From assembly GCA_965233865.1 (NCBI GenBank), contig OZ247587.1, forward strand, positions 128,001-192,000: a stretch of 64,000 bases of DNA, given 5' to 3'. Shown here piece after piece: positions 1 to 64,000 of the stretch. Under the pieces are notes generated by a model. That model did no database searches, was not told the origin of the DNA, and worked only from the letters and a program-made list of their open reading frames with translations. A program made the translations under genes and the position numbers. Origin of the DNA: Candidatus Neptunichlamydia sp. (GTDB taxonomy: Bacteria; Chlamydiota; Chlamydiia; Chlamydiales; Simkaniaceae). Every line of letters begins with the position of its first letter. Within the stretch, counting starts at the first letter, position 1.

Positions 1-1
1 T

Positions 2-274
2 CAAGCAGCTAAGGAAGTTTCTGATCAGATTAAAATTTTAAGAGCAGCAAATCAAGAGAGCGATTTGCAAGGGCAAATGTTTGAAAAAACCATGCACATC
101 TCGCAGCTGACAAATCAGAGATATGATAATGGGCTTGATGACTACTTAACGGTTATAGATAAACAAGTTGCAGTGATAAACCAGGGGATAAAAGATGTGG
201 AAAAAGAAAATGAGCGCTACTTAGCAGTGCTTCAATTGATTAAGGCATTAGGTGGTGGGTACCATGACAGATAA
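2..274 (+). CDS. Outer-membrane efflux protein (TolC/NodT family), C-terminal part, truncated by window edge
   Basis: C-terminus RYDNGLDDYLTVID...VLQLIKALGGGY is typical of NodT/OprM proteins; overlaps the start of the EmrA-like gene. Confidence 0.8.
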   Translation, partial: QAAKEVSDQIKILRAANQESDLQGQMFEKTMHISQLTNQRYDNGLDDYLTVIDKQVAVINQGIKDVEKENERYLAVLQLIKALGGGYHDR

Positions 275-1421
275 AGTTGCATCAAACAAGAAGAGAAACA
301 TGATCTTACTTTGGGTTTTTGCGGGTTTTATCCTGATTGGAATAGCAATCTTTCTGTATTGGTTTAGTATTCTCCGTTTTGAGAAGTTTACAAATGATGC
401 GTATGTCCATGGAAACATTATTGAACTGACACCTCAGGTTCCTGGAATTGTTACGTCTATTAACGTTGACAATACTGATCTTGTGGAAGAGGGGCAGGTT
501 CTAATCGAACTGGATAAAACTGATTATCAGATCGCTTATGAAATAAGAAAGAGTGAGCTTGGGGACTCAGTACGCTCAGTTGTGCAGGTGTTTCTTAGAG
601 TTGAAGAGTTAGAAGCCGAGCTTGAGCAGAAAGATGCTGAGTTATTTAAAGCAGAAAAGGACTATAAAAATCGGGTTAATCTTGTGGGAGTTGGAGGGGT
701 TTCTCGAGAAGAATTTGAACATGTCGAGGCAAGTTTTTTAGGAGCTCAAGCTGCTCGCAGAGCCACATATTCACTTCTTCAGTCAGCCTACGCAGAAGTG
801 CAGAACACAACCGTAAGAACACATCCCCTCGTAAAAAAATCGGCAGATGGCGTTAAAGATGCTTATGTTAATCTTCAACGGTGTTCAATTTTAGCGCCAA
901 GCAGCGGATATGTTGCGATGCGCTCAGCGCAGCTTGGAGAATATGTTGGACTATCCGAGCCCTTGATGGCAATCATTCCTCTAAATAAGCTTTGGGTAGA
1001 TGCTAACTATAAAGAAGTTCAGCTTTCAAAGGTAAGAATTGGACAAAGTGTTCACCTTATCTCAGATATTTATGGGAGCGGCGTGATATTCCATGGGAAA
1101 ATTGTAGGAATCAATCCTGGGACGGGGAACGTCTTTTCTGCCCTTCCTCCTCAAAATGCAACAGGAAATTGGATCAAGATTGTTCAACGAGTTCCTGTTC
1201 GTGTGAGCCTAGATCCGAATCAGTTAAACACACACCCCCTTTGGTTGGGCCTTTCAATGAATGTGACCGTTGATATTCATGATACTTCAGGACCAATGCT
1301 TGCCGAGGCCACGCGCATGAATCCCATCTATCAGACAAAAGTTTACAGCCAGCAAGAAGAGGGATCGATGAAAATCATTGATCAAATCATTGCCGAAAAC
1401 GCTGGCAGCTATGAAAGGTAA
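264..1421 (+). CDS. emrA: EmrA/EmrK-family membrane fusion protein
   Basis: N-terminal TM helix, TNDAYV, and the FSALPPQNATGNWIKIVQRVPVR signature. Confidence 0.9.
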   Translation: MTDKVASNKKRNMILLWVFAGFILIGIAIFLYWFSILRFEKFTNDAYVHGNIIELTPQVPGIVTSINVDNTDLVEEGQVLIELDKTDYQIAYEIRKSELGDSVRSVVQVFLRVEELEAELEQKDAELFKAEKDYKNRVNLVGVGGVSREEFEHVEASFLGAQAARRATYSLLQSAYAEVQNTTVRTHPLVKKSADGVKDAYVNLQRCSILAPSSGYVAMRSAQLGEYVGLSEPLMAIIPLNKLWVDANYKEVQLSKVRIGQSVHLISDIYGSGVIFHGKIVGINPGTGNVFSALPPQNATGNWIKIVQRVPVRVSLDPNQLNTHPLWLGLSMNVTVDIHDTSGPMLAEATRMNPIYQTKVYSQQEEGSMKIIDQIIAENAGSYER

Positions 1422-2943
1422 TCCTTTAACGGGAACCACTCTTTTTCTGGGGGCAATTGCGCTTTCTTTTTGCACCTTTATGCAAGTTCTTGATTATTCG
1501 ATCGCAAATGTTTCCATTCCTTATATTGCAGGGGACTTAGCAACCAGTGTCAATAATGGAACCTGGGTAATTACCATGTTTGCTGTCGGAAATGCCATAG
1601 CTCTTCCTTTGACAGGACTTTTGACACGTCGCTTGGGGTTGATCCGCGTCATGGTGCTTTCTGTTTCTTTTTTTACCTTATTTTCATGGCTTTGCGGCAT
1701 GTCAATTAATATGAATATGCTCATTATTATGCGCTTTATTCAGGGGGTTGTGGCAGGTCCTATGATTCCTCTTTCTCAAAGCTTAATGATTATGACTTTT
1801 CCAAAAAAAAAGAGAAATCTAGCCCTCGCACTATGGAACATGGTCGCTGTTGTTGGGCCTATTGCCGGGCCTATTCTTGGTGGCTGGATTACGTTTAACT
1901 ACTCGTGGCCCTGGATCTTTTTTATTAATATCCCCGTGGGGATTTTTTGTGTCTTGGTTATCCGCTCTTTATATAAGAAAAGAGAAACGAAGATTGAAAA
2001 AGTTCGTATTGATGGTTTGGGGATTCTTCTTTTGGCTTTTGCTGTCTCTGGACTTCAAATCATTATGGATCAGGGACAAGAACTTGACTGGTGGCGTTCT
2101 AATATTATCATTGCTCTTGCTGCTGTTTCGGTTATCGCCTTTGTTTTTCTCTTTATTTGGGAACTTACACATGACGCACCGATTATGGATCTTCGGATGT
2201 TTAAAAACCGGAATTTTTTCATTGGTACAGTTATTACAGCATTGTCCTATATGGTTCTCTTTGGGGTGATTGTCATTACCCCCCTTTGGCTTCAAGAGAT
2301 GATGGGGTATACAGCACAAGTTGCTGGACTTGCGGTTTCTACAATGGGAATCCTCCCATTTTTCACAGTGATACTTGTGGCAAAACTTATGGACAGGGTT
2401 CGGCTAAAATATTTGATTGCGCTCTCTTTCTTCAATTATGGAGTTGTCCTTTTCTATTATAGCACCTTTACAACAGCTGTTTCCTTTGAGGTCATTGCGC
2501 TGTCAAGATTACTTCTTGGAATTGGAATCTGTACATGGCTTGCTCCAATTACTGCGATTACTTTCGCTCGTGTTCCCGCGGAAAAACTTGCAATGGGGCA
2601 GGGAATGTTTCATTTTCTCAGAATATTAATGGGAGGGGTGGGGACCTCTATGTTTGTTACGGTGTGGGAGAGGAGAGGAGCACATCATCATAGCAACATT
2701 GTCGATAGTATTAATCAGTACAACCCTATTAGTAAAAAGCTGTTTGCTGATTTAAAACAGTATGGAATTATAGGAAAAAAGGCGCTAACCGTCGTTGATA
2801 CTATGGCATGGAATCAAGCGATGATACTTTCTTTAAATGATATCTTTTGGCTGGGAGGATGGGTTTTTATGGTACTTGTTATTCTTTCCTTTTTCTTTAA
2901 GAAACGGGAACACTCTTCTGCTGATCAGCTCTCGCATAAATAA
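1411..2943 (+). CDS. emrB: EmrB/QacA DHA2 MFS efflux transporter
   Basis: TFMQVLDYSIANVSIPYIAGDL, GPILGGWIT and WPWIFFINIPVG motifs; many TM segments. Confidence 0.9.
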   Translation: MKGNPLTGTTLFLGAIALSFCTFMQVLDYSIANVSIPYIAGDLATSVNNGTWVITMFAVGNAIALPLTGLLTRRLGLIRVMVLSVSFFTLFSWLCGMSINMNMLIIMRFIQGVVAGPMIPLSQSLMIMTFPKKKRNLALALWNMVAVVGPIAGPILGGWITFNYSWPWIFFINIPVGIFCVLVIRSLYKKRETKIEKVRIDGLGILLLAFAVSGLQIIMDQGQELDWWRSNIIIALAAVSVIAFVFLFIWELTHDAPIMDLRMFKNRNFFIGTVITALSYMVLFGVIVITPLWLQEMMGYTAQVAGLAVSTMGILPFFTVILVAKLMDRVRLKYLIALSFFNYGVVLFYYSTFTTAVSFEVIALSRLLLGIGICTWLAPITAITFARVPAEKLAMGQGMFHFLRILMGGVGTSMFVTVWERRGAHHHSNIVDSINQYNPISKKLFADLKQYGIIGKKALTVVDTMAWNQAMILSLNDIFWLGGWVFMVLVILSFFFKKREHSSADQLSHK

Positions 2944-3086
2944 GGAAGCTATTGGCCTTTGAAAAAAAAGCACCTTTCTGCCACTGGGATGCTGAAAAAG
3001 GTACGCGCAGTTTTTAAGAAAGTGCCAGTGCTGACAAGAGGTTTAAAAGGTATGAAGACGCGGATTTCTTTGCCAGATTGTCTATA

Positions 3087-3927
3087 TAGTGTAGACACAA
3101 GTTTAAATTTGCGATAAGCTGGTTTCTTAAACTTTCAAGGAGAGGTTTAGAGATGATCGTACCAGCGCACAGACGTCACGATATTTCAGATCGAATTTGG
3201 AAAAAACTTGAGCCTTATCTTCCAGGAAGAAGAGGGGTGTGGGGAGGGGTAGCACAGGATAATCGGCGATTTATCAACGCGGTTTTTTGGATTATTAGTA
3301 CCAGAGCTCCATGGCGTGACTTACCTTCAGACTATGGGAACTGGGGAAATGTGCATCGTCGTTTTATCCGTTGGAGGAATAAAGGTGTCTGGGAACTTCT
3401 TCTGGAAAAAGTGGTGGACGATCCTGATTACGAGTGGTTAATGATCGATGCAACCCATATCAAAGTTCACCCTCACGCAGCAGGTGCACAAGGTGGCAAT
3501 CAAGATATGGCTCGGACAAAAGGGGGCTCAACACGAAATTACGTTTGGCCGTGAATTCGCATGGTATGCCGATCAAAGCGATTATTACGTCAGGTACTCA
3601 ATCAGACTACTTTCAGGCCAAACACCTAATAGAGGGAATTAACGCCGATTACCTACTAGCAGATCGGGGTTATGACAGCGATGCAATCGTAACTCAAGCG
3701 ATCTCTCAAGGAATGAAGGCGGTTATCCCTCCCAGAAAAAATAGGAAAAGCAAGAGAGCTTATGATAAGCATCTCTATAAATTGAGACATCTTGTAGAAA
3801 ATGCTTTTTTATATTTGAAGCGATGGAGAGGAATTGCTACACGCTATGCTAAGCACACATCCTCTTTCTTGGCTGCGGTTCAGATCAGATGTTTGGCTTT
3901 ATGGGTAGAAATCTCGTGACTACACTA
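3087..3927 (+). mobile_element. IS5-family element (IS427-like group), two-ORF transposase with -1 frameshift
   Basis: Terminal IRs TAGTGTAGACACAAG / CTCGTGACTACACTA flanked by TA; ORFs 3153-3554 and 3434-3919 overlap at AAAAGGGGG (3518-3526); WRDLP, IDAT, ADRGYD and RHLVEN motifs. Confidence 0.92.
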
Positions 3928-4032
3928 TATAATCTCAGGGCTCGCTGTTTTTTGGTTAATATTTCCCGGGAGTTGCTGGAAATACACTGCTTTGCTTGCT
4001 GGAGAATAGAGATTCAGGTAAAATCATTTTAA

Positions 4033-4923
4033 ATGAAATATGTGAAAATTGACCCTTTTGAAAAACATTTAGAAGAAGCCCTTCCGGATCACCCTTCGCA
4101 GCTCTACTTTATTTTGATGGAAGATCCATTTGAGCGGCGGTACTTGGCGGAGCAGATTGCGGTGTACCTTGGGATTCCATTGACCTGCTGCGAGAGTGAT
4201 GAGCTATTACTGCAGCTTGAATCTCCTTCAATGTTTGCTGAGAAAGGGGTGATCGTTTGTGATGAAATCTCAGCTAAGGAAATTCCTCTTGGAGAGGAAT
4301 GGGTATTAATTGTGACTGGGGCAAAAGCCCCTCCTTTTTTCAAGAAGTTTGAGAAGAAAGCGGTAACCCTCGATCTAACGGGAGAAAAACCATGGGATCG
4401 AAAGAGTCGATTGCAACGTTGGCTCCTTGAGCATGCACGAGAAAAACGTAAGATATTGACTCTTGATGCGGCAGCTTATTTGGTAGAATTTTCCCATACC
4501 GATTTTGCGCTTCTTTTTCAGGAGTTGGAGAAGGCTTTGGTGTATGCCGGTGAAGAAAAAGCAGTGACCCTTGAAATGATCAAAACGATTTGCAGTTTAG
4601 ATCCAAAGCAAAGCGGGTGGCAACTTTCTGAAGCCGTTGTTTGGGGTGGTCCGGTCCACTTAGGGAACACCGATTTGTACGGGCTAGTGGGACAATTGCG
4701 CTATCAGCTGCAGCTAGGATTGCAGGTTGCAAGCGGGAAAGAGCTCCCTCGCGCCTCTCCAAAAAAACTCGAAAAAATTCGGAGAACGGGGCTTGAAGCT
4801 TCGTATTATTTAGAAGGGCTAAAAGAGCTCTTCAATTTAGAACTAAAAATGCGCTCGAATGTGTCAAATCAAGGACTTTTACTTGATCACTTCCGGGCCA
4901 AATTAACAGCGAGACGTAAATAG
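4033..4923 (+). CDS. holA: DNA polymerase III delta subunit (divergent)
   Basis: LFQELEKALVY...VTLEMIKTI pattern and EKPWDR segment as in chlamydial HolA. Confidence 0.7.
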   Translation: MKYVKIDPFEKHLEEALPDHPSQLYFILMEDPFERRYLAEQIAVYLGIPLTCCESDELLLQLESPSMFAEKGVIVCDEISAKEIPLGEEWVLIVTGAKAPPFFKKFEKKAVTLDLTGEKPWDRKSRLQRWLLEHAREKRKILTLDAAAYLVEFSHTDFALLFQELEKALVYAGEEKAVTLEMIKTICSLDPKQSGWQLSEAVVWGGPVHLGNTDLYGLVGQLRYQLQLGLQVASGKELPRASPKKLEKIRRTGLEASYYLEGLKELFNLELKMRSNVSNQGLLLDHFRAKLTARRK

Positions 4924-5612
4924 TGCTTTACCTACTACCAAATTTACTTGGAGAAGACCTCTCCCATAATCCATTTTTGCCACCAAGTATTAATGAAGTG
5001 ATTCAAAACCTAGATGGTATTATCGCTGAAAGTGAGAAAGGAGCGCGTCGTTACCTCAAACGTTTCACAGAAAATTTTCGGGATATCCCTATTCATCTCT
5101 TAAATGAACATACAAAAGAGATCGAAGAGATCGATGCTCTTTTGGCGCCTTTGCAAAAAGGAGAAACCTGGGGCTTGATTTCTGATGCGGGCCTTCCTGT
5201 CATTGCAGATCCAGGAGCCGTGATTGTGAGACGCCTTCACAGTTTGAAAATTCCTGTGGAGACATTTCCTGGACCGTCCTCTATCATTTATGCACTCCAG
5301 CTATCAGGTCTCTCAGCTCAAAAATTCACCTTTCATGGTTATGTTCCCCGCAAAGAGGAAGACTTAAAGGAAAAGCTCCGTACCCTCCCTAAGGGACATA
5401 CCCACATCTTTATCGATGCCCCTTACCGCTCAGACAAGCTTCTCAAAAACTTAGTTAAAGGTCTCCAGGACGAAACAGATCTTTCTGTGTCATTGAATTT
5501 AACACTTCCTAATCAGGAAGTTAGAACCGATAAAATCCTCAAGTGGAAACAAGACCTTCCCACCCTTGGCAAAGTTCCAGCTGTTTTTGTCATCCATGGG
5601 AAAAAAAACTAA
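4923..5612 (+). CDS. Tetrapyrrole-methylase family SAM methyltransferase (RsmI-like)
   Basis: GLISDAGLPVIADPG, PGPSS, FTFHGY and FIDAPYR motifs. Confidence 0.85.
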   Translation: MLYLLPNLLGEDLSHNPFLPPSINEVIQNLDGIIAESEKGARRYLKRFTENFRDIPIHLLNEHTKEIEEIDALLAPLQKGETWGLISDAGLPVIADPGAVIVRRLHSLKIPVETFPGPSSIIYALQLSGLSAQKFTFHGYVPRKEEDLKEKLRTLPKGHTHIFIDAPYRSDKLLKNLVKGLQDETDLSVSLNLTLPNQEVRTDKILKWKQDLPTLGKVPAVFVIHGKKN

Positions 5613-5821
5613 AATTGTGTATGACTCCTCTCAAATTTAGAGGGGAGTGCGGCGAGGAAACAACTGCTGAGCAGTCCAATCAGCTCACGAGAAGTGATTC
5701 ATATAGTGGTTTAAATTTGAGAGTGCTCACTTATTTAATCCGTTGCGCCATTCGACCTAAATGATGGCGTGTATTGCTATTATCCTGTTCGAGAGGATAA
5801 GGTTGGAGGAATCTGCTTAAA

Positions 5822-6715
5822 ATGAAAAAAATTATATTTGCTGTTGTTTTAACAAGCTTAGTTTATGGAAAACATTCGGTTTCTATTTTATCTACATTTA
5901 GAAATGAATCTCGGTTTCTGAAGGAGTGGATCGAGTATCATAGATTAATTGGTGTCGAACACTTTTATCTTTACAATCACCTGAGTACTGATAATTATGA
6001 AGAGGTTCTTCAAAAATATGTAGGTATGGGAATTGTGACCTTAGAGAAGCATATTAATCAGGATAAACCGCATATAGAAAGAATGCCTAATGGATTTATT
6101 TTAGATGTAGTGCAGCATGCTAATGCAAACCATTTTATGTCAGTGTATGCAGAAAACTCTGAATGGGTAGCGCATATTGATATTGATGAATTTATTGTTA
6201 TCCCAGAAGCCTTTGACTCTCTTCCTGTTTTTTTAAACACTTTGCCTAAAAAGAAAGATGGTCTCGAGATTGCTGCTTTTTGGGTTTATTGGAAATTATT
6301 TGGAACATCAAACATTTATGAAATTCCAACAGACGAATATATTATCAATCATCTTACTTGGAGAGCAAAAATTCAAGACCCAAGTAAGACTGATTTTAAA
6401 ACCATATTTAAACCTGAGTTTTCACTTAATATCCATGCACACAACCCTTGGTCTTATGCTCGGGGGTATACTTATCTTCCACTTCCTTATGAAACGATGA
6501 ATATTAACCATTACACCGTGAGAGACGAGATTTTTTTTTTCCAATCCAAGCTTCCATTTATGAAAAAAAATAGTGAAATTGGTGAAAAATGTAGAACTGA
6601 GGCTGTAGAAAATCCCTGGGAATATTTAAATTATTTGAATGCAGAGCAGGACTTTACTATTCAGAACTGGCTGCGCAAACATGGAGATGAATGGTATTTA
6701 AACTCTTCTTTTTAA
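5822..6715 (+). CDS. Glycosyltransferase (GT92/DUF23-like, GT-A fold) with signal peptide
   Basis: FRNESRFLKEWIEYHRLIGVEHFYLYN, WVAHIDIDEF (DxD) and INHY motifs. Confidence 0.8.
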   Translation: MKKIIFAVVLTSLVYGKHSVSILSTFRNESRFLKEWIEYHRLIGVEHFYLYNHLSTDNYEEVLQKYVGMGIVTLEKHINQDKPHIERMPNGFILDVVQHANANHFMSVYAENSEWVAHIDIDEFIVIPEAFDSLPVFLNTLPKKKDGLEIAAFWVYWKLFGTSNIYEIPTDEYIINHLTWRAKIQDPSKTDFKTIFKPEFSLNIHAHNPWSYARGYTYLPLPYETMNINHYTVRDEIFFFQSKLPFMKKNSEIGEKCRTEAVENPWEYLNYLNAEQDFTIQNWLRKHGDEWYLNSSF

Positions 6716-6733
6716 GAGGCATGCAACACCATT

Positions 6734-7792
6734 TTATGTGGATTTTTGCAGCAATTTTCCTTTTTCGATATAGAGTGTGCCGTTTTTATCTTCTTCGGGA
6801 GAGGTAAGAAGAACTTGTCCAAAAGAGGAGAGTTGTTCGCGGAGGGTTTTTGTTCGAGTGGGATCAAGGTGGATCCCAAAGTCATCGATTGCAAAAAGAG
6901 GCGTGATTTCGGTTTGCATTTTGAGCTCATCCCACTCTGCCATTTTAAGAGCTGCAATGCAGGTGCGTTTCTGTCCTTCACTTGCGAAGGATTTTGCCTC
7001 ATGCTTATTGTAGATGATATGAAAGTCATCGCGGTGGGGACCGATCAAGGTGCTTCCAATGATGAGCTCTTTAGACCTCTGCTTCTGGTAAAGAGATTCA
7101 ATTTGATCTTGCTTCTTTAAGGAAATTGAAGGCTCATAATGGAGATCGAAAGTATCTTGATCTCCAGAAAGAAAGCGAGCATAGGTTTCTACTTTAGGTC
7201 GAAGGGCCTCAATCAGTTGTTTGCGCCTATAAATGAGGTATCGGGCCGAATCGGACATCATCTGTTCCCAGCTCTCAATGGCTTGTTCCGATTTGATTTT
7301 TAGAAGAGCATTTCTATGTTTCATCGCTTTGTGGTACCTCATTAAATGGTGAACATAGAGGGGATCTGTCTGAGCAAGCTGAATGTTGAGAAAGCGCCGC
7401 CTTTCTTGAGGGGAACCTGATATTAGAGCACTATCTTTAGGCGAGTAGAGAACAGAAGGAAGGATTCCTAGGATGTGAGAAAAGCTTTGATATTGTGTTG
7501 CGTTGTAATGAACTCTGCGATTTTTTCCATCGAAACCTATTCCTAGGCTTTGCTCAACATTGTCGCGGATAAAGTGAGCTTCAATAAAAAAATGGTTTGC
7601 CCCACTTCGAATAAGATCATTGAGATGCGTTGTTAAAAATGAACGACCAGTACTAAGAAGATACAGGGCTTCCAATAGACTTGTTTTTCCTGATCCATTC
7701 TTTCCACAAATAAGATTTAACCCTTCAGAGAAGGGCAACTCAGCCTTTTCGTAATTTCGAAAATTGCGTAAGATGAGCCCTGTTACATTCAT
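6734..7792 (-). CDS. recF: DNA replication/repair protein RecF
   Basis: NFRNY, Walker A GKNGSGKT, GSPQERRRF, GPHRDD and SEGQKR motifs. Confidence 0.96.
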   Translation of the reverse strand: MNVTGLILRNFRNYEKAELPFSEGLNLICGKNGSGKTSLLEALYLLSTGRSFLTTHLNDLIRSGANHFFIEAHFIRDNVEQSLGIGFDGKNRRVHYNATQYQSFSHILGILPSVLYSPKDSALISGSPQERRRFLNIQLAQTDPLYVHHLMRYHKAMKHRNALLKIKSEQAIESWEQMMSDSARYLIYRRKQLIEALRPKVETYARFLSGDQDTFDLHYEPSISLKKQDQIESLYQKQRSKELIIGSTLIGPHRDDFHIIYNKHEAKSFASEGQKRTCIAALKMAEWDELKMQTEITPLFAIDDFGIHLDPTRTKTLREQLSSFGQVLLTSPEEDKNGTLYIEKGKLLQKST

Positions 7793-8892
7793 TAGGCAGG
7801 TGCAAGACGCATCGGCATAATCACAAAGTTTGCAGTCGTCGAATCTGTAATCAGCCCAGGGTTGTGGGGGTTAGTGATCGCAAAATTTACTGTTTCATCC
7901 TTGCAGTGGCGTAGGATGTCATGAAAGAAAAAAGGGTTGAAAGCGATATCAAAGGCCTCTTCTGAATAATCAACAGGCATTGAAACCTTTCCATCACCGA
8001 TTTCGCTAGAAGTTGCAGTCAGAGTGAGTTCACCAGGAGAAAGGGAAAATTGGACAGAGTGGCTTTTGTCTGTTGTAAAAAGAGCGACTTGTTTGAGAAG
8101 AGTCATGAGCTCTTCGCGGTGGAGCGTTAGTTTGTGAGTGCTTTCTTTTGGGATAACCCTTTCAATATTAGGGTAGTCTCCAGAAAGAAGTTTTGTAATC
8201 ATCACGGTAGGGCCCGATTCGATCCCAATTTTATCGTTCATAAGGCTTACTTTAACGGCTTCATCCCCATCAATTGATTTCACAATTTCTTCAACAGCTT
8301 TCAAGGGGATTAGATAGCTATTTTTATGTTCTGGATTGACATCAACAAAGGTATTGACTCTTGCGAGCCGTTTTCCATCGGTTCCTATAAAAGTGGCATT
8401 GCTGTTTTCTATCACCATCAAGACTCCATTGAGCACATGACGGCTGTCTTCACGAGCCGCGGCAAAGACTGACTTCGATAGCATCTCTTTAAACGCATCA
8501 GGGGCCATCTCAAAATGATCACCTTGATTTAAGTCAGGAAAAGAGGGGAATTCACTGCTGTTGATTCCATTAAGGCGGAATTGTGACGTGCCTGCTTGCA
8601 CATAAGCAATCTCGTCTGCGTTAGCTGAAATCTCAATTTCAGGAGCTGTAAGCTCTCGAATGAGTTGGAAAAATCGACGAGCAGGAAGGGTGATTGTCCC
8701 CTCTTCAAAAATGCTAGCTTCTATTTGAGCTCTCATGCTTACGGTTAAGTCGGTGGCGCTAATTGTTAGGATTCCATTTTTTGCTTCAATTAAAACATTT
8801 GCAAGGATTGGTATCGCCGGCTTGCTAGAAACAACGCTTTGAATTTTTCCAATGAGATTAGCCAGTTCAGGCCGAGAGATAGTGACTTTCAT
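7792..8892 (-). CDS. dnaN: DNA polymerase III beta sliding clamp
   Basis: IPILANVL, ATDL, GTDGKRLA, GDYPN and VIMPMRL motifs; directly upstream of recF. Confidence 0.97.
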   Translation of the reverse strand: MKVTISRPELANLIGKIQSVVSSKPAIPILANVLIEAKNGILTISATDLTVSMRAQIEASIFEEGTITLPARRFFQLIRELTAPEIEISANADEIAYVQAGTSQFRLNGINSSEFPSFPDLNQGDHFEMAPDAFKEMLSKSVFAAAREDSRHVLNGVLMVIENSNATFIGTDGKRLARVNTFVDVNPEHKNSYLIPLKAVEEIVKSIDGDEAVKVSLMNDKIGIESGPTVMITKLLSGDYPNIERVIPKESTHKLTLHREELMTLLKQVALFTTDKSHSVQFSLSPGELTLTATSSEIGDGKVSMPVDYSEEAFDIAFNPFFFHDILRHCKDETVNFAITNPHNPGLITDSTTANFVIMPMRLAPA

Positions 8893-8941
8893 AGGTCCTC
8901 TAGATTAATTTCCCCTAGAGTAAGAAATAGGGGATGGGTTG

Positions 8942-9397
8942 TCAACTTTTTAACGCCCGTTCCATCGATCTTTTGTGTTCTCGCTCTTTAATTGAGGAGC
9001 GTTTATCGTGCTGCTTCTTGCCGCGGGCAATGGCAATTTTCACCTTAGCTCTACCCCGTTTAAGATAGATGGCAAGGGGAATAATCGTGAGTCCTTTCTC
9101 TTGAATCGAGCGTTTTAGCTTTTCGATTTCCTTTTTGTGAAGGAGGAGTTTTCGATCCCGCTTCTCTTCATGGTTGTGAATATTACCGAAGGAATAAGGA
9201 GCAATGCTGCAGCCCTTAAGCCATGCCTCCATCTTATCAATGATCACATAAGCTTCTTGGAGAGATCCTCCATGATCTCTCAGAGATTTGATTTCAGTCC
9301 CCTGAAGAGACATTCCGGCCTCAAAGGTTTCTAAAATCTCATAATCGTAACGAGCTCGCCGATTCGAAACTAATTCAGATTCACTCTTCTTGTTCAT
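8942..9397 (-). CDS. smpB: SsrA-binding protein
   Basis: [31 protein letters not shown] and GKKQHDKR motifs. Confidence 0.97.
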
Positions 9398-9501
9398 CCC
9401 TCACATTCTCCCAAGAAAACCCATTGCCATCAAGGAAAATCTTCTTCTTGTGATTTTGAAGAAACCCTTGTATTATGCTTCACCTAAACTAAGAGTATGG
9501 A

Positions 9502-9966
9502 ATGAAGAATTTATGGATTGTAGGGCTTGCTCTACTGATGGTTGGTTGTTCAACTGCTACAACCTATCACCTAAAAGATTTTCATGGAGAAGGATACGGG
9601 GATTACCGCCTTTCAGCAGACAGGTTTACCGTCATTTTTCGAGCCAATAAGCACACAGAACCCGAAGATGTTCGAAGATTTGCTCTAAGACGTGCATCGG
9701 AAGTCGCAACCAATTATGGATACAGGTATTTTATCGTTGAGCAGGAAAGAGATTTAACACGCACAAGCACTTTTAAGCCTAAAGAAAAGTGGGTTAGCTC
9801 TTTTGTAGATTTGCTAGAAGGAACAGAAAATCCGCAAAAAAAGATTATCGAGAGAGAAAGAGAGGTTCCAAGTCCCGCAATGGAATTTATGATTCGCTGC
9901 TATAATGAGAAGCCAAAGCAAGAGGTTATTGATGCGTATCAGTTCCTTGCTTACCAGGCTTCTTAA
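9502..9966 (+). CDS. Lipoprotein (CC0125/CC1285-like)
   Basis: Lipobox LMVGC; GYGDYRL...FALRRASEVA...GYRYF pattern. Confidence 0.65.
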   Translation: MKNLWIVGLALLMVGCSTATTYHLKDFHGEGYGDYRLSADRFTVIFRANKHTEPEDVRRFALRRASEVATNYGYRYFIVEQERDLTRTSTFKPKEKWVSSFVDLLEGTENPQKKIIEREREVPSPAMEFMIRCYNEKPKQEVIDAYQFLAYQAS

Positions 9967-10630
9967 GAAAACCGTAAACAAAAAATAGAATAATTCCGCA
10001 CCAGAAAATAGGCTCTGTCCATATAGGCAGCCCCTTGACAAGGACGTCTAAAAGAAGCTTTAAGCCAATCCATCCCACAATGAGATGAGCTCCTATTTCT
10101 AGACGGGGATACTTGTCGATGAAATCGGTGAAGATACGCGCAGCAAAGCGCATTAAAATCAGTCCTGATATCCCCCCAACATATACGATCCAGATCTTTG
10201 GTGGAAATTCGTGGTGTTGGGAGGATATTCCGATCAAGGCAAGCCCCGCCAATATAGAGTCGACTGCAAAGATAAAATCAGTAAATTCAACCATGACAAC
10301 AGTGCCCCAAAAGCTTCTCTGCTTGGGAGCTCGCATTCCAGTACGGTGTCTTGAGAGAATGTGCGATAATGCTAAATAGATCAAATAGGCACCCCCAACA
10401 AGCTGCACCCAATATAGCTGAATGAGATAGGCCGCACTCAAGACACTAATAGCCCTTAGAACAACCGCTGAAACTAGGCCGATAAACAGTGCTTTTTGGC
10501 GAAGCTGGTGAGGAAGCCCTCTGACAATAATAGCAATGGCTAGGGCATTATCAAGAGAGAGAATCCCTTCTAAGAAAATCAAGGTAATGAGGCGAGGAAT
10601 ATCAACGAGTGAAAAGGTTTGATCTAACAT
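9926..10630 (-). CDS. TerC-family membrane protein
   Basis: LEGILSLDNAL and EFTDFIFAVDSILA motifs. Confidence 0.9.
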   Translation of the reverse strand: MLDQTFSLVDIPRLITLIFLEGILSLDNALAIAIIVRGLPHQLRQKALFIGLVSAVVLRAISVLSAAYLIQLYWVQLVGGAYLIYLALSHILSRHRTGMRAPKQRSFWGTVVMVEFTDFIFAVDSILAGLALIGISSQHHEFPPKIWIVYVGGISGLILMRFAARIFTDFIDKYPRLEIGAHLIVGWIGLKLLLDVLVKGLPIWTEPIFWCGIILFFVYGFLKKPGKQGTDTHQ

Positions 10631-10757
10631 ATTTTTTATTTAACACATTTAGTGTTTAGTTTCTAATACAGGGCAAAAAATTTATGGAAAAGTATGATAA
10701 ATTACCATGATTTCAGCTCAAAAATTAGGATTATCAACTTTTTAGGTAAACACTCTC

Positions 10758-11492
10758 TTATTTTTTGCGGATAGTGTTTATGAAAAAGCGCGCGGCATGC
10801 TTCCAGCGAGAAAGGATGCCAAAGGGGAAATGGGGAAATAGAAGGTCATCAGCATTGATTCGATAGAGGAGTTGATTGGTGTTTTTCCATGAGATGTTGT
10901 GCGCATTTCCGATGCGAAAGATGTATTTGTAGTGTTTTTTGGCAAGGGTCTGCGCTTTTTGGCTGAAGAGCCCAAAAGGATAGACGAATGAGCTAATGGG
11001 GATGGAGAGTTTTTCCTCAAGGAGTTTTTTGGATAGAAAAAGCTCATTTTCAAGGTCTATGTGTTTTGAGGTAAGAGGGTGGTGATGAAGAGAGTGGGAA
11101 GCGATTTGAATAAGTGGGGATTGAGAGAGAATTTGGAGTTCTTTCCACGTGCAAAATGCGGGTGAAGGAATAGAGGGCGCTTTATCAGGGAAGGTCACGA
11201 CTTTTTCGAGGCGCTTTTGAGAGGTCAAGTCAGTGCTTTCAGGAATATAGGCAGTGGGAACGGCAAGAAGCGCTTTAAGATTATATTTTTGGAGAAGGGG
11301 GAAAATGAGATGATAGAAATCAAAAAATGCATCGTCAAAGGTAAGGCAGACGGAAGTTCCTTTGGGAAGGGGCTCACCAGGCAGTAGAGTGGGGAAATGA
11401 GCCGCGATATAGGCAAAATTCTGCTCAAGAGTTTCGAGGGAGTTGGCATACCTGCCACTACCAATCTTGTGATACAGGGGTGCGATTAGCAT
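10758..11492 (-). CDS. Polysaccharide deacetylase (NodB/CE4 family)
   Basis: LYHKI, LTFDDA, ASHSLHH and FVYPFG motifs; ATG at 11492 chosen. Confidence 0.85.
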   Translation of the reverse strand: MLIAPLYHKIGSGRYANSLETLEQNFAYIAAHFPTLLPGEPLPKGTSVCLTFDDAFFDFYHLIFPLLQKYNLKALLAVPTAYIPESTDLTSQKRLEKVVTFPDKAPSIPSPAFCTWKELQILSQSPLIQIASHSLHHHPLTSKHIDLENELFLSKKLLEEKLSIPISSFVYPFGLFSQKAQTLAKKHYKYIFRIGNAHNISWKNTNQLLYRINADDLLFPHFPFGILSRWKHAARFFINTIRKK

Positions 11493-12213
11493 AGGCAAGC
11501 TTGAGGTATTTATAAAAGGAAGTTTGAGAGTTATAGAGCGAGATAACGTAGCCTTCTTGGCCTCCAAGAAAACCTCGTTTAAAGATATAGGATTTAATAA
11601 AGGCAAAGCCTCCGTGGAAAAGAGCAGTTAGCATCGAGGAACGCTTTTTATAGGCATACTGCTGAGCAAAGAGGGTAGTATAGTTTTCCATCTTCTGAAG
11701 GAAGTCCGAGATTGAGCGGTAGGAGTAGTGCTTTACCGGAGAGGTTAGGCGCACTTCCTGAAGGGATTTGGTCTGGATCCGTTCATGCACTTGATCGTCT
11801 GTAAAGGAAGTCACTGATCTATTGTAAAGTCGGGTGTGTCGGTCCGGATACCAGCCGCACCATTTGACGTGCCGTCCATTGAAATAGTTGTTGAAGGGGA
11901 AAGAATAGACTTTTTGAGAGTTAAGGGGCAGTGCTAAGATTTCATCGGCAAGCTCAGAAGTAAGAACCTCGTCACTATCAAGGGAAAGAATCCAATCATG
12001 GGTGGCATATTCGGCCGCAAGATTATGCAGAGGCCCGAAGCCAATAAAGGGGGTTTTAAAGATCTTTACATTGGGATGTATTTGAGCAAAATCAAGGGTG
12101 GCATCGGTGGATCCTGTGTCAAGCAAGATCACTTCATCAAACAGAAGAACCGACTCAAGGACCAACCCAATCGTCTCTTCATTATTCTTTGTTAAAATTG
12201 TTACACTAATCAT
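11458..12213 (-). CDS. GT2 glycosyltransferase (WaaE/KdtX-like, LPS)
   Basis: ISVTILTKNNE, DTGSTD, WILSLDSDE, WYPD and VHE motifs. Confidence 0.9.
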   Translation of the reverse strand: MISVTILTKNNEETIGLVLESVLLFDEVILLDTGSTDATLDFAQIHPNVKIFKTPFIGFGPLHNLAAEYATHDWILSLDSDEVLTSELADEILALPLNSQKVYSFPFNNYFNGRHVKWCGWYPDRHTRLYNRSVTSFTDDQVHERIQTKSLQEVRLTSPVKHYSYRSISDFLQKMENYTTLFAQQYAYKKRSSMLTALFHGGFAFIKSYIFKRGFLGGQEGYVISLYNSQTSFYKYLKLAYANRTPVSQDW

Positions 12214-12312
12214 ACATCCAGGATATCATAAAGTGGATTTGCCTGGGAAATCAAAAATTCTTTCTTTTTTAAGGGGGAATTTTTTATAATGAGTTGTTTA
12301 GGAGAATTGCAG

Positions 12313-13332
12313 ATGGCAAAGAATTATAGATTTGATACTGGGTACACATTTGATGATGTGGCTCTTGTTCCTCAATTTAACAACGTTCCCTCAAGGACTG
12401 AACCGATGCTTGAGTCGTGGCTCACGAAGAGTCGGAAGCTCGGAATTCCTATTTTATGTGCCAATATGGATACAACGATTTCTAAGAAACTTGCTGAGAT
12501 ATTGATTCAGAGAGGCTCGATCCCCATTTATCATCGATTCACTAAAGATTTTGAAGCTCAGAAAACATGGGTTAAGAAATTTGGAGAAAAGACGTTTGTT
12601 TCATGTGGAATTGGAAAGGAAAAAATTGCCGAGGTTCGGAAACTTTTTGACATGGGGGCCGCGGGTGTCTGCGTTGATGTGGCGCATGGTCATTCTGAAA
12701 AAATGCTCCACTTCATTGAAGAACTAAAGAAAACACACCCAGACCGCGATGTGATTGCAGGGAATGTCTGCACTCCCATGGCATATCAGGACCTTGTGAA
12801 TGCTGGAGCTGATGGGGTCAAGGTTGGAGTGGGCCCTGGTGCTGCTTGCACAACGCGGGTGATTACAGGGTTTGGTGTGCCACAGTTTACCGCTATTTTT
12901 GAGTGTGCAAAAATTGCAGAAAAGCTCAGAGTTCCGCTGATTGCCGATGGAGGAATCCGTACTAGCAAAGATGTTGTTTTGGCCTTAGCTGCTGGGGCGA
13001 GCTCTGTAATGATAGGAAAGCTCTTTGCTTTGACTGAGGAAAGTGCTGCTGAAAAAAAAGATGGGAAGGCAAAATTTCGTGGGCAAGCAAGCGAAGATTT
13101 TCAAACGGATTTCTATGGGGGATTGAAAGAAAAGACGGTTGCAGAGGGAGTGGGTTTTTTTGGGCCAGTGAGCGGATCGGCAGTAGAGCTTATTGATCTG
13201 CTACTAGGCGGAATTCGAAGTGGATTGACTTATGGAGGGGCTAGAAATATCAAGGAGCTTCAAAGGAAGGCAGAATTTGTCGAAGTAACCCCTGCCTATA
13301 TTCGCGAAAGTTATCCAAGGCCAGGCAATTAA
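12313..13332 (+). CDS. IMP dehydrogenase / GMP reductase family protein lacking CBS domains
   Basis: [22 protein letters not shown], catalytic loop [11 protein letters not shown] and IADGGI. Confidence 0.9.
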
Positions 13333-14663
13333 TGCATAAAAAATTGGGCGTTTGGATGTTGACGTCTTTAGTTGTTGGAAACATGGTGGGATCGGGAGTC
13401 TTTTTGCTCCCAGCATCTCTTGCGAAGTTTGGAAGTATTACCATTTTTAGCTGGATTGCAACCGCAATTGGAGCAATGCTTCTTGCGTTAGTTTTTGCGA
13501 AGCTCAGTAAAATATTTCCAAAAACAGGAGGGCCGTATATCTATTGCAAAGAAGGGTTTGGGAATTTTATTGGTTTCCAAGTTGCGTATAATTTTTGGAT
13601 TTGCAAATGGGCTGGAAGCGCTGCTATAGCAACAGCACTTACTGGGTATCTGAGTGCGTTCTTTCCTGTATTAGATCATAACAATTTTTATGCTTTTCTC
13701 GTGACCGCTGGATCTGTATGGATATTTACCCTTGTGAACGTCATTGGAGTCCATTTAGCAGGAAGTTTTCAGTTAGTCTTTACGATTATAAAATATATCC
13801 CACTCATTCTTGCTTCTGCCATTGGGATTTTCTATATTGACTTTGGGAATTTAGCGTATTTTAATATCAGTGGAAAGTCGAATTTTAGTGCTCTTTCTAG
13901 TGGATCTATGCTCACTCTGTGGGCATTTTTAGGGCTAGAGTCTGCTTCTATTCCGGCTGATGATGTTGAAAACCCCGAAAAGACCATTCCACGCGCGACG
14001 ATTATTGGGACCAGCCTTTCTGCAGTTGTGTATATCTTGTGTACGATTGCAATTATGGGAGTTGTTCCGATGCATGAGCTCCAGGACTCTGCAGCTCCAT
14101 TTGCTGATTTTGCGAAGAAAATTTTTGGTCCTTGGGGAATGTATGCTATGGGCGCGGTTGCTGTAGTCTCTTGCGCAGGGGCATTAAATGGCTGGATTCT
14201 CGTTCAAGGGCAAATTCCTATGGCTGCGGCAAAGGATCAACTTTTTCCCAGGCGCTTTGGAAAGGTCTCAAAAGGGCGCTCACCGGTTTTTGGACTTGTC
14301 TTTTCATCCATCTTAATTACGTTGCTGCTGACGCTAAACTTTAACAAAAATTTAGTCGATAAATTTACCATTATCATTTCGCTTGCGACTCTTGCAGGAG
14401 TCATTGCCTTCCTCTACACATCAGTAGTAGAGTTTGTCATCTATATTAAGTACCCTGAAAAGGCGCACAAAAAGAAGGTTGCTAAGACCTTAACAATTTC
14501 GGGACTAGCCTTTTTGTATACTTTTTGGGCAATTGCAAGTGCAGGGCAGGAGATTGTATTTTATGGGTCTCTCTTAATGTTTAGTAGCATTCCTATTTAT
14601 GGATGGATGGAATGGCAAAAATATCGAAAATCGATCTTAAAACAAGTGAGCCTCGATGAATAA
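13332..14663 (+). CDS. APC-family amino acid permease (AdiC/PotE/ArcD-like), paralog 1
   Basis: GNMVGSGVFLLPASLA, GGPY and WAFLGLESA motifs. Confidence 0.9.
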   Translation: MHKKLGVWMLTSLVVGNMVGSGVFLLPASLAKFGSITIFSWIATAIGAMLLALVFAKLSKIFPKTGGPYIYCKEGFGNFIGFQVAYNFWICKWAGSAAIATALTGYLSAFFPVLDHNNFYAFLVTAGSVWIFTLVNVIGVHLAGSFQLVFTIIKYIPLILASAIGIFYIDFGNLAYFNISGKSNFSALSSGSMLTLWAFLGLESASIPADDVENPEKTIPRATIIGTSLSAVVYILCTIAIMGVVPMHELQDSAAPFADFAKKIFGPWGMYAMGAVAVVSCAGALNGWILVQGQIPMAAAKDQLFPRRFGKVSKGRSPVFGLVFSSILITLLLTLNFNKNLVDKFTIIISLATLAGVIAFLYTSVVEFVIYIKYPEKAHKKKVAKTLTISGLAFLYTFWAIASAGQEIVFYGSLLMFSSIPIYGWMEWQKYRKSILKQVSLDE

Positions 14664-15969
14664 GAAGTTAGGGGTATGGATGTTGACGGCCTTGGTCGTC
14701 GGAAATATGATCGGATCCGGAGTATTTCTGCTCCCAGCATCACTCGCTAGCTTTGGAAGTATTACAGTCTTTAGCTGGTGCGCGACAGCGGTTGGAGCAA
14801 TGCTGCTGGCGTTGGTTTTTGCGAAGTTGAGCACCCTCTTTCCTAAGACAGGAGGCCCTTATATCTACTGCAAAGAGGGGTTCGGGAATTTTATCGGTTT
14901 TCAGGTAGCCTATAACTACTGGATATATATGTGGGTAGGCAATGCCGCGATTGCTGTGGCATTTACAGGGTACTTAAGCACATTTTTCCCAGAGATAATC
15001 CATAGTAGTGTGTATGCATTTTTTATTGCTGCTGGAGTAGTTTGGTTTTTTACAATTGTAAATATTATTGGGGTTCATCTAGCAGGGAAGTTTCAGCTTG
15101 TTTTAACAGTTCTAAAGTTTGTTCCTCTTATTTTGATTGCTGTAATAGGGGTTTTCTTTGTGGATACTACAAACTTGGCTTACTTTAATGTGAGTGGGAA
15201 ATCAAATTTTAGTGCTCTATCAGGTGGAGCTATGCTCACTCTGTGGGCATTTTTAGGAATGGAATCTGCATCGATTCCTGCCGATGATGTCAAAGACCCA
15301 AAGAAAACGATTCCGAAGGCAACAATACTCGGAACCGCTATAACGGCTGTTGTTTACATCTTAAGTACGGTGGCGATTATGGGCGTTATCCCTATGCCGC
15401 AGCTGAAAGATTCTACAGCTCCATTTGCAGATTTAGCGGGAAAAATTTTTGGACCTTGGGGAAGGTATGTAATGGGTGCGGCAGCTGTTATTTCATGTGC
15501 AGGCGCTTTGAATGGTTGGATTTTCCTTCAAGGGCAGATTCCTCTGGCAGCAGCAAAAGATAAGCTATTCCCTAAGCCGTTTGCAAAAGTTTCTAGATCC
15601 CGCTCGCCAGTTTTTGGAATTGTTACTTCTTCAATCCTGATCACATTGATTCTTCTTTTAAATTTTAACAAAGGGCTAGTCGACCAGTTTACATTTATCA
15701 TCTCTTTGGCAACATTGGCCGCGATTACTGCATACCTATATACTTCTGTTGCTGAATTTGTTGTTTATATTAAGTATCCCAACAAAATGGATAGAAAGAA
15801 GGTTATAAAATCCCTATCAATTTCTGCTTTGGCTTTTATTTACACCTTTTGGGCAACTGTTAGTGCTGGACAGGAGATTGTATTTTATGGATCTTTATTG
15901 ATGTTTACGAGCATCCCGATCTATGGTTGGATGGAGTGGCAAAAATATCGAAAAAAATATTGTAAGTAA
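14656..15969 (+). CDS. APC-family amino acid permease (AdiC/PotE/ArcD-like), paralog 2
   Basis: Same motifs; visibly similar along its length to 13332-14663. Confidence 0.9.
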   Translation: MNKKLGVWMLTALVVGNMIGSGVFLLPASLASFGSITVFSWCATAVGAMLLALVFAKLSTLFPKTGGPYIYCKEGFGNFIGFQVAYNYWIYMWVGNAAIAVAFTGYLSTFFPEIIHSSVYAFFIAAGVVWFFTIVNIIGVHLAGKFQLVLTVLKFVPLILIAVIGVFFVDTTNLAYFNVSGKSNFSALSGGAMLTLWAFLGMESASIPADDVKDPKKTIPKATILGTAITAVVYILSTVAIMGVIPMPQLKDSTAPFADLAGKIFGPWGRYVMGAAAVISCAGALNGWIFLQGQIPLAAAKDKLFPKPFAKVSRSRSPVFGIVTSSILITLILLLNFNKGLVDQFTFIISLATLAAITAYLYTSVAEFVVYIKYPNKMDRKKVIKSLSISALAFIYTFWATVSAGQEIVFYGSLLMFTSIPIYGWMEWQKYRKKYCK

Positions 15970-15971
15970 GA

Positions 15972-17240
15972 ATGGGCACAGTTAAGAAAATTTACGATTC
16001 TGTACACCGCTTTATCCATGTTGATGGACTAGAGAGCGATTTGATTAATTCGAGACCTTTTCAACGTCTTCACTATATCCATCAGCTAGGGGTAACCTAT
16101 TTTGTTTATCCTGGGGGAACCCATCGCCGTTTTGAGCATTCTTTAGGGGTAATGGAACTTGCTACGAGAATCTATGATGAAATCACTTCTGGGAATCTTC
16201 CAGAGAAACTGAAAGAATTAATTCCTCGCTTTGCTTCTAATGAGTATCGGTACTGGAGACGTGTGTTAAGGCTTGCTGCCCTTTGCCACGATTTGGGCCA
16301 CCTTCCCTTTAGCCACGTGGCGGAACATCGACTCCTTGGAAAAGGGGGACATGAAATTTGGACACAGAAAATCATGGAGAGTGAGTTTTTATCTCCAATA
16401 TGGGAGCGATTTGCGAAAGAATCACTTGAAGATGGAATTTTAAGAAATGTGAAGCTCGATGTGATGAAAGTAGCACTTGGAGAAAAGAAATTTGAAGGGG
16501 CATTCACCCCGTGGGAACGAGTAGTTACTGAGATTGTTACTGGAGATTTCTTTGGAGCTGATCGCATTGACTATCTTCTTAGAGATTCTCAATGCACAGG
16601 ACTTGCTTACGGATTGTTTGATTATCATCAACTGATTGAAATGCTCAAAATGATCGTGACAAATGAAGGGGCTCTTGCTCTAGGAGTTGAAGAAAATGGA
16701 ATTGAGTCTTGTGAAGCGCTTTTACTGGCACGTCATTATATGCATAAGCGTCTTTACCAATACTCAAGCGTTAAGTCCTACTCTTTTCATCTAGCTCGGT
16801 TTATGGAGACAGTCTATTACGACCTAGGAGATGATTTAGAAAGGTATGTCTCGATGACCGACAATGAAGTGCTATCTGACTTAAATAAGGCTTCAAGGGA
16901 TGAAAAACATCCTGGTCATTTTGACGCGAAATGTCTCTATCTTCGCAGATATCGATTCAGAGCAATTGCGCTCAGGATGCCTCCTGGAGAAAAGGATCTT
17001 GCTGAAATTAAGAACAAGTTAGGAATTCCTGATGATGAATTTTCATGGGAGATCAGTAAAAAAGGGAGTCGAAAACTGGGAATGAACTTTCCCGTTTTGA
17101 AAGAAGATGGGACAGTGGAGATTGGAGATAACCTTTCAGAAATTTCAGTACCTCCTAAGGAGCGAAGTTGGGTTTACGTAGCCCCATGTTTTGAAGAAGA
17201 GGTTCGTAAAATGCTTAACCATGTGGATGTGCTCAGATGA
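15972..17240 (+). CDS. HD-domain phosphohydrolase (SAMHD1/dNTPase-like)
   Basis: FQRLHYIHQLG, HRRFEHSLG, ALCHDLGHLPFSH and ADRIDYLLRD motifs. Confidence 0.9.
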   Translation: MGTVKKIYDSVHRFIHVDGLESDLINSRPFQRLHYIHQLGVTYFVYPGGTHRRFEHSLGVMELATRIYDEITSGNLPEKLKELIPRFASNEYRYWRRVLRLAALCHDLGHLPFSHVAEHRLLGKGGHEIWTQKIMESEFLSPIWERFAKESLEDGILRNVKLDVMKVALGEKKFEGAFTPWERVVTEIVTGDFFGADRIDYLLRDSQCTGLAYGLFDYHQLIEMLKMIVTNEGALALGVEENGIESCEALLLARHYMHKRLYQYSSVKSYSFHLARFMETVYYDLGDDLERYVSMTDNEVLSDLNKASRDEKHPGHFDAKCLYLRRYRFRAIALRMPPGEKDLAEIKNKLGIPDDEFSWEISKKGSRKLGMNFPVLKEDGTVEIGDNLSEISVPPKERSWVYVAPCFEEEVRKMLNHVDVLR

Positions 17241-18538
17241 AAAGGTGGTGTGTTTTTGGGTTTTTTGTACTATTAATGTCAATTGGATTTGCTGACGACT
17301 GCAGCGCTCCCCCTATTCCGATTCCAGAAGCGTCGCCAAAGGCTATGGCCTTTTATGCAAGTGGAAATATTTTGTGGGTTGTGCAACTTATCTGGTCGCT
17401 CGCGGTTCCGGCTCTTATTGTCTTTACTAAATTTGGTGTAAAACTTCGAGTCTTCTGTGAAAGAATTACTGGAGTTTGGCTTTGGCAAACAGCGCTTTAT
17501 GCTTTCTTTTTCTTGTTGATTGTTGCCATCCTTTCTCTTCCATTGGACTTTTATGGAGGATATGTTCGACCTCATGCTTATGATCTTTCAAATCAAACAA
17601 TTGCTAGATGGCTTGATCATTATCTGACAGGAACAGCAATTTCTATGGTGCTGGGGATCGTCCTCGTTTGGATTGTATATGGAGTCATCAGAAAGAGCCC
17701 GAGGCGATGGTGGCTCTGTTTTGGACTTTTGAATTTTCCACTAGCGGTTTTGTTGGTTTTTGTTCAACCAATTTGGATTGCCGCTCTTTTTAATACGTTT
17801 GGACCTATGGAGGACAAACAGTTAGAGCAAAAAATCCTCCAGCTTGCTAACAGGGCTGGAATTGAAGGAGGGAGTGTCTATGAAGTGGACATGAGCGCTG
17901 ATACAAAGCAGGTCAATGCTTATGTGACAGGGATTGGCTCTAGCAAGCGTATCGTGATTTGGGATACTGCAATTAATGAACTCACTACAGATGAGCTCTT
18001 ATTTGTTATGGGCCATGAGATGGGTCACTATGTTCTTCATCATATGTGGTGGGGTATCTTGATCTACACGCTCATTATGATTGTGGGATTATTTTTAGTC
18101 TATCTTACCGCTGGGATTTTCCTGAAAAAGTGTTCTAAACGAATGGGAATTAGTGAAATAAAGGATGTCGCCTCGCTTCCTCTTCTTACTCTCCTTTATA
18201 CGTTTTATTCATTTCTTCTAACCCCAGTAGGAAACTTTTTTTCAAAATCGATTGAGCATAATGCGGATACCTTTGGCTTAGAGCTTACTCACTTTAATGA
18301 GGCGGCGGGAACGAGTTTTGTGAAGCTTACAAGCACTAACCTTGCAAATCCTTGGCCAGGTCCCTTGTACATGGCCTTTAGGGCATCCCACCCCTCTATC
18401 GGAGCTCGTATCACTTATTTTAATAAGTACAAGCCATGGTGTCACGATGAGCCCCTAGAATACGGAAGATTTTTTAGAACTTTAGTTCCTCTTCCTGGAC
18501 CGCCTCATCTGAGAACTCCATCAGGGGAGCTTCATTAA
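17237..18538 (+). CDS. M48 (Ste24-like) membrane zinc metalloprotease
   Basis: NAYVTG, HEMGH, EHNAD and SHPS...RI motifs; TM segments. Confidence 0.9.
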   Translation: MKRWCVFGFFVLLMSIGFADDCSAPPIPIPEASPKAMAFYASGNILWVVQLIWSLAVPALIVFTKFGVKLRVFCERITGVWLWQTALYAFFFLLIVAILSLPLDFYGGYVRPHAYDLSNQTIARWLDHYLTGTAISMVLGIVLVWIVYGVIRKSPRRWWLCFGLLNFPLAVLLVFVQPIWIAALFNTFGPMEDKQLEQKILQLANRAGIEGGSVYEVDMSADTKQVNAYVTGIGSSKRIVIWDTAINELTTDELLFVMGHEMGHYVLHHMWWGILIYTLIMIVGLFLVYLTAGIFLKKCSKRMGISEIKDVASLPLLTLLYTFYSFLLTPVGNFFSKSIEHNADTFGLELTHFNEAAGTSFVKLTSTNLANPWPGPLYMAFRASHPSIGARITYFNKYKPWCHDEPLEYGRFFRTLVPLPGPPHLRTPSGELH

Positions 18539-18595
18539 CATGAGGAGATATATGACCATCGCCATTAGATCTTCCTTATGGTATGATTACTTCGT

Positions 18596-19843
18596 ATGAT
18601 TTTCAAAAAGGTACTTTCACAGATTCGAAATGAACGAGAAAAATTCTTCCTATTGTTTGCGATGCTTTGCGGTTTTTTTATTACTGCTGAGTATGCGATT
18701 ACCAAACCGACGAGCAATTCAATTTTTCTTTCCCACTATAGTGTGAAGCTTTATCCGTATGCTTGGCTCTTAACAGTTCCATTCAACCTCCTTGCTGTGA
18801 CCCTTTATAACCGTTTCCTGTCTCGCTTAGGTTGTTTCCGTATGTTTCTTTGCACCGTAGTTGTAACGATGGGAATTAATGCCTTCTGTGGCCTATATGT
18901 GCAGCAGTTCCCCCCCTTGTCCTTTTTGCTATATGTATGGAAAGATATTTACGTTCTTCTAATGTTTCAACAGATCTGGTCAGTCATCCATACAAAGACG
19001 GGGATGAAGAAGGCGAAATATCTTTATGGAATTATCTTTGGAGTCAGTGGAATAGGTGCTATATTTGGGAGTATGGTTCCAAGTTTCTTTGCTGTGAAAC
19101 TCGGTTCTGAGCATCTCCTCTACATGACGATTCCTTTATACCTATTGTTTATTGCATCCTATCATCAGATGTTGAAGCGGAGTAACATGGAGGGGAGTGA
19201 AGCCCTTCTTGTTAAGAATACGGAGGGTGGACTCCAACTTATCAAGACCTCTTCAGCCTTGAAATTCATCCTCTTCATTGTGGTTCTCATGCAGCTTTCG
19301 ACAACGATCATGGATTACCAATTCAACACGTATCTGCAAGAACGCTATCCTCTTCAAGATCTGAGGACCCAGTTTTATGGTCGTTTATGGGGGATGATAA
19401 ATACCTGCAAACTTTGTTTGCAGTTTTTTGCAACCTTTTTGCTCTTAAAATTTTTGGGGCTTCGAAGAAGTCATTTTGTGGTTCCAGGGATTCTCCTTGG
19501 AAATGCGATTTTAACCCTTTTTCAGCCCAGCTTTGCCTTCGTCACCTACGCTTTTGGTGTAATCAAAACGTTTGATTATTCGATCTTTAATATTATCAAG
19601 GAGATGCTATATGTTCCTTTGAAGACAGATGAAAAGTTTAAGGCAAAGGCGATCATCGATATTTTTGCTTACCGATCGGCGAAGGCTTTTGCATCGGTAT
19701 TCGTCCTTGGAATGCAGTTTCTCTCACCTGCAAAGCTTCCTTACGCATATTCTTGGGGACCTCTCGCCCTTTTCATGGTTTGGATCATTGTTGTCTTCTT
19801 ATTTCTCCGCCGCCCTCAAGAGCAAAAACTCCTTGAAGCTTGA
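18596..19843 (+). CDS. Npt1/Npt2 (TLC)-like nucleotide transporter
   Basis: FDYSIFNIIKEMLYVPLKTDEKFKAKAIID..YRSAK signature of NTT-like MFS proteins. Confidence 0.75.
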   Translation: MIFKKVLSQIRNEREKFFLLFAMLCGFFITAEYAITKPTSNSIFLSHYSVKLYPYAWLLTVPFNLLAVTLYNRFLSRLGCFRMFLCTVVVTMGINAFCGLYVQQFPPLSFLLYVWKDIYVLLMFQQIWSVIHTKTGMKKAKYLYGIIFGVSGIGAIFGSMVPSFFAVKLGSEHLLYMTIPLYLLFIASYHQMLKRSNMEGSEALLVKNTEGGLQLIKTSSALKFILFIVVLMQLSTTIMDYQFNTYLQERYPLQDLRTQFYGRLWGMINTCKLCLQFFATFLLLKFLGLRRSHFVVPGILLGNAILTLFQPSFAFVTYAFGVIKTFDYSIFNIIKEMLYVPLKTDEKFKAKAIIDIFAYRSAKAFASVFVLGMQFLSPAKLPYAYSWGPLALFMVWIIVVFLFLRRPQEQKLLEA

Positions 19844-19885
19844 TCCTAGAGAGGGTATATTGATTGCTTAAATCAGGAGTTGTTC

Positions 19886-21595
19886 ATGAGCAAAATTAAA
19901 CGATCGATCAAGAATGGTAAAGAAATTGTAGAAGTTGATTTAGGATCAAATGCGATTCTTCACAATTCTATCCTCAACAAAGGGACAGGCTTTACGGAAG
20001 AAGAAAGGGTTGAACTTGGCCTTCATGGTCTTTTACCCTTCCACACTTCAACCATTGATGAACAAGTCAATCGTGCCTATGGAAAGTTCCAGAATAGGCG
20101 TACCGATATTGGAAAGTATTCCTTCCTTTCCTCTTTGCAGGATCGAAATGAAACGCTCTTCTATTATCTCTGTAGCTTGCACCCGGAAGAAATGCTCCCT
20201 TACATCTATACACCGACAGTTGGTGATGCTTCCCTCAACTACAGCCATATCTATACCCAAAATAGGGGAGTCTACATCTCCTACCCACATAAGGACCGAA
20301 TGGAAGAGATTGTTGCTAATATTCCTTATGATCATGTTGATGTGATTGTCGTAACCGATGGAGCCCGAATTTTGGGTCTGGGGGATCTAGGAGTGGGAGG
20401 GATGGCCATTCCTGTTGGAAAATTAGCGCTTTATTCTTTGTTCGGAGGGGTTCACCCGGCTCATACCCTCCCTATCACCCTTGATGTTGGAACAAATAAT
20501 GAAACCCTTCTAAATGATCCTCTCTATCTTGGTTGGCAAGAGAGGCGCCTCGATGGAAAGGAATACGATGATTTTGTGGAGGCCTTTGTTCAAGCTATCA
20601 CCAAGCGTTTCCCCAACGTTCTTATTCAATGGGAAGACTTTGCAAAAAATCAGGCTCAGCCTATTCTTGATCGTTATCGTGATAAACTATGTTGTTTTAA
20701 CGATGACATTCAAGGAACTGCTGGAGTTGTTGTGGCAGGGATCTTAAGTGCAATTAAAGGGATTGATGCTGATATTAAAGATCAGAAAATTGTCCTCTTT
20801 GGTGCTGGTTCTGCTGGGATTGGAATTGCGGAACTCATCACTCAGGCGATGATGCTTCAAGGAGTCACTCGAGAAGAAGCGAAAGAGAAAATATTTGTTA
20901 TGGGACGGAATGGTCTTGCTCATACAGCCTCGAAAGGGCTGGATGATCTGAAGAAACAATTTGCCCAGAAAGAAGAAGCCATTAGTAGCTGGGGTGTAGA
21001 GGATATGCAGCACATCCCACTCCTTGAAACGATCAAACATGCCAAACCTACGATTCTTATTGGAACCTCAACTCAGCCTAATAGCTTCAATGAAGAAGTT
21101 ATCACTGAAATGAAGAAACATGTGCCTCGCCCTATTATTTTTCCACTATCTAATCCCACATCCAAATCAGAAGCGCACCCGGAAGATCTTATGAAGTGGA
21201 CTAAGGGGCAAGCACTCATTGCCACAGGAAGCCCGTATCAACCTGTCAAATATGAAGGAAAAAAATATGTGATTGGACAATGTAATAACGTCTTTATCTT
21301 TCCTGGTGTGGGCCTTGGTGTTATTGCCTCTGGAGCAATACGTGTAACCGATGGAATGTTTTTAGAGGCTGCCAATGTTTTGAGCAAGTACGCTCCGATC
21401 CTTAATAACCCCTACGCCTCTCTTTTTCCACGGCTCACGGAGCTTCGCGCGATCTCCCAAGATGTGGCCATTGCTGTTGCAAATGAAGCGATTAAAGAGG
21501 GAATTTGTAAAAACCCTCCAAAGGACGTAGAGCAGGCTGTGAAGGAAAGCATGTGGGAACCAAAGTACCCCACGATCAAGAGACTGCAGAAATAA
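19886..21595 (+). CDS. maeA: NAD-dependent malic enzyme
   Basis: NKGTGF, YTPTVG, VTDGARILGLGDLG, FNDDIQGT, GAGSAG and PLSNPT motifs. Confidence 0.93.
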   Translation: MSKIKRSIKNGKEIVEVDLGSNAILHNSILNKGTGFTEEERVELGLHGLLPFHTSTIDEQVNRAYGKFQNRRTDIGKYSFLSSLQDRNETLFYYLCSLHPEEMLPYIYTPTVGDASLNYSHIYTQNRGVYISYPHKDRMEEIVANIPYDHVDVIVVTDGARILGLGDLGVGGMAIPVGKLALYSLFGGVHPAHTLPITLDVGTNNETLLNDPLYLGWQERRLDGKEYDDFVEAFVQAITKRFPNVLIQWEDFAKNQAQPILDRYRDKLCCFNDDIQGTAGVVVAGILSAIKGIDADIKDQKIVLFGAGSAGIGIAELITQAMMLQGVTREEAKEKIFVMGRNGLAHTASKGLDDLKKQFAQKEEAISSWGVEDMQHIPLLETIKHAKPTILIGTSTQPNSFNEEVITEMKKHVPRPIIFPLSNPTSKSEAHPEDLMKWTKGQALIATGSPYQPVKYEGKKYVIGQCNNVFIFPGVGLGVIASGAIRVTDGMFLEAANVLSKYAPILNNPYASLFPRLTELRAISQDVAIAVANEAIKEGICKNPPKDVEQAVKESMWEPKYPTIKRLQK

Positions 21596-21622
21596 CAGCT
21601 TCATAATTGGGTTCTGATAGAA

Positions 21623-22414
21623 TTATTTTATGACCATCACGATCCCTGCTGCAAGTAAAATCACAGCAAAGACTTTTTTGAGGACTTTTGTAGGAAGCCG
21701 ATGGGTTAGCCTAGCTCCATAGGGAGCTGCAAAAAATGAGACAACACTAATAATTAAAAAAGCAGGGATGTAAAGAAACCCCAAAGTATCAGGTGCTTTA
21801 GTGGAATGCATTCCAAGAAGAAGGAAAAAGACCGCCCCGCAAAAGGAGATCAAAAAACTGAGCGCAGAGGAAGTTCCTATTGCTTTTTTTATAGGAACTC
21901 CAAAGTGAGAGAGGATAGGAACGTTAACCATTCCGCCCCCGATCCCGAGAAGAGTGGAAAGTGAGGTAACACAGAATGAAATGCCGCTTAGCGGCCAAAA
22001 TGAAGGAAGAGGATGCTTCTTTCTTGTTTTTGAATCAGGTAAAAGAAATCGAATTCCCAAAAGAATTTCAAACACTCCAAAAGAAATCTGAAGAAAGTGA
22101 CTTGAGAGGGCGTTGGCTGCAGTTGCTCCAAGAATTGCTCCCAATAAGACACCGAGGATCATAGGCTTTACGATATGAAAAAGAACCGCCTGTTTTCTAT
22201 GATGAGTATAGCTTCCGGAAAAGGTATTAAAAACCATTGCTGCAAGAGAGGTGCCAATGGCAAGGTGCATGATAGTTCCTTGAGGAATATCTAATTGAGA
22301 AAAAACTAGAACAAAGCAGGGGATCGTGACAATGCCTCCTCCAATACCAAGGAGGCCAGAGAGGACTCCCGCGAGAATCCCGATCACTCCAAAGCTAAGA
22401 ATTTGAAGAATCAT
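21623..22414 (-). CDS. TauE/SafE sulfite exporter family protein
   Basis: Duplicated GLLGIGGG and AIGTS motifs; hydrophobic. Confidence 0.9.
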   Translation of the reverse strand: MILQILSFGVIGILAGVLSGLLGIGGGIVTIPCFVLVFSQLDIPQGTIMHLAIGTSLAAMVFNTFSGSYTHHRKQAVLFHIVKPMILGVLLGAILGATAANALSSHFLQISFGVFEILLGIRFLLPDSKTRKKHPLPSFWPLSGISFCVTSLSTLLGIGGGMVNVPILSHFGVPIKKAIGTSSALSFLISFCGAVFFLLLGMHSTKAPDTLGFLYIPAFLIISVVSFFAAPYGARLTHRLPTKVLKKVFAVILLAAGIVMVIK

Positions 22415-22568
22415 AGATTAATCACACAAACTGCTGAAAGATAATACCCAATAAAGGTGTCTTCAGTAGCAGCTTTATCAACTATTTTCACCTTTGTCTT
22501 CATATTTTAGATGGTATCCTAAATTTTTTTTGGTGCAAAAGTACTTTTAGAGAGACTGTAAGAATAAC

Positions 22569-23553
22569 TGATCTTCCCCCGTTTTTGTAGACATTTTTAA
22601 CATAGACTATTCTTATGTTTTTCTTCAAATTTCACCGGGCTCAAATATCCCAATGTTGAATGCCTTCTCTTATTGTTATAGTAGCATTCTATATAGTTAA
22701 ATATTTTATTTTCAGCAACTTCTGTATCTTTAAAAACTTCAGCTCCTACGCATTCTCTCTTAAGAGAATTGAAAAAACTTTCCATTGAGGCATTGTCATA
22801 GCAACTTCCTTTTCCACTCATGCTTCCAATCATGTTGTTTTTCTTTAGATTTTTATCTATTGCTTCAGAGCCGTATTGTGACCCTTGATCTCTATGAAAT
22901 ATTATCCCTTCTACAGCTCCTCTTCTTGAGACTGCCTGCAGTTCTTTTCTCATATGCTTTTTGATGGAATGTCCAACGATTTTCCTAGAGTAAAGATCCA
23001 TGACTGTACATAAATATGCCCACCCTTTGCCTGTCCTTATATAGGTAATATCGCTGACCCATTTAGCATTCTTTTTCTCTGCCGTAAAATTCTGGTTAAG
23101 CAAGTTCGGCTTCTTCTCTTTTACTACTAACTTCTTTCTTTTTCTTTCTTTGTTTTGCAACTAAATTGTTCTTCTTCATAATGTTAGCAACTCTCTTTTC
23201 ACTACAGTGCACCCCTTTTTCCTTCAGTTCCATAAAAATTATTGGGCTTCCATATCGTTTTTTGTGCTCATAAAAGATCTGTTCTACTTCCTCGGTAAGC
23301 TTCTCTTCTTCTTCCCTTGCCTGCTTCTCAGTCTTAATCAATCGACTATGGTCATGCTTACTGAGCCATACTTTTAGCGTAGAAACATCTATACTCAGAT
23401 CACTTGCTACCTCTTCTATCTTCAGTCCCTCTTCTCTCACTAACTTGACCACATTCCATTTAAATTCATCATTGATTTTTTTCATTTGCTTTTACTCCTC
23501 TTTAAGTTCGAGAAGTCTATATCATAACTGTCCTATTTTTCGGGGGAAGATCA
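22569..23553 (-). mobile_element. IS3-family element, internally deleted and frameshifted
   Basis: IRs TGATCTTCCCCCG (22569) / CGGGGGAAGATCA (23553); orfA-like HTH fused to an orfB start (23096-23485); integrase core WVSDITY, HRDQGSQY and DNASMESFF (22597-23160). Confidence 0.9.
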
Positions 23554-23768
23554 GTTTAGAAAAGTGGCAAAAAATAAGTCAGTCTTCCCTACAGACGAGT
23601 CTCTTTTGAAGATGCTGTATCTGGCTTCTGATGGAATACAAAAGAAACGGACAATGCCTGTAAGGGGCTGGAAAGAAGCCATCTCATATTTTAGGATAGC
23701 TTGCGAAGATAGGATCTCAAAAGGAGTTGAGGCCTAATGACCGTTTACACAGTTTAGATTACACTCCC
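23554..23768 (+). mobile_element. IS256-family 3' remnant
   Basis: Translates FRKVAKNKSVFPTDESLLKMLYLA...MPVRGWKEAI; ends in IS256-type IR TTACACAGTTTAGATTACACTCCC. Confidence 0.8.
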
Positions 23769-24057
23769 TCCATAAATTATGGGTCATTTAGCTGGTCTAT
23801 ATTGTTCTTATTCAAGTTAATTTTTGTCTATGTCAATTTTTGCTTGATCAGTTTTGAAGCTCGTGTTGGTTTTTCATTAATTTTTTAAAATTGTTATTAA
23901 ACATGACTTTATCTAATATTTTTTATTCTATCTCTTATTTAAAAGATCTAAAACCTTCTTCTTTTAGTTGTTCGATATCATCGCACAGATGCTCTAGTAG
24001 AGATTGCAATACTTCGTCTTTATTGTTGGTCAGCCCAGATTCAATCTCTTTGGGTTT

Positions 24058-24600
24058 GATTCCCCGCAGCTTGCTGCGTAAAAGCTGAACAAGTATAGTT
24101 TTTTGGCATGAGTGAATATATTCATAAAAGTCATAATGTCTCAGTTTTGATGTACCACATAGTTTGTCCGGCCAAATACAGGAAAGCGGTATTTGACAAG
24201 AGTGTTGATAAAGAAATTAAGGTCATATGCCTTGAAATTTCAAAGAGATATGAGATAAATTTTTTAGAGATCGGTGTTGATAAGGACCATGTTCACTTTC
24301 TGATACAATCAGTTCCGATGTATAGCCCCAAAAAAACTATTCAGCTAATAAAAAGCATCACGGCAAAAGAGATTTTTTTGAGAAGGCCTGAAGTAAAGAA
24401 GATACTTTGGGGAGGGGAGTTTTGGAGTGATGGATATTTTATAAGTACCGTGGGGAAGCATGGGGACGAGGAGAAAATAGGAAACTACGTCAAAAACCAA
24501 GGAAAAAAAGACTATAAAAGGTTACATCAGCAACTGGATTTTTGGAGCTAAGCAAAACCACCTGACAGATGCCCCGTAGCTCTGCTGCGGGGAGCCTTCA
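24058..24600 (+). mobile_element. tnpA: IS200/IS605-family element with intact TnpA (24108-24551)
   Basis: YHIVCPAKYR, HUH motif DHVH, WSDGY and YVKNQ; subterminal hairpins CCCCGCAGCTTGCTGCG and CCCCGTAGCTCTGCTGCGGGG. Confidence 0.92.
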
Positions 24601-24603
24601 CTA

Positions 24604-24700
24604 TATAGCTAAAGTGACTTAAATTAGTTATTGTCAGTACTCCCTGAAAATCCTATCTATTCCATAGATGGTATAACTAAAACAACTCAATTTAGCTATA
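24604..24700. mobile_element. ~97-bp MITE-like element with IS630-type ends
   Basis: Ends TATAGCTAAAGTGACTTAAATTAGTTAT / ATAACTAAAACAACTCAATTTAGCTATA resemble the ends of the IS630 at 41689-42423. Confidence 0.7.
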
Positions 24701-25090
24701 TATCGAGGTTGCGGGTTGATCGATTTGGGAGCATTCTTCAGTAATCATATTCACATTTAATCCAATGTCTATAAGGACAATAAAAAAGTCAAGATGACTT
24801 GAGGGGATCCACTCGCATAGAACGCCGGAGATTTTTTTGCCGCTGACCATAACGTAATTGATCCACTTTATTTGGAAATGAACAAAAGAAAGTAAAGTAG
24901 AAATTGTTTGGACAGCTAGAAACCCACTGATCTCCATGCAGATCAACACCATGTGTTTGACGGTCTGCTGAAATGATTGCCCATTGATTGGGGGATTCCA
25001 GTAATGGGTCTCCATACTCAATTGCATAGGGTTGCGTTGATTCTATTTCATGAAAGTAAAGGTGCTGAACATCGATGTTTTCTGGGTAGC
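24692..25090 (-). pseudogene. birA: Biotin-protein ligase pseudogene
   Basis: HEIESTQ..ADRQTHG...WVS in one frame and IKWIN..GKKISGVLCE..IGLNVN in another; 3' end cut by the MITE. Confidence 0.75.
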
Positions 25091-25380
25091 ACGGTCCTGA
25101 GAGCATATAAAGAAATCCTAGAAAGGATATTTTGAAATAACTTTGAAACGACAATTCTAAACGCTGATCCCTCACATTTTTTATATAACGAATAGTAGAA
25201 GTAATCGTTAATTTTTCCTAGGAAAACAGCTAGAACCAAGATGAACCTGCAAAGGGCTTGTTTTGATTCAGGAACCAGTCAGAGAATTTTTCGAATGCGC
25301 AATCTTTTTGGACTGGATTTTGAGAGTGATGAACAAGAAATTGTTTACAATGTGAGTCGAACTCAGACCAATTTGTTCAA

Positions 25381-25533
25381 GAGTTCTTCGGCAATATGAG
25401 GCCTACTGAGGAGCTTTTAAAAGGAATGCTCAAAGTAAATCCTGAAGAACGTTTCAGCTCGGAAGAAAGCCTCAGGGAGTTTCAAAGCATTTTCTCTTTG
25501 AAAATGGATAATAAATTTCTTAACAGAACCTAG
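25381..25533 (+). pseudogene. Hanks-type Ser/Thr protein kinase C-terminal remnant
   Basis: Translates EELLKGMLKVNPEERFSSEESL, matching kinase subdomain XI (LL..ML..DP..R.S..E.L); no intact upstream frame. Confidence 0.5.
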
Positions 25534-26948
25534 TCTTCATCCTGGAAAGCAATCGGCTTGTTCCAGCTGGGCTTTTTAAACAGCAAAATGATGAAGGGGG
25601 CTGCGCAAAATAGGATCATCCCAAAAAACAAAAATAGCACATAAAACAGGGGGCTTCCTGTATCCAGTTGATGTGGAGGAAAGAACCCAATAAAGATTGC
25701 TAAGGCTGAACTGGAAAAACCGACACCGGCTGTTAGCCACATCCCAAATTTCCCTCCAGGAATCTTATAAGCTCGATGGACATCGGGTTTTTTATAACGA
25801 AGCCGAATTCCTGCTGCAAACATAATAACGTACATCAAAAGGTACAATTGCGATGTTAGCGCAAGCAAGATCCAAAATGAGCTGTTTACATTGGGCATAA
25901 GCAAGAAAACTACGCCTAGAATTGAAACAATAATGCCTTGAAAAACGAGCATTCCAACAGGCATATTGTGCCTGTTGATCTTGTGCAGGATCGGGGGGAA
26001 GTCCCCGTCCTGGGCTGCTACAAGAAGTCCCTTGCTGGGTCCAGCAGTCCAAGTGCTCATCGCACCAAGTGCTCCAAAGGCTACCATAAAGGCAATGATG
26101 GGCACTGCCCACCCTAGGTTATAGGACCTAAGGAAAAAGGCAATGGCTTCCATTCCCCCTGAAACCAGGCTAATTTTCTTCTCAGGAATGACGATGGCAA
26201 TTGCCAAAGTTCCTAAAATGGATAGGACAATAATGATCGACGCCGATAGCAAGATCGCGCGCGGGAAATTCTTTTGAGGGTTTTTTACGTCTTTAGCATG
26301 GACTGCAGACATCTCCATCCCTGCAAAGCCGAGCAAGACTCCTGCTAAAAGGGCCAGTTGTTGAGGACTTGATAGGTCGGGGAAAAAGGTATTCCAATTA
26401 AAAGCAATATGAGAAGGCTTACCTGCTCCGAGCCAGGCTATTCCGAGTCCAATAATGATCACTCCAGGAATAATCGTTCCTAAAATCACACCTAGCATGC
26501 TGATCCACCCCGACATTTTCATTCCGAGTAAATTGAGGAAGGTTGTTCCCCAAAAGGCACCGAAAATAACGCAGAACATATAGAGGGTGTTGTCTGCTAG
26601 AGAAGGATCAAAACTAAATGCAATCGTTCCTGCAATAAAGGACAAAATTGTGGGGTACCAGACGACGTTTTCAATCCAAAGGAGCCAACCAGCTAAGAAT
26701 CCCCAGCGGTGACCAAAAGCCTCTCGCACCCAAACATAGACTCCTCCACGCTCCGGCCACCCTGTTGCTAGTTCTGCAGAAACGAGAGAGACGGGGATAA
26801 AAAAGAGGAGGATTGAAACAATGAAGTAAAATAGAGAGGAGAAGCCATAGACGGCCGTGAGCGGCCAGTTTTTGATGCTACAAATGGCTGCAACATTGAT
26901 CATAGCGAGAAAGAAAATATTGAGCGTTCTTCTAGAGCTTTTCGTCAT
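25530..26948 (-). CDS. APC-family amino acid antiporter (GadC-like)
   Basis: LVSAELATGWPERGGVYVWVREAFG and FAGMEMSAVH motifs. Confidence 0.88.
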   Translation of the reverse strand: MTKSSRRTLNIFFLAMINVAAICSIKNWPLTAVYGFSSLFYFIVSILLFFIPVSLVSAELATGWPERGGVYVWVREAFGHRWGFLAGWLLWIENVVWYPTILSFIAGTIAFSFDPSLADNTLYMFCVIFGAFWGTTFLNLLGMKMSGWISMLGVILGTIIPGVIIIGLGIAWLGAGKPSHIAFNWNTFFPDLSSPQQLALLAGVLLGFAGMEMSAVHAKDVKNPQKNFPRAILLSASIIIVLSILGTLAIAIVIPEKKISLVSGGMEAIAFFLRSYNLGWAVPIIAFMVAFGALGAMSTWTAGPSKGLLVAAQDGDFPPILHKINRHNMPVGMLVFQGIIVSILGVVFLLMPNVNSSFWILLALTSQLYLLMYVIMFAAGIRLRYKKPDVHRAYKIPGGKFGMWLTAGVGFSSSALAIFIGFFPPHQLDTGSPLFYVLFLFFGMILFCAAPFIILLFKKPSWNKPIAFQDED

Positions 26949-26997
26949 AACAATTTTTCTTTATTGATATTCAAAGGTCCCTTATAACACAGTCCAT

Positions 26998-28074
26998 ATG
27001 ATCTTGAAAACGAAAACTGTTATTTTTGCGCTACTTTGTTTCCCTATGGCGTTATTTGGGGATATTCAAAAATCTATTGAAGAGCGGGTAGAAACCTATC
27101 ACAATGAGCATGCGATTGTAGGAATGGCTGTTGTGGTCATTGGTCGAGACAACCACCAAAAATTTCAGCAAATCGTTACGAAAGGAAAACTCTCTCTGAA
27201 AACACCTATCCCTATTAATGCCTTCACTGAGTTTCGCATAGGTCCCTTAACCCAAATCGTAACAGCTGGAACTCTTACTTATCTTGTCCAAGAAGGTCAG
27301 CTGAGTCTCAACGATCCCATTTCTAAATTTCTTCCAAAATCGATGACGCTTCCTAGCTACAAGGGGAAAGAAATTACTCTCGGTGATCTTGCGACCCACA
27401 CTTCAGGTCTTCCTGATATGCCCTACTCTCTCACCAGCCGCTCCAATTTTAGCCTGAGCCAAATGTATCGATTCCTCTCTAAATATGAGCTTCTCAGAGA
27501 ACCTGGTTCTAAGTACGAGTACTCCAATTTTGGCTATGCCTTCTTAGCAAATATTCTCTCTCGGATTGCCAAAAGATCTTATCCTGAACTGGCCGCTCAG
27601 CTCATCATGCATCCATTAGGGATTAACGATACGGCCTTCACTCTTTCTGCCGAGCAAAAAAAGAGGCTTGCCACAGGCTACGAAAACGGTAGGGGAATAT
27701 CGCCTCTTCAAAGCGAAAAAATTTACTCGGTATTTATTGGCTCAGGAGGACTTTATTCCACTCCGAAGGATATGTTGACCTTTCTCTCTTTTAATTTGGG
27801 AGAAGAGAAAACGAGCCTCAACGCGATTCTTCCCCTCATGCAAACCTCCTACCATTCGTTTAAAGGCTTTGACACGGGCCTTGGTTGGAAAATCAGCTCC
27901 TTCCCAAATACCCAGGCGAATTTCTACCATCTAAGTGGAGCGCTTTTTGGATTCGGAATGTTTATGGGTTTTATTCCTGATCATGGTGTCGGGGTAATTA
28001 TCCTAACAAACCAAGGGGATCACGACCCTACCCAACTTGGGGAAGAAATCCTTAAAATCATGAGTGATTTATGA
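26998..28074 (+). CDS. Beta-lactamase/serine hydrolase family protein with degenerate SxxK motif
   Basis: Signal peptide; LATHTSGLP, YEYSN and GGLYST motifs; FRIGPLTQ where FxIGSxSK is expected. Confidence 0.85.
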   Translation: MILKTKTVIFALLCFPMALFGDIQKSIEERVETYHNEHAIVGMAVVVIGRDNHQKFQQIVTKGKLSLKTPIPINAFTEFRIGPLTQIVTAGTLTYLVQEGQLSLNDPISKFLPKSMTLPSYKGKEITLGDLATHTSGLPDMPYSLTSRSNFSLSQMYRFLSKYELLREPGSKYEYSNFGYAFLANILSRIAKRSYPELAAQLIMHPLGINDTAFTLSAEQKKRLATGYENGRGISPLQSEKIYSVFIGSGGLYSTPKDMLTFLSFNLGEEKTSLNAILPLMQTSYHSFKGFDTGLGWKISSFPNTQANFYHLSGALFGFGMFMGFIPDHGVGVIILTNQGDHDPTQLGEEILKIMSDL

Positions 28075-28084
28075 TTGCACCTGT

Positions 28085-28155
28085 AATAGTTCATCTATTT
28101 CACATTGATATTTTCTTCGCCGAGATTTTGCTTGCGCCCATTTGTGCTCAATTAA
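28085..28155 (-). mobile_element. IS630 transposase 3' fragment
   Basis: Reverse complement reads IEHKWAQAKSRRRKYQCEIDEL, nearly matching the C-terminus at 42313-42380. Confidence 0.7.
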
Positions 28156-28441
28156 CGCAAGAGTAAAGAAGACTTGTTCCGAGTAATGCCCCTATTGCAT
28201 TTGTCCGCAGTAGAATGATATCTATTTGTCTGTATTCTTCAATGGGTATTTTTTTGAGTACACTCCCTAATATAATTTTACTTTTTGAACCCCCTCTGAG
28301 CTCAAATAATCACATAAGTTATTTATTTTAAAAAACTTAAAATAAATAAACAATTTTTCACAAACGTAAGTTACTTTATATAAATTAGTTATATATTAAA
28401 TTGAAATAATTTATTTTAATTAAATAGTAACTATAAAAATT

Positions 28442-28990
28442 ATGAATGTAATTATGTCATCATCAATATTATTCAGAGCTGGGGCTGCATTATCAACAGC
28501 AGCAACTGGAATAGGCTTAGGTTTAAACACTGTGTATAAAAAATTTCCATCAACAATTGATTCAGAAATGGAAAAAGTGAATAAACTCATGAAAGAAAAA
28601 AGCGAGCATCATATTGGATTTTTTGGAGCACGTGAAGAAGTTGTAAGGAATGTAGATCGTAATCGAGATCTTTATGTTGCACCCTTACCACGTATTTCAC
28701 AGTCCTATGCAAATCAAGATGCAAGAAATAATGGAGATCAACCTTATCTTGGTGTTTTAGTTGCAGATAGAGAACTTGCAGATAATGATTATGGAGTCAA
28801 TCCTGCTAATGTTGATGAGTTTGCAAAGATAGAAGGATTAGATGATACAATTATTTACAGTCTTATTTCAGTAGAGGGTCAAAAAGCTGCAAACGTTAGA
28901 GTAGGACATTTAATTCCTGTAACTCTGCAAAATAATGATACCATTTGGGGACATCTCAATAGATCTTGGTCACATTGGACAGAAAGTTAA
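28442..28990 (+). CDS. Hypothetical protein (AT-rich orphan)
   Basis: 182-aa ORF behind a very AT-rich intergenic region; no motif recognised. Confidence 0.6.
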   Translation: MNVIMSSSILFRAGAALSTAATGIGLGLNTVYKKFPSTIDSEMEKVNKLMKEKSEHHIGFFGAREEVVRNVDRNRDLYVAPLPRISQSYANQDARNNGDQPYLGVLVADRELADNDYGVNPANVDEFAKIEGLDDTIIYSLISVEGQKAANVRVGHLIPVTLQNNDTIWGHLNRSWSHWTES

Positions 28991-29087
28991 TATGTTCTAG
29001 AAATCGATCTTCAGATGATCCCTCGACTTCACATGAGGGATTAATAAACCACATCGTGGAAATCCGCGAGGAATATCCAAGTTTAGT

Positions 29088-29636
29088 TTATCTCTTTATA
29101 GATCTAAAACTAAGAAAATTAGACAATGAATGCGCTACTATTGGCGAAGCAATGCTACCTGTGGCTTCTATAAGCCCATTGAACACTATTCCTGAAGCAA
29201 AAAGAGGGGGACACATGCGTATATTTGCCCTCAAAGAGTTCCTAGAATCGTAATGAATCATGGTAAAAATCACAGAATTTATTGACATTCTTTTTGCCTT
29301 AGAACCCCAGGTCTCTTTTCCGTTTTGTTCGAGGTCGAAATCAATTTGAGTTTGTCTCATAAGCCCTCTAAATACAAACTCTTCTAGAATCGGATATAAA
29401 GCTACCATACGGATCCCCAATAAGGAAGGTTGTCTTAGAGATTGTGAATTGTTTTTTACCCATCCTTGTAGCTCAACACCGGAAAAATAGGAGCTTTTGT
29501 CAACTTTACTAAAATACCATTGATCAGACCTATGAATGAAAAAACCAGCAGATAATCCTGAAAAAAAAGAGTATTTTGGATCACCAAATGTTGCTCAGGG
29601 AAAAAGTCTTTTTTGACTGTCTTGAATGGAATCCAT
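29088..29636 (-). pseudogene. CPBP/Abi (CAAX protease-like) intramembrane metalloprotease, 5' region disrupted
   Basis: EEFVFRG, FTMIH and AHSLSN motifs in 29088-29420; upstream ATG frame hits an early stop. Confidence 0.65.
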
Positions 29637-30119
29637 AACCCTGTATCTATTTTTTAAAGTGAGAGTTGCATGTTTACAGTAGAATTAAAAGGTTTTATCC
29701 TATTTATGGCTATCAGTCAACAACTTATTGACCTGAGTTTGGAGTGTATCAGCGTGAAAACCAAGTAGGTAAATAAATTTTTGATAAAAAAAAGATTTTG
29801 TACATGGCAAAAAATACCTGAAACGCTTACATTGAAGCAATGTGCTCGTTCATAGTTGAACGCATCCGGGTGTTCTCTATCAATTTTTATTGTAGGCCTA
29901 CCCTAATAGTGCGTTTTGGCTCCAATTTCTTAGGCCATTGCTCTCATGCCGTACCAGTTCAGCGCGGGTCGCAGCAAAAAAATATGATACGTTAAGTAAT
30001 TTATATCCAGTATACTATGGAAAACTTGGTTTTTTATTAATAAAATTTTTTAACAACAATCGGTATGCAATGTTTCATTAATTTTGACACTTTTTCTATA
30101 TAGAAGGTATCATTAACGC

Positions 30120-32093
30120 ATGACAATCGTGTGGACCTTTATCTTTCTTATGGCTCTTCCCTCTCTCTGCGTGCGTTTTTCTATTTTGCACAGAAATCAG
30201 CCTGCCCGAATATCTCTTCTCTTCTCCTTTTTCACAGGGATTTGTCAAGACTTTTTTGTTGCTTTTCAGCAGCTTTTTTTATTGGTTTTAATGCAGTCGA
30301 TCCTTCCCGTAGACTCTGTATATTTATTTTGGGTTTTTGTTATTTGTTCATCTTTGCTTCAAATGCATCTTATTTTTGACGCGTTCTTGCATCGGAAAAC
30401 GGCAATCCGAATGGAGGTATCTTTCTTTTCTCTTTTTAACGATGCGCGGTGTTTTTGGGATTCTGCAAAGGAGAAAAAGGTGTGGCGTTTTCTCCCGGGA
30501 GCTTTACTTTTCCTTTCGTTGCCAGTTTATACCTATTGGCATTGTTGGGGGGAGGTGCAAAATCTTACCTTTGAGGTGGAGTGGCTTAAATTCGGGGGTG
30601 TTTTGGCACTTTTTGCAATCCTAGGCCACTCCTTTCTTCCTAAAAAAATGGCTTATGCAACTGACCATATTGTTTTTCAGCATGAGGTGTGGTTTGTCAG
30701 AAAGTTGCTTAGGTTTATAAAGCGAAAAAATGACAGGACCGATTTGAGTTATTTAGTAAGAGCACGGTTTCAAAATGAGAATGAAAAGATGCATGCCCCA
30801 TCTTCTGAATACCCACTATTCAAGTATACGCAGGGTTTCAATGGAAAGAAGGTCTTCGATATAAAAATAGGTGAAGATGAGCGTCCCCATGTGATTTTTC
30901 TTTTTTTAGAATCATTTCGTTCTCATAATGTTGGCGCACTTGGTTCAGAAAGAGGCGTCACGCCCCATTTTGACCGCCTCTCAAAGGAAGGAATTCTATT
31001 TACGGACTTTTATGCTAACTCTGTGAGAACCTCTCGCTCAGTTGTTTCCTCATTATTTGGAATTCCATCCGATGTTGATGGATCTGAAGCGGCAGCACAA
31101 GCAAAAGCTCCCTTTATTGGGATACCTCAACTCATGCAAGAAGCGGGATATCAAACAAGCTACCTTCATAACGGTCCTATAGAATTTGAAAAGCAGGACG
31201 CCTTCTTTGATTTGCATGGATACGATGCAATTCATGGGAGGGATACAATGATAAAGTCTTTTCCAAAAGCGCATAACTCAAGTTGGGGGCTCCCAGATGA
31301 GTGTTTGATGCATTATGCAGCAGATTTTTTTGGTGAACGGCAAGCAGCGCCTCAATTCTTAACGCTCTTTTCAATTACAAACCATCACCCTTGGAACCTT
31401 CCTACCCATTATCAACCTCCAGCCTTTCCTCCTGGAATTTCTCGGACTTATCGAAAGTACCTCAATACGTTTCACTATACCGATGCGTGTTTAGGGCTGC
31501 TCGTTGAATTGCTTGAGGAAAAAGGACTCTTGAAAAATACACTTCTTTTTGTCCTGGGAGACCATGGGTATCCGATGGGAGAGCATAACAACTTTATAGA
31601 ACAGAGATACCTTTATGAAGAGAATATTCGTGTTCCATTAATGGTTTATGGAAAGGGAAGAATTCTTGAACCAAAAAGAATTACAGCCCCATGTAGTCAA
31701 CTTGACTTGGTGCCTACCGTGATGGATATCTTAGGGCTCCATGGTTTTAATTTATCGATTGGCCACTCTCTCATGAGAGAGTGTGGAGAACGTCCGATTT
31801 TCTTTCACAATCCCTATGTGTTTAAAAACTTTGGATGTCGCGTAGGAAAATACAAGTTTGTCTACACAAGAATTTCTCAGGAACTTGAGCTCTATAATTT
31901 GGAAAAGGATCCTGGTGAAAAAGAAAATATCGCTCCACAGAACCCTGAACTAGCGCGTCAGTTTTTGCAGAGTGTAAAAGACTATGAACGCTTATTCCAT
32001 CGTCTATATGCTGAAAAGCGTATTGTTCCCGATGAAAATGAGATGCTTTCTCCTACCCCTATCGAAACTCCAGGTCTAATTATAGATTCTTAG
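30120..32093 (+). CDS. LTA synthase / sulfatase-family membrane protein
   Basis: N-terminal TMs; HVIFLFLESF, SVRTSRS (catalytic Thr), TNHHPW, YTD and GDHG motifs. Confidence 0.88.
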   Translation: MTIVWTFIFLMALPSLCVRFSILHRNQPARISLLFSFFTGICQDFFVAFQQLFLLVLMQSILPVDSVYLFWVFVICSSLLQMHLIFDAFLHRKTAIRMEVSFFSLFNDARCFWDSAKEKKVWRFLPGALLFLSLPVYTYWHCWGEVQNLTFEVEWLKFGGVLALFAILGHSFLPKKMAYATDHIVFQHEVWFVRKLLRFIKRKNDRTDLSYLVRARFQNENEKMHAPSSEYPLFKYTQGFNGKKVFDIKIGEDERPHVIFLFLESFRSHNVGALGSERGVTPHFDRLSKEGILFTDFYANSVRTSRSVVSSLFGIPSDVDGSEAAAQAKAPFIGIPQLMQEAGYQTSYLHNGPIEFEKQDAFFDLHGYDAIHGRDTMIKSFPKAHNSSWGLPDECLMHYAADFFGERQAAPQFLTLFSITNHHPWNLPTHYQPPAFPPGISRTYRKYLNTFHYTDACLGLLVELLEEKGLLKNTLLFVLGDHGYPMGEHNNFIEQRYLYEENIRVPLMVYGKGRILEPKRITAPCSQLDLVPTVMDILGLHGFNLSIGHSLMRECGERPIFFHNPYVFKNFGCRVGKYKFVYTRISQELELYNLEKDPGEKENIAPQNPELARQFLQSVKDYERLFHRLYAEKRIVPDENEMLSPTPIETPGLIIDS

Positions 32094-32189
32094 CTTAATA
32101 ACCTAAGTTTTAAGTATCTCTCAGGGTTGTACTTTTACAGAAGCTTCGCTACACTAAAGTTTTAAGTTATTAGAATTGGAATCAGAATT

Positions 32190-33554
32190 TTGGCGAAACC
32201 AAAACGAGAGCAGTGGAAGTCCCGTTTGGGATTTATCTGGGCGGCAGTCGGATCTGCAATAGGACTTGGAAGTATTTGGCGTTTCCCCTATGTTGTTGGT
32301 GAAAATGGGGGAGCAACTTTTGTTCTTCTTTATTTGATATGTTTATTGCTTGTTGGGTTTCCTGTTCTTATTTCAGAAATATTGATTGGAAGAAAAGCTC
32401 AGCTTAATCCCTCAGGTTCCTTTAAGCAGATTGGAAAGCATAAAGGGTGGCAAGGGGCCGGAAAGATGACGATTCTTACGGGTTTTTTGGTTAGCTCCTT
32501 TTATACAGTGATAGCTGGGTGGACGCTGGGATACTTTATCCAAGCAATTTTAGGGCAGCTCACTCACTTTACATCTGCAAGTGAGGCAACCCACCACTTT
32601 CAACATTTTAGCATTTCTCTCTTTTGGGGAATCGGCTCTTTAATGGGGTTTTTGATCCTGTCCTTTCTTATTCTATACACGGGAGTGCAGCAGGGGATTG
32701 AAGCAGGAAACAAGGTAATGATGCCTCTTCTTCTTTTTGTGTTGGTTTTCCTAGCGATTAAAGGGTTAATGACACCAGGAGGCGCAGAGGGAGTGGCATT
32801 TATTTTTAAGCCCAATTGGGCTGAAATCACACCAACTGCCATTTTGCTTGCATTGGGCCAAGCCTTTTTTTCCCTCAGCTTAGGCCAAGGAACAATGGTG
32901 ACTTATGGAAGCTATTTAGGGAAAAAGGGAAATATTCCAGGAACCTGCCTTCCTATTATGCTGTTTGGAATTTGTATTAGCTTGGTTGCAGGAATTGCAA
33001 TTTTTACCATCGTTTTTTCGGCGGGGCTATCGCCATCATCGGGTGAGAGTTTGATGTTCCAAACATTGCCGATCATTTTTTCTCAGATTTCTGGGGGATA
33101 TTTTATGTGCCTCCTCTTTTTCCTATTGCTAGTTTTGGCAGCTCTAACCTCTCAAATTTCAGCAATGGAACCGTTAATTGCCTACTTTATTGACACGAAA
33201 AAATGGAAGCGGCACAGGGCCGTTTTGACGACAACGATTGCGGTGTTCATTGTTGCGCTCCCTTGTGTCTTATCTTTTGGGCCTTGGAAGGAGGTTACTC
33301 TGTTTGGGAAGAGCTTTTTCAACATTCTCCTCTTTTTATGCCTAAACATTTTGATCCCTCTTGGGGGGCTTGCTGCAGTAATCTTAGTGGGATGGAGATG
33401 GAGCTTTAGAAGTGCCTATCCTCACTTAAAAGAGGGAGCAGAAGGGCTTTTTAAAAGTTATCCTTCTCTGAGGTGGTACTTTGGGATCAGTATCAAGTAC
33501 ATCGCTCCATCAATTATTGTCATTGTAATGTTAGATGCTCTTGGAGTCTTTTAA
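32190..33554 (+). CDS. Sodium-dependent transporter (NSS/SNF family)
   Basis: REQWKSRLGFIWAAVGSAIGLGSIWRFPY and GQAFFSLSLG motifs. Confidence 0.93.
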   Translation: MAKPKREQWKSRLGFIWAAVGSAIGLGSIWRFPYVVGENGGATFVLLYLICLLLVGFPVLISEILIGRKAQLNPSGSFKQIGKHKGWQGAGKMTILTGFLVSSFYTVIAGWTLGYFIQAILGQLTHFTSASEATHHFQHFSISLFWGIGSLMGFLILSFLILYTGVQQGIEAGNKVMMPLLLFVLVFLAIKGLMTPGGAEGVAFIFKPNWAEITPTAILLALGQAFFSLSLGQGTMVTYGSYLGKKGNIPGTCLPIMLFGICISLVAGIAIFTIVFSAGLSPSSGESLMFQTLPIIFSQISGGYFMCLLFFLLLVLAALTSQISAMEPLIAYFIDTKKWKRHRAVLTTTIAVFIVALPCVLSFGPWKEVTLFGKSFFNILLFLCLNILIPLGGLAAVILVGWRWSFRSAYPHLKEGAEGLFKSYPSLRWYFGISIKYIAPSIIVIVMLDALGVF

Positions 33555-33696
33555 ATGATGGAGGATCACCATTTTTGCTCAAGCGCTTCCTCCTCTTTTT
33601 GCACGCCTCGTGATTAGGAGAGATTTTTCGACGCTTGGAATTCTGCAAGATCTTTTCGTAGGGATGTAAATTTCTTTTTTAGGGCCTGTTGCGCCG

Positions 33697-35997
33697 TTGA
33701 TTCAGCTTGCAATTCTTTATGATGCTTTCCTATACAAAAAGGTAGGATATCGCCTAGATCGGCGCGCATTTTCCTTTCTAAAAGATGCCAAAGAATTTCG
33801 TGATTCTGCTAAAGCATTAGGGGTATTCAAAGCACTCCCGCTCTTTTTAATCATCTCTATTGTTCCTACATTTTTTGCCACACCCTCAATTTGGGTGCTT
33901 GTTGGTGTTCCCCTATGGTTTTTCCCAAAGGATTCCCTAGTATTAATTTGGGAAAAGGAGCTTTTTTATCGCCCTTTTCAAAAAACGCAAGGGAACTTTA
34001 GCTCTTTTGCTCAAAAGGAAATCATTCGTCCAACAGAGATTTACCACGCATACTCCAAGAAATATCCTCTATACCGCCATACTAAAGGGTTTCAAGGTGA
34101 AAAGATTGTGAATATCAATGCAAAAGGAAAACCCCATGTGATTTTTCTTTTTTTTGAATCACTCAGAGCTAAAGACCTCTATCGCCTTCCCAACTTGAGC
34201 GCACTTTCTAAAGAGTGTTACACTTTCCCCAACTTCTACTCAAATTCCGTTTTGACCTTCCGCTCTTTTTTTACATCCCTCTATGGTCTTCCCTACGAAC
34301 TCGGAATTTCTGGTGGTCTTGATCGGGAATTGGATATCTATGGGCTTCCAGATATTCTCAAAAGAGAGGGATATGAGCGTAATTTTTTTACTGGAGCAAC
34401 TTGGTCTTTAAACGGAATCGGTCCCTTTCTTTCGAAATATGGAGGGGATCGTGTTTTTGACCGTAAACAGCTTTTAGAACACTATGGAAAAATCGATCAA
34501 AGTTCGTGGGGCGTTGCAGATGAATATCTGTTAGATTTTACTGCAAATCATCTGGAGCAGCATAAGGATACACCCCAATTTTACTCTTTATTGACAATCT
34601 CGTCTCATCATCCTTGGAATGGTCCCAAAAGCTATTTGGGACCTACTTTTGAAGAAGAGGAAGGGGAATATACCTCAAAATATCTGCAAACCCTTCACTA
34701 TACCGACCATTGCATTGGGACATTTATCAAACAGCTCAAAAAGCAAAATCTTTCAAAAGACGTCCTTCTCTTTATTACTGGGGATCATGGGTTTTATCTA
34801 GGAGATGGGGATCGAGGATTTGAATATCAAAGGGGCACACATCCTGATAATTTTCATGTGCCGCTTATGATTTATGGGGAAGGGAGGACACAAAATCCAC
34901 AAGAAATATTGACCTGGGGTTCTCATGCAGACCTTTACCCCACATTTCTCGACTTTTTCAACATTAATGGAATCCAGCATTCAATAGGAAAATCACTCCT
35001 GAGAAAGGATGAAAACCCACCAGTTTTTTATCACAATCCTTCACATCATAGTAGAGGGCTTTGCTCGAAGAATGCGTCTAAAAAAACTGAAAAGAGCTTT
35101 CAAGAGATAATGCAATATATGTTTCAAGAGGGTGCTCTAGCTCCAGGCAAAGAAGAGAGAAATCGTTTAAGGCTTGAGCCACTCGAGCCTTCTTTGAAGC
35201 TCGATAAGAACTCACTACTCAAAGAGATCAGAGAAAAGAGTCCAATGGTGACCCTCAATCTCAATTGTCATCAAGGGTTGAATGACACGCTCCTCAAATC
35301 GGTTTCGAAGTGGAACCCCGATCTTCATCATCTTTCAATCAACCAATCCTATAGGGTTACGGATCAAGGGGTGAAAGAGGTGATAGCTAGCTGTTCCTCT
35401 CTGGTATCACTCGACCTTTCTTATTGCCCTTTGATCACCGCTAACTGTCTGGAGTCTCTTCCAGAATCCTTCTATGAATTGAATTTGGCTGGGACAGACG
35501 TAGTTTTTGATCGTCCCATAAAAGACTTAGAGATACTAAACTTAGAAAGAACTCCCATTTCAGCGGTTGCTTTATCCAATCTTTCTCTTCTATGCTCTCA
35601 CCTTTTGACCCTACGTCTTTCTTACCCAAAGTTTACCGGAACCGTGATTCGGAAAGCGATAGATCCACTCCCTCTATATCGCTTATCCATCAACGAATGT
35701 GATCAAATGAGCGATGAAGAGGCAGAGGAGTTTTTTGTTCCTCACCCTCATCTTCGGTTTCTATTTTTGAAAAGATGTCATCAATTAACGGATGCTCTTT
35801 TTCAAGGAATGAAAGATATTTCTCTTCGTCATTTGACCCTTCAAGGGGCTCATTCTTTAACAGATGAGGGGCTTATAGCTTTGCTCAAGCTTCCTCTTAA
35901 TTCTTTAGAAATTCAGGGGTGTCCTAACTTGACTGATCGAGGAATTTCTGCGATTGAACTACACCAGTCGAAATTTTCAAAACTTAAAATTGGATAG
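33697..35997 (+). CDS. LTA synthase-like sulfatase fused to C-terminal leucine-rich repeats; upstream N-terminal segment separated by an in-frame TAA
   Basis: HVIFLFFESL, SSHHPW and GDHG motifs, then LRRs such as LVSLDLSYCPLIT and LEIQGCPNLTDRG; in-frame TAA at 33667-33669. Confidence 0.8.
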   Translation: MIQLAILYDAFLYKKVGYRLDRRAFSFLKDAKEFRDSAKALGVFKALPLFLIISIVPTFFATPSIWVLVGVPLWFFPKDSLVLIWEKELFYRPFQKTQGNFSSFAQKEIIRPTEIYHAYSKKYPLYRHTKGFQGEKIVNINAKGKPHVIFLFFESLRAKDLYRLPNLSALSKECYTFPNFYSNSVLTFRSFFTSLYGLPYELGISGGLDRELDIYGLPDILKREGYERNFFTGATWSLNGIGPFLSKYGGDRVFDRKQLLEHYGKIDQSSWGVADEYLLDFTANHLEQHKDTPQFYSLLTISSHHPWNGPKSYLGPTFEEEEGEYTSKYLQTLHYTDHCIGTFIKQLKKQNLSKDVLLFITGDHGFYLGDGDRGFEYQRGTHPDNFHVPLMIYGEGRTQNPQEILTWGSHADLYPTFLDFFNINGIQHSIGKSLLRKDENPPVFYHNPSHHSRGLCSKNASKKTEKSFQEIMQYMFQEGALAPGKEERNRLRLEPLEPSLKLDKNSLLKEIREKSPMVTLNLNCHQGLNDTLLKSVSKWNPDLHHLSINQSYRVTDQGVKEVIASCSSLVSLDLSYCPLITANCLESLPESFYELNLAGTDVVFDRPIKDLEILNLERTPISAVALSNLSLLCSHLLTLRLSYPKFTGTVIRKAIDPLPLYRLSINECDQMSDEEAEEFFVPHPHLRFLFLKRCHQLTDALFQGMKDISLRHLTLQGAHSLTDEGLIALLKLPLNSLEIQGCPNLTDRGISAIELHQSKFSKLKIG

Positions 35998-36086
35998 TAG
36001 TGCAACCCATCTAAACAAGTTCAATTACTGGTCATTTTGTCGATGCAAAACAAAATCAAATATCTTACGCGGCAAGGGTAGAGGGT

Positions 36087-37640
36087 TTAGGCTGGTGTAA
36101 GCTCTGCAGCAAGAGTTTTGGGGTCCTCTTCTATTGTAGCAAGAGCGGCTTCTTTTTCTGTGAGTTCTTTATTGAGGTGTCTTACAGAATAGCTCCAATA
36201 GAGGCTGGCACCAAGGACGATGGGGATCAAGTAAGGAGTAATAAATAGGACAGAGCTGGTCCCAAGAACGTGCATTAGCCCAACTTGCACCCATGAAGAG
36301 CTGGATTTCCCAAGACGGGATCCGACCATGTCAATAGCAGCCTTTCCCTTGACTTTTGATTCTTGATCAAGAGGAATGTAGGCCATCTCCTTGGTCGAAT
36401 CAAAGAACGAATACTTGACAACCTTACTTGCCACATTTTGGAAAGCTCCCACTAGCACAAGAAGGACTAATGGTGTCGTCCCAAAAATGGCTGCGACAGG
36501 CCCAAGGGAATCTTTGAAGTAAGAAAGGACAAAAAAAATGGCACCGGTTGTGCCAACGATAATAGGTGTAATTTGTGCACTAAAGTGCCAACCAAATCTC
36601 CGGAGGAAATTTCCCCCAAGGAAAAGAACAGTAATCAGTGCAACAACGCCAACAATTGTTGTTACCTTCGAAATGAAAGCCATGTAGTCTCCTGTTTCAG
36701 GGAACAAAGAGTGGACATGGGCTTTCCAAGTCACTTCTACCATATTTATGGTGAGTGCACACCCAATCACTAGGACTGCGATACACAAGAGGTATTTAGA
36801 AGAAAAGATATGCTTAATGCTCTTTCCTAAGGTCAGTTTTGTTTTTTCGTTAAGGGTATGCTTAGTCACTGAAGGGTCAAAGTAGCGCTTATCAGAGAGG
36901 ACATATTTGTTCATCCACCAGTAAAGGGTGATGATACCAATGCCTGCGATTAGAACATAGGAAAGGAGTGATTGGAGGGTTGATGTAAAATCACCTAAGG
37001 AGAATTTCATGACATAATGGAGGACTAGAGGGCCTGCTACGATCGTTGCTAAGTCTCCAGCTGCAATAAAGAGAGTGTAGGTTCTTTTAGCTTCTTTAAC
37101 CTGACAGATATGGTTCGCGAATCCCCAGTAGAGGATGAAGATTACAACTTGAGCCCAAAGCTCTGCAGTAACAAAGAAGAGAGAGTGAATCCAATTTCTG
37201 TAGACAGCAATCCAGTGGGTGTACTTTGCTCCAAGTTTCATCGTGAGCCAATCTGAGCTAGCATGGGGGCTGAGAGCTTCAGCATTGGGGAATAGGATAA
37301 ACCCATACAAAAAAATGATAATAAGGAAGAAGATAATAATCGAATAGAATAGAGTCGAGCGTTTGCATTGATTACTTAGTTTGGAGTAGGCCACAGCGCA
37401 AAGAAGTGATAGTGGAAAAACGAGCCAGCCCTTAAGGACAGGGATTACTTCTGCTCCGGATTGACTTGCTGTGACAACTAGGCTATCTTTCATGCAAGTG
37501 AGTGTTGCATAGACGATAGAGGCTAAAAACTTGAGAAGAAGGAGAGGAAGGACCTTTTTAAGTTCAAAACGCTGAACCGGCCAGATTTTCTTTATCCAAG
37601 AACTATTTGAGTCTAATTCAGATGATTTCATATCTGCCAT
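36087..37640 (-). CDS. ADP/ATP or nucleotide translocase (Npt/TLC family)
   Basis: ELKKVLPL, KDSLVVT..GAEVIP.LK, AELW, INMVEVTWK and KYSFFDSTKEMAYIPLD...KGKAAID..GSRLGKS motifs. Confidence 0.93.
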   Translation of the reverse strand: MADMKSSELDSNSSWIKKIWPVQRFELKKVLPLLLLKFLASIVYATLTCMKDSLVVTASQSGAEVIPVLKGWLVFPLSLLCAVAYSKLSNQCKRSTLFYSIIIFFLIIIFLYGFILFPNAEALSPHASSDWLTMKLGAKYTHWIAVYRNWIHSLFFVTAELWAQVVIFILYWGFANHICQVKEAKRTYTLFIAAGDLATIVAGPLVLHYVMKFSLGDFTSTLQSLLSYVLIAGIGIITLYWWMNKYVLSDKRYFDPSVTKHTLNEKTKLTLGKSIKHIFSSKYLLCIAVLVIGCALTINMVEVTWKAHVHSLFPETGDYMAFISKVTTIVGVVALITVLFLGGNFLRRFGWHFSAQITPIIVGTTGAIFFVLSYFKDSLGPVAAIFGTTPLVLLVLVGAFQNVASKVVKYSFFDSTKEMAYIPLDQESKVKGKAAIDMVGSRLGKSSSSWVQVGLMHVLGTSSVLFITPYLIPIVLGASLYWSYSVRHLNKELTEKEAALATIEEDPKTLAAELTPA

Positions 37641-37681
37641 TTTAGCGGCATATTGTATCAAATTACGATCAAAACGCAAGC

Positions 37682-37715
37682 AAAAAAAACCTCGAGGAAA
37701 ATCTCGAGGTTTTTT
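37682..37715. terminator. Bidirectional intrinsic terminator
   Basis: A-run, stem CCTCGAG / CTCGAGG around a short loop, T-run; just downstream of 37737-38321 (-). Confidence 0.75.
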
Positions 37716-37736
37716 GATCTCTTTCAAAAAAATGAT

Positions 37737-38321
37737 TTACGCTTCTTCTTTTTGATCCATTCCAAGAAGCGTTTGATTATCTTGGCGATCATCTTGAGTT
37801 AAATCTTTAATCACATTTTCTTGAAGAGCTAAGCGTTGGGCCTCTCCAGTAAATCGATCTTTGAATTCGTTAAGTTGAGTAACTTCATCTCTATCATCTT
37901 TAAGAGAAATACTCTTTTGAGAAGTAAGTTCACTCAAGATATAATTTGCTTTTGCAAGGCGCATTTTTTTCTTTTTAGAATTTTCATATTCTACTTTTCC
38001 AAATTTTTCTGGATGCTTAAGATAGAGAACGCGGAGGAAACTCTCAGCTCTATTCGCAATCTTTTTTTCGGCCCAGATTCGAAATACAGCCACATTAGAC
38101 TTCAGCATCTTATTTTCGAAGTTTTCATTAAGTCCGTAAGGTTTAAGCATGATTCCAAGTTCGAGCATCATTTGGGTGTCGCTGAGATCGAATACGATCA
38201 TCTTGCGATTGACGTTAGTGTAGCGGATTGATTCATCTCGACGCTCAGAAGACTGAAGGGTCTGGAACTCGATTCTTTTAGACAACTCTTCAGAAGTAAA
38301 GATTTTTTCATCTAATAACAT
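37737..38321 (-). CDS. Hypothetical charged protein
   Basis: 194-aa ORF with RBS, AT-rich upstream region and a downstream terminator. Confidence 0.65.
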   Translation of the reverse strand: MLLDEKIFTSEELSKRIEFQTLQSSERRDESIRYTNVNRKMIVFDLSDTQMMLELGIMLKPYGLNENFENKMLKSNVAVFRIWAEKKIANRAESFLRVLYLKHPEKFGKVEYENSKKKKMRLAKANYILSELTSQKSISLKDDRDEVTQLNEFKDRFTGEAQRLALQENVIKDLTQDDRQDNQTLLGMDQKEEA

Positions 38322-38977
38322 TGTTTTACCTTTTTAATATATTATTAACTCTTAACTATATTATTACAATTATCTTTATAATTGTCTAATAAAAAATTAA
38401 TAATTATATATATCTTATTTTAAGCGAGATGCATTCTGCAAGCCTAATGGATTAGAGTTTAGGGTGCTAATTATTAATTCTAGTTAATTGTTTATGTTTT
38501 ATAATAAATAAGTTGTGTAGTTAGCAGTAAAAAAAATAATAAAGAAAAATATTAAGAGCCAAGCCCAATAGAAATAGGAAGGAAAGGGAAGCTAGGTCTT
38601 AAAAGAACGTTTACTAAATATTACTTAAGACCATAAGGTCTAATTAGGTTACCCATCTTCAGCATTGTAGCTAAGTCACCTAGTTCAAAACGAAGCTGCT
38701 TGCGATTGCTAGCTAGATTGAATGGTTAGAAATTCAAAAATTGATCTAAGTTACTTATAATTAAGCGCTTTTTATCAAACCTTATAATTATTATCCAAAT
38801 ATGAAGCAGTTATGTTGTTGGGAATTTCGTTCTTTTGGGTTAAGAAATTAATGGAATAGTCTCATGGCGACTGCTAACTCTTAAAATGATTCAGAAGCTT
38901 TTAAAGGCAAAATTTAGCACTCTCTGAATTGAATTAGCACTTGATTGCTTTCACTGTCAGAGTGTACATTAGATTCC

Positions 38978-39544
38978 ATGTCAGACCTTCTCGACGAATT
39001 ACTTATCCAGGCATCAGACGCCACACAGCAGCCACCAGCCCCTGAGGGTGGGATTCTGAGGCAATGGATCCCAGGTTGGATTAGACATCCAGTAAAATGC
39101 GTTCTAGCTCCCTTTGTTGCTATGGATTATCATATGCAACGCTTTGCTAGAAAGCTTGTCCGCCCCCCTTTCAAGCAAGAAGGAGGATGTAAGAAAAGGG
39201 GAAACTGCTGCCACTATGTTCTGATTCGTCATTCTCCCTCCTTTATTGGTCGCTTCTTCTTTTTCTGGTATACTCAGTTTCTGGGATTCTATCCTCGTCT
39301 TAAAGAACCCCAAGAATATGAAGGAAAGATGATGCACGTGATGGGATGTCGCTACCTCAAAAAAGATGGCTCTTGTGCTCAATACCGTCTACGTCCCCTT
39401 GTTTGTCGCCAGTGGCCGATGATTGAACACTTTGGCTATCCCAGAATTCTCAAAGGGTGTGGTTATCGATCAAACCCTATTTACCCGAATGAAACTCCCG
39501 ATAAACTCGAAGATGGGGATCCCCGCCTCAAAGTTATTCAATAA
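38978..39544 (+). CDS. YkgJ/CxxCxxCC cysteine-cluster protein
   Basis: CKKRGNCC...CRYL...CAQYRLRPLVCRQWP pattern. Confidence 0.8.
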   Translation: MSDLLDELLIQASDATQQPPAPEGGILRQWIPGWIRHPVKCVLAPFVAMDYHMQRFARKLVRPPFKQEGGCKKRGNCCHYVLIRHSPSFIGRFFFFWYTQFLGFYPRLKEPQEYEGKMMHVMGCRYLKKDGSCAQYRLRPLVCRQWPMIEHFGYPRILKGCGYRSNPIYPNETPDKLEDGDPRLKVIQ

Positions 39545-39665
39545 TGCAAGAAAGTTTCGAAGGCCATTCTAGGCCCTGCCTCTAATGAGATAAGAGTCAT
39601 TGAGTAAAAAAAATGATTCAATTAAGATGCCTTGTCTAAAACATATCAAAAAGGTGAAAGAAATT

Positions 39666-40253
39666 ATGACATTCAAACAATCTGATCTCCCCTATGATTT
39701 AAAAGCACTAGCTCCCTTTGTTTCTGAAGAACAAATGGACTACCATTATAATAAGCATCATGCTGCATACTTCAAGAAGTTGAATGCTCTTGTAGAAGGA
39801 AAATTAGAGGGTGATAAAGATCTAGATACTGTTGTCAAAGAATCGACTGGAGGCGTTTTTAATAACGCTGCTCAAGCATGGAATCATACTTTTTTCTGGA
39901 ATTGCATGTCGCCTAATGGTGGTGGAAAGCCAAGCGGAGAGATGCTTAACGCCATTGAAAGAGATTTTGGGAGTCTGGAGATATTCATGAAGAAATTTTC
40001 CGATAGCGCAGCAACCCTCTTTGGGTCGGGATGGGCTTGGCTTGCATCAGATGGCCAAGGAAATCTTGAAATCATGCCTCTAAGTAATGCAGATACGCCT
40101 TTAAAGCATGGGAAAACTCCTATTCTTACGTTGGATGTGTGGGAACATGCGTATTATATTGATTATCGCAACGAAAGACCCCGATTCATCGAACAGTTCC
40201 GAGATGTTATCAATTGGGATTTTGCTCTCAAGTGTTACAAGGGGCAATCATGA
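39666..40253 (+). CDS. sodB: Fe/Mn superoxide dismutase, probably Fe type
   Basis: HYNKHH, FNNAAQAWNHTFFW, FGSGWAW and DVWEHAYYIDYRN motifs. Confidence 0.93.
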   Translation: MTFKQSDLPYDLKALAPFVSEEQMDYHYNKHHAAYFKKLNALVEGKLEGDKDLDTVVKESTGGVFNNAAQAWNHTFFWNCMSPNGGGKPSGEMLNAIERDFGSLEIFMKKFSDSAATLFGSGWAWLASDGQGNLEIMPLSNADTPLKHGKTPILTLDVWEHAYYIDYRNERPRFIEQFRDVINWDFALKCYKGQS

Positions 40254-40633
40254 CCGATAAGCAAAAACTTCTTCGCCTTCTTGATGATCTGTCCGACAAG
40301 CAGAAAGAAGTGAGTCGATGTCACGACTATTACGAGGTTCTTGAAAAGGAAATCGAAAGTAAAAAAGTTGGATTAGCTAATCCAGAGGATTATGCTGAAC
40401 TCGAAAAGATTATTGCTGCTCTAAATCGTGAGTATGAAGCAAAAAGCGATCTTTTGATGGAGGATCTCAATGAAAGTTTAATCAAGGGGCATGATCTTTC
40501 GAAGAAGATTGGAAAAGAAATTGCCTATGATTTTAAGAAACTTTGGGATTATATGACGCGTTCAATAAATACAGAAGTTCTACTAGACCGAGTTTTGCGC
40601 GATATTGACTATTTGAAAAAAGAGTTAGTTTAA
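40250..40633 (+). CDS. Hypothetical coiled-coil protein
   Basis: ATG overlaps the sod stop (ATGA); helical charged sequence. Confidence 0.6.
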   Translation: MTDKQKLLRLLDDLSDKQKEVSRCHDYYEVLEKEIESKKVGLANPEDYAELEKIIAALNREYEAKSDLLMEDLNESLIKGHDLSKKIGKEIAYDFKKLWDYMTRSINTEVLLDRVLRDIDYLKKELV

Positions 40634-40670
40634 CTCCTTGTCAATATTTTAGGAATTTATTACAAGCTGC

Positions 40671-41597
40671 TTGGATGATTCAGTAAAGATGCCCATGCAA
40701 GTTCGACAATCTAACAGCACCTTCGAGATGTTCTCGTTTCTTTTCATTTTTGCAATGTCCATGAGCCTGTTTGGAGATAATGGGTGCTCAGTCTTTGATA
40801 TTAAAAGGTACAAAATCCCTGATAGCTTAGAGGTAAGGAACTATGAAGATGTGACTTTGGATTGTGGAAAAAATGGGGGAGCACTTTTCACAATTAGCCT
40901 CCCAGAAGATATTCCACCTGAGGGGCTTCCTTGTTTTCTAATCGTTGGAGGATTAAAAACAGGTCGAGAAAGTCTTCAGTTTATTCCTGATCATGGGAAG
41001 TATGCTCTTATCGCTTATGAATATTCTGACATGCTAAAAAAACTTCATGAGGTGAATGTGCTATGGCATCTTTATACGGTTCGAAAGGCAATGTTAGAGG
41101 TTCCTTCTGAGTTGATTGGCATCCTAAAGTACCTTCATGATCAGTCTTGGATTAATGATCAGCCGATTAGCTTGATGGGATATAGTTTTGGTGCAACCTT
41201 CATGCCTGTAACTTATGTGAAAGCCGAAGAAGAAAGAATGGATCTAGGACCAGGAATACTATGCTATGGAGGGGCGGGGATCTACTGCTTGTTTAAAGCA
41301 AATGTTCCTGTGCCAAAGTTTTTAAAAGATCCAGTTTCTTCTATTGTCGCTGCTGCCTTTAAGCCCATTGATCCTATTCTTTACGCTCCAAGAATGAAAG
41401 GTGACTTTTTGATCCTTAATGGAATCTATGATTCACAAATCCCCATGGAATGTGCACATCGTCTTCAAAATCTGGTTCCAGAACCCAAAACAGTCATCAA
41501 CCTGAAAACCCAGCATATGCACCCTTCAAACACGGAGCTCAACCTAAGGTTGATCGATATTAGCAGAAAATGGCTCGATGAGAAACGTAAAAAATAA
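40671..41597 (+). CDS. Alpha/beta hydrolase fold protein (start uncertain, possibly 40728 with signal peptide)
   Basis: Nucleophile elbow GYSFG, NGIYDSQIP and late His (QHMHP). Confidence 0.7.
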   Translation: MDDSVKMPMQVRQSNSTFEMFSFLFIFAMSMSLFGDNGCSVFDIKRYKIPDSLEVRNYEDVTLDCGKNGGALFTISLPEDIPPEGLPCFLIVGGLKTGRESLQFIPDHGKYALIAYEYSDMLKKLHEVNVLWHLYTVRKAMLEVPSELIGILKYLHDQSWINDQPISLMGYSFGATFMPVTYVKAEEERMDLGPGILCYGGAGIYCLFKANVPVPKFLKDPVSSIVAAAFKPIDPILYAPRMKGDFLILNGIYDSQIPMECAHRLQNLVPEPKTVINLKTQHMHPSNTELNLRLIDISRKWLDEKRKK

Positions 41598-41688
41598 CAG
41601 TAAATTTGTTAAGCTTCCAGCATAGAGAATTGCCAAGAAGAGGTTTTAGCGCCTGAGTATTTTTCAAGAAAAGTTCCTTAAGTCCAGG

Positions 41689-42423
41689 TATAGCTAAAAT
41701 ATTTCGTTTTAGTTATACTTTTTTGAATGACGTATTCATTAGATTTTAGAAAAAAGGTACTGCTGATCCGAAGCACAGAAAATTTAAGTTTTGCTAAGAC
41801 AGCAAAACGTTTTGGTGTAAGTGTAAATAGCATATTTCTTCGGTCTAAGAGGCTAGAGGCAAAGCGCACTAAAAATAGACCTGCAATAAAGATTGAAAGA
41901 GATCGCTTGATGGAGGATATCAAAAAAATACCCTGATGCCTTCAACTATGAACGAGCATATCGTCTCAATGTAAGCCCTTCAGGTGTTCGTTGTGCCATA
42001 AAGCGGCTAAGAATTAGCTATAAAAAAAACACTTAACCATCCCAAGGCTTGCAAAAAAAAGAGATCTCTCTTCAGAGAAAAGATTGCAAGGTATGAATGC
42101 TTGGAACAAACCTTTTTACTCTTGCACTGTTTGATTGTAATATTAATACAGATGCCTTTAGCAGTTGGGCAGAGCAAAACTTGATGCCGAAACTTCCTTC
42201 TGAAAGCGTTTTAGTTATGGATAATTCATCGTTTCATAAAAGCAAATCTATGCAAGAAAAGGTCGAAGCTGCAGGCCACATCTTGGAATATTTTCCCCCA
42301 TATTTAAATCCTATTGAGCGTAAATGGGCACAAGCAAAATCTAAACGAAGAAAATATCAATGTGGAATTGATGAACTTTTTAAGGAATATTGCCTATAAC
42401 TAAATTATATCAACTTAGCTATA
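41689..42423 (+). mobile_element. IS630-family element, degenerate
   Basis: IRs TATAGCTAA / TTAGCTATA; HTH MTYSLDFRKKVL; DDE fragment VMDNSSFHK..NPIERKW; frameshifts and internal deletion. Confidence 0.88.
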
Positions 42424-42656
42424 TTTGACTTTTTTGGCATACTAAATGGGTCATTGCTTTTTTCAACTAATCCTAGAGAAAAAAGTGGAATTGCTCAAGT
42501 AGAGGTGAGAGCTTAAATGAACCAATACCTTGTCTTTTTCTTCCAAGAACGAGAAGCTTAACAAGCTCTAGAGTCATGAATTTTTCTATTGGAAATTCTT
42601 TCATTTTAATACCTATTATTGTGAACTAATATGTATATTATATCATTTATTTTTAA

Positions 42657-42908
42657 TTAATATCCAGCAACAATATGATTTAATATCTCATCAGGGATAT
42701 CTCTAGAAGGTTTCTCAGGAAGAATAAGATGGAGGGTGTTTGGTGTATTCTCATGAACCTCAATGGCTTGTGATTCATGTATTTCGAACCCATTGTCACT
42801 AAGAAACTTGTGTGGATCTGCTAAAACGAGGTCTTTTACTCCGGGATCATCCCAGATTTTTCGGACCAGAGCGGTCCACTGTTTGACGTTTGAGCTGCTA
42901 TTTTTCAT
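42657..42908 (-). CDS. NHLP (nitrile hydratase-like leader peptide) family RiPP precursor, essentially leader only
   Basis: LVRKIWDDP...LADPH..L...IEVHENTPNTLHLILPEKP...DEILNHIVAG-Y-stop; divergent from the NHLP transporter genes. Confidence 0.85.
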   Translation of the reverse strand: MKNSSSNVKQWTALVRKIWDDPGVKDLVLADPHKFLSDNGFEIHESQAIEVHENTPNTLHLILPEKPSRDIPDEILNHIVAGY

Positions 42909-42962
42909 CCTCTTTGTTGTAATTCTTGATTTGATTATTTGCAATTGCTATTAACAAAATTC

Positions 42963-43787
42963 ATGAGCCGAGATATTTTTCGACATGATACGATAGAAAA
43001 GCTTTCCTCACCAACGCAACTGAGCAAGTTGCTTGTTGTTGTTCGTCTTCGAGGATGGGTTGTTCTTTTTTCTTTATGCGCAATACTCGTTGCAATAGTT
43101 ACATGGTCTGTATTAGGACAGATTCCTATCATTACGACAGGCCAAGGAATCCTCCTTGCACCTGAAGCACAATTTGCAATGAAGAGTCCTTCTGACGGTG
43201 TCGTGAATCAAGTGTTTGTCAAAGTGGAGCAGGAAGTCCCAGCAGGGATCCCTCTAATGGAGCTTAGCAGTGGTCTCAAAATTTTAGCGCCTCACAGTGG
43301 AAAAATTTTTCAGATTGATGCTGACCAAGGGGAAGCTGTAAAAGTTGGAGAGGTCCTTATATGGTTTCAAACAGAAGTATTTCCCAATCAATTAGAGGTG
43401 TACGGATTCATTCCCACCCAGGTGGGAGAAAGAATTGAAGTCGGGATGCAGGTGACTGTTGATCTTAATGCTGTCGACACGCAGAAGTATGGGCAGCTTG
43501 TGGGAAAAGTTAAAAAAGTTAAACAGGTCGCTCCCTATGCTATTTCGGCGACTTCCGATCAACTTAAAGCCATCCCTTCTAAAAAGGCGCGAGAAGATCT
43601 AACTAAAGGAGCAACTGTAGAGCTAGTTATTATTCAGCCTAATCTTGATCCAAATAACAAATCAGGGGTTAGGTGGAGTTTTGGAAAAGGGCCTCCTGGC
43701 AGGCTAAATCCAGGTTCAACAGGGACGGTTCGTGTGACGATTGAGAACAAGCGGCCAATTTCCTACCTAATTCCCATCGTATCATGA
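42963..43787 (+). CDS. NHLP bacteriocin system secretion protein (HlyD family)
   Basis: IFRHDTIEKLSSPTQLSKLL, YGQLVGKV, SGVRWS..KGP and RPISYLIP motifs. Confidence 0.88.
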   Translation: MSRDIFRHDTIEKLSSPTQLSKLLVVVRLRGWVVLFSLCAILVAIVTWSVLGQIPIITTGQGILLAPEAQFAMKSPSDGVVNQVFVKVEQEVPAGIPLMELSSGLKILAPHSGKIFQIDADQGEAVKVGEVLIWFQTEVFPNQLEVYGFIPTQVGERIEVGMQVTVDLNAVDTQKYGQLVGKVKKVKQVAPYAISATSDQLKAIPSKKAREDLTKGATVELVIIQPNLDPNNKSGVRWSFGKGPPGRLNPGSTGTVRVTIENKRPISYLIPIVS

Positions 43788-43797
43788 GGTATGAGTA

Positions 43798-46064
43798 GTG
43801 AAGCAGGCGATTCCTTGCCCGAGCAAATTATGGAGAGTCCACACCCCGACGGTGATTCAAATGGAAAATGTCGAATGTGGAGCGGCGTGCCTTTCGATGC
43901 TTCTTTCCTATTACGGAAAACATGTTCCATTGGAAGATCTACGAACCGAGTGCGGTGTTTCGAGGGATGGAAGTAATGCGCTTAACCTACTAAATGCAGC
44001 AAAAAAGTTTGGCTTAGAGGGAAAGGGACATCGAGAGGGACTTCAAGAGCTTTATGAAACCGATAAACCTGCGATTCTTTTTTGGGATTATAATCATTTT
44101 GTTGTTCTTGAGGGATTTGGAAAAAAATGCGTTTACCTTAATGATCCTGCTTTTGGACCCCGAAAAGTAACCTATGAAGAGTTTGATGAAGCCTATACAG
44201 GAGTTGTTCTGCATTTTCAGAGGAGCTCTTCATTTGAAAAAGGAGGGAAGCAACCCAGTGTTTTTGAGGACATGAAACATCGTTTTCGTGGAGTTAAAAG
44301 GACTCTTCTCTATGTCCTAATCGCAGGAATCTGTCTTCTCATTCCCGGTCTAGGAGTTCCCGTTTTTACACGAATTTTTATTGATAACATCTTAGTGACG
44401 AATGTCCTCTCATGGAAAGGACAGTTTTTATTTGCGATCTTTTGTGCTATGACCCTTGCAGGAATTTTAACCTGGCTTCAGCAATATTTCTTAAATCGCC
44501 TGAACGCAAAAATGGCAATTCATTTCTCAAGTGATTTTTTATGGCATATCCTGCGTCTTCCTGTTTCATTTTATTATCAGAGGTTTCCTGCGGAAATAGC
44601 AAACCGCGTAGGGCAAAATAATCTTGTTGTCCAGATGATGACTGAGACTCTAGCAACTCCTACTATCCAGATGATTTTGGTCATTTTCTACGGAATTGTG
44701 ATGTTCATGTATGATTTTTCTGTGGCGCTTATTGGAGTTTTGGCAGGTCTAGGGAGTCTTGTCGTGATGCGTTTGGTTCAAAGGTCGAGGACGGATACTT
44801 ATGCTCGTCTCCAAAAAGAGCAGTCAATTGTCACTGCAAATTCAGTCGGGGTGATTCAACAAATAGAGACTATTAAGGCCACAGGAACAGAAAGTGATGC
44901 ATTTGCTGCTTTTGCCGGATTTGATACGAGAAAAATCAATTCACTTCAGGAAATCAGTCGAAAAGATGCCATCCTAACGACCTCACCCATATTATTTCAG
45001 GGGATTGCCCAAGCGGCTCTTTTAGGGATTGGGGGATGGCGGACCATGCAGGGGAGTTTAACAATTGGGACTTTGATGGCTCTGCAGATGCTTTTGATTA
45101 GCTTCATTACTCCGGTTGTTAATTTTGTAAACTTTGGACAGACGATTCAATTTCTCAAGGTAGAGCTTATTCGTCTCAATGATGTTTTAAAGAATCCCAT
45201 TGACCGTATCTACTCTAAAAAAATGACTGAAAAATCAGATAACCCTAAACTTGATGGCTATTTAGAATTTAAGAATATCACCTTCGGATATAGTCCATTA
45301 GCACCTCCTCTAACCCTAAACTTGATGGCTATTTAGAATTTAAGAATATCACCTTCGGATATAGTCCATTAGCACCTCCTCTAATTGAAAAACTCAATAT
45401 CCAAATTCGCCCAGGACAGCGAGTGGCTCTTGTCGGTCCCTCAGGATGTGGCAAATCGACAATTTCAAAACTTTCGACAGGGCTCATTGAGCCTTGGGAA
45501 GGTGAGATCCTCTATGATGGGAAACCCATTATGGAGCAGTCTCAAGAGATCATGCAATGCTCGCTCACAAGCGTTGATCAAGAAATCTTCCTCTTTAGTG
45601 GATCGATTCGAGATAATATTACGCTGTGGGATACATCTGTTCCAGATGATGTATTGATCAAAGCGGCGCAAGATGCCTGCATTCATAACGATATTTTAGA
45701 GCGTCCTGAAGGGTATGATACTGAGCTCATCGAAGGAGGGAAGAACCTTAGTGGTGGGCAGCGGCAAAGAATAGAGCTTGCCCGTGCGCTTCTTGTAAGT
45801 CCTTCTATTGTAATTATGGATGAAGCCACAAGTGCCCTTGACTCTAGTACCGAGAAGCTCGTCATGAACCATATTCGAAAACGAGGATGTTCAGCGATTA
45901 TGGTTGCTCATCGATTGAGTACTATCCAAGACTGCGATGAAATCATTGTTCTTGAGAGTGGAAAGGTAGTTGAAAGAGGAACGCATGAAGAACTAAAGAA
46001 ATTGGGTGGGATCTATAATCAACTCATTGAGAGTGAGACGGGGGATAATGGAAGCCTTGTTTAA
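43798..46064 (+). pseudogene. NHLP C39 peptidase/ABC transporter, frameshifted by a 71-bp tandem duplication
   Basis: QMENVECGAACL, HFVV and NDPA peptidase motifs; TM domain; NBD GPSGCGKS and LSGGQRQR lies in a different frame after the duplication. Confidence 0.9.
45240..45381 (+). repeat. Perfect 71-bp tandem duplication
   Basis: 45240-45310 equals 45311-45381, with TAA microhomology at the junctions. Confidence 0.95.
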
Positions 46065-48921
46065 AGAACATGGGGAGAAGGTTGAGGCTCCAGCGAATTT
46101 CCGACTCTCTCTCCAAAAAAAAGGAACGGTTTGGCTTCTAGAAAAAGGAGCCATGATTCTTTTTGCTGTGCAAAAAAAAGAGGGTCATGAGGGTCGAAGA
46201 ACCCTCCTTTCAACCGTTCAATCAGGGCACCTTCTCTTCGATATGGAAGGGCAGGAAAACATTTCTTTTGAGATTTTTGCCTTCAGTGAAGAGCCTATTG
46301 TGATTTGGGAAATGAAAATGGATATTTTTGAAGGGAATCTTAAAAACTCTCTGCGCAATCAAGAGGCCTTTTCTCCACTTTTAGAACATTACTTGAATCA
46401 ATTTGGTCATTTTGTGTTTTCTCCGATTGAGCTTCGTCCCAAACATTGGATTTTTGAAGGAGGAATTGGGGTTGAAAAAGGGGAGACATTTACGATTAGA
46501 ATCAGTGAGGTTCCAACTGAGAAGGAGCGGGTGATTTGGCTCACTCCAAAAGGAGGGGAATACAAGCTTCTTGGCCCTCATGAGGTAAAGTTTTCTCAAA
46601 AGAACTTTCCTATTCTCCCTCATCTCTACTTTCTATCTCTAGAAAAAGTAAAATTGCAGGCAAAAAGCACTCCTGAAATTATCAACTCTGAATGTTGGCT
46701 AGAGGGACTTACCCATTTTCATCACTTTATAGGAAACTATCTTGTTTACAAAAGGGCTTTTTTGGATCGAGAAGAATTCAAACGTTTTAAGGAGAAAGAG
46801 AAACTTCAGGAGGAGACTCTTCATGAAACGCTAACCGAGATGATAGGGGTTCTTAAAACTAGCAAAGATGAAGAGATTGTGACCAGTACGAATCCACTTA
46901 CTCAAGCTGCTGAAATTGTCTTTAAAAAACAGGGGATTAAATTTACCGCTCCCAAAAAATCTTTGAAAGGGGATCTCAAAAATAAAGTAGCGAAAATTGC
47001 AGAAGGTTCCGAAGCTCGGATGAGGGGAGTGCGATTAGGACCTCTTCTTGCCTTCTATGGAAAAGAGCGTCACGCCGTTGCCCTGTATTTAAATCGATGG
47101 GGGAAGTATGAGATGATTGATCCAGTAAGAGGAAAAATACGAACAATTACAGGGAGCATTGCTCAAAATATTTCCTTGGATGCCTACAGTTTTTACAAGG
47201 CAATTCCAGATAAGATTCATAGTGGAAAAGAGGCCCTTCTTTATTACTTTAAGGAAAACAAAATGGAGTTCATTAAGCTCCTAGGGTATGGCCTAATTGC
47301 AGCAATTTTCTCTCTCTTCCCTCCTATTGGAATCTCTTTTATTTTTAACAGCGCTATTCCTAATGCCAATGTTGGCTTGCTCATACAGATCACTCTAGGG
47401 TTGATTACAGCGGCAGCAAGTGCGGCACTTTTTATCTATTTCCGCTCTCTTATTTTGGGGCGCATCGATGGAAAGTTAAGTTCCAGTTTGCAACCGGCCA
47501 TTTGGGATCGACTCTTGAAGCTTCCCGCGAATTTCTTTAAGCGCTTTACAGCAGGAGATCTTCTGCAACGAGCTATGACCATAGAGCAAATGAGACCCCT
47601 TCTAAGTAGCAACATTTCTCAAGCTATTTTGACAGGAATCTTTGCAATTCTCTATTTGGTTACCATGGTTATCTATTCGCCAAGACTTACCGTAATCGGC
47701 GTTATTCTCCTTATTGCTGCACTTTCTCTTACGGCTTTTCTAACTCGCTGGAAAATTGAAGTGCAGAAGAAAGTCTACGAGATACAAGGGGAAATCAATG
47801 GTGCTTTAGTACAAATCTTATCAGGTGTTGCAAAACTGCGTGTTGCAGGAGCTGAAAACAATGCCTTTTCTTACTGGGCTAGGCAATTCTCAAAATCAAA
47901 ATCTCTTGAAATGTCAGCCCAAAACATTCAGAACATTATCACAACCTGTATGGCAGCTTTTCCCCATTTATCGATCATTCTGATTTTTAGAGCTGTGATG
48001 AGGATGGAAGAGACAGAATCTCTTTCAATCGGGAGCTTTTTAGCCTTTAATACAGCCTATATGACCCTTTCGATGGCTGTATTTTCGATGAGTAGTATTG
48101 TTATGCAGGCGGCTGCCATTGTTTCTCTTTGGAAGCGGTCCCATGTGATCATCTAAGAGCCACAAGAGCTCCTTATTAAAAAATCAAATCCAGAAAAGCT
48201 CACAGGAGATATTCGCCTTGATCATGTAACCTTTGGCTATGAAGAAGAAGCTCCTTCGATCCTAAATGATGTTTCTATTCGACTTGCACCAAGGGAAATG
48301 ATTGGAATTGTAGGCCCTTCTGGAAGTGGGAAGTCCACGCTGATTCGAATGATTCTTGGCTTTGAAACACCTCGATCTGGTGCCGTCTATTTTAATGGGA
48401 AAGATCTCTCTCACCTCAATCTAAGTGAAGTGAGAAAACAGATGGGTGTTGTTCTCCAAGAAGGCGGAATTATTGCTGGAACCCTCTATCAAAACATTGT
48501 TGCGGGAGGACAGTATACAGAAGAAGAAATTGACCGAGCGATTACACTAGCTAGTTTTAAAAAGGACCTTCAAAACTTCCCCATGGGGCTCCATACCGTT
48601 GTACCTATGAATGGGGAAACCCTCTCTGGAGGGCAGAAACAACGGCTCCTTATTACGCGCGCACTTCTTCCAAATCCCAAGATCCTTCTGCTCGATGAAG
48701 CAACAAGTGCGCTTGATAACAACTCTCAAGAAGAAATCACCCAAAATATCGATCAGCTTAATATTTCACGCATCGTTATTGCCCATCGCCTTAGCACCAT
48801 CAAGAATGCCGATAGGATCTATGTACTTGAAAAAGGAAAGGTGACACAAACTGGCTCTTTCAAGAGCCTAAGCAACGAGCTGGGGCTTTTCGCCGAGATG
48901 CTTAAACGTCAGAAACTTTAA
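46048..48921 (+). pseudogene. NHLP system second ABC transporter (permease/ATPase), internal nonsense codon
   Basis: GPLLAF and AIWDRLLKLP motifs; TAA at 48154-48156 is in frame with downstream NBD GPSGSGKS, LSGGQKQR and DEATSALD. Confidence 0.88.
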
Positions 48922-49182
48922 TCAACACCACGAAGTGTGGAGAGCACTTGCTGCACATCATAAGGTTCTAATTGGAATCATCGTCCCTGTCTTTGACAGA
49001 AATCGCTTTGATAGAAACGACATTAAAGCAATTTTTCATGTGCAAAAGGAATTTTCCAATTATTCTACATAATAGATGTAAATTTATTATTTTACTTGGC
49101 ACTTGCAATAAATAATCTACTTTCATATTATAATGGCTAAAAGGCGATTAAAATCGTAATTTTACAAAGAAATAGGAGTTCA

Positions 49183-50628
49183 ATGACAGAGACCAATATC
49201 TTTAGAAAGAATAAGATTAACCTCGAAGATTATGATTATCAGAAAGATATTCAAAATCGTGTCTTGATGTCACACTTTTCTACTGAAGACCTAGAGGTCT
49301 TAGAAGAAATCGTTTACAGTTCTCAAAGAATTCCAATTAGTCGCCTTGTTAGTCAGCTCGATAAGAATTTAGATGAGCTGCAGTCTATCCTAGACAAACT
49401 GTCTAAAACTGATCTCTTTAAGATTGAAGAAAATACGGTTGTTGTCGATAAGGAAATGCGAAAATACTTTGAAACTCAGATTCAAAAATTTGAGGAAGAT
49501 TTTACACCTGGGATGGAGTTTCTGCAGGCACTCCTTAAGAAGGTACCGATTCATGTCCTACCGAATTGGTACCCAATCCCTCGAACGTCAAATAATATAT
49601 TTAACTCTCTAATTGAAAAATACCTAGAAACCCCCCAAACCTTTCAGAGGTATTTATCGGAACTAAATCTCGGAGATCCAGTGCTCAATGGAATCATTAC
49701 AGATCTATTTGGTGCCCCAGCTCACAAGATGTATTCTGATGATCTTCGGAAGAAATATGAGCTAACTGAAGAAGTTTTTGAAGAACACCTCCTCAATCTA
49801 GAATTTAATTTACTCTGCTGTCTTGTCTATGAAAAAAGTGGTGACGAATGGGTAGAAGTTGTCACTCTGTTTAAAGAGTGGAAGGATTACCTCAACTTCC
49901 TAAAGGAAAGCCAGCCCAAGGAGATTTCTGAAAAGGATCAGATCAATAGGACACGCCCCTATGATTTTTCTTTTGCCGAAGACCTATCAACCATTCTTGC
50001 GCTTTCTATGACCAAACCTCTATTTGCCCGTCTTGACCAAAACGAGGAGTGGGTTTTTGAAAAAAGCGCGGCTTCTCAAATCGTCAAACAGTGTAAAGGT
50101 TTTGATCTAAAGAGTGAAGAGGGACAAGCTCTCTTTAATGAATATATGGCACGAGCTCTTAACAAACTGCTCTTTCTAAAACTTGCACGGATTGAAAACA
50201 ATCAACTTCTTCCAGCAGAAGATGCTGAAGAGTGGCTCACCCTCCCTATTGAAAAACGAGCCCTCAATACCTATAAACAAACTCTAAGTAAATACACTTT
50301 CTCTGAATTTCCAAAAGAAATCTGCACAGAGCGTAACATTCACGAAATCGAAAAGAGCATCGGACGAATTATTGGTTCAGGATGGGTCCTTTTTGATGAA
50401 TTTTTGAAAGGTATTATCGCCCCTATTTCAGAAAACAGTAAAATTTCACTGAAAAAGACAGGCCGGTATTGGAAGTATTCTCTTCCTGATTACTCTGAAG
50501 AAGAGCTTACCTTGATCCGCAAGGTGATCTTTAATTGGCTTTTTGAAGGTGGAATCATCGCAAGCGGTTCGTTTAAAGGAAAAGGCTGTATCCGCATCAC
50601 TCCGCTTGGCCAATCGATGTTTGGGTAG
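49183..50628 (+). CDS. Hypothetical protein, probably a conserved chlamydial protein
   Basis: 481-aa ORF with AGGAG RBS and an upstream TTGCAA...TATAAT-like promoter; no family recognised. Confidence 0.75.
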   Translation: MTETNIFRKNKINLEDYDYQKDIQNRVLMSHFSTEDLEVLEEIVYSSQRIPISRLVSQLDKNLDELQSILDKLSKTDLFKIEENTVVVDKEMRKYFETQIQKFEEDFTPGMEFLQALLKKVPIHVLPNWYPIPRTSNNIFNSLIEKYLETPQTFQRYLSELNLGDPVLNGIITDLFGAPAHKMYSDDLRKKYELTEEVFEEHLLNLEFNLLCCLVYEKSGDEWVEVVTLFKEWKDYLNFLKESQPKEISEKDQINRTRPYDFSFAEDLSTILALSMTKPLFARLDQNEEWVFEKSAASQIVKQCKGFDLKSEEGQALFNEYMARALNKLLFLKLARIENNQLLPAEDAEEWLTLPIEKRALNTYKQTLSKYTFSEFPKEICTERNIHEIEKSIGRIIGSGWVLFDEFLKGIIAPISENSKISLKKTGRYWKYSLPDYSEEELTLIRKVIFNWLFEGGIIASGSFKGKGCIRITPLGQSMFG

Positions 50629-50646
50629 AAAGCCCTAGTGTTTAGA

Positions 50647-50922
50647 TAGTGTAGTCACGGGATTTCTACCCATAAAGCCAAACATCTGATCTGAACCGCA
50701 GCCAAGAAAGAGGATGTGTGCTTAGCATAGCGTGTAGCAATTCCTCTCCATTGCTTCAAATGTAAAAAAGCATTTTCTACAAGATGTCTCAATTTATAGA
50801 GATGCTTATCATAAGCTCTCTTGCTTTTCCTATTTTTTCTGGGAGGGATAACCGCCGGCCAAATGTAATTTCGTGTTGAGCCCCCTTTTGTTCGAGCCAT
50901 ATCTTGATTGCCACCTTGTGCA
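50647..50922 (-). mobile_element. Truncated, internally deleted copy of the IS5 element at 3087-3927
   Basis: Near-identical to about 3484-3550 joined to about 3718-3927, including the right IR. Confidence 0.9.
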
Positions 50923-50938
50923 AGAGATTTTCTCAGAG

Positions 50939-51298
50939 CTAACTCAAAGCCGTGTACTTTTTTTTAAGCCATTCCAGCTCCATTTTTAGCCTTCCAATTT
51001 GCTCAAATAACTCTCCTTTTTCCTGCTCCTCTTCCTTGGTAATCAAACGCTTATTGCTTTTCTCAAAAATTTAGGCTGCCGTGGCTTTAAAGTGTCTTTT
51101 CCACCCTCCAAGGACTAAAGGGTGAACTTCAAATTTTCCAGCAAGCTCTCCTGCTGTTTTCTCTCCTTTCAAAACTTCAAGCACCACCTTCAGCTTGAAT
51201 TCAGCGGAATATTTTTTTCTTGTTTTTGCCATTTCTGTTCTCTTTTTGCTCGGAGAAAACTAGCTTAGCAAGTGGCTCGAATTTCTGGGACCATTATA
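50939..51298 (-). mobile_element. IS3-family left end and orfA remnant
   Basis: ATG 51232: MAKTRKKYSAEFKLKVVLEVLKGEKT...stop...LFEQIGRLKMELEWLKKK; IR-like TATAATGGTCCCAGAAATTCGAGCCAC. Confidence 0.8.
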
Positions 51299-51319
51299 CC
51301 AGAAAACAGCCTGAATTAC

Positions 51320-51942
<623 letters not shown>

Positions 51943-51948
51943 GAACAA

Positions 51949-52134
51949 CTACTTAAGATTGTTCCAGTTGTAAGAAGACTTCTGCCTATTCACAAAGCTA
52001 TGCATTTCGAGCATCATGTCTTTGCAATCATCAACGTCTGTGTCTGTTGATTGATCTTTTGGATCTACAGGTTCGTAGAGACCTTCCTCTACCTCACTAA
52101 AGAGAAGAAGATCGTTGCTGTTATTCTTAATCAT
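51949..52134 (-). CDS. Small acidic hypothetical protein, paralog of 55087-55350
   Basis: Shared EEGLYEPVD.KD.STDT..DD.KDMMLEMH.FVNRQKSS. Confidence 0.5.
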   Translation of the reverse strand: MIKNNSNDLLLFSEVEEGLYEPVDPKDQSTDTDVDDCKDMMLEMHSFVNRQKSSYNWNNLK

Positions 52135-52227
52135 GCCATCACCTTATGTTGAAGCATTAACGATAGCGCAAGAAAGGATTAAAGGAGATCCTAGATCTCA
52201 AAGGGACCCGAAATCTGAGCATAGCGG

Positions 52228-52495
52228 CAAAGGGGGGTGACCCCTAAAAAGCATTCTTTTTTTATTGTTGATCAAGCTGATTTACGCACGAATGGAATTT
52301 CCAAATTACGTGTTATTCATCTCATGATACACTCTCAGCAAAACACATAAAAAAATTTAAAAAATGCAAGAATTCATGCCACGATTCAGTACAAAATGTG
52401 TTATAATAGACACAAGGAGAACAAGATGAGCATATCAATCACACCTAAAAACAGCACTACTATTTCAACACAGACAATGTCGATTGATGAATTGT
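52228..52495 (+). repeat. Upstream/promoter repeat, copy 1 (copy 2 at about 55377-55646)
   Basis: Near-identical GGGGGGTGACCCCTAAAAAGCATTC...TGTGTTATAATAGACACAAGGAGAACAAGATGAGCATATCAATC. Confidence 0.9.
52399..52407 (+). promoter_or_regulatory. Extended -10 promoter (TGTTATAAT); also at 55550-55558 and 61555-61563
   Basis: Same motif shortly upstream of the RBS and ATG of RING genes 1, 3 and 5. Confidence 0.65.
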
Positions 52496-52848
52496 TAGAT
52501 GAACGCTTAAAAGAACGACAATCTAAAGCAGAAAGGATGATAGAAGAACTGAGACCACTTTGCGAAGAACTGCCTCTAGATGCATTGGATCCTGTAAGCA
52601 TGGAGCCTTTTAACGGGAAGAACATACCAATTGTTTACAGGTGTGGACATGTTTTCAATAAGTCAACAGTAAAAAAAATGATAGATCTTAGTGATCCAGC
52701 AAGGCTAGGGGATCTTGATTGCCCGGTATGTAAGCTTGTCTGTGGAAGAGTTCAGCTCCTTGATTGCATACCTTTAGAAGGACTTGTTGATCACATGGAA
52801 AAAATAACAAAAGTATTCAAGGAAAACACAGAAAATGAGCCCACATAA
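52426..52848 (+). CDS. Degenerate RING/U-box protein, module 1
   Basis: EELRPLCEELP.DALDPV...RCGHVFNK...CPVCK; N-terminus MSISITPKNS. Confidence 0.85.
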   Translation: MSISITPKNSTTISTQTMSIDELLDERLKERQSKAERMIEELRPLCEELPLDALDPVSMEPFNGKNIPIVYRCGHVFNKSTVKKMIDLSDPARLGDLDCPVCKLVCGRVQLLDCIPLEGLVDHMEKITKVFKENTENEPT

Positions 52849-52855
52849 TCATCCA

Positions 52856-53090
52856 ATGAATAGGTCCCAAAAAGCGGAAGCCTTATCAGCATTTAGAGCA
52901 ATGAGAGATGGTCCTGGAAAAGGGTACTCCCCAGGTTTCTATTTGGAGCTCAGTAAAAGGCGATGGGAAATTCTCAAAAAGCTGGTTAGAAGATGTGATG
53001 AAGACATTTCAAGGAATTCAAGAGAATGATGAAAGGGGAGAACAGATACAACCAACTAGGCTAGGCTATAACACAGCTTTTGCAGGTTAA
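52856..53090 (+). pseudogene. Chimeric deletion remnant of two partner genes
   Basis: 52856-52942 matches 53562-53648; 52942-53090 is identical to 56821-56969. Confidence 0.9.
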
Positions 53091-53169
53091 ACCCCAAGGA
53101 GAACAATATGTCAGCCATAGCAAGTATTCAGAACAACACTATTTACTTTGAACAGTTCGTCCGAGATCA
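52942..53169 (+). repeat. 228-bp identical direct repeat with 56821-57048
   Basis: Compared base by base; spans a partner 3' end, the RBS and the start of an MSAIAS-type RING gene. Confidence 0.92.
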
Positions 53170-53569
53170 ACTCAAAACTCAAGAATTCGAAGCACGAGCA
53201 GAATTAAAAGATCGGGAAGTTGATGAAAGGAATCTGAAAGAGAAGAATGTTTTGAATAAAAGGTTTATTGAGGAGCTAAGACCTTTATGTGAAGAATTAC
53301 CTCCTGACGCCTTGGATCCTGTGACTATGGAGCCACTCTCAAGAGAAAACATTCCCATAGTATATAGATGTGGCCATGTCTTTAACAAAGAAACAATTAA
53401 AAATATTATTATATCGAACAAGCTTTTAAAAGGGTCTGATCTTAATTGCCCTGTTTGCAGATTAGTATGTGGGAGAATCCAACTCATTGACTGCATACCA
53501 CTAGAAGGGCTTGTTGAGCACATGGAAAAAATAACAAAAATATTTAAGGAAAATACAGAAAATGAATAG
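53108..53569 (+). CDS. Degenerate RING/U-box protein, module 2
   Basis: LDPVTMEP...RCGHVFNK...CPVCR; N-terminus MSAIASIQNN. Confidence 0.85.
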   Translation: MSAIASIQNNTIYFEQFVRDQLKTQEFEARAELKDREVDERNLKEKNVLNKRFIEELRPLCEELPPDALDPVTMEPLSRENIPIVYRCGHVFNKETIKNIIISNKLLKGSDLNCPVCRLVCGRIQLIDCIPLEGLVEHMEKITKIFKENTENE

Positions 53570-54896
53570 GTCTCAAAAAGCAGAAGAATTATCAGCATTT
53601 AGAGCAATGAGAGATGGTCCTGGAAAAGGGTACTCCCCAGGTTTCTATGATAGAAATACTTCCTTAGAGCAGTTTGAAGAGCTTCTTAGAGAGCAAGAAT
53701 TTCAGAGAAGGCGCCAAGATCGCATGCAAGAGCTTTATAAAAAATCAAACGGTGGGTTAGGTCCTATTCCAATAAATCCTCAAGAAGAGATTAATTATGC
53801 AGGTAGATTTTATAGAGAAGGGGGAAGAAGCCGAACCGATTTAACTGATATTGGGATTGAAGACGGCGCGAATTTTTTACCCTCTGCTAATAGAGCTGGA
53901 AGAGGATTCCTTGAGGTGGAGGATATAGGGGAACAGCCTCAGCATCAAACTGCACCAGAATCATATTTTCTAAAAGCACTAGATCAGCACCCAAATAAAA
54001 GATATGCAGAGTTTGCAAGAAGAGGAGAATCCATCCACCGCGGAATGCAAGACACCGTAAGTCAAAATAAGCAAAGCCTAAAAGACGATGGAAGGTATCT
54101 ATATTCCGGAGTTCCTGATGAAGCTTACTTTGCTGGTGATGAAGGAATAGACACTTCAGGGTGGAAGAAAAGAACTGATATTGAAGGGGCAACAGGAAGT
54201 CTGAGCAAGAAACTCGAAGATCCACATACGCTAACTAATCATTACTTTGGAAAAGGACCTACAGGTAAATCGGTTGCTGCAGGATATGCTTTTAAGGAAG
54301 ATCATGAAGAAGGTCGAATGCCTGGAAAAATCACAAGAACGCTACTGACAGAAAACCAGCAATCAAGAACAGAAAAGGACCCAAAGCAAGAAAATGCTGT
54401 GATGTATAAAGAATATCCAGGTCTTTATCAAGGACTCAGAAACCAACGAGATTCGTGGCTTCCCATATTGCAAGCAACCTACAAAGATGATTCTGCTGAA
54501 GTAGCTCGCCTTCTAAAAAAACAAAAAAGCTACCCAATTGGAGCAGATCAAATTGTGTATCCAGGCAAGAATTTTCGAGCTGGTAACTCAGCTACTATGA
54601 GGCAAATGCTTGAAACAGACGATGACCTATCAGATAAAGGTTTTCTTGATGCGCTTCTTGATTCTGCTGAGGAAGACGAAGCCTTAATAAAAAAGGCTCA
54701 AAAACCAACCCTAGGAGACGCTTTGTCTCTTTTTCCAACTCCAGGCAGTGCTTATCAATCTTTAGTAAGCAGGCATGATCCTATAGGAGGGAAAACTGGG
54801 AGTAAATTCCTTGATGCTGATTCAATTGCTGTCCCTAGATCATCAGAGTTTGATTATTTACAGAAAAAACCCAGAGGAAGAAGGGGTAGCTCCTAA
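53562..54896 (+). CDS. Module 2 partner; putative ADP-ribosyltransferase-like effector
   Basis: Overlaps RING2 stop by 8 bp; YLYSG...EGID...HYFG...VAAGYA...GKITRTLL pattern. ORF is solid, function is tentative. Confidence 0.55.
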   Translation: MNRSQKAEELSAFRAMRDGPGKGYSPGFYDRNTSLEQFEELLREQEFQRRRQDRMQELYKKSNGGLGPIPINPQEEINYAGRFYREGGRSRTDLTDIGIEDGANFLPSANRAGRGFLEVEDIGEQPQHQTAPESYFLKALDQHPNKRYAEFARRGESIHRGMQDTVSQNKQSLKDDGRYLYSGVPDEAYFAGDEGIDTSGWKKRTDIEGATGSLSKKLEDPHTLTNHYFGKGPTGKSVAAGYAFKEDHEEGRMPGKITRTLLTENQQSRTEKDPKQENAVMYKEYPGLYQGLRNQRDSWLPILQATYKDDSAEVARLLKKQKSYPIGADQIVYPGKNFRAGNSATMRQMLETDDDLSDKGFLDALLDSAEEDEALIKKAQKPTLGDALSLFPTPGSAYQSLVSRHDPIGGKTGSKFLDADSIAVPRSSEFDYLQKKPRGRRGSS

Positions 54897-54995
54897 AGAT
54901 TAACTAAACTAGTTTAAATTCACACAAAATCTAACTAAAAGCATTTAACAACGTTCAATCGTGTTTAATCACATTTTAAGAGACTTTTCACTCCC

Positions 54996-55073
54996 GCAAT
55001 GCTTGCTAGAGAGTTTGTCATAAGAAGAGAGACTGTCTATCAGTACCTTAGGATAGATGTAAATTCTACTTAA
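54996..55073 (+). pseudogene. C-terminal HTH remnant of a second serine resolvase
   Basis: Translates AMLAREFVIRRETVYQYLRID, matching the LAREFGISRETLYQYLR-type HTH of Tn21-like resolvases. Confidence 0.7.
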
Positions 55074-55086
55074 GGTTATCCCAATT

Positions 55087-55350
55087 CTAGGATGACTTCT
55101 GCCTATTCACAAATCTATGCATCTCGAGCATCATGTCTTTGTAGTCATCAATCTCTGTGTCCGTTGAAGTATCTTTTAGATCTACAGGTTCGTAGAGACC
55201 TTCCTCTAGTTCGACGAAGCCTTGAGGAGGGGATTTATTACCGTTATCTTGTTTGATCATATCTCTAACCTCGGCGTGTTTATTGCTGTATATGAGAGCA
55301 AACATATCACAGCCTGGAATTACTGCATTGTAGGAGATCCTAATCTTCAA
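55087..55350 (-). CDS. Small acidic hypothetical protein, paralog of 51949-52134 (start uncertain)
   Basis: Shared C-terminal sequence; same position behind a resolvase 3' end. Confidence 0.5.
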   Translation of the reverse strand: MKIRISYNAVIPGCDMFALIYSNKHAEVRDMIKQDNGNKSPPQGFVELEEGLYEPVDLKDTSTDTEIDDYKDMMLEMHRFVNRQKSS

Positions 55351-55576
55351 AGGGACCCGGGACCTGGTGGTCGTCGCAAAGGGGGGTGACCCCTAAAAAG
55401 CATTCTTTTTTTATTGTTGATCAAGCTGATTTACGCACGAATGAAAAATTCAAAATACGTGTTATTCCTCTCATGATATACTCCCTGCATTTCTACATGA
55501 AAAGTTTTTTAAAAACACAAGAATTCATGCCACGATTCAGTGCAAAATGTGTTATAATAGACACAAGGAGAACAAG

Positions 55577-55984
55577 ATGAGCATATCAATCACACCAAAA
55601 AACAGCAATACCGTCGCAACACAAACAATGTCGATTGATGAATTGTTTGAAGAGAGATATAAAGAACGACAGACAAGAGATAGCAAGATTGTTGAAGAAC
55701 TAAGGCCTTTGTGCGAAGAACTACCTCCAGATGCTCTAGATCCTGTGACTATGGAGCCTTTTACACTAGAGAACATTCCATTAGTCTTCAAATGCGGGCA
55801 TGTATTTAATAAAGAGACAATTAAATCTCTAATCGCGAATAACCCTGAAAAAAATTCAGGAATATCATGTGCTGTCTGCAAAGAAAAAATTTTTAAAAAC
55901 CACATATCAGAATGCGTTCCTCTTGAGGGGTTAGTGGGACACAACAAAAAAATAAACAGAGTCTTTAAAAAATATGCCGAGTAA
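55577..55984 (+). CDS. Degenerate RING/U-box protein, module 3
   Basis: LDPVTMEP...KCGHVFNK...CAVCK; N-terminus MSISITPKNS. Confidence 0.85.
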   Translation: MSISITPKNSNTVATQTMSIDELFEERYKERQTRDSKIVEELRPLCEELPPDALDPVTMEPFTLENIPLVFKCGHVFNKETIKSLIANNPEKNSGISCAVCKEKIFKNHISECVPLEGLVGHNKKINRVFKKYAE

Positions 55985-56969
55985 TTATAGAAAAGAGCAG
56001 TTTGCTAGATATGATCCAGAAATGGGAGACCAGCCTATTGATATGGCAAAGTGGATGGCAACGCTTAGGGAATATTCACACAGGCCAGTACCTCCTCCAC
56101 CTCCTCGACCTACTTCAACTATCTATAAAACACCCATGCCTACAAAAAATGCACCGGACTATGATTCAGATGAGGAACCAAGTCGTAATATTGGTTTTCC
56201 CTATGGATATGATGCAAGCTTAGAGCTAGAAGACTCTAAAAAGAATTTATTCGATTCATTGAGTGGAGGAAAAGGAAGAGGGAGAGTTTCAGATTTAGAT
56301 TTGTTAATAGGTGACCGATCTCCAAGAAATAGAAACAGAATCCAAGGTTTAGAGTTACAGGATGAACCAGGAACACCATTCACAAACCCAGATGACTCTG
56401 AATATTACAAGAACGTAGCCTGGGGTCCTATTGCTGACCATGAAGATTATTCCTCCAGACCGTTTGGAAGGTGGGTTACAGACGAGTATGGAAGTGACCA
56501 TAACAGCGAAAAAGGCTCAAAACCAAAGACGATGAACTGTGCTGAAGGGGTTTGCTATGACTTAATCTCAAGAGGCAAGCTGAAAAAAGAAGAAGTACAA
56601 GAACGCCTTCAAAGAGCTACAGAACCTGGAAAATACAGCCTTTCCTATGGTGAAAGGCTTATAGATGTTTTAAATCCTCCTGGAAATCGTGGCGAAATCG
56701 ACTATAATAAATTACAAGACTTTGATCTTCCAGATGGGACAACTGTTTTTGCCAATGAAGACAGGCCAGAAGACCATGTTTTTATAACGAGAAAAGGAAA
56801 TAATTACCCAGTACGCTCTCTTTGGAGCTCAGTAAAAGGCGATGGGAAATTCTCAAAAAGCTGGTTAGAAGATGTGATGAAGACATTTCAAGGAATTCAA
56901 GAGAATGATGAAAGGGGAGAACAGATACAACCAACTAGGCTAGGCTATAACACAGCTTTTGCAGGTTAA
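55974..56969 (+). CDS. Module 3 partner; Pro-rich N-terminus, putative papain-like Cys-His domain
   Basis: Overlaps RING3 stop by 11 bp; PVPPPPPRP; MNCAEGV...DHVFI. Function is tentative. Confidence 0.55.
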   Translation: MPSNYRKEQFARYDPEMGDQPIDMAKWMATLREYSHRPVPPPPPRPTSTIYKTPMPTKNAPDYDSDEEPSRNIGFPYGYDASLELEDSKKNLFDSLSGGKGRGRVSDLDLLIGDRSPRNRNRIQGLELQDEPGTPFTNPDDSEYYKNVAWGPIADHEDYSSRPFGRWVTDEYGSDHNSEKGSKPKTMNCAEGVCYDLISRGKLKKEEVQERLQRATEPGKYSLSYGERLIDVLNPPGNRGEIDYNKLQDFDLPDGTTVFANEDRPEDHVFITRKGNNYPVRSLWSSVKGDGKFSKSWLEDVMKTFQGIQENDERGEQIQPTRLGYNTAFAG

Positions 56970-56986
56970 ACCCCAAGGAGAACAAT

Positions 56987-57523
56987 ATGTCAGCCATAGC
57001 AAGTATTCAGAACAACACTATTTACTTTGAACAGTTCGTCCGAGATCAGCTTAAAACACAAGAATCCGAAATGCGAGCAGAATTAAAAGATCGAGAGATT
57101 GAAATACGCGAAATGAAAGCTCAAAAAACAATGAACGATAGGATAGTTGAAGAGCTTAGGCCTTTATGTGAAGAATTGCCTGAATGTGCTTTAGATCCAG
57201 TGACGTATGAACCAATTAAAACACCTCTAGTGATGAGATGCGGACATACGTTAAGCTCTAAAACAGCAGGAACTTTGGCCAATGCAAAAGGCTTAAAAAA
57301 ATACGATAAAATACCATGCCCTTTGTGTCGAACGGAAACAATAGGCGCATGTTTTATATACGAGCAGTCGTTTGAAGAAACAGTAGAACATCTTGAAAAA
57401 ATAACGAAAATATTTAAAAAAACGGTAAAAAATAATGAAGCACAACCGAAGAAGAAAACAGCAGCGCTTGAATCTCAGAACGAAAAAAAAGGGATCAAGA
57501 AGAGAAAATGTAGTTTACGTTGA
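56987..57523 (+). CDS. Degenerate RING/U-box protein, module 4
   Basis: LDPVTYEP...RCGHTLS...CPLCR; N-terminus MSAIASIQNN. Confidence 0.85.
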   Translation: MSAIASIQNNTIYFEQFVRDQLKTQESEMRAELKDREIEIREMKAQKTMNDRIVEELRPLCEELPECALDPVTYEPIKTPLVMRCGHTLSSKTAGTLANAKGLKKYDKIPCPLCRTETIGACFIYEQSFEETVEHLEKITKIFKKTVKNNEAQPKKKTAALESQNEKKGIKKRKCSLR

Positions 57524-58572
57524 TTCTCAAAAAAAGAAAAATGCTGGCTACGTAGATCCGGAATACGTCGAATCAACTCGTCAGCGATCTCTGCCTTTTC
57601 TTGATGGTGGTGCAGCGTCAAATGTGTTTCTGGAAGATATTGAATCTAGTTCAACAAGGGAAACTTCCATTGATTCTGTGAGGACATCAAACTCTCTTTC
57701 AGACGTATTGACAGGTAAATATGAATCTTTATTTGACTTCACTGATGACTCTGAAGATAAAGACGCGATTATGGAAGATGCAAGAATAGCATCTAAGGGA
57801 GCTCCAAGTTATTTTAAAGTTTTACTGGATGACATAGAAAAACATCAAAAATCAAAGCTACCATTCTCGCACAGTAATAGGTTTGGTTTCGGAGTTAAGC
57901 AAGGAGCAGATGGACAATTCGAGCAAAAAGACATGGTTACTGGATACGGAACGGAGCCCTTACATCATCTAGAGATATACGAACCTCCTGGAAAGAAGGG
58001 ACCATTTACTCAATCACAACTTAATAGCGGTGAACTTTTATTTCCTAGTGACGAGGAAGAATCAGAAGATTCCACAAGAATGCGTCATGATTATGAAGGA
58101 CGTACGTTCTATGGTAAACAACCAAGAACTGTAGATGACTTGCTTCATGAACACGGCCACCAAAGATCTTCAAGAGTCCATAAACAGAAGATCTATTCCA
58201 TTGCCAATGATTCATCCATCTGGAATTCCAGCATTATATTCAGACCTAGAAGAGGCCAGAAATATAGAAAATGACGAGAATGCAGCTAGGAGAGAATTTG
58301 GTAAACGTCCTCGTCTCGGTCATATTGGAATAAATTCAGGTCTTGGGGAGGAAAACTTCCAAGACACAGTTGAAAACTATGCAAATCTCCATCCAGGTCA
58401 TATGTTGCGTGGGAAAGGGTTTATTAAATCAATAATTGAGGACGATTACCCCCAATTTGATGATGATGGAGAACAAGTAAATGAATCACTTCGAGATATT
58501 CTTATTGGACAAGGGCGCTTTGCAAATAGACCAGAATTATTTAACACCTTCAATAGTCACTTTGGAACTTGA
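57435..58572 (+). pseudogene. Module 4 partner; NleD/M91-like zinc metalloprotease, frameshifted
   Basis: LLHEHGH in the first frame; after a shift near 58161 it continues KDLQ...LEEARN..NDENAARREFGKRPRLGH. Confidence 0.65.
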
Positions 58573-58815
58573 TATTTTTCGTAAACTTTAACTAAATTCA
58601 CATTAAAACCTTCCAAATCCCAACTAATTATACTTAAACACGCATATTCTCATTTAATCACGTTTTAAGCTGATTTATCTTCTCGCAATCCCAACACAAC
58701 TCTAAGTCTCCAACAGCGCAACACAGCGCAAATCTGAGCCTTGTTTTTTGGAGATCTCCCCAAAATTTCTCTTTGTGTTAATCTTTCACCCAAAACAAAA
58801 TAAAAGGCCCCTCTT

Positions 58816-59556
58816 ATGACAAATCTAGCAATACAAATGGTCTCAAGCCTTCAGAAAAACATTCCTAATATCGAAAAGTCTCTCTCTCATAAATTCAACG
58901 ATACGGATCTACTAACAAGAGCATTTATGGACTCTAGCTTTCCTTTGGTGGGGATGGTCAGCGACGACGGAGAAACCAATGAAGATTTCGTATGGCGTGG
59001 AAACTATCTTTTGCAGCTTGCTATCGCAGACTATATCGAAGCGAACCATCACTCTGCAGACAAGTCCATAAAAAACACCATGCTAACGAAGCATATTAGC
59101 AACGATGCTTGTGTTAAGTACATCGACAAACTTCAGGTTTTTAATCACTACCTATATCAATGCCCTCATGGCTTAATCAACCCAGATGCACAGATCGCTC
59201 CATTCAAAGGAAAATGTTTTAAGGCAATCCTAACTGCTGTATATCTCGACGCTGGGAAATCTCTAGAGCCAATACACAACATGTTTCTTGATAAATTCAA
59301 TATTGAGCTGGAGGATTCCTTAGAATTCGCTGAAAAGAACTGGAAAAGCCTCTTGAATGAGTTTTGCCAAAAAAATCGTATGGGACAACTAATCTTCACA
59401 CTCGCAGAACGAAGCGGCCCTGATCATGCTCCAATGTTCAAAGTAAAATTAACCCTCAATGACGATAACCTCTCTACAGGAGAAAGCACCTCAAAAAAGC
59501 AAGCCGAGCAAATTGCTGCAAAGACAGCTTACGAAAAGCTTGTTCCTAAACCGTGA
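58816..59556 (+). CDS. RNase III homolog with dsRBD, catalytic residues substituted
   Basis: IEKSLSHKFND.DLLTRAF, NEDFVWRGN and FKAILTAVYLD; dsRBD NWKSLLNE..GPDHAPMF..SKKQAEQIAA. Confidence 0.88.
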   Translation: MTNLAIQMVSSLQKNIPNIEKSLSHKFNDTDLLTRAFMDSSFPLVGMVSDDGETNEDFVWRGNYLLQLAIADYIEANHHSADKSIKNTMLTKHISNDACVKYIDKLQVFNHYLYQCPHGLINPDAQIAPFKGKCFKAILTAVYLDAGKSLEPIHNMFLDKFNIELEDSLEFAEKNWKSLLNEFCQKNRMGQLIFTLAERSGPDHAPMFKVKLTLNDDNLSTGESTSKKQAEQIAAKTAYEKLVPKP

Positions 59557-59599
59557 TTTATGGAAGTATCTTTCTTTTTTAAGAAGGAGAAGTGAGAGC

Positions 59600-60115
59600 T
59601 TGTCAGAGAAAACACAATCGCAACAAACAAGTCAGTTAATCAGCACCAAGCAAGCAGCGCAGATCATTGGCTGTTCTATAGATTTATTCAAAGGCTATCT
59701 TTCTAGAAGAGTTTTTCAACCAAGCAAGAAAGTAAGTGGCAAGAATTTCTACTGCGAAAAAACCATCCGAAATTTTGTCCCTCCGAGTAGAGTCAAGAAA
59801 AGCAAGCCTCTTTCTAATAAATCAAGCACGGTTGATAGTATTGACATCGTTGACATGCGCGACATCATCAAACGGTGGCAAACATCTCCTCAGGACAATG
59901 CTTCATGCGACGTGGAAATTGGCGTATATACCGAAAAAATTCAAAGATTAGAAATAGACATGCATGGCGTTGATAAAGAAACTAAGGAGTTCTTAAGCAT
60001 GAGAGCGCTCTTAGTAAGATATGTCTTTGCAAGAAGAAAGCTCTTAAATTATCTACAAAAAGCTCACTTTGGAAGGTACCTCAAGGCCATAAGGATGATT
60101 AATAGCGAAGTTTAA
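59600..60115 (+). CDS. HTH DNA-binding domain fused to a ribosomal protein S15-like domain
   Basis: LISTKQAAQIIGCS HTH; DNASCDVEIGVYTEKI...RRKLLNYLQK..GRY S15 pattern; TTG start behind AAGGAG. Confidence 0.75.
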   Translation: MSEKTQSQQTSQLISTKQAAQIIGCSIDLFKGYLSRRVFQPSKKVSGKNFYCEKTIRNFVPPSRVKKSKPLSNKSSTVDSIDIVDMRDIIKRWQTSPQDNASCDVEIGVYTEKIQRLEIDMHGVDKETKEFLSMRALLVRYVFARRKLLNYLQKAHFGRYLKAIRMINSEV

Positions 60116-60126
60116 AAGGATAAAGC

Positions 60127-60471
60127 ATGGATATATTCGTAAAAAACCTCCCCTTAAGCGTAACATCATCTCAACTCAAAGAACTCTTCAGCATATATGG
60201 AAAAGTATTGTCCGCAAAAGTCATCGTAGATCATGAAACGCAAGTATCCCGTGGCTTTGGATTTGTTACAATGCTGGTAGATTCCGAAGCAAAACTAGCA
60301 ATCAGAAGACTTGATAGTGCAAATCTTGAAGGCAATATTATTATAGCCAAAGAAGCTCGTCCTAAAGTTGCGAAATCTATGAACTTCAGTAGTAGAGATT
60401 CTGTACTGCCAAGAAGTTTCAAACGACCAAAAGCATTGTCAGATAGAGCGCAATTCAAAGATTATGATTAG
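60127..60471 (+). CDS. RRM RNA-binding protein
   Basis: RNP2 IFVKNL, RNP1 RGFGFVTM and EARPK motifs. Confidence 0.92.
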   Translation: MDIFVKNLPLSVTSSQLKELFSIYGKVLSAKVIVDHETQVSRGFGFVTMLVDSEAKLAIRRLDSANLEGNIIIAKEARPKVAKSMNFSSRDSVLPRSFKRPKALSDRAQFKDYD

Positions 60472-60514
60472 AACTTACAACTAAAAATTTACAGTGGAGT
60501 AACAGGGTAAAAAA

Positions 60515-60955
60515 GTGACTCAAGAGAGCACAGTCGCAGAAACGGCAAAAGAGAGAATTAAACGAAAGAAAAAGGAAAAAGCTAATGAAGCACCATCCAC
60601 AGCTGAAGAGGCTTCAATTATGGAGGAAACAGAAGTCCTAGAGATTTATCCCTACAGCAAAGTGAAATCAAAGTGGATAGCTCAAAGCACAGTAAAAATC
60701 AAGGTGCCGCATGTTGGGATAGAGCTTCGTAATATCGTCTATAGTATTTCCAAGGATCATAGAGTAAAAGTGCAGCCTCCCTTTAGATATTACAAATTTG
60801 CTGAAGAGCTTGATAAAGCTGATGCCTATGTTGAAAGCATTAAATTCTTGAATAGACCAACCTGGAAAGAAGCTGTTAAAAAGATCAAAAAAGAAGCCCT
60901 AGATCATCATAGAAATGAGCTTCCTGAGATAGAAAATTCTTCAGAGAGTAAATAG
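60515..60955 (+). CDS. Hypothetical protein, possibly SpoVG-like nucleic-acid-binding fold
   Basis: IAQSTVKI...IELRNI...KVQPP...YVESIKF followed by a C-terminal helix. Confidence 0.5.
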   Translation: MTQESTVAETAKERIKRKKKEKANEAPSTAEEASIMEETEVLEIYPYSKVKSKWIAQSTVKIKVPHVGIELRNIVYSISKDHRVKVQPPFRYYKFAEELDKADAYVESIKFLNRPTWKEAVKKIKKEALDHHRNELPEIENSSESK

Positions 60956-60977
60956 CAAAAGCTGATTGCTATTTTTT
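60951..60977 (+). terminator. Intrinsic terminator closing the 58816-60955 operon
   Basis: Stem AATAGCAA / TTGCTATT followed by a T-run. Confidence 0.6.
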
Positions 60978-61079
60978 GGGCATTCGTACAGAAATAAATC
61001 CTTCTGATCATCGAATCTTAGCTCTAAAGATTCCTGAAGTTTTTGTAGCATTTCATTATCAGTTAGCATGATAGATGTC

Positions 61080-61394
61080 TTAGTTCTCTTTGGGTTCTTC
61101 GTCTTTATTTTCCTCAAAGTGAAATACCTTCTTTGGGACTAGATACCCTTCAATCGTAGAGAGTCTTTGGCTTGTTTCATGTTTAAAGTCATCGATTCTT
61201 TGATTGATGTTTTTAACTTCAACTTCCATGGCAGTTAAACGGTTTTCTATGCCATTAAAGCGTGTGTTATTTTCTTTTTGATGAGACTCCATTTTTGTAT
61301 CAGTGTCTTTCTTATTTGCGTCTATTTTGTTCATCATGTAGATAAACCCACCAATGAAAACTCCTATAACAGTAAGTGCTTGCGTCCAGTCCAT
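61080..61394 (-). CDS. Small membrane-anchored coiled-coil protein
   Basis: MDWTQALTVIGVFIGGFIYMM TM segment followed by heptad repeats. Confidence 0.65.
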   Translation of the reverse strand: MDWTQALTVIGVFIGGFIYMMNKIDANKKDTDTKMESHQKENNTRFNGIENRLTAMEVEVKNINQRIDDFKHETSQRLSTIEGYLVPKKVFHFEENKDEEPKEN

Positions 61395-61584
61395 GATTAT
61401 CATCCATTGTTTTCGTCTAATTCTCATTTTATCCCTTTGTAGCTTTACCAGCAAATATAAATCCAGTAAACAGCAAGCGTTGAATTTTTATGAAACGAAG
61501 GTCTAAAATATTTTTGATTTTGAACGATTTCATTCAATGATTCCGTGCAGAGTATGTTATAATAAAGGTAAGAGGATAAACAAG

Positions 61585-62031
61585 ATGACAGCCATATTAA
61601 GCATTCAGAATAACACCATTTACTTTGAAAAATTTGTCAGACAGCAGCTCAAAACGCAAGAAAGCGAAGCACGAGCAGATCTAAAAGGTCGCGAAGCTGA
61701 AATGCGCGAAGTAAAAGCTCAAAAGACAATGAACGACAGGATAGTAGAAGAACTCAGGCCCTTATGCGAGGGACTTTACTCTTCATCTTTAGACCCAGTT
61801 TCATATGAACCGATACTAGATCCTTTTATATTTATATGCGGTCATACATTCAATAGAAATACAATTCTTGGGATTATACACCACCAAAATTTAGACCTGC
61901 ATAGGGGAAATATCAAATGTCCATCTTGTAGGACAATTTGTGAAATACAGAAATTATACCCATCAATTCCATTGGAAGAAATGTCAGAGAAAACAAAGAA
62001 AATTCATCAACTTTTGAATAAAACAGAGTAA
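61585..62031 (+). CDS. Degenerate RING/U-box protein, module 5
   Basis: LDPVSYEP...ICGHTFNR...CPSCR; N-terminus MTAILSIQNN. Confidence 0.85.
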   Translation: MTAILSIQNNTIYFEKFVRQQLKTQESEARADLKGREAEMREVKAQKTMNDRIVEELRPLCEGLYSSSLDPVSYEPILDPFIFICGHTFNRNTILGIIHHQNLDLHRGNIKCPSCRTICEIQKLYPSIPLEEMSEKTKKIHQLLNKTE

Positions 62032-62038
62032 ATATTAA

Positions 62039-64000: not shown

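Follow-up and report, generated by a model that had tools for sequence, protein, structure and literature searches.

A mobile-element family of RNase III paralogues with replaced catalytic acids, a retained double-stranded RNA-binding domain and an HTH-S15 partner gene

RNase III is a central RNA-processing enzyme of bacteria, and forms of it that engage duplex RNA without cleavage are familiar as laboratory point mutants. The E. coli rnc70 protein (E117K) binds double-stranded RNA (dsRNA) without cutting it. According to their PDB entry titles, the Aquifex D44N and E110K/Q mutants have been crystallised with dsRNA (1rc7, 1yyo, 2ez6 and 1yz9), and passages of a 2013 review describe the solved E110K complexes as holding RNA in a non-catalytic manner, equate Aquifex E110 with E. 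coli E117 and treat this residue as functionally essential (PMC3867540). [quoted passage not shown] Whether RNase III members act non-catalytically in cells is posed there as a question, and the examples given in those passages are organellar only (PMC3867540).

The window analysed here is a stretch of 64,000 nucleotides from a Candidatus Neptunichlamydia sp. genome, and the sole long frame at the locus in its open reading frame list encodes a paralogue of RNase III, referred to below as the dead RNase III (Table 1). HMMER alignments to solved RNase III chains pair its residues E56, V59 and W60 with E37, E40 and F41 of the Aquifex chain 2ez6_A and, in printed-chain numbering, N63 with position 44 (this chain being the D44N mutant), K133 with D107 and K136 with E110. 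The positions of the Mg-binding acids are therefore occupied by V59, N63, K133 and K136, and the protein has neither the catalytic Glu and Asp that mark the signature of bacterial class 1 RNase III (EC 3.1.26.3; Aquifex E40/D44) nor the second catalytic pair (Aquifex D107 and E110). We take E41, D45 and D114 to be the E. coli numbers of three of the lost acids. The fifth acid, equivalent to E. coli E65, is also replaced (K83), and the equivalent of E. coli E38 is retained as E56. The protein scores 95.3 bits with TIGR02191, below the cut-off of 166.25, and its nuclease domain scores 21.4 bits with PF14622, below the cut-off of 35. The original prediction, made from the sequence of the window, had described an RNase III with four catalytic acids replaced, the motifs NEDFVWRGN and GKCFKA at the former active site, and an intact dsRNA-binding domain (dsRBD) in what would be a pseudonuclease. 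The alignment to solved chains agrees with the first of these claims, the window translation contains NEDFVWRGN and PFKGKCFKA where listed in Table 1, and the dsRBD matches Pfam dsrm (PF00035) over profile positions 1-66 of 66 with 70.6 bits (1.6e-19) against a cut-off of 23.

Table 1. Coordinates of the dead RNase III gene, its domains and its surroundings in the window
Feature	Position	Strand	Basis and remarks
Duplicated 4.1-kb segment	57692..61776	.	Second copy G000:C1:665650-661552, 98.2% identity
Unit common to congener G034: ~100 nt upstream, dead RNase III and HTH-S15 genes	58709..60127	+	blastn
Gene of predicted catalytically dead RNase III paralogue	58816..59556	+	246 aa, coordinates including stop codon; open reading frame list
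RNase III-like domain, residues ~15-160, all helical in the predicted model, catalytic acids gone	58858..59295	+	VIA-align, PF14622, dN/dS
Changed signature motif NEDFVWRGN (canonical enzyme NERLEFLGD)	58978..59004	+	Translation, alignments
Changed second catalytic motif PFKGKCFKA (canonical ..ADxFEA)	59200..59226	+	Translation, alignments
dsRBD, residues 176-242	59341..59541	+	Pfam dsrm
Cassette partner: HTH (excisionase/MerR-like) plus S15-like domain, 171 aa	59600..60115	+	Pfam, start analysis
Gene of RRM-type RNA-binding protein	60127..60471	+	Pfam RRM_1 8e-19; 12 nt 3' of HTH-S15 gene

The predicted model of the protein (pLDDT 83) has the all-helical fold of the RNase III nuclease domain. 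Its best Foldseek match is 2nug_A (E 1.9e-11), and VIA-align of the model against the Aquifex nuclease domain 1jfz_A gave a Z of 16.6 with an rmsd of 2.7 A over 145 residues. Chain c of the human and mouse mitoribosomes, which we take to be mL44, is also among the fold matches (6vlz_c and 7o9m_c, Foldseek E ~1e-8-1e-9, Z 12.8-13.4). This protein, like the one in the window, combines an RNase III-like domain with a dsRBD, there put to structural RNA-binding use, but it is a subunit of a eukaryotic organelle ribosome with 16-20% identity, and the window protein shows no sign of ribosome incorporation. The dsRBD of the dead RNase III is close to canonical, with a dsrm score of 73.7 bits in a whole-genome scan as compared with 75.2 for the canonical rnc of the same genome. 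Its predicted secondary structure (H176-186, E192-200, E207-214, E217-224, H227-242) has the alpha-beta-beta-beta-alpha order, all three RNA-contact regions are present, and the GPDH loop and KKxAEQxAA helix are retained. Across family and canonical rows, K177 is invariant, and conservation is 90% or higher at G201, H204, K227, A230, E231 and Q232. An alignment read by eye places N181, which is invariant in the family, at the Aquifex helix-1 Gln, identified as the base-contacting Q157 in a passage of the review (PMC3867540). As the acids that hold Mg2+ are replaced while the fold and a normal dsRBD are kept, the protein should bind dsRNA without cleaving it, presumably as a dimer.

The same replacements are found throughout the family. 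In alignment A1, the four catalytic positions read V/M/I, N, K and K in all 28 family rows and E, D, D and E in all seven canonical rows; the fifth acid position is K, R or M in the family. The 28 database clusters with identical replacements span 56-89% identity, and the most divergent member found (P0122, partial, 48% identity) has V, N, T and K at the catalytic positions. As the replacements are common to every homologue examined, they are not due to chance. The former active-site segments are among the columns that are invariant in 27 family sequences, with E53, N55, E56, F58, W60, R61, G62 and N63 in the first motif and P129, F130, K131, K133, C134, F135 and K136 in the second. Purifying selection is evident from dN/dS, which is 0.047 between the window and G034 copies (dS 1.24), 0.048, 0.061 and 0.099 among metagenomic copies and 0.085 in the near-identical pair L027-L028 (dS 0.05). 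In pairs with unsaturated dS, the ratio is 0.02-0.05 in the nuclease-like domain as compared with 0.05-0.13 in the dsRBD, so that by these estimates the domain without its acids is at least as constrained as the one expected to hold RNA. The invariance of W60-R61-G62-N63, N77-H78-H79, K86-N87 and K131/K133/C134/K136 appears to exceed what inactivation needs, and these residues may serve another ligand or activity. Since the chromosomal copies are partly decaying, the low dN/dS may stem from plasmid-borne ancestors and not from the integrated copies.

The cell also has a complete enzyme of its own. The canonical rnc of the window genome adjoins radA at G000:C1:945935-946591, scores 231 bits with TIGR02191 and 117 bits with PF14622, and has the motifs NERLEFLGD and ADLFEA intact; the dead protein is 26-28% identical to it. 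The original prediction had called for a canonical rnc elsewhere in the genome to be confirmed, had looked to homologues for the same substitutions and for selection in their dN/dS, and had read the intact frame as arguing against simple decay; each of these points held, with a 231-bit rnc of intact motifs, replacements in 28 of 28 aligned rows and ratios of 0.047-0.099. The two dead RNase III copies of the window genome differ at none of 738 nt, and a third, decayed copy at 1225212-1222938 retains just the last ~17 codons. Among 400 Chlamydiota genomes, the family was found only in the window genome and in one congener (G034).

Within these genomes and in metagenomes, the dead RNase III and an HTH-S15-like gene form a two-gene cassette. 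Alignment by blastn to both G034 copies gave 78-79% identity over exactly the interval of the common unit in Table 1 and none beyond it, and the two genes are linked in four of four genomic copies and in five of six metagenomic sequence types. The HTH-S15 gene likely begins with TTG, with AAGGAG ahead of the start, and its congener orthologue of 169 aa also has a TTG start. Its product scores 39.2 bits with Pfam Ribosomal_S15, above the cut-off of 31, its model matches S15 chains, and HTH_17/MerR matches were obtained for the homologue at metagenome locus L033. An RRM gene follows the cassette in the window, and at metagenome locus L035 one sits with the S15-like gene on one side and the dead RNase III on the other. 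Rfam searches of the window and five loci at gathering thresholds gave no match in the cassette or elements and hence no target RNA, the sole match across them being a group II intron in G034. A palindrome upstream of the dead RNase III, GGAGATCTCC, was considered as an operator and set aside because it is not conserved in G034, and a promoter and terminator scan of 58300-61600 was uninformative, with 6 promoter-like sites against 8.5 expected.

The gene is cargo of a self-replicating or integrating element. Contigs with homologues encode ParA, a Rep-like protein, a Toprim-DUF3987 primase-helicase, a family-A DNA polymerase, MT-A70 methylases and a Cro/CI-like repressor, and the longest contigs with family members cluster at 27.8-34.2 kb. 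One of 30,170 bp closes on itself through an exact 123-nt overlap of its ends, and an independent 12.9-kb contig spans this end junction at 100% identity. The elements are plasmid-like and may be phage-plasmids, two contigs of ~30 kb being covered to 56-57%. Their hosts are probably chlamydiae, given a GC content of 39-42%, a ClpX-like gene 57% identical to that of the window genome and the presence of the family in two chlamydial genomes. In the window genome itself, copies of the cassette are integrated within an island undergoing decay, and around the window copy this island contains a resolvase, a DUF3987 helicase, Bro-N, an IS transposase and an integrase fragment. The island is rich in repeats, and genes neighbouring the cassette are frameshifted.

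Searches of other collections returned no further relatives of the family. Searches by tblastn yielded only canonical rnc at no more than 28% identity, in 17 of 72,556 plasmid records and in two of 50,697 phage records, and a scan of genome contigs with a pattern from the family alignment gave 29 matches and no relatives. In IMG/VR, one of 21 pattern stretches passed tblastn, and it was a false match to a tail-fibre repeat (ADSIEANH...). The protein atlas contained generic RNase III clusters only, and searches of open-access full-text literature retrieved no account of the family, nor of any bacterial RNase III that is naturally dead. Automatic annotation mostly labels such pseudo-enzymes 'ribonuclease-3'.

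From these sequence features, we consider it somewhat probable that the protein is a non-cleaving dsRNA binder that serves the mobile element, a plasmid-like one of marine chlamydiae, inside the bacterium. A class 1 bacterial RNase III paralogue would have become a pseudo-RNase III that keeps the fold and a normal dsRBD, and this protein would bind an RNA duplex without cutting it. The duplex, for example a sense/antisense pair or structured regulatory RNA of the element, would thereby be held, or kept out of reach of the RNase III of the host, and the dead RNase III and its HTH-S15 partner would probably share a pathway. We infer both the target RNA and the biological role. The occurrence of the cassette, with its HTH-S15 gene, on plasmid-like elements points to a role inside the bacterium on behalf of the element and not to a host-directed effector. 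A more elaborate version of this proposal, which we regard as unlikely, is that a ~30-kb chlamydial plasmid has a dedicated nucleic-acid module made up of two proteins, in which the dead RNase III would clamp duplex RNA in a rebuilt valley lined by Lys and His, either as a pure shield against host RNase III or with new metal-independent chemistry, and the HTH and S15 domains of the partner would tie RNA to DNA. If true, housekeeping RNA-binding folds would have been recruited as factors for plasmid maintenance or against host nucleases, and no natural pseudo-enzyme that counters RNase III or guards RNA would have been described in bacteria before it.

A binder that serves the element has to be weighed against readings that give the protein another partner or place of action. 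It is improbable that it instead pairs with canonical RNase III as a heterodimer by way of the conserved dimer helix, leaving one live site so that a single strand is cut or cleavage is blocked, as in the dominant-negative action suggested by the original prediction. The invariant W60 does keep an aromatic residue at the position of Aquifex F41, presumably the 'ball' of the ball-and-socket subunit interface, and the cell also has canonical rnc. Passages of the review also report that an RNase III heterodimer nicks dsRNA when one of its subunits is dead and that KREPB4/5 are proposed as non-catalytic partners (PMC3867540). However, the dead protein is just 26-28% identical to canonical rnc, its interface helix is much altered (F58/W60/R61 as opposed to the canonical L/F/L), a mobile element would encounter differing host enzymes, and the conserved partner is the HTH-S15 gene and not rnc. 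A heterodimer with live RNase III is expected, from what these passages say, to nick one strand and not simply to block cleavage (PMC3867540). We also think it unlikely that the protein is exported into a eukaryotic host, where it would keep dsRNA away from RNAi or from sensors of dsRNA, the second role suggested by the original prediction. The organism belongs to the chlamydiae and is an obligate intracellular bacterium, at least five RING/U-box-like genes lie around the dead RNase III in the window, related elements encode a DnaJ-domain protein that is leucine-rich-repeat-like by eye, and the dsRBD and RRM folds are both common among eukaryote-facing proteins. Against this, RING/U-box genes are absent beside the G034 copies and in the covered parts of the metagenomic elements, the gene adjoins replication and partition genes, and its conserved partner is a DNA-binding HTH protein. 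By eye, the N-terminus has no hydrophobic Sec-type signal, and its conserved predicted helix is unlike type III secretion signals, which are variable and disordered.

The rebuilt valley, with its invariant His-His, Lys, Cys, Asn, Trp and Arg, might alternatively have a new activity or ligand, such as metal-independent RNA cleavage, an RNA-DNA hybrid or DNA at the element's origin, or a structured RNA held with the S15-like partner; we find this rather more doubtful. In its favour, none of the 27 sequences varies at the replaced positions or next to them, the nuclease-like domain has the lowest dN/dS (0.02-0.05), a stem branch of 3.05 substitutions per site is followed by short branches within the family, and the net charge of the domain moves from -9 to -1 in canonical rows to -4 to +2 in family rows. 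Conservation is nevertheless the whole basis of this reading, P0122 departs from it with T for K133 and L for R61, and we know of no precedent for such chemistry on the RNase III fold. That the gene is a decaying rnc duplicate without function is scarcely credible. The repeat-rich island, the frameshifted neighbours, the deletion of one copy in the window genome and the break in one of the G034 copies would fit decay, but the reading frames are preserved, dN/dS stays at 0.05-0.10 for dS values up to ~2.5, and the 28 clusters have kept identical replacements; dN/dS and conservation contradict a decaying pseudogene. An anti-CRISPR that blocks RNase III-dependent crRNA maturation was also considered but is unsupported for this host, as the window genome, which is 96% complete, has no Cas9 matches.

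Taken as an element-borne dsRNA binder, the window protein has the same architecture as the Aquifex D44N, E110K and E110Q mutants and E. coli rnc70, one RNase III domain and one dsRBD, and at two of the four sites it parallels them, N63 corresponding to Aquifex D44N and K136 to E110K. Those mutants derive from a live enzyme by point mutation in the laboratory, whereas the window family has five acids replaced naturally, a change fixed under purifying selection on a mobile element. By its sequence, the family has an RNase III domain that is inactivated yet selected, as do non-catalytic proteins of the RNC1 and KREPB4/5 type. RNC1 is likewise a natural member with mutated catalytic residues, but it is eukaryotic and nuclear-encoded with tandem RNase III domains, in contrast to the single domain and dsRBD of the bacterial, plasmid-borne protein, and no link to an intron such as that of RNC1 is seen in the window cassette. 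KREPB4/5 share a degenerate RNase III domain kept by selection, and their proposed pairing with KREN1-3 in trypanosome editosomes is what heterodimerisation with host RNase III would resemble, but they belong to eukaryotic mitochondria and carry PUF and zinc-finger domains where the window protein has a dsRBD. New here is a bacterial, mobile-element-borne member with all Mg-binding acids replaced and a former active site frozen by selection. It is a naturally occurring and testable example of a protein that would bind RNA duplexes and that may pit a plasmid against the RNase III of its host or ally the two. The plasmid biology of environmental chlamydiae is little known, and on their plasmids two housekeeping RNA-binding proteins, RNase III and S15, appear to have been duplicated and repurposed together.

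Finally, a second dead RNase III paralogue was found in another chlamydial lineage (genomes G094 and G189), alongside canonical rnc. Like the window family, it is a bacterial single-domain RNase III with a dsRBD and has Lys at the E117 position, as seen in the motifs NERLEFLGN/A and AAHLIKS/ASEIIKS of G189/G094. Unlike the window family, it keeps E41, lies in a chromosomal context and has a changed dsRBD helix, and it is outside the family described here. This independent second paralogue suggests that such pseudo-enzymes recur and have been overlooked.

In a phmmer search of all PDB chains, bacterial RNase III aligned with almost the entire dead RNase III, the window's catalytically dead paralogue of the enzyme (top matches 3n3w_A, 1.5e-13; 1o0w_A, 4.4e-12; Aquifex chains, about 2e-10). 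Counting along the printed Aquifex chain in this alignment pairs window E56, V59, W60, N63, K133 and K136 with Aquifex E37, E40, F41, position 44 (the PDB entry is a D44N mutant), D107 and E110, respectively. All four Mg-binding acids are replaced, and the equivalent of E. coli E65 is also changed (K83); E56, the equivalent of E. coli E38, is retained. The nuclease-like domain falls below curated cut-offs (PF14622, 21.4 versus 35; TIGR02191, 95.3 versus 166.25). The dsRBD is matched end to end by Pfam dsrm (70.6 bits) and scores equally well in the dead RNase III and in the same genome's canonical RNase III, rnc (73.7 versus 75.2 bits). The PDB alignments, motifs and dsrm match confirm the original prediction of replaced catalytic acids beside an intact dsRBD.

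Features of the dead RNase III cassette, its surroundings and related loci (window positions, unless prefixed C1 for the contig of the window genome or G for another genome)
Feature	Position	Strand	Remark
Dead RNase III ORF	58816-59556	+	246 residues
Altered signature motif NEDFVWRGN	58978-59004	+	window translation
Altered second motif PFKGKCFKA	59200-59226	+	window translation
HTH-S15 gene	59600-60115 (most likely extent)		TTG start after AAGGAG; 171 aa
Other HTH-S15 fusion gene copies	C1:663234-663467, 1222931-1223167, 1268475-1268711		
Resolvase	51388-51942		island
RRM gene	60127-60471		island; RRM-type RNA-binding
146-aa ORF	60515-60955		
HU	63592-63912		island
RING/U-box-like paralogues (at least 5)	52396-52848, 53108-53569, 55547-55984, 56987-57523, 61537-62031		island; weak Pfam zf-RING_UBOX/zf-Nse matches
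Short repeat/IS-like families	3079-3942, 22566-23563, 24037-24602, 41681-42424, 50631-51299		
Tandem duplicates, about 1.3 kb	13332-14630, 14656-15954		73% identical
Canonical rnc	C1:945935-946591	-	231 bits
Second dead RNase III copy	C1:663775-664512	-	0/738 nt differences
Normal rpsO	C1:1715324-1715566		113 bits
Degenerate RNase III paralogue (L047)	G189:C49:56288-56974		
Degenerate RNase III paralogue (L050)	G094:C92:2223-2915		

The two-metal site of RNase III is described in a section of PMC3867540. As E40, D44, D107 and E110 (Aquifex numbering) are absent, this site cannot form, and cleavage by the known RNase III mechanism is excluded by inference from the sequence. As the contact regions of the dsRBD are unaltered, dsRNA binding is expected. 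The natural N63 and K136 are of the same kind as the Aquifex laboratory mutants D44N and E110K, which were crystallised with dsRNA.

In an AlphaFold2 model built from a 27-sequence alignment (mean pLDDT 83), a helical domain precedes an alpha-beta-beta-beta-alpha dsRBD. Among PDB entries, Foldseek places the model closest to the RNase III of Aquifex and of Thermotoga (E about 2e-11), and its nuclease domain superposes on 1jfz_A with a Z of 16.6 and an rmsd of 2.7 A over 145 residues. The structural matches also include plant RTL4 and RNase III-like chains of mitoribosomes; mitoribosomes contain natural non-catalytic RNase III proteins. The net charge of the nuclease-like domain ranges from -4 to +2 in the family, compared to -9 to -1 in canonical enzymes (n=7 rows).

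Among 5.8 billion clustered proteins, 28 clusters matched the dead RNase III at 56-89% identity; after a sharp drop, the next matches, covering 80% or more of the query, were ordinary RNase III at no more than 31%. The only named family-level matches were two 'Candidatus Neptunichlamydia sp. REUL1' proteins, a 'putative dsRNA-binding protein' at 89% identity and the 149-aa fragment P0026, and P0009, labelled 'ribonuclease-3' by JGI. The window protein and 27 of the 28 clusters (P0026 omitted) were aligned with seven canonical sequences, namely the rnc of the window genome and six chosen from the weaker matches. The catalytic positions read V/M/I, N, K, K in 28/28 family rows and E, D, D, E in 7/7 canonical rows, so that the homologues do share the substitutions. 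Columns invariant in 27 family sequences include E53, N55, E56, F58, W60, R61, G62, N63, A76, N77, H78, H79, K86, N87, P129, F130, K131, K133, C134, F135 and K136. No intermediates between the family (457 bits) and canonical enzymes (best full-length, at most 132 bits) appeared when 1.84 billion representatives were searched with a profile; P0122, a partial divergent member, scored 236 bits at 48% identity, with V, N, T, K at the catalytic positions.

The window genome, a single 1.83-Mb contig of which the window spans C1:128001-192000, does carry a canonical rnc elsewhere, in which the NERLEFLGD and ADLFEA motifs are both intact; the ORF after this rnc is radA-like (named by eye). The genome's second dead RNase III copy is enclosed by a 4.1-kb duplicate (window 57692-61776 versus C1:665650-661552, 98.2% identity), and a third copy of the region (C1:1225212-1222938) retains only the last ~17 codons of the gene. 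Window ORFs 57435-58274 and 58135-58572 overlap and are probably frameshifted, because the third copy has one continuous 359-aa frame (around C1:1224-1225 kb).

Among 400 scored Chlamydiota genomes, family-level matches were found in two, both among the 15 of the genus: the window genome and a congener with one intact and one broken copy. All other Chlamydiota matches were canonical-level, at most 34% identity. Nucleotide homology between the window and both congener copies is limited to 58709/58719-60127: the dead RNase III gene with about 100 nt of sequence ahead of it, and the gene that follows. In the product of this following gene, an S15-like domain is joined to an excisionase/MerR-like HTH (HTH-S15); the congener's orthologue (169 aa) also has a TTG start. 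Pfam Ribosomal_S15 scored above cut-off in all HTH-S15 copies scanned, the model matches ribosomal S15 chains at 26-30% identity, and a normal rpsO lies apart from the four S15-like copies of the window genome. One PDB match of the model, 8bd5, is a Cas12k transposon complex that includes S15 as a host factor; this use of S15 by a mobile element is already known.

A scan of JGI metagenomes yielded ten loci on nine contigs, representing six sequence types (L027/L028; L029/L030; L031 with L032/L036; L033; L034; L035). In five of the six, the dead RNase III has the HTH-S15 gene upstream, at a distance of no more than about 2 kb; this gene was not seen in the short flanks examined of L027/L028 (3.0 and 1.9 kb). 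Judged by gene content, the longer contigs resemble a plasmid: they encode ParA, a Toprim-DUF3987 primase-helicase, a ResIII/DEAD helicase, a ClpX-like ATPase, and Rep-initiator-like and DnaJ-domain ORFs. A second group of genes on them comprises a family-A DNA polymerase, two methylases of the ParB-N/MT-A70 type, a Cro/CI-like repressor and a DUF3987 helicase. The ends of a 30,170-bp contig overlap by an exact 123 nt within the dead RNase III gene; the junction is spanned at 100% identity by an independent 12.9-kb contig. The longest contigs recorded for family members cluster at 27.8-34.2 kb. No virion genes were seen in the examined 56-57% of two large contigs, a result that the remaining part could change; the lone 'head scaffolding' match is a coiled-coil ORF. 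Together, L032, L036 and L031 make up a circular, plasmid-like element of ~30 kb that probably comes from a marine chlamydia and encodes ParA, primase-helicase, ClpX-like ATPase, and HPr-like and DnaJ-domain proteins.

Nei-Gojobori dN/dS (custom script) was 0.047 (dS 1.24) between the window and congener (L008) copies. Among metagenomic loci it was 0.048 (dS 0.59) for L029 versus L031, 0.061 (dS 2.5) for L029 versus L033, 0.099 (dS 1.5) for L031 versus L033 and 0.085 (dS 0.05) for the near-identical contigs L027 and L028, with synonymous sites saturated in the remaining pairs. The nuclease-like part (0.02-0.05) is better conserved than the dsRBD (0.05-0.13), and the gene is not decaying, although selection need not act on integrated copies, since those in chromosomes may stem from ancestors carried on plasmids. 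Plain decay, already disfavoured by the original prediction, is thus highly improbable given dN/dS of 0.047-0.099 and a 'dead' domain that is the better conserved.

The reading we favour, by a modest balance of probability, is a non-cleaving duplex binder serving the plasmid inside the bacterium, most plausibly guarding or holding, with its HTH-S15 partner, a duplex otherwise cut by host RNase III. We give little weight to a putative heterodimer of dead and live RNase III acting as a nickase or poison, and equally little to a putative secreted effector directed at the host. A candidate rebuilt pocket that would bind a new ligand or carry out new chemistry appears slightly less probable still.

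A quick maximum-likelihood tree covered 67 rows, of which 27 were family members, 19 were chlamydial rnc and 21 were other rnc (the last being every fourth of the weaker matches, 200-290 aa filter; P0026 and P0028 excluded). The family is recovered as a single clade (SH-aLRT 100) whose stem measures 3.05 substitutions per site and whose internal branches are short, and it joins the unresolved chlamydial rnc part of the tree; non-chlamydial enzymes form their own clade (99). This fits a duplicated chlamydial rnc that would have changed fast and then frozen, with a placement that is weak because of the long branch and biased sampling.

Natural non-catalytic RNase III proteins covered in part of PMC3867540 include chloroplast RNC1 and trypanosome editosome KREPB4/5. 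In the open-access literature searched, no description of a bacterial or plasmid-borne example was found. The dead RNase III is not unique in kind, because two genomes of another chlamydial genus (G094 and G189) carry an independent degenerate paralogue (D45N/A, D114H/E, E117K) in addition to canonical rnc. Its motifs are NERLEFLGN/A and AAHLIKS/ASEIIKS, with E41 kept, and its context is chromosomal, beside HlyD-like and carbonic anhydrase-like genes (the latter by eye).

The window cassette, the dead RNase III gene plus the HTH-S15 gene, is located in an island; just outside the window lie a DUF3987 helicase, an MqsA-like ORF, Bro-N, an IS4/5 transposase and an integrase fragment. The RRM gene and the 146-aa ORF follow the cassette at gaps of 12 and 44 nt; the former is also linked in metagenome locus L035, and the latter resembles a small ORF adjoining the L033 dead RNase III (34% over 77 residues, weak). 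A group II intron domain (RF00029, 54.9 bits; L041 3867-3942 (-)) lies about 4 kb from the congener cassette. Each short repeat/IS-like family has 8-20 genome copies at 90-99% identity. The small RING/U-box-like proteins look like eukaryote-type E3-ligase effectors, and many more copies occur at two other repeat regions of the window genome, around 661-670 kb and 1215-1232 kb.

Follow-up and report, generated by a model that had tools for sequence, protein, structure and literature searches.

A gene in the 64,000-nucleotide stretch of chlamydial DNA analysed here (the window) had been described, from its letters and translation, as a fusion of an excisionase/MerR-like helix-turn-helix (HTH) to a domain resembling ribosomal protein S15 (uS15). 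This raises the question of whether the fusion is genuine, whether its product belongs to the ribosome and, if not, what a uS15-like fold attached to a DNA-binding type of domain may do.

An intact gene for a two-domain protein

The gene occupies positions 59600..60115 (+ strand; TTG start, TAA stop included) and its translation is a stop-free frame of 171 residues, in which all motifs quoted in the preliminary description (ISTKQAAQIIGCS, KNFY, IIKRW, DNASCDVEIGVYTEKIQRL, RRKLLNYLQK and RY) are present. A Shine-Dalgarno-like AAGGAG (59584..59589, + strand; a consensus match only) is located 10 nt 5' of the TTG at 59600, and this start is matched by the starts of two relatives (171 and 169 aa). 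A longer ATG frame, which opens at 59459 and overlaps the upstream gene, is probably unused. Comparison with the relative in genome G034 yielded a dN of 0.18 and a dS of 1.45 (dN/dS ~0.13), with constraint over both domains. These substitutions show the gene to be under purifying selection and speak for a functional gene.

The C-terminal domain as a diverged uS15 paralogue

Residues 83-170 (59846..60109, + strand) were assigned to an S15-like four-helix domain on the basis of Pfam, Foldseek and VIA comparisons, and this domain holds all residues that are invariant in the family. Pfam PF00312 was matched at residues 88-165 (E 6.7e-10; 39.4 bits versus a cut-off of 31) and by 19/19 family members, while a profile constructed from these 19 members matched solved S15 chains with an E value of 1.3e-22. 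The AlphaFold2 model of the 171-aa protein (pLDDT 86) places helices of the S15 part at residues 83-93, 103-122, 129-155 and 157-170, and resembles uS15 with TM scores of 0.86-0.91 in Foldseek (rmsd 1.3-2.3, ~88 residues) and a Z score of 12.8 in VIA (rmsd 1.4 over 84 residues). The C-terminal part, on whose similarity to S15 the preliminary description had been made to depend, was thus matched by both profile and structure.

The genome also encodes a separate, normal rpsO, a presence that had been proposed as a check. This gene (G000 C1 1715318-1715587; 113.4 bits, 89 aa) is located directly 5' of the PNPase gene (pnp), whereas the window gene lies away from pnp, between an RNase III paralogue and an RRM gene. 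Both the window protein and its relative P0004 missed the NCBIfam TIGR00952 equivalog cut-off of 63.65, with scores of 45.8 and 45.4, respectively. The His42/Asp49/Ser52 triad of S15 is described as reading the U-G/C-G motif of rRNA (PMC8470358); at these positions, the window protein carries Asp, Glu and Met. Across the family, His42 is found in 1/19 members, Asp49 in 9/19 (with Glu in five others) and Ser52 in 0/19, compared with 18/18, 18/18 and 15/18, respectively, for chlamydial rpsO products. Furthermore, the alpha2-alpha3 loop of the family bears a 4-residue insertion at the helix-22 contact. Phylogenetic comparison placed canonical S15s (chlamydial and three others) in a cluster apart from the HTH-S15 family (support 95/93). 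Descent from chlamydial rpsO, as suggested by the common motifs DVQI and STDT.RY, was not backed by the grouping in this tree.

We regard it as highly probable that the protein is a fusion containing a non-ribosomal uS15 paralogue, and this paralogue is probably not a working part of the ribosome. The expression 'repurposed ribosomal protein' used in the preliminary description is fair, because the gene encodes a true fusion with a diverged S15, and is a paralogue beside a normal rpsO. The link to ribosome assembly that came with it gained no support, with the triad degraded and the TIGR00952 cut-off missed.

Other positions of the domain were shown to be strongly conserved. In the family, R135, R145/R146 and R159 show complete conservation or conservation of at least 90%, and R159 aligns with Arg77 of S15, which is kept in 19/19 members; in the Cas12k complex, in which S15 is reported to mimic its own rRNA binding, Arg77 contacts the tracrRNA (PMC9798831). 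The Tyr69 position is occupied by Tyr in 13 and by Phe in five of the 19 members, Thr22 and Gly23 are kept in 7/19 and 6/19, respectively, and the pI of the domain is 9.0-10.1 in 18/19 members. Because of the conserved arginines, the Arg77 equivalence and the basic pI, the S15-like domain is likely to be still nucleic-acid binding; recognition of RNA by this domain is, we infer, plausible.

The N-terminal domain and the linker

In the window protein itself, no HTH rose above Pfam noise, and PF12728 (HTH_17) gave no match at E values up to 1. HTH_17 was matched by 16/19 aligned relatives (best E 2.7e-11), MerR_1 by 9/19 and a MerR HTH profile by 4/19, and one relative carries a PF13411 tag in the database. 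The AlphaFold2 model represents residues 13-57 (59636..59770, + strand) as a winged helix of the order beta-alpha-alpha-beta-beta-alpha (E13-15, H16-23, H27-35, E43-45, E48-52 and H53-57), with a pLDDT of 88-94 for this block. Residues 2-60 of the model were matched by chain 8dgl_A (Z 6.5, which is middling on the scale of the tool; rmsd 3.2; 58 of 67 residues), the chain of RdfS of ICEMlSymR7A, a winged HTH (wHTH) excisionase or recombination directionality factor (RDF). The HTH was accordingly classed as excisionase/MerR (HTH_17) type, in agreement with the type originally proposed, and the frame, motifs, PF00312 score, model folds and HTH_17 matches of the relatives together bear out the fusion as such. 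The two domains are connected by a disordered basic linker (residues 58-82; 59771..59845, + strand) with a pLDDT below 50 at residues 68-78, the charge of which ranges from 0 to +7 across the family.

The one 9-nt pair of direct repeats found (spacing 10 nt; 58713-58731) was not above chance. No partner tyrosine recombinase (PF00589) adjoins the gene, the nearest match being 14 kb off, and none was seen in genome G041 or in the metagenome loci examined. Homodimer prediction with two copies of the whole protein returned a score of 0.00, which carries no weight for or against.

Copies and distribution of the family

In addition to the normal rpsO, the 1.83-Mb genome harbours four HTH-S15 paralogue copies in repeat-rich islands, of which two are identical and intact; a third is truncated at its 5' end, and in the fourth the C-terminal tail has been replaced. 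The 4.1-kb segment that holds the whole module in the window (57692..61776) is duplicated at G000 C1 665650-661552 with 98.2% identity (blastn, window versus genome), and the HTH-S15 protein encoded by this second copy is identical. Among 400 genomes of the phylum, HTH-S15 was found in three only, all belonging to one genus, of which 15 genomes were represented. Relatives in which both domains occur make up a small family, with at least 18 clusters when grouped at 50% identity; these diverged full-length clusters retain 15 invariant or near-invariant residues. The matches also include HTH-less S15-like forms of 82-138 aa, some of which are perhaps cut gene calls. At least one relative bears the public-database annotation '30S ribosomal protein S15', so that marker-gene counts and annotation of such genomes can be misled. 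No published description of the fusion was found in a literature search.

A tblastn search of 50,697 phage records gave no match to the HTH-S15 protein, which was also absent from 72,556 plasmid records; in IMG/VR, 0/21 candidate stretches were confirmed, and the window protein was without a match in PHROG. Because these phage, plasmid and IMG/VR collections gave no match, the label 'mobile element' derives from neighbouring genes only. The presence of multiple copies in repeat islands and the restriction to 3/15 genomes of the genus point to an accessory role of the mobile-element type.

Genomic neighbourhood

The co-oriented gene upstream (58816..59556, + strand) encodes an RNase III paralogue in which the dsRNA-binding domain is intact (dsrm 70.6 bits) and the catalytic acidic residues are replaced. 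Its Ribonucleas_3_3 score is just 21.4 bits versus a cut-off of 35, and NERLEFLGD and ADLFEAIIG of the genome's true rnc product read NEDFVWRGN and GKCFKAILT, respectively; judged by these replacements, the paralogue is catalytically dead. It neighbours HTH-S15 in five metagenome loci and in G034, one copy of which has a split RNase III-like gene. In phages, its matches were generic RNase III homologues only (five records, 23-31% identity), and it also matches phrog_28637 (function unassigned).

Downstream and co-oriented is a gene for a 114-aa RRM RNA-binding protein (60127..60471, + strand; RRM_1 67.7 bits). An RRM-like ORF is found directly 3' of HTH-S15 in 9/11 full-length metagenome loci, two of these ORFs, both from L034, having been profile-tested. 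The same gene string continues with a conserved 146-aa protein (60515..60955, + strand) with nine relatives and no clear fold match, a homologue of which adjoins HTH-S15 in L035; it had no Pfam, PHROG or PADLOC match, and its model reached a pLDDT of 64.5. For this neighbour, SpoVG was considered and rejected, as the Atlas lead (0.82) was below the reliable range and the best Foldseek match (E 0.025) was no SpoVG. Among the module proteins, PADLOC gave no match except two rows (E 0.003-0.004) for one L034 ORF. In metagenome loci, the genes form operons with 4-nt overlaps, in the order HTH-S15, RRM, RRM and, further on, the dead RNase III.

A small serine recombinase (resolvase; 51388..51942, + strand; Resolvase 117.3 bits plus HTH_7) is encoded 8 kb upstream, in the context of the island. 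Three of the six resolvase matches of the genome sit 6-11 kb from three of the four paralogue copies, proximities that are not independent because the islands are duplicated, and a resolvase is also present near the G034 copy. In G041, the gene order is T4 coupling protein, RecD2 helicase, HTH-S15, HTH_17 and PDDEXK_2, with a MobA/MobL relaxase and TraD nearby; other loci of the family feature ParA, a resolvase, DNA methylases and an XRE repressor. In the window genome, conjugation genes are distant from all four HTH-S15 copies. No Cas12k, TniQ or TnsC was seen among the ORFs scanned around the gene.

The module is situated within an array of RING/U-box-like ORFs (52396, 53108, 55547, 56987 and 61537). 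The next gene in G034 is for a protein of 541-550 aa, the N-terminus of which is signal-peptide-like by eye.

RNA structure and regulatory signals

No Rfam family reached its gathering score in the window, one chance-level snoRNA row (E 2.5) being returned for 57000-62500. A conserved region of ~170-200 nt 5' of the operon, compared on both strands among seven metagenome loci using RNAalifold, showed no convincing structure (consensus energies of -1.4 and -6.2 kcal/mol; three and zero compensatory pairs). Promoters (10 found versus 12.7 expected) and terminators (4 versus 3.8) were near the expected counts and thus gave no signal.

Proposed role and alternative explanations

With moderate confidence, HTH-S15 is proposed to serve mobile or island DNA as an accessory factor that binds nucleic acids: its HTH would bind DNA, and its S15 module structured RNA or a hybrid. 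The predicted DNA-plus-RNA mechanism itself is given about an even chance at best. The protein is best read as a non-ribosomal uS15 paralogue joined by a flexible basic linker to a wHTH of the excisionase/RDF type. The HTH half would bind element DNA, by analogy with RdfS and other wHTH excisionases and regulators. The S15 module, which has kept its four invariant arginines and basic surface but lost the His and Ser that read the helix-22 motif of 16S rRNA, would grip the backbone of structured RNA or of an RNA-DNA hybrid with altered specificity. In the subgroup represented by the window, HTH-S15 would act with the co-operonic RRM proteins and the dead RNase III with its dsRNA-binding domain (dsRBD), and these partners may jointly form an RNA-protein complex on the element or govern its activity, for instance through autoregulation of that operon; in a second subgroup, the same architecture is located within a conjugative DNA-transfer gene set. 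Because these contexts differ (an RNA-binder operon versus conjugation genes), a single common mechanism is not assured. Against the proposal, the loss of His42/Ser52 could represent total loss of RNA binding, rather than retargeting.

A more specific version is considered unlikely, namely that the islands encode their own S15-derived RNA or hybrid clamp, HTH-tethered to DNA, which would nucleate on the DNA of the element a small ribonucleoprotein that also contains the RRM proteins and a dimer of the dead RNase III with its dsRBD. If this reading were true, a structured RNA would be required for the element to be excised, transferred, replicated or expressed, and the islands would possess a self-encoded counterpart to the type V-K CRISPR transposons that borrow the host S15.

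The alternative that survives best, a minority possibility of some weight, is that HTH-S15 acts on DNA alone, as an excisionase or transcription factor, in which the S15 bundle would have lost RNA binding and would serve only as a scaffold or oligomerisation module, like the extra polymerisation helix of RdfS. Its HTH belongs to the RDF type, and wHTH RDFs are described as binding DNA as oligomers, for which they need oligomerisation contacts, and as regulating promoters too (PMC11963761). The degraded rRNA-reading triad is in keeping with a scaffold, as are the conjugative transfer module of G041, in which a second, stand-alone HTH_17 adjoins the gene, and variation in HTH number, with two HTH copies ahead of the S15 domain in relative P0006 and five HTHs without S15 in P0039, which is among the profile matches. 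However, the conserved residues of the S15-like domain include, besides those of the core, four surface-type arginines, which in S15 bind the RNA backbone, and the domain remains basic. The gene of the window subgroup is also translationally coupled to genes for RRM and dsRBD proteins, and the HTH-less forms, with the caveat on gene calls given above, argue against a module that serves only the HTH.

It is improbable that the protein is a secreted effector acting on host nucleic acids or organelle ribosomes, as eukaryote-like neighbouring proteins might. Such a function would suit the surrounding array of RING/U-box-like ORFs, which is without a bacterial substrate system, the RRM and dsRBD domains of the partners and the signal-peptide-like N-terminus of the G034 neighbour; HTH_17, however, is typical of bacteria and mobile elements, and other loci adjoin ParA, methylases, an XRE repressor, a T4 coupling protein and a relaxase, not effectors.

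Slightly less probable still is an alternative ribosomal protein, in which the S15-like domain would substitute for uS15 in some 30S subunits of specialised or element-hijacked ribosomes and the HTH would form an extension on the solvent side. The full S15 fold and the retention of Tyr69 (or Phe) and Arg77 are compatible with such a role, S15 is one of several ribosomal proteins reported to be encoded by viruses (bioRxiv 10.1101/174177), and the structural matches include mitochondrial uS15s with long N-terminal extensions, so that an extension alone is no bar to incorporation. Against this stand the near-complete loss of His42 and Ser52 and the insertion at the helix-22 contact, the limited retention of Thr22 and Gly23, the missed equivalog cut-off in a genome with a normal rpsO-pnp locus, the presence of the paralogue in just 3/15 genomes of the genus and the separate position of canonical S15s in the tree.

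That the copies are functionless, decaying duplicates, as the truncated copy, the copy with a replaced tail and the split RNase III-like gene of G034 might suggest, can practically be dismissed in view of the dN/dS of ~0.13 across both domains, the two intact and identical copies and the residues retained among the diverged full-length clusters.

Comparison with known systems

HTH-S15 shares with uS15 (rpsO; PF00312, TIGR00952) the four-helix fold, the basic charge and the motifs D..S.DV.I, RR.LL.YL and RY. Unlike uS15, the window protein has an additional 82 residues of HTH and linker, has lost His42/Ser52, has an alpha2-alpha3 loop that is longer by four residues and scores below the equivalog cut-off; unlike the uS15 gene, its gene is multi-copy, island-borne and not beside pnp.

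With wHTH excisionases/RDFs (HTH_17; RdfS), the protein has in common the N-terminal beta-alpha-alpha-beta-beta-alpha winged helix and, in the G041 copy, location in a conjugative element. RDFs are single domains of roughly 60-90 aa that are paired with tyrosine integrases, whereas HTH-S15, for which DNA binding is predicted, carries a whole appended S15 domain and has no adjacent integrase. The resemblance to MerR-family regulators lies in the profile matches of the relatives described above; HTH-S15 differs in having neither the long coiled-coil dimerisation helix nor an effector-binding domain, its C-terminal half being the S15 bundle.

Virus-encoded ribosomal proteins, among which S15 is listed (Mizuno et al., bioRxiv 10.1101/174177), are likewise homologues carried on accessory DNA. 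In contrast to those proteins, which are near-canonical and thought to enter ribosomes, HTH-S15 is fused, diverged at the rRNA contact and absent from phage and viral collections.

In type V-K CRISPR transposons (Cas12k), the S15 fold is likewise employed outside the ribosome, where it is described as holding structured RNA and an RNA-DNA heteroduplex (PMC9798831). S15 chains of Cas12k complexes were among the Foldseek matches of the model. There, the unmodified S15 of the host is borrowed, whereas here a diverged copy is island-encoded and HTH-tethered.

Few ribosomal proteins are known to have extraribosomal work, and these are mostly chance finds, S15 in type V-K CRISPR transposons being one example. 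In HTH-S15, a diverged S15 is hard-wired to a DNA-binding domain, selected, multiplied within a single genome and tied to RNA binders and conjugation genes. It offers a case, open to direct testing, in which an accessory element would encode a nucleic-acid adaptor built on S15.

Identification of an HTH-S15 fusion protein

The preliminary description had placed an HTH domain, joined through a basic linker to a ribosomal protein S15-like domain, at window positions 59600-60115. Translation of this forward-strand interval yielded an open frame of 171 residues containing every motif cited there. The start codon is TTG at 59600, with AAGGAG 10 nt before it, and the same start position is found in two relatives (171 and 169 aa), one of which also uses TTG. 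A longer ATG frame starting at 59459 shares sequence with the upstream gene's 3' end and probably results from over-extension by the gene caller; P0002, a 210-aa database entry, begins at a comparable upstream ATG.

Residues 88-165 matched Ribosomal_S15 in Pfam (E=6.7e-10; 39.4 bits vs a gathering score of 31), while the score against the NCBIfam S15 equivalog model was 45.8, below its cut-off of 63.65. An AlphaFold2 model built from an alignment of 19 family members (mean pLDDT 86) predicted four helices in the C-terminal half (residues 83-93, 103-122, 129-155 and 157-170) and a linker with pLDDT <50 at residues 68-78. Nearly all listed Foldseek matches in the PDB were bacterial and organellar uS15 chains; bacterial chains mostly exhibited target-normalised TM-scores of 0.81-0.91 and rmsd values of 1.3-2.6 over ~88 columns, with E-values of only ~1e-3 because half of the query stays unmatched. 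VIA-align comparison with 48,161 representative chains ranked uS15 at the top (Z=12.8, rmsd 1.4, 84 residues), and the family profile matched solved S15 sequences at E=1.3e-22. The proposed S15-like C-terminal domain is thus borne out by both profile and structure matches.

For the N-terminal domain, Pfam gave no HTH match with the window protein itself; among the aligned relatives, HTH_17 was detected in 16/19 and MerR_1 in 9/19. Residues 13-57 were modelled as a beta-alpha-alpha-beta-beta-alpha unit, and the sole N-terminal structural match listed by VIA-align was the RdfS excisionase (8dgl_A; Z=6.5, rmsd 3.2, 58 residues, model residues 2-60). Taken together, these results confirm an architecture in which a winged HTH of excisionase/MerR type is followed by a disordered basic linker and an S15 fold, in keeping with the HTH and linker described initially.

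Paralogue copies and the ribosomal rpsO gene

Five PF00312 matches are encoded by the window's genome, a single contig of 1,830,388 bases. One represents the normal rpsO that the preliminary description had left to be located (89 aa, 113.4 bits), directly upstream of a PNPase gene. The other four, at 37-41 bits, are paralogue copies. Besides the window copy (59600-60115, forward strand), one at 663 kb is identical to it, one at 1,223 kb is 95% identical and ends in a different C-terminal tail, and one at 1,268 kb is 5'-truncated. HTH-S15 is very probably a non-ribosomal S15 paralogue fused to an excisionase-type HTH.

In the third copy (contig positions 1222862-1223548, outside the window), the final 6 residues are swapped for an unrelated 29-residue tail, and the fourth (1268406-1268879, likewise outside) is without the HTH. 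Each of these adjoins a homologue of a 541-550-aa secreted-looking protein, which comes after the HTH-S15 gene in G034, a genome of the same genus. The segment 57692-61776, containing the entire local module, has a second copy at 665650-661552 (98.2% identity), and around it, between 50 and 64 kb, the window is a repeat mosaic common to 661-670 kb and 1,215-1,290 kb.

Distribution of the HTH-S15 family

When 5.8 billion proteins were searched through a word index, 4 of 39 candidates proved to be relatives; one of these, from a 1.97-Mb contig and annotated by its source as 30S ribosomal protein S15, carried precomputed PF13411 and PF00312 assignments. Exhaustive phmmer searching of 1.84 billion 50%-identity representatives returned 57 matches at E-values up to 1e-3, at least 18 of them two-domain proteins of 158-223 aa; one of the latter, P0006, has two HTH copies ahead of its S15 domain. 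The remaining matches include HTH-less S15-like chains of 82-138 aa, some perhaps representing truncated gene calls. In the same phylum, 400 genomes were scored (G005 excluded), and full-length matches were confined to the window's genome, G034 and G041, all of one genus with 15 sampled genomes. This distribution was the same with the window protein or the divergent G041 protein as query, and all other matches covered the S15 part alone, representing those genomes' rpsO.

Scanning one genome per bacterial or archaeal species confirmed 1 locus among 37 candidate stretches, in a MAG labelled Pseudobdellovibrionaceae. None of 21 IMG/VR candidates was confirmed, and known phage and plasmid collections contained no relative of the protein. 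JGI metagenomes yielded 19 loci from 166 candidates, with both domains covered in 11. On several of these contigs, other genes share 65-76% identity with window-genome genes, which suggests related chlamydiae as their source. The MAG locus (L026), the one match in species-representative genomes beyond the phylum scan, is all but identical to L036 from the metagenomes, with the same HTH-S15 ORF translation; neighbours of L026 include a PDDEXK_2 nuclease weakly similar to window-genome genes and a group II intron reverse transcriptase, recognised by eye. The true source of this contig may differ from its bin label.

In a maximum-likelihood tree of S15 parts (46 rows, 93 columns), the family divides into two subgroups, and the canonical S15s of chlamydiae, along with three further ones, fall together across a branch with 95/93 support; no donor of the S15 domain was singled out by this tree. 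The architecture is already present in public sequence, at least one member being labelled ribosomal protein S15. A literature search found no description of an HTH-S15 fusion; this combination of two known domains, undescribed within the literature searched, constitutes a small lineage-restricted family.

Operon partners and upstream region

Three genes accompany HTH-S15 on the forward strand, i.e. an RNase III paralogue (58816-59556; dsrm 70.6 bits, RNase III domain only 21.4 bits), an RRM protein (60127-60471; RRM_1 67.7 bits) and a conserved 146-aa protein of unknown fold (60515-60955). Compared with the genome's real rnc, the catalytic acidic residues of the RNase III paralogue are replaced (NERLEFLGD to NEDFVWRGN; ADLFEAIIG to GKCFKAILT), a loss also observed in two metagenome homologues. 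In G034, this paralogue precedes both HTH-S15 copies and is split in one. An ORF of 72-107 aa directly follows HTH-S15 in 9 of the 11 full-length metagenome loci, mostly with a 4-nt overlap; the overlap is much larger in L029 and L030 because the first start codon of the listed ORF lies well upstream. These ORFs are recognised as RRM-like by their common N-terminal sequence, and two that were profile-tested, both in L034, matched RRM_1 at 34.3 and 33.3 bits. Five of these loci run on to a homologue of the same dead RNase III (57-71% identity).

Upstream of the operon, a region of ~170 nt (L029 149-333, L031 1838-2022, L032 3731-3915 and L037 2675-2859, with equivalents in L033, L034 and L035) exhibits 81-87% nucleotide identity vs 56-62% amino-acid identity in some metagenome locus pairs. 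It is traversed by a frame on the reverse strand whose hydrophobic peptide (Y.TC.GLSIGEGYI-like) is conserved, and may be a promoter, an operator or a small reverse-strand ORF. No consensus RNA fold was found for this region in the metagenome loci, nor any Rfam family or conserved RNA fold near the operon. In the window, a 9-nt direct repeat, ACAGCGCAA, occurs as two copies 10 nt apart (58713-58731), and a 22-nt palindrome (TTTTTTGGAGATCTCCCCAAAA) is located at 58744-58765, 50-100 nt upstream of the RNase III-like gene. Both are possible operator sites; by chance alone, ~0.6 such direct-repeat pairs would be expected in the stretch (a rough estimate made without a tool). Two overlapping ORFs upstream of the module, 57435-58274 (279 aa) and 58135-58572 (145 aa), have no family matches, the former being highly charged and seemingly disordered.

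Island and conjugation context

The metagenome operons are surrounded by genes for ParA, ParB-like/MT-A70 and N6/N4 DNA methylases, a family-A DNA polymerase, an XRE repressor, PDDEXK_2 nucleases and a group II intron reverse transcriptase, and by IS fragments; for ParA, the reverse transcriptase and the IS fragments, identification relied on visual recognition or a blast comparison with the genome instead of profiles. In G041, which carries the divergent subgroup, the order T4 coupling protein (TrwB), RecD2-type helicase, HTH-S15, 78-aa HTH_17 protein and PDDEXK_2 occurs twice (L046, contig C1 27500-40500; L049, the 8.5-kb contig C3 of 8536 bases), one copy additionally encoding a MobA/MobL relaxase-helicase and TraD. 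Judged by its gene content, this set is a conjugative DNA-transfer module in a chlamydial genome.

The window copy of HTH-S15 has a small serine recombinase gene 8 kb upstream, and three of the six resolvase matches in its genome lie 6-11 kb from three of the four paralogue copies, which are on duplicated islands and hence non-independent. The closest tyrosine integrase lies at a distance of 14 kb, and coupling-protein fragments and a relaxase are far from all four copies.

Three short repeat families (41681-42424, 50631-50856 and 50922-51299; ~25, 15 and 8 blastn matches genome-wide, 90-98% identity) probably represent miniature elements or the ends of IS elements; one L031 ORF is 69-71% identical to translated genome sequence overlapping several copies of the first. 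Two consecutive ABC exporter units at 43798-48921, preceded by an HlyD-like gene, are seemingly split into separate ORFs (peptidase C39 plus membrane domain, 512 aa, then a 213-aa ATPase; a 716-aa membrane protein, then a 207-aa ATPase), representing either split genes or frameshifted bacteriocin-type exporters.

Residue conservation and proposed function

Eighteen chlamydial rpsO products and 19 family members were aligned, with numbering according to the 89-aa rpsO. His42, Asp49 and Ser52 of E. coli S15 are described in PMC8470358 as reading the U-G/C-G motif. His42 is found in 18/18 rpsO products and 1/19 family members (mostly Asp, Glu or Lys), Asp49 in 18/18 compared with 9 Asp and 5 Glu of 19, and Ser52 in 15/18 compared with 0/19; the window protein has Asp, Glu and Met. 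Thr22, Gly23, Tyr69 and Arg77 are each present in 18/18 rpsO products; the family retains Thr22 in 7/19, Gly23 in 6/19, Tyr69 in 13 (Phe in 5) of 19 and Arg77 in 19/19, and has four additional residues in the alpha2-alpha3 loop. Residues invariant or at least 90% conserved in the family occur exclusively in the S15 half (W93, D99, S102, D104, I107, G108, I114, R135, L138, R145, R146, L149, L152, R159 and Y160). R159 aligns with Arg77, which touches the tracrRNA in the Cas12k complex, where S15 imitates the way it binds rRNA (PMC9798831). The S15-like domain stays basic (pI 9.0-10.1 in 18/19 members vs 9.8 for rpsO). These patterns suggest that one of two rRNA-reading sites was lost, and binding to 16S helix 22 in the ordinary manner is therefore unlikely; constraint on the arginine-rich backbone-binding face appears to persist.

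The fusion, folds, paralogy, constraint and accessory-island context are established for HTH-S15. Winged-HTH recombination directionality factors such as RdfS are described in PMC11963761 as binding element DNA as oligomers, stimulating excision and regulating promoters, and the N-terminal HTH would, by analogy, take the DNA-binding role. The S15-derived half may contact the backbone of a structured RNA or RNA-DNA hybrid with new specificity, as suggested by the lost helix-22 readers, the kept arginines and, in one subgroup, translational coupling to RRM and dsRBD proteins. HTH-S15 would then join an RNA or RNA-protein complex to element DNA, a combined mechanism to which we give not quite an even chance.

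Its main rival, in which the S15 bundle now serves only as an oligomerisation scaffold for a DNA-binding directionality factor or regulator, is roughly half as probable; it fits the directionality-factor type of the HTH, and the kept arginines and RNA-binder partners speak against it. The remaining alternatives are less likely than a scaffold. The module sits within an array of five paralogous RING/U-box-like ORFs (52396-52848, 53108-53569, 55547-55984, 56987-57523 and 61537-62031; zf-RING_UBOX and zf-Nse, most below Pfam cut-offs), which border it, delimit the ends of the 4.1-kb duplication by their mutual similarity and have the appearance of host-directed, E3-ligase-like effectors from an expanded family. 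That HTH-S15 is itself a secreted effector is improbable. Incorporation into the ribosome, with a canonical rpsO present and the helix-22 readers changed, is slightly more doubtful still. Decay, to which the truncated copy might point, is very remote: relative to the 70%-identical G034 protein, dN is 0.18 and dS 1.45 (HTH 0.17 and 1.10; S15 part 0.19 and 2.3, the latter saturated), indicative of purifying selection maintaining the gene.

Against the DNA-plus-RNA reading stand the lack of an Rfam family or conserved RNA fold near the operon, the difference between the two context types (RNA-binder operons vs the conjugation set), and the absence of relatives from known phage and plasmid collections; the ~170-nt upstream conservation may simply reflect a promoter/operator or small reverse-strand ORF. 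In the simplest version of the DNA-plus-RNA mechanism, HTH-S15 would autoregulate its RNA-binder operon. In a bolder version, it could act as an S15-based clamp in an element transaction, analogous to type V-K CRISPR transposons, whose Cas12k complex incorporates host S15, and S15 chains of such complexes are present among the Foldseek structural matches.
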